A stretch of DNA of 24,434 bases from a virus (Duplodnaviria; Caudoviricetes), in IMG/VR virus record IMGVR_UViG_3300009505_000068, positions 1-24,434 of that record. One strand, given 5' to 3'. The first letter of the stretch is position 1; every line of letters begins with the position of its first letter. A program made the position numbers and the translations under genes. Under the pieces are notes generated by a model, which made no database searches, was not told the origin of the DNA, and saw nothing but the letters and a program-made list of their open reading frames with translations. Shown piece after piece: positions 1-24,434 of the stretch.

Positions 1-261
1 ATCAACATCAGACAATATCTGAAGTGCTGAACTACCTGATCTTATCAACTCTATCTTGTTATCCAGTTCACCACTGTAGGTAAACTCACCTTCACCAGTG
101 TATCTACCTTTGTATCTGTCAGCTACTTGATTCTGACTCTTGCTAGTAGCATGCTTATCAAGTCTACGGTGCCATGGGTTCTTAGCATCGTCGTTCTTCT
201 TCTGTTGTAAATCGACAAACTCGTTGATATGAGTCCAGAAAGCTTTCTCAAATAGCATCAT
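1..261 (-). CDS. Hypothetical late (possibly head-internal) protein, truncated by window edge
   Basis: Not in ORF track. Read by hand on minus strand from ATG at 261: MMLFEKAFWTHINEFVDLQQKKNDDAKNPWHRRLDK..., open to position 1; TATAAATA box 6 nt upstream; N-terminal LFE/INE resemble T4 prohead-protease (I/L-x-E) sites. Confidence 0.75.
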   Translation of the reverse strand, partial: MMLFEKAFWTHINEFVDLQQKKNDDAKNPWHRRLDKHATSKSQNQVADRYKGRYTGEGEFTYSGELDNKIELIRSGSSALQILSDVD

Positions 262-267
262 TATCAG

Positions 268-275
268 TATTTATA
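268..275 (-). promoter_or_regulatory. T4-type late promoter TATAAATA
   Basis: Plus strand tatttata = exact T4 gp55 late consensus on minus, 6 nt before ATG at 261. Confidence 0.85.
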
Positions 276-310
276 AAAAAAGCCGCTCAATTGAACGGCT
301 TTTTTTATTT
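275..310. terminator. Rho-independent terminator, potentially bidirectional
   Basis: aaaaaaAGCCGCTCAA-TTGAACGGCTttttttattt: GC stem flanked by A-run and T-run; lies just downstream of minus gene ending at 329. Confidence 0.85.
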
Positions 311-328
311 TGGGGAGTTAAATTGTTC

Positions 329-1180
329 TTAGTCTCCGAGAGCTTTAGATTTACCGTTAGTAACTTTGTTACTCTTGTTACCGGCCATTGGATGGTCACG
401 ATCACCGTGTCCGCCTAAAGGCTTAGGTGTTGGATCTTCTTTGATATTACCACTTTCAGCAGATCCACCCTTTGCAGAGTAACCACTACCGGAAGTTTTG
501 TTATTTTTACCTGTAAGTCCTGGAACTCCATCAGAAGCAGCAGATGGCTCAGGTTTTGATACAACAGCATCACCTAACATCTCGTCATCCATGTCGTCGC
601 CCATCGACTCTTCGTCTTCTAGGTCTTCGAGCTCATCTCCTCCATCAAGCTCAGCTTTAAGTGTATCTAAAAGTTGCTCAGCTAATTCTCTAGGAAGACT
701 TAATGTGACTTCATCGCCACCCATTTCGTCTTCACCACCGAATTCATCTTCACCACCGAAGTCATCATCTGACCCCATGCCGTTAAGATCAGCGAAAGGA
801 TCGTCTCCTTCCATGATAGTTGAGTATAATTTGTCGAAAATATTTGTTGGATCTTTTTTGCTCATCGTTCTGGAATTATTTATACCCTCTTTAATGTTTT
901 TTCCAGGTTTTTTGTCCTTTTTGTCTAAACGTTCTGAAATCTTCTTCATATAATAAGCGTTATCCTCACCAGCATCTTCAGGTTTTAGAGGCTTTCCGCC
1001 AGTGATACACTCATCATCACCAGTGGAACAGTTATTATCAGGTTTTAACTCCTGAGCATGTGGCGAATCACCCAAGGCTTCCGGGCAGTCTCCTGACTTC
1101 CATACCTTGCTGTCATCGCTTTCAGTTATCATTCGACCATACACTTGTTCAAGGTCCCTTGTATCTCTAGATTCGTTCAC
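329..1180 (-). CDS. Acidic low-complexity protein, probable prohead core/internal head protein
   Basis: ORF track 329..1225; start re-assigned to GTG at 1180 (MNESRDTRDLEQVYGRMITE) because it removes overlap with terminase and sits 5 nt after a late box; D/E/G/M-rich tracts and ITE, IKE, IME motifs resembling T4 gp21 cleavage sites. Confidence 0.6.
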   Translation of the reverse strand: MNESRDTRDLEQVYGRMITESDDSKVWKSGDCPEALGDSPHAQELKPDNNCSTGDDECITGGKPLKPEDAGEDNAYYMKKISERLDKKDKKPGKNIKEGINNSRTMSKKDPTNIFDKLYSTIMEGDDPFADLNGMGSDDDFGGEDEFGGEDEMGGDEVTLSLPRELAEQLLDTLKAELDGGDELEDLEDEESMGDDMDDEMLGDAVVSKPEPSAASDGVPGLTGKNNKTSGSGYSAKGGSAESGNIKEDPTPKPLGGHGDRDHPMAGNKSNKVTNGKSKALGD

Positions 1181-1193
1181 ATAAGTACTTATC
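1180..1193. promoter_or_regulatory. Overlapping divergent late promoters (palindrome ATAAGTACTTAT)
   Basis: Perfect 12-bp palindrome 1181-1192 giving cATAAGTA on + and gATAAGTA on -; same ATAAGTA variant precedes genes at 7165 and 13798. Confidence 0.7.
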
Positions 1194-1197
1194 GATA

Positions 1198-2943
1198 ATG
1201 AGCAGTAAACACCAACCTCAATCAAACTTTAATGGAGACAAAACCAAACACTTGTACATGGGTAACAAAAACTTACCCACAGACAGGGCCGAGTTTGAAT
1301 GGACTCCTGACATGGTCGCTAGCCTCAAGAAGTGTAAGAAGAACTTGCTTCACTTCGCTGAGAATTTCTTTACTATTGTGAATCTAGACAGAGGTAAGGA
1401 GAAGATACAATTATTCCCCTGTCAAAAGAAAGTACTCAGAAGTTTACGTGATAATAGATTTAATATCGTATTAGCGAGTCGTCAAATAGGAAAAACTACG
1501 CTAATGACAATATACGCACTCTGGATAGCATGCTTTCAAGAGGATCAACGTATATTAGTTGTAGCCAATAAAGAGCAAACAGCGATCAACATATTTAAAA
1601 GAATCAGACTAGCATACGAGCAATTACCCAATTGGATCAAACCAGGTGTGTTAGAGTATGGCAAGACTGCCATGACATTATCTAATGGTAGTAGTATAGG
1701 TATATCCACAACGAGTAGTGATGCCGGTAGAGGTGACAGTTGTAATGTGTTGATTTTGGATGAGATGGCATTTATTGACAATCACCTGGTTGAAGCATTT
1801 TGGAAATCAGTGTATCCAATCATCAGTAGTAGTAAGAAGAGTAAGATCTTTATAGCCAGTACCCCTAATGGTACAGGTAATTTATTTCATGATCTGTATA
1901 GTAACGGTGTGAAAGGTAAAAATGGATGGACACCTGTTAGGGTTGATTGGTGGGAGGTACCTGGTCGTGATGAGAAGTGGAAGACGGACACTATACAGAG
2001 TTTAGGTAGCAGTCAAATATTTGATCAAGAGTTCGGATGTCAGTTCATCGAAACCGGAGAAAGTGTACTAGACGAAGAATTGGTTCGTAGAACGTCACTA
2101 ACATTACAAGAACCTAAACATCTATTTGATGAGGGTAGTTACAAAGTGTGGTCGTTACCTGACGAGTCACGTACATATACTATTGGAGTGGATATATCTG
2201 AGGGTGTTGGAGATGCTGCTACAGTGGTACAAATATTAGATATAACCGACTTGACTGACATTGAGCAAGTGGCTGTGTATTGTAATGATCGTATTAGTCC
2301 TTATAATTTCACAACTAAATTGTTAGAGATACTACAACAATGGGGCAATCCTCCAGCTTTGATAGAGCGTAACAATTGCGGAGCTCAAGTAGTTGACACA
2401 TTGAAGAATGTGTATGGTTATGAGAATATAGTCAATTATTCACCAAGTAAATCAGTTCAAGCTGATCGACCTGGTGTTATAGCGCATACTAACACAAAAT
2501 ATAAAGGTGTGATGAACATGAAGTATTGGTTGAGTGAAGTGTATGCTGTGACAATACATGACACACAAACTCTAGAAGAATTGAAAACATTCGTTAGATA
2601 TCCTAACGGTACATGGAAGGCTATCAAGGGTACAAATGTACAAGATGACAGAGTGATGAGTTTGATTTGGGCGTTGATGATACTTGAAGTAGGGATCACA
2701 GAACAATATTTCGAGATCGAACAATTCGATAAAAACCAGAAACCAGCGGTAATATCCACATTGGATTTTGGATTACGTCAGTTCAGTAACACATTAAACT
2801 TGTATGGAGACGAGATGATGACAGAAGAATGGAACACTTTACCCGTATATATAGATAGTGAGCATATGGATGGAGGGGCTAGTAATCCTCTGTATGACCG
2901 GGATGTTAGTGATTTGATGGAACAAGGATGGGAGACTTTATGA
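1198..2943 (+). CDS. terL: Terminase large subunit (T4 gp17-like)
   Basis: Adenine-binding LFPCQ, Walker A ASRQIGKTT, Walker B LILDEMAF, motif III ASTPNG, FDQEFGCQF, RNase H-like nuclease GVDISEG and DDRVMSL. Confidence 0.97.
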   Translation: MSSKHQPQSNFNGDKTKHLYMGNKNLPTDRAEFEWTPDMVASLKKCKKNLLHFAENFFTIVNLDRGKEKIQLFPCQKKVLRSLRDNRFNIVLASRQIGKTTLMTIYALWIACFQEDQRILVVANKEQTAINIFKRIRLAYEQLPNWIKPGVLEYGKTAMTLSNGSSIGISTTSSDAGRGDSCNVLILDEMAFIDNHLVEAFWKSVYPIISSSKKSKIFIASTPNGTGNLFHDLYSNGVKGKNGWTPVRVDWWEVPGRDEKWKTDTIQSLGSSQIFDQEFGCQFIETGESVLDEELVRRTSLTLQEPKHLFDEGSYKVWSLPDESRTYTIGVDISEGVGDAATVVQILDITDLTDIEQVAVYCNDRISPYNFTTKLLEILQQWGNPPALIERNNCGAQVVDTLKNVYGYENIVNYSPSKSVQADRPGVIAHTNTKYKGVMNMKYWLSEVYAVTIHDTQTLEELKTFVRYPNGTWKAIKGTNVQDDRVMSLIWALMILEVGITEQYFEIEQFDKNQKPAVISTLDFGLRQFSNTLNLYGDEMMTEEWNTLPVYIDSEHMDGGASNPLYDRDVSDLMEQGWETL

Positions 2944-3521
2944 AGGAATATATACAACAATCAGTTTTAAACAAGGCCAAAAAAGATAAATTTGTATTTG
3001 TCTTGACATTGCCTGATGCGATGAAGGATATCGCATACTCGTTACCTGAAAACCGACAGGATGATCGAGTGATACCAGACACTCTGCAGTTTAGTGTGTA
3101 CGGAGCGGTAGTACCTAGTGTTAGAGTAGATTCCGGTGAGATTAGATACTCAGGTCATGCTGTCAAGTTCAGTACACACAGCAGACCGGCATATGATAAT
3201 GTGACGGTCAACTTTACTATTGACAACAGGTTCAACAACTACTGGGTCATATGGAAATGGTTAGATATATTGAATGATGATAAAGATGCGGTATTCATGA
3301 AGCAAAAACGTGTGGGGTTAGATGAATCAATGTTCAAGCAATATCAAGGTTCCGCGACCATGTACGCTCTAGATGAGTATAACGAGCAAACGATGAAATT
3401 TGACTATGAAGGATTGTTACCGGTCAGTTTAGGTAATATAGATTATAATTACCGTACAGCTGATAACATAGATACAACATTTGAATTCTCATTTTCAAAA
3501 TTAACGCCAATTTTATTGTAA
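2940..3521 (+). CDS. Tail completion / tube terminator protein (T4 gp3-like, tube fold)
   Basis: AVVPSV...YDNVTVNFTIDNRFNNYWVIWKWL...FDYEGLLPVSLGNIDY...TFEFS pattern of gp3/gp19 family; likely start ATG 2940 overlapping terL stop as ATGA (track gives 2928). Confidence 0.7.
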   Translation: MKEYIQQSVLNKAKKDKFVFVLTLPDAMKDIAYSLPENRQDDRVIPDTLQFSVYGAVVPSVRVDSGEIRYSGHAVKFSTHSRPAYDNVTVNFTIDNRFNNYWVIWKWLDILNDDKDAVFMKQKRVGLDESMFKQYQGSATMYALDEYNEQTMKFDYEGLLPVSLGNIDYNYRTADNIDTTFEFSFSKLTPILL

Positions 3522-3549
3522 TCTTTTCCGGAAAACAGCTCCGAGAAGT

Positions 3550-3557
3550 CATAAATA
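3550..3557 (+). promoter_or_regulatory. Late promoter CATAAATA
   Basis: 7/8 match to T4 late box, 19 nt upstream of sheath ATG. Confidence 0.75.
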
Positions 3558-3576
3558 ATTTCAACAGCAATTAACT

Positions 3577-6500
3577 ATGGCAAGAACAATACAATCCCCT
3601 GGAGTAGAAATAAAGGAAGTAGATCTTTCTTTACGACCTAATTTACCCGTAGGCACAACAGTGTTTATACCCGGTTTCGCGAACCAAGGACCAACTGATG
3701 AGTTACTCACGGTGTCCAGCTTGAGCGAATTCGAACAAATTTATGGTCTACCACAAAACGCTGCAGAGCGATACATGTATCATTCTGTCAAGGCTGTATT
3801 TCAAAGCCCTGCCAACGTCCTGGTATCTAGATTGCCATACGGTCAAGGGGCAGGAGCAACAGTTGCTGACAAATACAGTGTTCAGGTGTATCCAGTCATT
3901 CCTCGTCCAATTATCGTTGATGGTGCTGCACCAGAGATCAATTCAATCGAGAAGGATACTAGAATTGTAGCATGGCACCCAATTGATGACAATGCAGTTG
4001 ACGCTGGAGGGGATTATGTAGTAGCGCAAGCAGCATCTGGTCAATTTGACACAACCGCTGATATTATAACCACCGCTACCGGTTCAGACAAGAACGCATG
4101 GACAATAGAGGTTAACCCCGGGGCAGCTGATAATGATAACACTTTTGATTCAGTATCTGGTATATTTACAATTAACAGTACGGCTGCTAACTTGAACGGA
4201 AGTGCAATTGTAGCTCGTATTAATGGTAATTTTTCTTCTCAACTCTCTGCCAATGGCGGATTGGAAGACACACCAGGGGTTAAAGCAACTGTAACAGATC
4301 AAGGAGCAACAGTAACGGCTGACAACGAAGGAGTCATTGGTAACGTGACTGTTACCGCTGTACCTGGATCACAATCAACAGTAACAGATCAAGGAGCAAC
4401 AGTAACTGCTGACAACGTTGGTACAGCTGGTGATGTGACTTTAACTGCTGATAGTATCGAAGATGTTGATGCTCTAGTATTAGCACACAACGCATCCAAC
4501 CCAGGTAACACATTAACTGTTGTTAATGGTGGTACAGAAGTACCTACTAATGATTTAGTTTTAACTGGTGGAGTTGACAGTAAAGATGTTGACACTTTAA
4601 TATCTGATTTTAACACTGCTAATCCAACCAACACATTAACTGTTGTCAGTGGAGGTACAGAAGTACTTGCTACTGATTTAGTTTTAACTGGTGGGGCAGA
4701 TTTTATTGCAGCAGCTGATACTATCAGCACTCAAACAGTTATCACATTTGCTGGTGGAGTCGATTCCGGTTTAAGTACTAAAGTAGTTCCTGTCGGTGAG
4801 TGGATATTCAGTGAAACTAACCCCGGAGGTTATCAAGGAACAACTGTTAAGGATGCCGTTGACAGTGTTTTGGCTGGTATTGAGTCATTAAGTGCTCTAT
4901 CGCAAGACAACCTATACTGGACAGAAGCAGAAGCAGGTGATCCATTGAGTATTCCAGCTTTAAATGCATATGAAATACCTGAGGTATCAGATTTAATTGC
5001 TGATGCTGTTAATAGTGTTGGGTGGGACTTGAGCGCTAGTGATCGTTACTACTTAGGTGAACCTAGTAATATCGAGCTTACAAACGACGAGTTTCAAAAG
5101 ACAATCAAAGGTGAGATCAAGCTTAGCCAAGCAAATGCAGGTAAGTTAGAGAATCAAAAATTCACAACATACAACGATCTGCTCACAAAAGGTGGAGCAG
5201 GAATGATGATCGTAAATGACAAGAAATTCGTTCTCAATGAGAAGTTTGAAGGTTACTATATCGGTATTTCTGACAACACTAACTTGAACCCTGCTACAGA
5301 TTTTGATTCAGTAGGACAACTCAAATCATTGAGCAAAAAGCTTGGTGGAACAACTGGTGGTTACGTCAATGTACCGGATTCCGGAATAAAAAGCCGTTTA
5401 ACATTCTCACTTAGTGCTGGATTCATCTTCGATCAATACGGAAACAAACAACAAGTAGGATTAGATGGTAGTATGAGTGAGGCTCTAGAAAACTTGAGTG
5501 AATTCGACCTCAATACTGATGAGTTCAGTGATGTGTTAACACTTGCTGTATTTAAGGTACGTCAATCAACACTAGAACCTGATGCTACTAAGCTCGATTA
5601 CCTCGTTGCTGATAGTGTTATTGGTAGTGTCAATTACTTCAGAGAAGCATTCAAATCTACCGGTGGTACAGCCACTAGTTACTTCATCGAGAGTGAAGCT
5701 AGTAACAGTAACAACCTTTACATGAAGTTCAATGAAGGTATCTCTAAAGACGCCGGAAATTGGTTAGACGAGAATGGTTATCCAACACGTAAGATCAGAG
5801 TTTTCCCTTCTAAATCAGTTAGCTATTACGATGAGCTTAATACAGGTCAACAAGAAGCAACAACACAAGAAGTCAACGATTTCAAAGTTGCTCAAGCGTT
5901 TCTCAATGGAAATGAAGAGAAAGAAGACCGACTATACATCAAATCTTGGCAAGATTTACAAGCTTCTAGAAAAGCTCAAATCAAGCACGGTAATAACGTG
6001 TATCCACATGGTGTATATCGCAAGCAAGCAGCTGCAGCTAAAGAAACCGGTAACATTCCAGCTAAATTAGATCGTATCTTCGAATTAGCAGACAATTTTG
6101 ATCTGTTCCCGATTGATATCACAATTGAGAGTGGTTTAGGTACAGTTTATGTCGGTACAGATGGTGGTACAGTTGAGAGTTTTGATGATGAAGAGTTCTT
6201 CAACATTGGAGATCATGTAGTTAGTAGCACCGGATTGAGCGGAAGTGGATTGTATACAACCAAGTTGATTGATAACAGAAGTGAAATCAATTACTTGACA
6301 CAATATGACACAATTTTCGATACATTCAAGAGTTTCAGTCAATTCGCAAGAAAAGACAATATCTTTATTGCTGATCCATTGAGATACATCTTTGTACAAG
6401 GTAGAAACAGCAAGACTCTAACAAGTCAACAGCGTGAAGCCGGAGTAAACTTCTCACAACACATTTACTGGCCGTTGCGTCACATGATGACCGGTGGTAC

Positions 6501-7146
6501 CAAGAATAGTAGTTATTGCTGCACTTACGCGAACTGGGGATTCACAAACGATAAAGCACTTAACCGTGGCGTTTGGGTACCAATGAGTGGATTTGCTGCA
6601 GCAGCAATGGGTAATACGGATAGTAACTTCTATCCATGGATCGCACCTGCAGGTTTCACAAGAGGCTTAGTGAGTGGTATTCAAGACCTTGCGTTTTATC
6701 CAAAACAGAAGGAAAGAGATCAGTTATACAAAATTGGATTGAATCCAGTTGCTAACTTTCCTAATGAAGGATTTGCAATCTTCGGTCAAAAGACCATGCA
6801 AGCTAAACCAAGTGCTTTCGATCGTATCAACGTTAGAAGGTTGTTCTTATACCTACAAAAGGCCACAATGAATACAGTTAAATACTTCGTATTCGAGCCG
6901 AACACATTATTCACACGGACACAAGTATTAAACGTTCTTCGTCCAATCTTCGAGGAGGTAAAGAACACACAAGGTATGTACGATTACCTGCTCGTTTGTG
7001 ACGAACGAAACAATTCACCAGATGTTATTGACCGCAATGAGCTTGTCATAGACATCTACATCAAACCTACACGCGCTGCGGAATTCATTCTAGTCAACTT
7101 TTATGCTACTAGAACTGGTCAAGACTTCAGTGAATTAGTGTCCTAA
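3577..7146 (+). CDS. Contractile tail sheath protein (T4 gp18-like) with large insertions, 1189 aa
   Basis: N-terminal SPGVEIKEVDLS, GFANQGP, FEQIYGLP; C-terminal PWIAPAGFTRG, RDQLYKIGLNPV, FGQKT, SAFDRINVRRLFL, FEPNT, CDERNN, IKPTRAAEFI. Confidence 0.97.
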   Translation: MARTIQSPGVEIKEVDLSLRPNLPVGTTVFIPGFANQGPTDELLTVSSLSEFEQIYGLPQNAAERYMYHSVKAVFQSPANVLVSRLPYGQGAGATVADKYSVQVYPVIPRPIIVDGAAPEINSIEKDTRIVAWHPIDDNAVDAGGDYVVAQAASGQFDTTADIITTATGSDKNAWTIEVNPGAADNDNTFDSVSGIFTINSTAANLNGSAIVARINGNFSSQLSANGGLEDTPGVKATVTDQGATVTADNEGVIGNVTVTAVPGSQSTVTDQGATVTADNVGTAGDVTLTADSIEDVDALVLAHNASNPGNTLTVVNGGTEVPTNDLVLTGGVDSKDVDTLISDFNTANPTNTLTVVSGGTEVLATDLVLTGGADFIAAADTISTQTVITFAGGVDSGLSTKVVPVGEWIFSETNPGGYQGTTVKDAVDSVLAGIESLSALSQDNLYWTEAEAGDPLSIPALNAYEIPEVSDLIADAVNSVGWDLSASDRYYLGEPSNIELTNDEFQKTIKGEIKLSQANAGKLENQKFTTYNDLLTKGGAGMMIVNDKKFVLNEKFEGYYIGISDNTNLNPATDFDSVGQLKSLSKKLGGTTGGYVNVPDSGIKSRLTFSLSAGFIFDQYGNKQQVGLDGSMSEALENLSEFDLNTDEFSDVLTLAVFKVRQSTLEPDATKLDYLVADSVIGSVNYFREAFKSTGGTATSYFIESEASNSNNLYMKFNEGISKDAGNWLDENGYPTRKIRVFPSKSVSYYDELNTGQQEATTQEVNDFKVAQAFLNGNEEKEDRLYIKSWQDLQASRKAQIKHGNNVYPHGVYRKQAAAAKETGNIPAKLDRIFELADNFDLFPIDITIESGLGTVYVGTDGGTVESFDDEEFFNIGDHVVSSTGLSGSGLYTTKLIDNRSEINYLTQYDTIFDTFKSFSQFARKDNIFIADPLRYIFVQGRNSKTLTSQQREAGVNFSQHIYWPLRHMMTGGTKNSSYCCTYANWGFTNDKALNRGVWVPMSGFAAAAMGNTDSNFYPWIAPAGFTRGLVSGIQDLAFYPKQKERDQLYKIGLNPVANFPNEGFAIFGQKTMQAKPSAFDRINVRRLFLYLQKATMNTVKYFVFEPNTLFTRTQVLNVLRPIFEEVKNTQGMYDYLLVCDERNNSPDVIDRNELVIDIYIKPTRAAEFILVNFYATRTGQDFSELVS
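4291..4417 (+). repeat. Direct repeat pair A (37 bp core, 90-bp period) in sheath gene
   Basis: gtaacagatcaaggagcaacagtaac(g/t)gctgacaacg at 4291-4327 and 4381-4417, 1 mismatch. Confidence 0.95.
4507..4694 (+). repeat. Direct repeat pair B (65 bp core, 123-bp period) in sheath gene
   Basis: aacacattaactgttgt...gatttagttttaactggtgg at 4507-4571 and 4630-4694, about 6 mismatches by eye. Confidence 0.95.
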
Positions 7147-7147
7147 C

Positions 7148-7155
7148 CATAAGTA
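7148..7155 (+). promoter_or_regulatory. Late promoter variant CATAAGTA
   Basis: Between sheath stop and tube ATG, 9 nt upstream of start. Confidence 0.65.
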
Positions 7156-7164
7156 TTTAAAGCT

Positions 7165-7704
7165 ATGCCAGACGTAAGACAAACAATATCAGATTTCTAT
7201 AGAGTCGCACAAGAGAGAGATTTCAGTCGTGACTTCCAATTTAGAGTACTTAACATTCAAAGTGGAGATGGAGCATTCGCGATTACTGAGGATGACTTAG
7301 TATATGCCCAAGGTGGTAGCATACCAGGTCGTACTGTAGCTAACCACGATGTATCATTCATGGGATTAAACTTCAAGGTACCTGGTGCAGCTTCTTACTC
7401 AGGAACATATCCGCTCACATTTTATAGTGATCGCGAAGACAGTCTTCGTAATCTCTTATTGACATGGAGTAAAGACACCTTTGATGACGCTACAAGCACT
7501 GGTAACTACTATATGCCCAAGGAGACATCGATTGTTGACTTGGTACAATTAGATACACAGCTAGAGCGTGTCGCACAGTTTACGCTTGTTGGCGCTTATC
7601 CTCAAGAAATTGGAGAAGTGACCTACACTGCAGCGGGAACAGGAGCACCTGTGACATTAACTTGTACTCTCAATTACCACTTTGTACGATCCACAAGATT
7701 TTAA
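7165..7704 (+). CDS. Tail tube protein (T4 gp19-like)
   Basis: Immediately follows sheath; 179 aa; SIPGRT..VSFMG...VPG, LTFYSD, LVQLD, FTLVGAYPQEIGEVTY, TLNYHF match gp19 pattern. Confidence 0.9.
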   Translation: MPDVRQTISDFYRVAQERDFSRDFQFRVLNIQSGDGAFAITEDDLVYAQGGSIPGRTVANHDVSFMGLNFKVPGAASYSGTYPLTFYSDREDSLRNLLLTWSKDTFDDATSTGNYYMPKETSIVDLVQLDTQLERVAQFTLVGAYPQEIGEVTYTAAGTGAPVTLTCTLNYHFVRSTRF

Positions 7705-7729
7705 CCAGCACCAAATCACAAACCAAATT

Positions 7730-7755
7730 AGCCGTGCCCAGTGTACGGCTTTTTT
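7730..7755 (+). terminator. Rho-independent terminator after tail tube gene
   Basis: AGCCGTGC-ccagt-GTACGGCT followed by T-run. Confidence 0.9.
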
Positions 7756-7765
7756 GTGTCCGCAC

Positions 7766-7773
7766 ATTAAATA
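7766..7773 (+). promoter_or_regulatory. Late promoter variant ATTAAATA
   Basis: TAAATA core directly after terminator, 9 nt before ATG 7783. Confidence 0.6.
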
Positions 7774-7782
7774 ATAGTACAT

Positions 7783-8856
7783 ATGTTCGATGATATAAGA
7801 AGAATTGGTGAGAAGGTAGACAATCTGTTAGGTACAGATATCTTCCCGTTCAACTATCCATTCAGTCATACTGAGAACTTTCTTCAACATATGGACAAGT
7901 GGGAATTTGCTATTCCTATGAAGTTTCTATGGTTGGTGCATATCGAAACAATACCCAGTGTGATATCATCGCAGACAATGTGGAACAAGGAACCATCAGC
8001 AGGAGAACAATCTACCGGTAGTATAAATTCACCTCAAACACAAGTGAATGGATGGGATATAAATCAAGGTAAATCGGAGATAACTAGACAGACATACATG
8101 AACACTGGTAAAGGTAATGGTTGTATTCTGGCACAAGGAGTTGTGTTACCTGGAGAGAATTACGAAGTCAAGGATATACCTATCAGTAACAACATGGGTT
8201 TCTTACCCGGTAAAGTGGGAGGTAACAAGAGTGCTTCTCCTCCACTACAGATTCAATTTAGAGAAACAAACCGGTCTTTTCCAGACTTGGTGCTCAGGCC
8301 ATGGATATATATAGCCTCACATATGGGGTTAACTGCGCGTCCTCCGAATGATATTGGAAGGAAAATCAAAACAAACATATCCATCGTGCAATTAGGCAAA
8401 ACATACCCACAAATACCATTGATCGAGAGAAAAATATGGAGGTTCTATAACTGTGTACCTGTATCAATAGACGGTAAAGAACTAACATATGACGCAGCTG
8501 AGATACAGCTATATTCTACTAGCTGGAATTACACACATTATTCAGTCGAGAGTTTACCTACCACTGACATGGATGCTTATATGAGCAAAGAAGGGTTTCA
8601 GAAGTTTGTCAAAGATATGGCTAGTAAATTATTATCAAAATCTAGGTTCTTCAAGAAACTCAACAAGAAGTTAGCCAAAGTCGAGAGGTTTGTTGACAAA
8701 GCTACCAAGATCAAGAAGAAGGTTGATAAAGTACTCGGATTCCTAGGAGGTTTGGGTAAACCTAAGGCAAGAGCCGGTGGAAATCGTAATGCAGGTGCTC
8801 TCACAAATGGCCGTAGTGCGGATTCTAGCTTCAAGAGTGACTCACCACCAAGCTAA
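7783..8856 (+). CDS. Tail tube-fold baseplate protein (gp54-like tube initiator) with basic C-terminal extension
   Basis: AQGVVLPGE, LQIQFRET, LRPW, WRFYNCVPVSI, LTY, SWNYTHY echo tube-family motifs; position after tube gene. Confidence 0.6.
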   Translation: MFDDIRRIGEKVDNLLGTDIFPFNYPFSHTENFLQHMDKWEFAIPMKFLWLVHIETIPSVISSQTMWNKEPSAGEQSTGSINSPQTQVNGWDINQGKSEITRQTYMNTGKGNGCILAQGVVLPGENYEVKDIPISNNMGFLPGKVGGNKSASPPLQIQFRETNRSFPDLVLRPWIYIASHMGLTARPPNDIGRKIKTNISIVQLGKTYPQIPLIERKIWRFYNCVPVSIDGKELTYDAAEIQLYSTSWNYTHYSVESLPTTDMDAYMSKEGFQKFVKDMASKLLSKSRFFKKLNKKLAKVERFVDKATKIKKKVDKVLGFLGGLGKPKARAGGNRNAGALTNGRSADSSFKSDSPPS

Positions 8857-8876
8857 TTGACTTTTCTGTAGATCTC

Positions 8877-8884
8877 GATAGATA
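8877..8884 (+). promoter_or_regulatory. Putative late promoter variant GATAGATA with upstream TTGACT
   Basis: 5 nt before GTG 8890; TTGACT at 8857-8862. Confidence 0.4.
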
Positions 8885-8889
8885 TTAGT

Positions 8890-9783
8890 GTGAGTGATGC
8901 GTTTAAATTCAAGATATACCTGCCATCCAAGCAGAGATACTATAACTTCAGTGAAATAACCAACAGAGACTACCTTGATATAGTAAAGATAATATCAAAC
9001 TCTGATAACGATCAACTACTAACACACTTCAATGATATTATATATCGGTTATCAGGAAAGAAGGTGATACCCGCTAAAATCTCTCGGATTGATAGTTTTT
9101 GTATACTGATCAATCTATATATCGTGTGTGTCTCAAATGTATTAGAGATAACTCCAAAGGACCAGCAAATAAGTAAGCTCAAGATAGACTTATACGATAT
9201 ACTTGACAAGGTAACCAACTTTGACTTCGAGTATACACATCTTCTAGAGATCAGCGACGATATAAAAATTAAATTAGCCACTCCATCTACAATATACGAA
9301 GCATCAACTGACAATCTGATCACTAGTGTTATAGACACTATTCATATCACCGGGAAGACATTTAACTTCTCACAATTTGACCAGAAACAACAACAATCAC
9401 TAATCGACAACATCACTAGTGATGTAACTACACATATAATCCGGAAGATCAAAGAGATAGACCAGAACTATCAGCTCGATGTGATAAAATATGGCCAGGA
9501 CCCACCAACGATTGTAACATTAAACTTGTATAACAACAGCATGTTCGAATTACTAAAAGTTATCTACAACTCCAACTTGGAAGCAGAGTACTACTATAGA
9601 TACTTTATGGCTAAGCATATAAACTTACCTGGTGATCAGATAGAAACATCAACACCAGCTGAAATTCAAACATATCTACAGTTTTACAAGCGTGAGCGTA
9701 AAGAGGAAGAAAAGGCCCGTGAGAAAACCGAACGAGCACAAGGTGGTACTGTAGGAGCCTCACCGATGATGCCTGGTATGTAG
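8890..9783 (+). CDS. Baseplate hub assembly protein, gp26-like N-terminus with gp51-like C-terminus
   Basis: N-term IYLPSKQRYYNFSEIT resembles gp26; C-term YYYRYFMAKHINL...IETSTPAEIQTYL resembles gp51 (yy..f.lm.h.....ie.m.P.E..iY); GTG start. Confidence 0.55.
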   Translation: MSDAFKFKIYLPSKQRYYNFSEITNRDYLDIVKIISNSDNDQLLTHFNDIIYRLSGKKVIPAKISRIDSFCILINLYIVCVSNVLEITPKDQQISKLKIDLYDILDKVTNFDFEYTHLLEISDDIKIKLATPSTIYEASTDNLITSVIDTIHITGKTFNFSQFDQKQQQSLIDNITSDVTTHIIRKIKEIDQNYQLDVIKYGQDPPTIVTLNLYNNSMFELLKVIYNSNLEAEYYYRYFMAKHINLPGDQIETSTPAEIQTYLQFYKRERKEEEKAREKTERAQGGTVGASPMMPGM

Positions 9784-9804
9784 GTTGATTTATATAAACA
9801 TACC

Positions 9805-9812
9805 GATAAATA
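9805..9812 (+). promoter_or_regulatory. Late promoter GATAAATA
   Basis: 3 nt/6 nt before tandem ATGs 9816/9819; TTGATT at 9785-9790. Confidence 0.7.
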
Positions 9813-9815
9813 CAT

Positions 9816-10601
9816 ATGATGTCAAACAATAGTTCATATAAGAATCTTTTAGCTAGTATTAACGAGCTCAACAATAAAGACACACTGAGTGTATATGTAC
9901 CGAGTGTTGGTAATGATGTGCCATTTGCACCACTAACAGTCAAGCAACAGAAATTGTTACTATCCAGTAGCGTTGATACAGACTTTGAAAACTTGTCGTT
10001 CATGAACGCTATCAACAGTATCATATCAACTAATTGTAAGCAGAGTGTTCAAATACTAACGACTGATAAACCTTTAATCGTGTTACAATTGAGAGAACAT
10101 GCGATCGGTGGTACACTTAAGATTGAAGAGGATGACACTACTCATGAGATCAACTTGAGTGAGCATATTGCTACTTGTAAATCACTTGATGCATCAATTT
10201 CCGATAACCTCGAGATTGAGCATGATATCATCAAGATCACATGTCATGTACCTGATATAGCTACAGACACCAAGTATAACAAGCAATTCACAAAGAAAGT
10301 TCAAAAGCCAAAATCAAAAGAAAAATTAAAAGTCACGGATGTGATTGGAGATATATATGTATCTGAGTTGGTCAAATATATACAGGCGATAATCATAGGT
10401 GAGGATGTAGTCACTCCAGGAGTTGATGTCAATATATCAGACATGGTAAATGTATTTGAATCCCTGCCTATGCAAGTCAGTAACAAATTAGCAGCCCTTG
10501 TTAAACAAACCCGTAAATTTGAAATAGCATGCTTGACTCCAGAATCTCTACCAGAAGGAGTGTCCATTAGTATAGACGCTAGCCTATTCACCACTGAATA
10601 G
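9816..10601 (+). CDS. Baseplate hub assembly protein (T4 gp26-like)
   Basis: VYVPSVGNDVPFAPLTVKQQKLLL matches gp26 N-terminal pattern; DKPLIVLQLREHAIG; ends ASLF; precedes tape measure. Confidence 0.7.
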   Translation: MMSNNSSYKNLLASINELNNKDTLSVYVPSVGNDVPFAPLTVKQQKLLLSSSVDTDFENLSFMNAINSIISTNCKQSVQILTTDKPLIVLQLREHAIGGTLKIEEDDTTHEINLSEHIATCKSLDASISDNLEIEHDIIKITCHVPDIATDTKYNKQFTKKVQKPKSKEKLKVTDVIGDIYVSELVKYIQAIIIGEDVVTPGVDVNISDMVNVFESLPMQVSNKLAALVKQTRKFEIACLTPESLPEGVSISIDASLFTTE

Positions 10602-10613
10602 TAACGATCTGAC

Positions 10614-10621
10614 CATAAATA
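10614..10621 (+). promoter_or_regulatory. Late promoter CATAAATA within an inverted repeat
   Basis: 10 nt before ATG 10632; embedded in GACCATAA-ataa-TTATGGTC (10611-10630). Confidence 0.75.
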
Positions 10622-10631
10622 ATTATGGTCC

Positions 10632-13600
10632 ATGGAAGATAAACTAGGAGATTTAATTACCGCTCTAACTGAGCTGGTCGAAAAGCTTGATGACAAGCCT
10701 ACTGGTGAGGTCACATCAAAGGCTAGGTTCAACCCGGATGATATGTTTGCACCTACCGAAGAGCAGGTATCAGCTAAGGAGAACAAGGAGTTAGCTAAAG
10801 ATATCGCCAAAGAAAACGCGAAAAATAACAAAGAAAAGAAAACATCCCGAAAAATACTCAAAGATGTAATGCCGGTATCAGTGGTTAACTTTGATAGCAA
10901 AGCGTTGAAGCAGTTAGGTGAAGTGGTGTCAAATAACATAACTGATAGGGTCACTAAGGACACTGAAGCACCTAAAGACAAAGCTCCTAGTTGGCTCAAG
11001 TCACTAAAAATGATAGGATACGGAGCCTTCGCATTGATTATAGGACCGATAATCGCCTTGTTTGCATTCTTTGAGGAGATCGGAAAACAGAAGTGGTTTT
11101 TATCTCTGAAGGAATTCCTAAAAAAGAAAGTAGGAGGTCCGTTAGCAAAACTATTTAAACCTATAACATCATTCTTCGATAAGTTCAAAACTCGGATTGG
11201 TAATTTATGGAAAAGTGTCAAGAAGTTTTTCAAACCAGTCACGGACACACTTAAAAGTATAGGCACAAAGATCAAGAATATTGGTAAATCTATCAAGTCT
11301 TTATTGAGACCTATATTCGGTGGCGCTACAAAGCCCGGGTTGTTCACTCGCTTGAAGGACATAATACTGAAGAATCCTGTGATAAAAGGAATGACAGCAT
11401 TTTTCAAGGGACTTGGTAGCGTATTAGGTAAAATATTTCTACCCATCACCATCATAATGGGTGTGTTTGACTTTGTGACTGGGTTTATGGATGGTTACGA
11501 AAAAGAAGGATCGATCATCGATGGAATAGAAGGTGGAATCACAAAAGTGCTTGATACTTTGATAGCCATGCCGTTGGATATGTTAAAATCAGCGGTTAGT
11601 TGGATCCTCGGCAAGTTTGGTTTCACAGAAGCAGAGAAGACACTAGACGCATTCAGTTTTAGCACCTTGTTGAGTGATATGATTGGTGGTCTCTTTAAGA
11701 CATACAAGGATATATTTGCCAAGATCACTAGTGTACTCACAGGCATATGGGATTCATTTATAGGTATATTCACTTCAACGGGAGAGGCGGATGAAAAGGG
11801 AATGGTCGAGAAAGCGCTGGTTTTCGTTTATAAAATATTAACCCTACCGTTAGATCTGATAAAGGATGCAGTAAGTTGGCTTCTGGGTGCATTTGGATTC
11901 GAGAATGCAGAGAAATCACTAGATAGTTGGTCTTTCGCCAAGATTTATGAGGATCTGATCGGGGCTATATTCGGATTTATGGAGGGTGCATTCGAATTCG
12001 TCAAGTCACTGTTCACAGAGCCAAAAAAGGCGTTTGAGAAGATAGGAAAGTGGTTTGACAAGTTGTTTGCTGACCCAATAGGAACAATCAAAGAGTTATT
12101 ACCAAAATGGATGACAGACTTTGGAACTTGGGTATGGGACACACTTATAGCACCTGTCGCTAAGTTGTTTACAGCTACAGCTGACAACCCAGTGGCGGCA
12201 AAAGCAGCATTCAAAAAACTATTACCAAAATGGATGTCTGGGTTTGGTGATTGGGTATTTGATTCATTAATACTACCAATATCACAATATTTCGACAAAC
12301 TACTCAACTCTACAAGCGCATCAGAAATACTATCTGCATTGATTCCACAGTGGTTGAAAGATACCGGAAAATGGGTGTATAACAACACAATACAACCACT
12401 GATGGATATATTCTCTGACATTACTAAGGACCCAAAAGGATCAAAATCTGCGTTTTTAGAGATGTTACCAGATTGGATGACCGGTATAGGGGGATGGGTA
12501 TTTGACGAGGTTATAGCCCCAATTGCAAAATGGTTTACAGACTTTGCTGATCCTAGTGTAGGTTTTACGGAACTCCTTCCAGACTGGATGTTAGATGTAG
12601 GTAAATGGGTATATAATACGTTGATAAAACCAATTGGAGATTTAATTACATCACTACTCGATATAGACCTGGTTGGCATGTTGAAGAGCAAGGCAAAAGA
12701 CCTCCTCCCCAAAGCAGGATACGAACTACTCTTTGGTTCTGAAGAAGAAGAGGCATCCGGTAAAGCTGCTGAATCACGTGAAGCTGCAACTAAAGCCACG
12801 GCTTCGGTCGCTGGTTTGAGTGAGACTGCTCAAAAGACAATAGCCAAAGCTCGTGCGAATATAGAGGATACAGTTGGTGGAGATAACACAGCTGATCGCA
12901 CTAACGATCTAATTGATTCCATGAAGAAAGCCATGGTAGATGGAAAAGGTAATGAGTCTGTAACCAAAAAACTATTAATTGAATCCGGGGATTACGACGC
13001 ATTGCTCAAGACTTCAGGGATGGATGAAAAGGACTTCATAAAGAAGATGGCGAAAGGTTATGAGTATGGGATGGTTTACGACTCAGTTTCGGATGCTGGT
13101 GAAGACTTTATTCACAAGGATGGTGGTATGGGTGACATAGCAATGCAAATCGCTAACCAAGAGGGTGAGCATAAAAGGTGGGTAAGTTTAGTCAATACAT
13201 ACGCAAAAGTTCTCAAGGATGAAGGATTAAAGATCGCTGAGTTTCAATACCCATGGGCAACACTAGCTGACAAAGATTCAATAACTAGTGATATACTAGC
13301 CGGATACAACCTCATGTATGATGCTCTTGATGTTGAGACAGATGATGGTAGAGCATTCGCACGAGCTTTGGAGAAAGTAGGTATACACAAGGCCATGAGA
13401 GCAGCTAAGCCAGTTCAAGTTGAAGCACCAGAAATGAACGATTTTATATGGCGCCCTGGTCAAAAACCAATGACATTTAGCAAGGGTGATATTCTGATAG
13501 GATCACATGAAGATAACATATCACCAAGTACACCAGGGAAATCCGATTCCTCTGGTAAGGACATGATCAATAGAATGGATAAAATGGTTGAACTGATGAC

Positions 13601-13778
13601 CGAACACTCAGGTATACATACCAAGGTACTGGAAGTGTTAACAGAGTCTGGTTTGATTGACAAACAAGGTAATACAGTAGTTAACAATGGAGGAAACAGC
13701 ACTACCGTCAACAACTCAGTTGCCGAGCCAAGTATAATGGACTTTCGCGACCGAGTAGTAGGTCGATTATCAAAGTAA
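10632..13778 (+). CDS. Tail tape measure / baseplate hub protein (gp29-like), 1048 aa
   Basis: Long helical protein with hydrophobic segments, W/F-periodic repeats, C-terminal NTVVNNGGNSTTVNN; follows gp26-like chaperones. Confidence 0.85.
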   Translation: MEDKLGDLITALTELVEKLDDKPTGEVTSKARFNPDDMFAPTEEQVSAKENKELAKDIAKENAKNNKEKKTSRKILKDVMPVSVVNFDSKALKQLGEVVSNNITDRVTKDTEAPKDKAPSWLKSLKMIGYGAFALIIGPIIALFAFFEEIGKQKWFLSLKEFLKKKVGGPLAKLFKPITSFFDKFKTRIGNLWKSVKKFFKPVTDTLKSIGTKIKNIGKSIKSLLRPIFGGATKPGLFTRLKDIILKNPVIKGMTAFFKGLGSVLGKIFLPITIIMGVFDFVTGFMDGYEKEGSIIDGIEGGITKVLDTLIAMPLDMLKSAVSWILGKFGFTEAEKTLDAFSFSTLLSDMIGGLFKTYKDIFAKITSVLTGIWDSFIGIFTSTGEADEKGMVEKALVFVYKILTLPLDLIKDAVSWLLGAFGFENAEKSLDSWSFAKIYEDLIGAIFGFMEGAFEFVKSLFTEPKKAFEKIGKWFDKLFADPIGTIKELLPKWMTDFGTWVWDTLIAPVAKLFTATADNPVAAKAAFKKLLPKWMSGFGDWVFDSLILPISQYFDKLLNSTSASEILSALIPQWLKDTGKWVYNNTIQPLMDIFSDITKDPKGSKSAFLEMLPDWMTGIGGWVFDEVIAPIAKWFTDFADPSVGFTELLPDWMLDVGKWVYNTLIKPIGDLITSLLDIDLVGMLKSKAKDLLPKAGYELLFGSEEEEASGKAAESREAATKATASVAGLSETAQKTIAKARANIEDTVGGDNTADRTNDLIDSMKKAMVDGKGNESVTKKLLIESGDYDALLKTSGMDEKDFIKKMAKGYEYGMVYDSVSDAGEDFIHKDGGMGDIAMQIANQEGEHKRWVSLVNTYAKVLKDEGLKIAEFQYPWATLADKDSITSDILAGYNLMYDALDVETDDGRAFARALEKVGIHKAMRAAKPVQVEAPEMNDFIWRPGQKPMTFSKGDILIGSHEDNISPSTPGKSDSSGKDMINRMDKMVELMTEHSGIHTKVLEVLTESGLIDKQGNTVVNNGGNSTTVNNSVAEPSIMDFRDRVVGRLSK
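12096..12660 (+). repeat. Five ~37-41 aa Trp-rich repeats in tape measure (LLPxWMxxxGxWVxxxLIxPIxxxF)
   Basis: Units start near 12096, 12219, 12339, 12462, 12573 (periods 123, 120, 123, 111 bp). Confidence 0.9.
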
Positions 13779-13781
13779 CCT

Positions 13782-13789
13782 GATAAGTA
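13782..13789 (+). promoter_or_regulatory. Late promoter variant GATAAGTA
   Basis: 3 nt after tape-measure stop, 8 nt before ATG 13798. Confidence 0.65.
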
Positions 13790-13797
13790 TATACACC

Positions 13798-14220
13798 ATG
13801 CTACCATCAACTACAGTCATAAATGTCAATTCAGAAGAACGCGACCTAGACTATATTATAGAGAGCCTGACATCAGTCGACATGAGCATAAAGTCATATG
13901 AGGTTAAAAAGAAAAAGATCATCACTAGTGATGTGGTAGCCACCCGAAGTTCTTCATCCAAGGACTTTATATACATTCAAGTAGAAACCGGTGAGTCGAT
14001 CATATTGACTCATGATCATAAGATTTATGTAGATAGTGAATGGCTTCGCGCGGATAAAATAGCCGTAGGTTTGACAGTTCTCAACTCTGAACTCGAACAA
14101 ACCAAAATAGTGGATATGCACAAAATTCACAACGACATGACTCAAAAAGTATACAACCTAACAATAGAAGACACTCAATGTTTCTTCGCCAACGATATAC
14201 TCGTTCACAACGACTCTTAA
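13798..14220 (+). CDS. Stand-alone Hint (intein-like, BIL/PT-HINT type) domain protein
   Basis: Block A-like MLPSTTVI (Met at Cys1 position), block B ETGESIILTHDHKIYV, WLRADKIAVG, block F VYNLTIEDTQCFFAND, block G ILVHN followed only by DS-stop. Confidence 0.9.
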   Translation: MLPSTTVINVNSEERDLDYIIESLTSVDMSIKSYEVKKKKIITSDVVATRSSSSKDFIYIQVETGESIILTHDHKIYVDSEWLRADKIAVGLTVLNSELEQTKIVDMHKIHNDMTQKVYNLTIEDTQCFFANDILVHNDS

Positions 14221-14221
14221 T

Positions 14222-15526
14222 ATGGCACCTCCACCTGAAATATTCCCGGGCGGTACAACTGACGGCAACTCGGCATCAAAAGGAACCAGTGAAAATGAAG
14301 CTGATGCATTAATGCCGGGTGGTGCTAAATTTTACTGGAAGATGTTACCACCTAAAAAAGGTGGTGGTGGTGGAGCTGTTGGAAAAATGGGTGGATTTGG
14401 CCCAGCACCTAGATTATCACCTGCTAGCGAGAGTGTGGATGCAACAGCCGGTGAACACATGAGCCAAACCACCGGCCCGTCAACACATATAAACATCAGA
14501 GACACACATCACTGGACTGAATCACCAACAACATCTCGCCGCGAAGTTCCAATGTTACAATTAAAGGAACTCCGTATACTAACAAACCCTATGTTGAATC
14601 AAGTTATGAACAATATAGGTATTGCTGTTCAAACTGGTGCTGGGGTGTTTGAGTCAGTAAAGGACACAGGAAAAGAGATTAAAAAACTAATGATGGGAGA
14701 AGATGGTAAGATTGCTACTAATTTTAAGGACATCGCTAAAAAGATGGAGAAGTCTGTCGGAGACGGGCTTTCAGCCCTAGCAGATGCCGCTCTAGTCGCC
14801 AGTGAATCTGGTTATGCGAACCCTTTAAATCCTTACACTCAACTATACACAACAACACCAACGAAATTTAAGTATACATTTCCATATATGGAAGACACAT
14901 ATATGAACCGATCTGGTGGTTTTGGGGACTCAGGATCAGCCGGTCTCCTAGCTAATGCGTCGTCTATAGCTGCTAACACTATGGCTGATTTCTCTCTCAA
15001 AAAGATAGACGCTCCTGGAAGGATGATTGAAGAACCAAAAGGATTCACTTTCACAGGTAGAGAGAAATCATACACAGTCAAATTCCCACTATTCAATACA
15101 AAGGACTTTTCAGAGATAATCAAGAACTGGCAGTTCATATACCTACTAACATATCAGAACACACCAAACAGAATAACCAGGGACTTGATTGACCCACCTT
15201 GTATATACGAAGCCAGGATACCTGGTGTGTGGTACAGTAAATATTCAAGTATAACAAACATGCAAGTAGACTTTATTGGAGGCAGAAGAGAGATGTATAT
15301 GCCTGTACCGTATTTAACTAAGAGTGATGATGGTAGTATTGATGGTAAATCTGAGAGTAACTGGATACAACAAAAACGCAAGATAACAACAGTGATACCG
15401 GATGGATACATGGTGTCTATAACAATCACGGAGTTGTTCTCAGAAACTCAAAACTTCATGTATCATATGATCAAAGAGAGCATGAGCGACAAAATAAGAG
15501 TAAACGACACAACTGACCCATTCTGA
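14222..15526 (+). CDS. Baseplate tail-tube cap / tube initiator (gp48-like)
   Basis: PKGFTFTGREKSYTVKFPLFNT, IDPPCIYEARIPG, ITNMQVDF, PDGYMVSITITEL resemble gp48/CIS tube-initiator pattern; Pro/Gly-rich N-terminus; precedes LysM gene. Confidence 0.55.
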   Translation: MAPPPEIFPGGTTDGNSASKGTSENEADALMPGGAKFYWKMLPPKKGGGGGAVGKMGGFGPAPRLSPASESVDATAGEHMSQTTGPSTHINIRDTHHWTESPTTSRREVPMLQLKELRILTNPMLNQVMNNIGIAVQTGAGVFESVKDTGKEIKKLMMGEDGKIATNFKDIAKKMEKSVGDGLSALADAALVASESGYANPLNPYTQLYTTTPTKFKYTFPYMEDTYMNRSGGFGDSGSAGLLANASSIAANTMADFSLKKIDAPGRMIEEPKGFTFTGREKSYTVKFPLFNTKDFSEIIKNWQFIYLLTYQNTPNRITRDLIDPPCIYEARIPGVWYSKYSSITNMQVDFIGGRREMYMPVPYLTKSDDGSIDGKSESNWIQQKRKITTVIPDGYMVSITITELFSETQNFMYHMIKESMSDKIRVNDTTDPF

Positions 15527-15527
15527 G

Positions 15528-15908
15528 ATGATTGAACCTACAAAATACGATAAATACGAAGTACAATCACTACTAAATTTAGATAGTAAGAGTAATTTCG
15601 CAATGGAACGTATATTCAACGTGTACAAACAGCATGGAGCTAAACACTTCTATTATAATATTTTAAACCGGGTTGATTTCCCTGATAACATATCACCAAC
15701 CACATACACAAAATATCACGTCAAGCCTAATGAACCATGGACGTTGATTTCCTATAAATTTTACGCTAGAATAGATCTATGGTGGATTATAGCAGCATAC
15801 AATAAGATTGATGATACATTCACGCCACTTTCTCCTGGAACAGCTCTCATGGTACCGACACCAATGATGATTAGAAATATTATCGATGATATAAAAAACA
15901 GCGTGTAG
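15528..15908 (+). CDS. LysM-like baseplate wedge protein (T4 gp53-like)
   Basis: YHVKPNEPWTLISYKFYARIDLWWIIAAYNKIDD...LSPGTALMVP is a gp53/LysM signature. Confidence 0.85.
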   Translation: MIEPTKYDKYEVQSLLNLDSKSNFAMERIFNVYKQHGAKHFYYNILNRVDFPDNISPTTYTKYHVKPNEPWTLISYKFYARIDLWWIIAAYNKIDDTFTPLSPGTALMVPTPMMIRNIIDDIKNSV

Positions 15909-15909
15909 C

Positions 15910-17553
15910 ATGAGCAATATATCAACTATTGAAGCATGGGTCAATCAGTTAGGATTAGATCATGATAATAACGCCAAAATAGAGCAGTTTGATGATCGTA
16001 GGTTCAAGTTCAGCTTGTATCTATTAAATCAAGATGGACAAGCGATCAAGATTCGCAAAGGATCTATAGATGATCTGTATATAGAGGATAACATACTTGA
16101 CTGGTTTCATAAAGGAAGTGTGACATTCTTAAATCCTGATGATATTATAGAGAGATCTGAATCGGTTCTGTTATCTGATGCTCCTGATGGTACTCGGATA
16201 CCTGTCACACCTTACCGTTTCCGGGGTGATTGTAGAGATTTGCTGCTGTTAACATTCGAACCTCACCTGGATGAGGGTAGTATCAATGAGGGTGTGCCAG
16301 AGTTTCTCAACAGCATGATCCACACCATGAAGTTTTTGTTCTCAGTATATGCGAGTGAGGATATCACATCAGAGAAAGGAAGAATGTACAAAAAGCAAAA
16401 GTTATACTTTCATGATTATCGGTATCAGATGCTCCGAGAGAAAAATCTATACTACAGCACTGCAAAATTCTTACAAATCACAGGTGAGCATAGCATTCCG
16501 AAATATCCTGTATCTAGAATGAATAATGATCAAAGAGGCAAACCTACTGGTGAGATAGTACAAGATATCCTCAGAAGCTCTTTGATGAAGACTGACACCA
16601 AGGATATGTTCTCATATCACTGGAACGCCGGCGGTCCTAAGTTGCATTATACAAGCCCTAGTAACTTCAAAGCAATTGATGACCTGCAATATATACTGGA
16701 CCGACACGTCAGTGATGCTAGCTTTGAACATCAGCCATGCTTGTTACGATTACAACGATTCACTGAAAGATGGGAACTGTTACCTATAACAGAGTACTTT
16801 GCTAGGAGTAAGAGCGGGATCGGCCCAGGAGAATATCAGTCTGAATTCTTTCTATTGAGTAGCATGTCTGAAGCAACACCAGCTGGTATACCACCAGAAA
16901 GAAAAACGTTTGGTAAAGATGTGAAGGATGTGGCGATAAACTATCACTATCCTGATCTATCAGTTGTTGATGATTATATATTCTCCGAGATGAATGGCGT
17001 TGATTGTCAGGAGATGCTAAACAGTGTGATAACACACAGGTACACCGAAAAGACAAAGACATTTAATGTTGACCTAGCAGCCGGTAATGTAAAGACACTA
17101 CAAGAACAATTCCAACGCCTGTATGTCAATCATACGTTTGGAGGAGTAGGAGGACACGGGTTTACTAGCTGGTTATCTGATACTTCACGCTCTCAAAACT
17201 TCAATTTCCGAGTCAGTAGTTCATGGACTAATGACCCAGGTTTATCGAATACTGAATCGAGAAATAAGATATTGTTAGCGGCGTTTTTATTAGGCAATAC
17301 CATACAATTTGACGCACGAGGAGACACTACTCGGCGCGCCGGTGTGTGGATAGCGTTAGACCGGGACAATAATTATATAGAGAATGAATATGATATGAAG
17401 ATATTAGGACAATACTTCGTGACTCGAGTAACCCACCGGATCGATTCATCCGGTGCTTACACAAACAACATAATGGGAGTCAAGCCCTTCTTTTACAAGG
17501 ACGTAAACTTCGACACTAACGATCTGTTCATGAAGAACACAAACACACTATAA
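15910..17553 (+). CDS. Baseplate hub protein (T4 gp27-like)
   Basis: N-term LYIEDNIL..FHKGSVTF; C-term IQFDARGDTTRRAGVWI...LGQYFVTRVTHRI...YTNNI typical of gp27/gpD hubs. Confidence 0.75.
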   Translation: MSNISTIEAWVNQLGLDHDNNAKIEQFDDRRFKFSLYLLNQDGQAIKIRKGSIDDLYIEDNILDWFHKGSVTFLNPDDIIERSESVLLSDAPDGTRIPVTPYRFRGDCRDLLLLTFEPHLDEGSINEGVPEFLNSMIHTMKFLFSVYASEDITSEKGRMYKKQKLYFHDYRYQMLREKNLYYSTAKFLQITGEHSIPKYPVSRMNNDQRGKPTGEIVQDILRSSLMKTDTKDMFSYHWNAGGPKLHYTSPSNFKAIDDLQYILDRHVSDASFEHQPCLLRLQRFTERWELLPITEYFARSKSGIGPGEYQSEFFLLSSMSEATPAGIPPERKTFGKDVKDVAINYHYPDLSVVDDYIFSEMNGVDCQEMLNSVITHRYTEKTKTFNVDLAAGNVKTLQEQFQRLYVNHTFGGVGGHGFTSWLSDTSRSQNFNFRVSSSWTNDPGLSNTESRNKILLAAFLLGNTIQFDARGDTTRRAGVWIALDRDNNYIENEYDMKILGQYFVTRVTHRIDSSGAYTNNIMGVKPFFYKDVNFDTNDLFMKNTNTL

Positions 17554-17554
17554 T

Positions 17555-18844
17555 ATGGCGATACAAACACTAGACCCATTCATTATAGATATAAACTTAG
17601 TTAGTTCATCTGACCTTCAAAAACGTTTATCCGATTACACAAGTCTGTTGACAGCTTTCCCTAGTGAAACTGCAATGAATAGCTTGTATTGGCATACCGA
17701 CAGTCACAGTGACCCTATCACAAGTAAAATAGACTTTTTTAAAAAACTGAATGACGGTACAATCAAGTTAAAGGATAATAACGATGGTATAGTCAAAGAC
17801 AAATCATCACCCGCTGATATTAGAAACAAGAACATACGAGATCAGTTAGGTGACAACTCACACTTGAGCACATCAACTGGTGGTATATATGGTGAACCTG
17901 TTATTTCTGGTAATAATGTCGATGTGGTGAATAAAGGGTATGATAAAGAGTGGAAACCACTGTCACCTGATCAGACACACTCAAATGCAAATGCTGAGTG
18001 GAGTGTAACGAATACTGTATCTGACAAGAAACAAGAGATCATCGTACCTCCGCTAGAAGATCAATACACTGAAATAGAGCTAGAAGCCGCGTTTGGAATG
18101 AAAGACATGAGTGCTTGGTTTATATCATGGTGGATTGAGAAATTCCGTACTGCGCATGAAGTAATAAAGCGTGATCTTCTGGAATTATTAGGTGATGATA
18201 ATGAGTACTTCGTTGATTTTAGTGAGAGTGTTGGTCAGTTAAAAAACCTAAGCATGTATGAAGACACATCAACACTACCTATATATGATGATAATGTTGA
18301 AGCAATCCCAAATCACTCGATACCATCTACTACTTCGAGTATCGCACTGTATTGCGCCAGTGAAGATTCAAAACAACTGATAAATGACCTATCAAAGGAG
18401 ACAAATAAAGTTTATCGTAAAAATTTAAAACAGATGATCGAGGATCCATCAAGAGACGAGACAATCACATCAATAATGACACCTCTCGATCATAACAAGA
18501 CCAGCCATGGTCAGGATTTCGTTAGCGATTACCCACACAACACTCGCATGATCATATTCATTGAGACTGTACACAAAGCAATACAGGATCACTTGAAAGG
18601 ATTGTGGAAGGTACTTGAGTTGATAAGCAACCGTGAAAACATAATGGTTCAAGGCAAACCAGCTCAAATATCACTCAAAGTAGAGGAATACACCCATGCT
18701 GTTGATCTTCTCAAGAACAAGATAAAGAAATACTCCGCGACCAAAGGAGAGATAATTGAACCTAAGTTTGGAAGACCAACAGGATTACAACAGACATACA
18801 CAAATTCTCAAGTGTTAGGTGTACCTGGTGTGATCGAGGAATAA
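17555..18844 (+). CDS. Hypothetical protein, probably virion/baseplate associated
   Basis: 429-aa ORF coupled (1 nt) to hub gene; no motif recognised. Confidence 0.7.
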   Translation: MAIQTLDPFIIDINLVSSSDLQKRLSDYTSLLTAFPSETAMNSLYWHTDSHSDPITSKIDFFKKLNDGTIKLKDNNDGIVKDKSSPADIRNKNIRDQLGDNSHLSTSTGGIYGEPVISGNNVDVVNKGYDKEWKPLSPDQTHSNANAEWSVTNTVSDKKQEIIVPPLEDQYTEIELEAAFGMKDMSAWFISWWIEKFRTAHEVIKRDLLELLGDDNEYFVDFSESVGQLKNLSMYEDTSTLPIYDDNVEAIPNHSIPSTTSSIALYCASEDSKQLINDLSKETNKVYRKNLKQMIEDPSRDETITSIMTPLDHNKTSHGQDFVSDYPHNTRMIIFIETVHKAIQDHLKGLWKVLELISNRENIMVQGKPAQISLKVEEYTHAVDLLKNKIKKYSATKGEIIEPKFGRPTGLQQTYTNSQVLGVPGVIEE

Positions 18845-19309
18845 TCACACGTCTTCTTCTGAAATCTCGGCTTCTATAACTTTCCCGGAGTTGAGCAACT
18901 GCTCAAATATCTCTTCTCGTGTGAATGTCAATTTATCTTGCTTGTGTTCTGCTAAATGAGTCTTAGATTCAATGTCCATTGTCTTGACCTTGATAGTAGT
19001 CTCAGATTTCTTTTGTTGTAAGAATATTTTGTTTAGAGTCTCTAAAGCTCCAGTGCTAGCCTTGTACAATTCAGCCAACGAGTGAACATCCTCAGGTTCC
19101 GGGGCACTGATAATGTATTGCTTTATGTTGTCTATTGTATCCATACTGTCCTGTATGAGTCTTCCGGAATTATTCAGGATAAACTGCTCCAGATCAACAG
19201 GATCCAGGTTAAATTCATTTTTTTCTACCTTTTTCGCAAGCGTGTTCCCCTCACGAAGCTGGTCAACTAGTGTTTTAACCGTGTTTTCTCGATCGCTCTC
19301 CTCACTCAT
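18845..19309 (-). CDS. Probable terminase small subunit (T4 gp16-like)
   Basis: 154 aa, helix-Pro-helix core LIQDSMDTIDNIK...APEPEDVHSLAELYKASTGALETLNKI and C-terminal TFTREEIFEQLL similar in layout to gp16; exact late promoter upstream. Confidence 0.5.
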   Translation of the reverse strand: MSEESDRENTVKTLVDQLREGNTLAKKVEKNEFNLDPVDLEQFILNNSGRLIQDSMDTIDNIKQYIISAPEPEDVHSLAELYKASTGALETLNKIFLQQKKSETTIKVKTMDIESKTHLAEHKQDKLTFTREEIFEQLLNSGKVIEAEISEEDV

Positions 19310-19314
19310 ATAGG

Positions 19315-19322
19315 TATTTATA
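19315..19322 (-). promoter_or_regulatory. T4-type late promoter TATAAATA
   Basis: tatttata on +, 5 nt before ATG at 19309. Confidence 0.85.
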
Positions 19323-19330
19323 CAATAAAG

Positions 19331-19359
19331 TTGACTTATACAGTGTTAGCCGGTATAAT
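19331..19359 (+). promoter_or_regulatory. Sigma70-type (early) promoter
   Basis: TTGACT (19331-19336), 17-bp spacer, TATAAT (19354-19359), AT-rich upstream. Confidence 0.9.
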
Positions 19360-19365
19360 ACACAT

Positions 19366-19512
19366 ATGGTAACAGTAAACATACAAGGGCATGGATCATT
19401 CGCGATTCCAGCGAACAAGTTAAACGAACTATTGACATGGTTGACAAACAACTCAATGCCAGTGGAAGGATCGTCTATCACTCGCCCCGGAGACACACTT
19501 TTAAACGGATAA
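19366..19512 (+). CDS. Small 48-aa hypothetical protein (not in ORF track)
   Basis: ATG 6 nt after TATAAT; MVTVNIQGHGSFAIPANKLNELLTWLTNNSMPVEGSSITRPGDTLLNG*; fills the gap between promoter and dUTPase. Confidence 0.7.
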   Translation: MVTVNIQGHGSFAIPANKLNELLTWLTNNSMPVEGSSITRPGDTLLNG

Positions 19513-19523
19513 CAATAACCTCA

Positions 19524-20153
19524 ATGAGAATAAGACCATTACATGACCCGGTTATCAAAATTAAAAAGACGCACCCGGATGCCAAACTACCCGCTGCTAA
19601 TAACAAAGAGCCAGGTACAGGTGACTCTGGATTTGACTTGGTATCAGTAGAGAGTAAGGTTATTCCACCAATGGGTAGTCAAGTTGTACCAGTTGGCTTG
19701 ACAGTCGCTGATATTTCACCCGGATATTGGTTTAGAATCGAACCTAGAAGTGGTTTAGGATTCAAGCATAACATTCAGCCACATCTAGGTGTTATTGATA
19801 ACGGCTACCGTGGTGACTTAGGTGTGAAGTTGTATAATTTCAGTACTGATAAAGAGTATAGAGTAAAAACCGGTGACAAAATCGCGCAATTGGTAGTATA
19901 TCCATTGTTACAGCCGATCTTTGAGTTTACTGACGATATAACAGAGACTGCCCGGGGGGATAAAGGATTTGGCAGCAGTGACACAACATCATCCCACGCT
20001 CTACCTGATTGTGATCACAGCGTTTATCCTAAACTCGATAAAGGTGACCCTTTCTGGGTATATACCGATTGTCATACTATACTTCAATCAACACAGCAAT
20101 CAGATAAGGATTATATGATACATAAAATGAAGGAAGCCGGTAAAGATGTTTGA
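19524..20153 (+). CDS. dut: Trimeric dUTPase with C-terminal extension
   Basis: All five motifs: SGFDL, PRSGL, GVIDNGYRGDL, GDKIAQL, RGDKGFGSS; start re-assigned from 19437 to in-frame ATG 19524. Confidence 0.95.
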   Translation: MRIRPLHDPVIKIKKTHPDAKLPAANNKEPGTGDSGFDLVSVESKVIPPMGSQVVPVGLTVADISPGYWFRIEPRSGLGFKHNIQPHLGVIDNGYRGDLGVKLYNFSTDKEYRVKTGDKIAQLVVYPLLQPIFEFTDDITETARGDKGFGSSDTTSSHALPDCDHSVYPKLDKGDPFWVYTDCHTILQSTQQSDKDYMIHKMKEAGKDV

Positions 20154-21063
20154 TAATCTATGGGTTGAGAAATACAGACCTAGTGATCTAGAGTCTATGG
20201 TGTTGAGTGATTCAAACCGTAAGTGTTTCGAAAAGTTCAATAAAGCTCAAGAGATTCCCAATCTACTATTCTCTGGATCAGCCGGTATAGGCAAGACAAG
20301 CTTAGCTAAGATTATATGTAATTCAATGCTAGAATGCCAGTACTTGTATATCAATGCTAGTGATGAGAATGGTATAGATATGATTCGTACTAAAGTTACT
20401 AACTTCTCTCGTACAAAGAGCTTTGATGGTACAATCAAATGTATTATATTAGATGAGACTGATGGCTTGAGCTTAGACGCTCAACGAGCTTTACGTAACA
20501 CAATGGAGGACCACGCTGGGTTGACTAGATTTATTCTAACTGCTAATTACAATCACAGAATCATACCACCTCTACAGAGCCGTTGCCAGTCATTCGATCT
20601 AACACCGTCACTCTCAGGATGCTCTGATAGAATCAAGCAGATACTTAAACTCGAGAACATCTCGGTACCGGAAAGTGATATCGATCGTCTAGATGAATTT
20701 GTTAAAACATGTTATCCTGATCTACGTAAATGTATAAACGAGATCCAGAAGAATTGCATTGACGGTAAAATCGAGTTTGACAATCTAGTCAAGGTTAAAG
20801 ATAAGTTCGTAGAGAACATATATAAGATCGCCAAGGAAGGACTAGCAATCAAAGCCCGTAAAAAGGTGATAGAGAATGAACATGTGTTCAACGGTGATTA
20901 TGTAGAGTTGTTACGAGCCTTGTTTAACTGTATACATGAATCCAACACCCCTGATATAAAGAAATCAGAGCACTTGATAGTAGTGGCTGAACATCTGTAC
21001 AGATCAACATTCGTAGTCGATCCAGAGATCAACTTCTTTAGTTGCTTGTTAGCTCTTACTTAG
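20146..21063 (+). CDS. Sliding clamp loader ATPase subunit (T4 gp44 / RFC small-like)
   Basis: LWVEKYRP, Walker A GSAGIGKTS, INASDENG, Walker B IILDETD, AQRALR, FILTAN, LQSRC, PDLRKCIN. Confidence 0.96.
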   Translation: MFDNLWVEKYRPSDLESMVLSDSNRKCFEKFNKAQEIPNLLFSGSAGIGKTSLAKIICNSMLECQYLYINASDENGIDMIRTKVTNFSRTKSFDGTIKCIILDETDGLSLDAQRALRNTMEDHAGLTRFILTANYNHRIIPPLQSRCQSFDLTPSLSGCSDRIKQILKLENISVPESDIDRLDEFVKTCYPDLRKCINEIQKNCIDGKIEFDNLVKVKDKFVENIYKIAKEGLAIKARKKVIENEHVFNGDYVELLRALFNCIHESNTPDIKKSEHLIVVAEHLYRSTFVVDPEINFFSCLLALT

Positions 21064-21256
21064 ATTTAGGAGACTTAGACTTCTTCCGCTTCTTCTTAGG
21101 AGCGTATCCACTTTCCCATGCTTCGTTAATATCTGGTGTTGATTTGTCATCTCCTACAAATTTACCTTCTTCATCTTTAGCGCGAGTTGGTTTAGTTGTT
21201 ACTTTTGGGCTCTCCTTCTTGGATACGATCCCTTGTCCTTTAATGTTCATTGCCAT
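21056..21256 (-). CDS. Small basic protein, 66 aa
   Basis: RAKDEEGKFVGDDKSTPDINEAW core plus Lys-rich tail; 8 nt downstream of the 200-aa minus gene. Confidence 0.75.
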   Translation of the reverse strand: MAMNIKGQGIVSKKESPKVTTKPTRAKDEEGKFVGDDKSTPDINEAWESGYAPKKKRKKSKSPKSK

Positions 21257-21264
21257 AATAAAAT

Positions 21265-21867
21265 TTATCCTAGATATCCAGCGGTGTATGATGTTGCAGC
21301 AATCGCCTTAGGTTGCTTGATATCTTTGTCATGTAAACTCCTGTTAAATTTGTCATCCATTCCGGTTTGTTTTAATGGATTGGTCATCCCTGGGTCATTT
21401 TCTGTATCAGATGTAATACCGTTTGGGTTATTCTCTGCTTGATCTTCCTCTAGTGATTTAGGTTTAACTGAAATCTTCTCATCTCTCTTCATTGAGTCTG
21501 GAATCTCCGGAAGCTTGTCATTAGGTCCGTCAAGTTCGATTATTTGATGAGGTACTGTGATGAACGCACCAGTGTATCGACCAGGAGCTGTCTCTTGTGT
21601 CACGTCAATGTAAAATCCATCCACACCAGCAGCAGCATCTACACTAGAGTTGACGGCCGGTCTGACTGTTTTGACTGTACTGACACGTAAAATGAGATCT
21701 TGCTCGTCAAACGACTTGAGCATGTCTATCGTCTGAGCAGGAGCCTCCTTGCACCAATCATCCTTTTCCCATCCTTTCTTAAGCTTAATAATATCTCCTG
21801 TGAGATATCCGCCACCTTGAAATCTAGAGAAGTTATTTTCAAAAATTACATCAAACTTGCTTTTCAT
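21265..21867 (-). CDS. Hypothetical late protein, 200 aa, possibly head-associated
   Basis: Late box upstream; N-terminal KFDVIFE motif; beta-rich N-half (TGDIIKLK, LRVSTVK, FYIDV) and low-complexity acidic C-half. Confidence 0.7.
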   Translation of the reverse strand: MKSKFDVIFENNFSRFQGGGYLTGDIIKLKKGWEKDDWCKEAPAQTIDMLKSFDEQDLILRVSTVKTVRPAVNSSVDAAAGVDGFYIDVTQETAPGRYTGAFITVPHQIIELDGPNDKLPEIPDSMKRDEKISVKPKSLEEDQAENNPNGITSDTENDPGMTNPLKQTGMDDKFNRSLHDKDIKQPKAIAATSYTAGYLG

Positions 21868-21873
21868 ATTAAT

Positions 21874-21881
21874 TATTTATG
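21874..21881 (-). promoter_or_regulatory. Late promoter CATAAATA
   Basis: tatttatg on +, 6 nt before ATG at 21867. Confidence 0.75.
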
Positions 21882-21920
21882 TTACCCCAACGATTTTCCT
21901 AGCGGCTCCAATAACCTCAG

Positions 21921-21928
21921 TATAAATA
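21921..21928 (+). promoter_or_regulatory. T4-type late promoter TATAAATA
   Basis: Exact consensus 7 nt before ATG 21936. Confidence 0.85.
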
Positions 21929-21935
21929 TCTATGT

Positions 21936-22430
21936 ATGGCCATTAAAGTAAACAGAGTAGCAAGTCGACCAACTCAAACAGAGCGTAAGACAACATTTAG
22001 AGATCTGCACCTCGATCTAGTCGAGAGTGACCAACCGTACAATGACTCACTATACGGCAAGTCAACACAAGTTGATCTCAAAACATCCATCGATGAAGGA
22101 GCAATCATGAACAGTCTTCGTAACATATTCACTACAAATCCTGGTGACAAGTTACTAGATCCTACATTTGGATTGAGTTTGACGCGTTGGTTGTTTGAAC
22201 CTCTAGATGAATTCATCGCGCAAGAGATAGGAGAAGCTATACTAGAAGGTATAGAAAAGTTCGAACCACGAGTTAGCGTGAAGAATATCACAGTTAATAT
22301 GAATACTGAGCACAATCAATACGATTTAAAGTTGGTTCTCACCATCCCCTCATTAAATATTATAGAGAAGTCATATGAAGCAATCCTAAATCAACCCGGA
22401 TTCGATTTCTTGACAAACTCAACCAGCTAA
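21936..22430 (+). CDS. Baseplate wedge subunit (T4 gp25 / GPW family)
   Basis: AIMNSLRNIFTTNPGDKLLDPTFGLSL...LFEP...IEKFEPRV is the gp25 signature. Confidence 0.93.
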   Translation: MAIKVNRVASRPTQTERKTTFRDLHLDLVESDQPYNDSLYGKSTQVDLKTSIDEGAIMNSLRNIFTTNPGDKLLDPTFGLSLTRWLFEPLDEFIAQEIGEAILEGIEKFEPRVSVKNITVNMNTEHNQYDLKLVLTIPSLNIIEKSYEAILNQPGFDFLTNSTS

Positions 22431-22431
22431 A

Positions 22432-24237
22432 ATGACCGATAAATTTACAGAATACAGCTTACCAGACAAAGCCTACACATCCTTTGATGCTACAAGTCTC
22501 AGAGACTTTATCATCAACCGATTAACAGAGCAAGGCACGTTCACTGACCAGATATACAGAGGCAGTAACATGTCATCATTCATTGATGTAATCGCGTACA
22601 GTTTCCACACACTACTATTCTATCTCAACAGAACATCAACAGAAAGTATGTTCACCGAAACAACAATATACGAAAATATCAATCGTATAGTTAAAATGTT
22701 GAATTACAATCCTATAGGATACCAGACCAGCAATCTCAGCTTTGATGCTTTCGCTTCAGAAGATCTAGTACCCGGGACGTACACAATACCGAGATACTCG
22801 TTTATAAATTCAAACGATACATACTTCTCAACTGATAGCGACATATCCTTCACGAAGAACACATCATCTGATGAAGCTATCTCCGTTATTGGACAGAAGC
22901 ACCTGTTATATCAGGGTAAATGGGTTGAAGTACCTGGTCAACAATCTACCGGTCAGGATTTCGAGACTGTATTTGTGACCACAACAGAACAAGGTACTAA
23001 AGTGGATCACTTCCATGTGCATGTGTATGTCAAAGATTTCGAATCCGGTAAATTTTACCAATACACTGAAACAACTTCACTATATCTTCACGGGCCAACC
23101 GAAAGAGTTTTTGAGAAGAGATTTAATGAGAATGAAATATATGAAATAAAGTTTGGAGACAATGTGACAGGATCTCGATTGAACCCCGGTGATGAGGTAT
23201 GGGTATACTATTTAGAGTCCTTAGGAGAAGGAGGGCAAGTTGGTGCAAACTTTCTAGACGACACGACACTCGCATTATACGGTACCAACACATTTAATAC
23301 GTTGAAGAACGACATTAAACCTGAGAATATCAAGTACATAACATTTGATAATATAGAAACTCTATCATTCACAAACACTCAACCCAGCACAATACCTCAA
23401 CAACGTGAGTCTGTAGATGAGATCAAAAGAAAGGCGCCACTGCACCTGTCAAGTCAGGATAGATTAGTGACCCTTCCGGAGTTTAAGACATATGTAGAGA
23501 AGAACTATGGTAACATGTTAACATCATCAGATGTTGTAGACAACATGACGTTCATGGACGGTCACATGAAGTACTTGAGTGAAGATGTAGGCATACAATA
23601 TCCTAACATGGAGAGTAGAGTGATGTACAATCACTTGAACATCGCCACATCAACTCATTTCAACAATATATACATCTATGGTGTACCCAAAATGACCACC
23701 AACACATCGAGTACCGTCATGACCAATTTCCTGTCACCAGCTTCTAAAGAACTCATATCAAATGATATAAATAAGAAAAAAATGGTATCTCATGAGGTGA
23801 TACTGGTTGATCCAGTGTATGTAGCCGTCAACCTGGGTGTCACGACCAGCACGGAGACATTATCTCCTAGTATAACCGATAACACTAGATTGATAGTCAA
23901 GAAATCTTCTGTCTCCCTTAGGGACAATGATGCAATCATACAAGAAGTAACGGACACCATCGCAGCATACTTCATGAACACTGACATGAGTTTAGGTCAG
24001 TTGATTGATGTGAATACACTAGGGTCATCAATCCTAGAGATCCCAGGAGTTGATTCTATAGAAACATCCAGAACAGACATAGACCTAACAGTACCTGGGT
24101 TGAGTCTAAGTGTATGGAACCCGGTATATGATAATGACATAACAATAACAAATCAAAATATCAAACTTCCATACTTTAAGTTCGCGTACCTACACGATGC
24201 ATTTAATTTGTTCAAGAAAGTCGTTATAGATAGTTAA
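22432..24237 (+). CDS. Baseplate wedge subunit (T4 gp6-like)
   Basis: FTDQIYRGSNMSSFIDVIAY, ESMFTET, KMLNYNP, YEIKFGDN..G, ESVDEIKRKAP...SQDRLVT. Confidence 0.93.
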   Translation: MTDKFTEYSLPDKAYTSFDATSLRDFIINRLTEQGTFTDQIYRGSNMSSFIDVIAYSFHTLLFYLNRTSTESMFTETTIYENINRIVKMLNYNPIGYQTSNLSFDAFASEDLVPGTYTIPRYSFINSNDTYFSTDSDISFTKNTSSDEAISVIGQKHLLYQGKWVEVPGQQSTGQDFETVFVTTTEQGTKVDHFHVHVYVKDFESGKFYQYTETTSLYLHGPTERVFEKRFNENEIYEIKFGDNVTGSRLNPGDEVWVYYLESLGEGGQVGANFLDDTTLALYGTNTFNTLKNDIKPENIKYITFDNIETLSFTNTQPSTIPQQRESVDEIKRKAPLHLSSQDRLVTLPEFKTYVEKNYGNMLTSSDVVDNMTFMDGHMKYLSEDVGIQYPNMESRVMYNHLNIATSTHFNNIYIYGVPKMTTNTSSTVMTNFLSPASKELISNDINKKKMVSHEVILVDPVYVAVNLGVTTSTETLSPSITDNTRLIVKKSSVSLRDNDAIIQEVTDTIAAYFMNTDMSLGQLIDVNTLGSSILEIPGVDSIETSRTDIDLTVPGLSLSVWNPVYDNDITITNQNIKLPYFKFAYLHDAFNLFKKVVIDS

Positions 24238-24239
24238 CA

Positions 24240-24434
24240 ATGGCTACTTATGAAGAGTTACAATTCAGTAGTTTTACTGATCTAATAGTACCCTTTACAT
24301 CTGACAACGGATTAGGTGAAACTTCAACTGGAACAAAACCGTTAACCGGTTATACCCTAGAAGCCACTAAATTTACATTCACACCAATACTGTCTGCGAT
24401 CGATAGTACTAATATAGGAGCTAGTATAGATAAG
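24240..24434 (+). CDS. Start of next baseplate-region protein (truncated by window edge)
   Basis: ATG 2 nt after gp6-like stop; MATYEELQFSSFTDLIVPFTSDNG... open to end of window. Confidence 0.7.
   Translation, partial: MATYEELQFSSFTDLIVPFTSDNGLGETSTGTKPLTGYTLEATKFTFTPILSAIDSTNIGASIDK

Follow-up and report, generated by a model that had tools for sequence, protein, structure and literature searches.

An extein-less Hint-fold gene starting with Met in place of Cys1, located between the tape-measure and gp48-like genes of a T4-like tail module

A 140-aa open reading frame in a T4-like tail module encodes one Hint domain, and our analysis indicates that it is a real, conserved and apparently undescribed variant of the Hint fold, the function of which we infer. 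The gene would represent an intein-derived fold with neither exteins nor an N-terminal nucleophile, which selection has retained between tape measure and tube initiator in a clade of T4-like myoviruses. Comparison with its relatives indicates that the stand-alone form is old and under selection. Our best explanation, on which we are evenly balanced, is that the protein is non-enzymatic and likely acts in baseplate assembly as a binding factor where the C-terminus of the tape measure meets the gp48-like protein. In the accessible part of the literature, Hint domains are described as cutting or splicing the precursor that contains them. Long retention of the fold in a family that gave up this chemistry would, if this is true, clearly exemplify the conversion of an intein into a binding module and add a new accessory component to baseplate assembly in T4-like phages.

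The window (the whole stretch of DNA analyzed, 24,434 nt) harbors terminase, sheath and tube genes, two PF12322 hub genes, and the tape-measure, Hint, 434-aa (gp48-like), gp53-like, gp25 and gp6 genes; the features discussed here are listed in Table 1. The two PF12322 (T4 baseplate hub) genes lie in tandem at 8890-10601, and the first ends in a part resembling the hub assembly catalyst of phrog_634. The tail sheath protein (1189 aa, 3577-7146) carries a large insert with an internal repeated segment at about residues 240-370. A 429-aa gene located after the 547-aa gene (17555-18844) matched no Pfam or PHROG family; it is 48% identical in distant relatives, and outgroups have extended or split versions of it. 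Judging by the completeness estimated for two related records, the genomes would be ~210 kb in size. The RNA runs holding the window stretch are marine, and in four RNA runs of one study the contigs cover the region evenly; such contigs cannot show transcription.

Table 1. Features of the window discussed in the text
Feature	Position	Strand	Evidence or remark
Tape measure protein, 1048 aa, candidate partner	10632..13778	+	C-terminal GL[IV]DKQGN at about 13650-13673
Late-promoter-like box ATAAGTA	13783..13789	+	Heads the Hint/gp48-like/gp53-like/547-aa/429-aa run
Stand-alone Met1 Hint-fold gene, 140 aa	13798..14220	+	Profile matches, AlphaFold model, Foldseek
Thr49-Arg50...Asp56-Phe57, family-specific conserved segment, candidate binding surface	13942..13968	+	Sequence conservation
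Block B, Thr71-x-x-His74	14008..14019	+	Thr in 35/35, His in 18/35 family rows
Block F, VYNL...TQCFFAN	14149..14193	+	Asn (Asn120) at F:4; Gln127 for the usual His; Cys128 in 16/35 rows
His137-Asn138 (14206-14211) and Asp-Ser tail	14206..14217	+	His-Asn in 14/28 stand-alone, 7/7 fused rows
gp48-like tail-tube initiator (putative), 434 aa, candidate partner	14222..15526	+	Fused behind Hint in 7/120 homologues
gp53-like baseplate wedge subunit, encoded next in the operon	15528..15908	+	phrog_7145, E 1.8e-9

We verified the proposal of a preliminary description, made from the window alone, that the 140-aa frame is a single complete Hint domain. Pfam PT-HINT (PF07591) matched it with 42.5 bits against a curated cut-off of 27.7, and both intein splicing-region profiles were also above their cut-offs (TIGR01445, 30.1 against 24.5; TIGR01443, 24.7 against 15.6). 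The AlphaFold model has a mean pLDDT of 71.7, with termini below 50, and Foldseek matched it to BIL and intein chains (best E 2.7e-8, TM 0.7-0.78), showing the beta-fold of the hedgehog/intein superfamily. Met1 falls on profile column A:1, and since this first column holds Cys in 34 of the 36 ordinary Hint domains that extend to it, the initiator Met occupies the nucleophile position, as the same description had proposed. It was equally accurate on the TxxH of block B, the VYNL of block F with Gln127 in place of His, the His-Asn followed by Asp-Ser, and Cys128 as the single Cys of the protein. With Met at position 1, Asp at +1 and no exteins, splicing in cis is impossible, as it had stated.

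The reading frame upstream of the Hint ATG extends back 12 codons to a stop and contains no Cys. Two independent contigs cross 13600-14400 without gaps and, together with 27 further proteins of the same form, rule out an assembly error. Frameshift or readthrough from the tape measure was rejected as a conserved feature because the gap between the two genes (19, 21, 13 and 11 nt) takes all three frames across relatives, and because position 1 would still be Met. In run X7 a relative’s contig (depth 8) differs at the Hint stop codon (window 14217-14226), perhaps giving a short C-terminal extension like those of P0026 and P0028.

A length-limited search (77-245 aa) recovered 28 proteins, 57-100% identical and all stand-alone (28/28), of which 27 are 140-144 aa long and one is a 112-aa fragment. 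The best 150 matches of an all-length profile search comprised 22 stand-alone clusters of 138-150 aa, two longer proteins that begin with the Hint domain, and otherwise ordinary internal Hints. In all, 28 close homologues and 21 more remote clusters have the stand-alone form. Among seven close genes, dN/dS was 0.027-0.262 in 17 of 21 pairs, with four pairs saturated and the top value resting on 2+2 changes; the gp53-like neighbor gave 0.062-0.074 (3 pairs) for comparison. These values, well below the neutral value of 1, rule out recent decay of the gene and agree with the earlier view that it is maintained by purifying selection. A fused form carrying Cys1, which could have pointed to assembly error or decay, was not present among the relatives. 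The Hint protein evolves faster than its structural neighbors, with a mean distance of 0.64 compared to 0.48 for the gp48-like protein.

We aligned 35 family rows (28 stand-alone and 7 fused, with five close relatives of the window left out); their median pairwise identity is 30%, and some rows are still related. Thr71 is present in all 35 rows, His74 in 18, His137 in 22, Asn138 in 23, the His-Asn pair in 21 and Cys128 in 16. In ten rows both His74 and His-Asn remain, and six rows have none of His74, His137 and Asn138. One of these six, L054, also lacks Cys128 and is directly syntenic with the window. Position 1 is Cys, Ser or Thr in 0/35 rows, Cys occurs at F:4 in 0/35, and Thr at +1 in 1/35. 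In comparison, the ordinary Hint domains (the other 126 matches) keep the block-B His in 199/209, the terminal His in 212/225 and the Asn in 217/224 cases, in a set picked by similarity to the profile that may favor intact ends. TxxH, Cys128 and His-Asn are kept without exception in the 28 close rows, as are many non-catalytic columns. The conservation of these residues, which the preliminary description had put forward as a check, looks intact only in the subclade of the window. Its suggestion that the protein processes or cross-links others in trans or makes a reactive succinimide is, as a conserved job, not supported, given the six empty rows, including syntenic L054. The alignment suggests that the catalytic chemistry is dispensable in the family. 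Residual chemistry may persist in some lineages, since His-Asn occurs in 14 of 28 stand-alone rows and the TxxH and His-Asn are invariant in the close rows; clipping of the Asp-Ser tail in the window copy may still take place but would be incidental.

Other residues are characteristic of the family. Arg50 occurs in 34/35 family rows compared to 16/156 ordinary Hints, and Phe57 in 29/35 compared to 11/176. His108 is found in 27/35 rows and is outside the six commonest residues at that column in 207 ordinary Hints; Asp56 and Thr49 are likewise conserved. We propose that Arg50, Asp56, Phe57 and His108 may form a new binding surface.

The 434-aa protein encoded downstream matched no Pfam or PHROG family. 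Its model (pLDDT 65) aligned with a baseplate-cup chain of Klebsiella phage KP1 (best VIA Z 8.7, rmsd 5.9, 190 aligned), the top 13 matches of that comparison are all tail, baseplate or injection-system entries, the best Foldseek E was 6.5e-3, and an Atlas lead gave PF11091 (T4_tail_cap) on 19% of cluster members. The name ‘gp48-like’ is reasonable because the model matches tube-initiator and tube chains and because of the PF11091 lead, and we assign the gene with moderate confidence to a gp48-like tube initiator (gp48 or gp54). A PDB sequence search with the gp48-like alignment yielded nothing significant, a search of 50,697 phage records yielded no match and no cultured relative, and no gp48-like locus was found in bacterial and archaeal genomes.

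Through the gp48-like gene we located 30 viral loci: the Hint gene lies directly upstream in 5, the upstream DNA is missing in 2, and 23, many of them near-duplicates, have no Hint gene. Six metagenome loci also have the Hint gene directly upstream, and synteny between tape measure and gp48-like gene, which the preliminary description had put forward as a check, was observed in L046-L051, L053, L054 and L056-L058; the locus of the distant Hint member P0054 was not found. As a proxy where DNA was absent, 19 of 120 Hint proteins share the longest-contig size with one of 104 gp48-like proteins, compared to 0.31 expected from shifted sizes. A tree of the gp48-like protein, built from 46 of 126 rows after leaving out near-duplicates and most unlabelled rows (all 126 were also treed with FastTree), placed all Hint-linked rows in one branch (SH-aLRT 99) and five Hint-less loci outside. 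A gp48-motif scan added one new outgroup locus among 5, without Hint. Hint-less L055 is nested among the Hint-linked rows, under a branch of support 100, and therefore reads as a loss of the Hint gene; the record is a fragment, and the gene could lie elsewhere in the genome. L055 thus appears to build its tail module without the gene, suggesting that the gene is not essential clade-wide. In two other loci (L067:12801-14847 and L069:12995-14961) the clamp-loader gene seems to be in two pieces, and weak Hint-like matches lie at the interruption, an arrangement reminiscent of a split intein that encloses another ORF.

The Hint domain is fused to the N-terminus of the gp48-like protein in 7 of 120 gp48-like homologues, and in two of these the remainder after the Hint domain is 50% identical to the gp48-like protein of the window. 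All seven fusions lack the block-B His and keep His-Asn, which is directly followed by Met in four. On the gp48-like tree they fall into two groups of a single branch, in which split forms occur as well; on the Hint tree, where four of them were included, they form one group (support 0.91). The fusions are therefore probably derived, from one or two events. Because His-Asn is kept, the fused forms could free the gp48-like protein, putatively by Asn cyclization. Fusion could be an accident of the 1-2 nt gene gap.

We compared the three neighboring proteins for clues to a partner. Between the window and L053 the tape measure is 96.9%, the Hint protein 99.3% and the gp48-like protein 68.7% identical, and the swapped block in L053 begins right after the Hint stop codon; Hint identity thus goes with the tape measure across this recombinant. 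The segment from 14222 to 17500 and its counterpart L053:6887-10251 (gp48-like, gp53-like and 547-aa genes) are 69-84% identical in phages that are otherwise 92-98% identical. In the pairs L048/L051 and L053/L050 the gp48-like proteins are 93% and 90% identical and the Hints 71%. This pairing of alleles speaks against a tight Hint-gp48 interface. The distances of the two proteins correlate at 0.44 over 27 pairs; for the 18 distant pairs the value is 0.23, which 128 of 2000 permutations reached or exceeded. On the other side of the gene, the GL[IV]DKQGN segment at the tape-measure C-terminus is present in 6/6 aligned Hint-bearing rows, the distant ones being 25-34% identical overall. In L055 exactly this segment is replaced, and the outgroups lack the motif; the co-loss of gene and motif concerns one lineage. 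A scan for the motif returned 50 loci, namely 5 known Hint loci and 45 unrelated contexts, and no new case of co-loss. The gp48-like protein of L055 differs in 6 of 129 conserved columns, with no clear lost motif. The tape-measure C-terminal segment is, in our estimate, a likelier partner than the gp48-like protein; the linkage may be simple proximity.

The preliminary description had given the Hint gene a late box of its own. The ATAAGTA box is real, and we presume it to be ‘late’ because it resembles the T4 late consensus, but in Hint-less L055 and L060 this box immediately precedes the gp48-like gene, so that it is the promoter of the operon and not specific to the Hint gene. ATAARTA lies no more than 45 nt upstream of 10 of the 23 gene starts examined; none of the four genes after Hint has it. 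These arrangements suggest that a late promoter and its operon already existed when the Hint gene was inserted between them. The distance to the gp48-like start is 1 nt in the window, as previously described; the two genes overlap in L054 and are 2 nt apart in L056 and L057.

In our preferred explanation, the Hint protein would be made late, together with the tube initiator, and would bind non-catalytically at the hub, at the meeting point of tape measure and tube initiator, either as an assembly chaperone (like T4 gp26/gp51) or as a small hub subunit. We read the fold as re-used as a non-enzymatic binding partner because it has nothing to splice and because catalytic residues are lost in many relatives; the ‘structural or decoy’ option raised earlier fits these data. 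The gene would derive from a phage mini-intein, NrdJ-1 being the closest solved sequence. We offer more tentatively, and with some doubt, the specific version in which a domesticated selfish splicing domain became a tail-morphogenesis pseudo-enzyme, with Arg50, Phe57 and His108 gripping the tape-measure GL[IV]DKQGN, and would occur either as a separate gene or as the N-terminal part of the tube initiator, from which it would free itself.

It is unlikely that a non-catalytic Hint protein acts outside tail assembly, by binding a host or rival-phage factor, for example as a decoy, and is placed here only for late-promoter expression. Such a role would suit a gene that leads the operon directly behind a box predating it, is dispensable in L055 and evolves faster than the gp48-like gene, but the gene occupies the same single place in every locus seen, is fused solely to the gp48-like protein, and in L055 is missing along with the tape-measure motif. 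Selection for C-terminal self-cleavage, with an ancestral Hint-gp48 precursor from which the tube initiator was released with a fixed N-terminal end, the split copies being its relics, seems improbable to us. The fused rows lie within split lineages, a split form occupies the deepest labelled branch, the Met after His-Asn in 4/7 fusions is as expected from a lost stop, and the split copies are under purifying selection with nothing to release. These observations stand against the retention of His-Asn, without the block-B His, in 7/7 fusions, and against two reports, as far as the accessible parts of the papers go: a Cys1-to-Ala variant of gp41-1 gave mainly C-cleaved product (PMC7664689), and His F:13 is dispensable in some inteins (PMC4031507).

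A vestigial or regulatory leader ORF, kept mainly for translational coupling of the gp48-like gene, would account for the tight or overlapping gene junctions and for the loss in L055, and we give it little weight: the length is steady at 138-150 aa, Arg50 and the residues of the fold persist at an identity of 30%, dN/dS is 0.03-0.26, and Hint-less relatives have the same box before the operon and no leader. Least probable, and very much so, is an enzyme that processes or cross-links tail proteins in trans through Cys128 or a C-terminal succinimide. The invariant TxxH, Cys128 and His-Asn of the window subclade (28/28 rows) and the enrichment of Cys128 over ordinary Hints (16/28 stand-alone rows compared to 9/226) would agree with it; no nucleophile is conserved family-wide, however, L054 is syntenic without any of the candidate residues, the position of the class 3 Cys (F:4) is Asn here, and inteins are described as single-turnover in the accessible part of PMC4031507. 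The family provides natural controls in its split, fused, catalytically empty and gene-less versions, along with one candidate partner motif, and small recombinant proteins would suffice to test the idea, with no need for phage culture.

Searches of the accessible literature turned up no description of a tail-module Hint gene that lacks exteins and starts with Met1. Within that scope, a term search of the accessible text of PMC7824862 gave no whole-word match, and the non-canonical inteins of bioRxiv 10.1101/2025.01.02.630785 concern, in the part available, endonuclease architecture. The Hint protein weakly matched 4 phage records, two of them over 84% of its length at 27% identity; hypothetical proteins of two Ruminococcus phages (records PV036417.1 and PV036440.1) match at this coverage and identity. 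An Atlas cluster near the Hint query bears AXH and intein labels. The AXH domain (PF08517) is a non-catalytic interaction module of animal nuclear proteins that is grouped with the Hint families in Pfam. A Pfam search of the Hint protein gave no AXH match, and no paper linking AXH and Hint was found in the literature searched.

Among solved structures, NrdJ-1 (PDB 8UBS) is the best sequence match (E 1.6e-15), and the Hint gene has the fold and blocks A, B, F and G in common with phage class 1 mini- and split inteins (NrdJ-1; gp41-1, 6QAZ). The window copy carries the Thr B:7, His B:10 and terminal His-Asn of class 1. It differs in having Met1 and not Cys or Ser, Asp and not Cys, Ser or Thr at +1, no flanking exteins, and the whole domain in one gene, so that the N- and C-terminal profiles both fall on one ORF and not on split-intein halves; its family differs by the loss of catalytic His and Asn in many orthologues. 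The likeness to type A BIL and PT-HINT domains (PF07591; 2LWY, 6TMM) lies in the PT-HINT score, the top fold matches, a His-Asn without a +1 nucleophile, and the VYNL. According to the accessible part of PMC4031507, a type A BIL generates a thioester at its N-terminus and cleaves between the protein fragments that flank it, whereas the Hint protein has no N-terminal nucleophile and is stand-alone in 28/35 rows and an N-terminal fusion domain in 7/35. Class 2 (KlbA) and class 3 inteins resemble it in having no Cys or Ser at position 1. The same part of PMC4031507 gives class 2 as Ala1, Ser G:6 and Cys+1, where the window protein has Met1, His137 and Asp139, and gives the class 3 nucleophile as Cys at F:4 (WCT motif), which is Asn120 here. 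Since the nucleophiles required by these definitions, as given there, are absent, the protein falls outside classes 1, 2 and 3 and outside working type A BILs. For function, the closest comparison is with T4 gp26 and gp51, small accessory factors in baseplate hub assembly according to the accessible part of PMC3004832: they fill a role of the kind that we propose for the Hint protein but are unrelated in fold, and PF12322 is represented in this phage by two separate genes that precede the tape measure.
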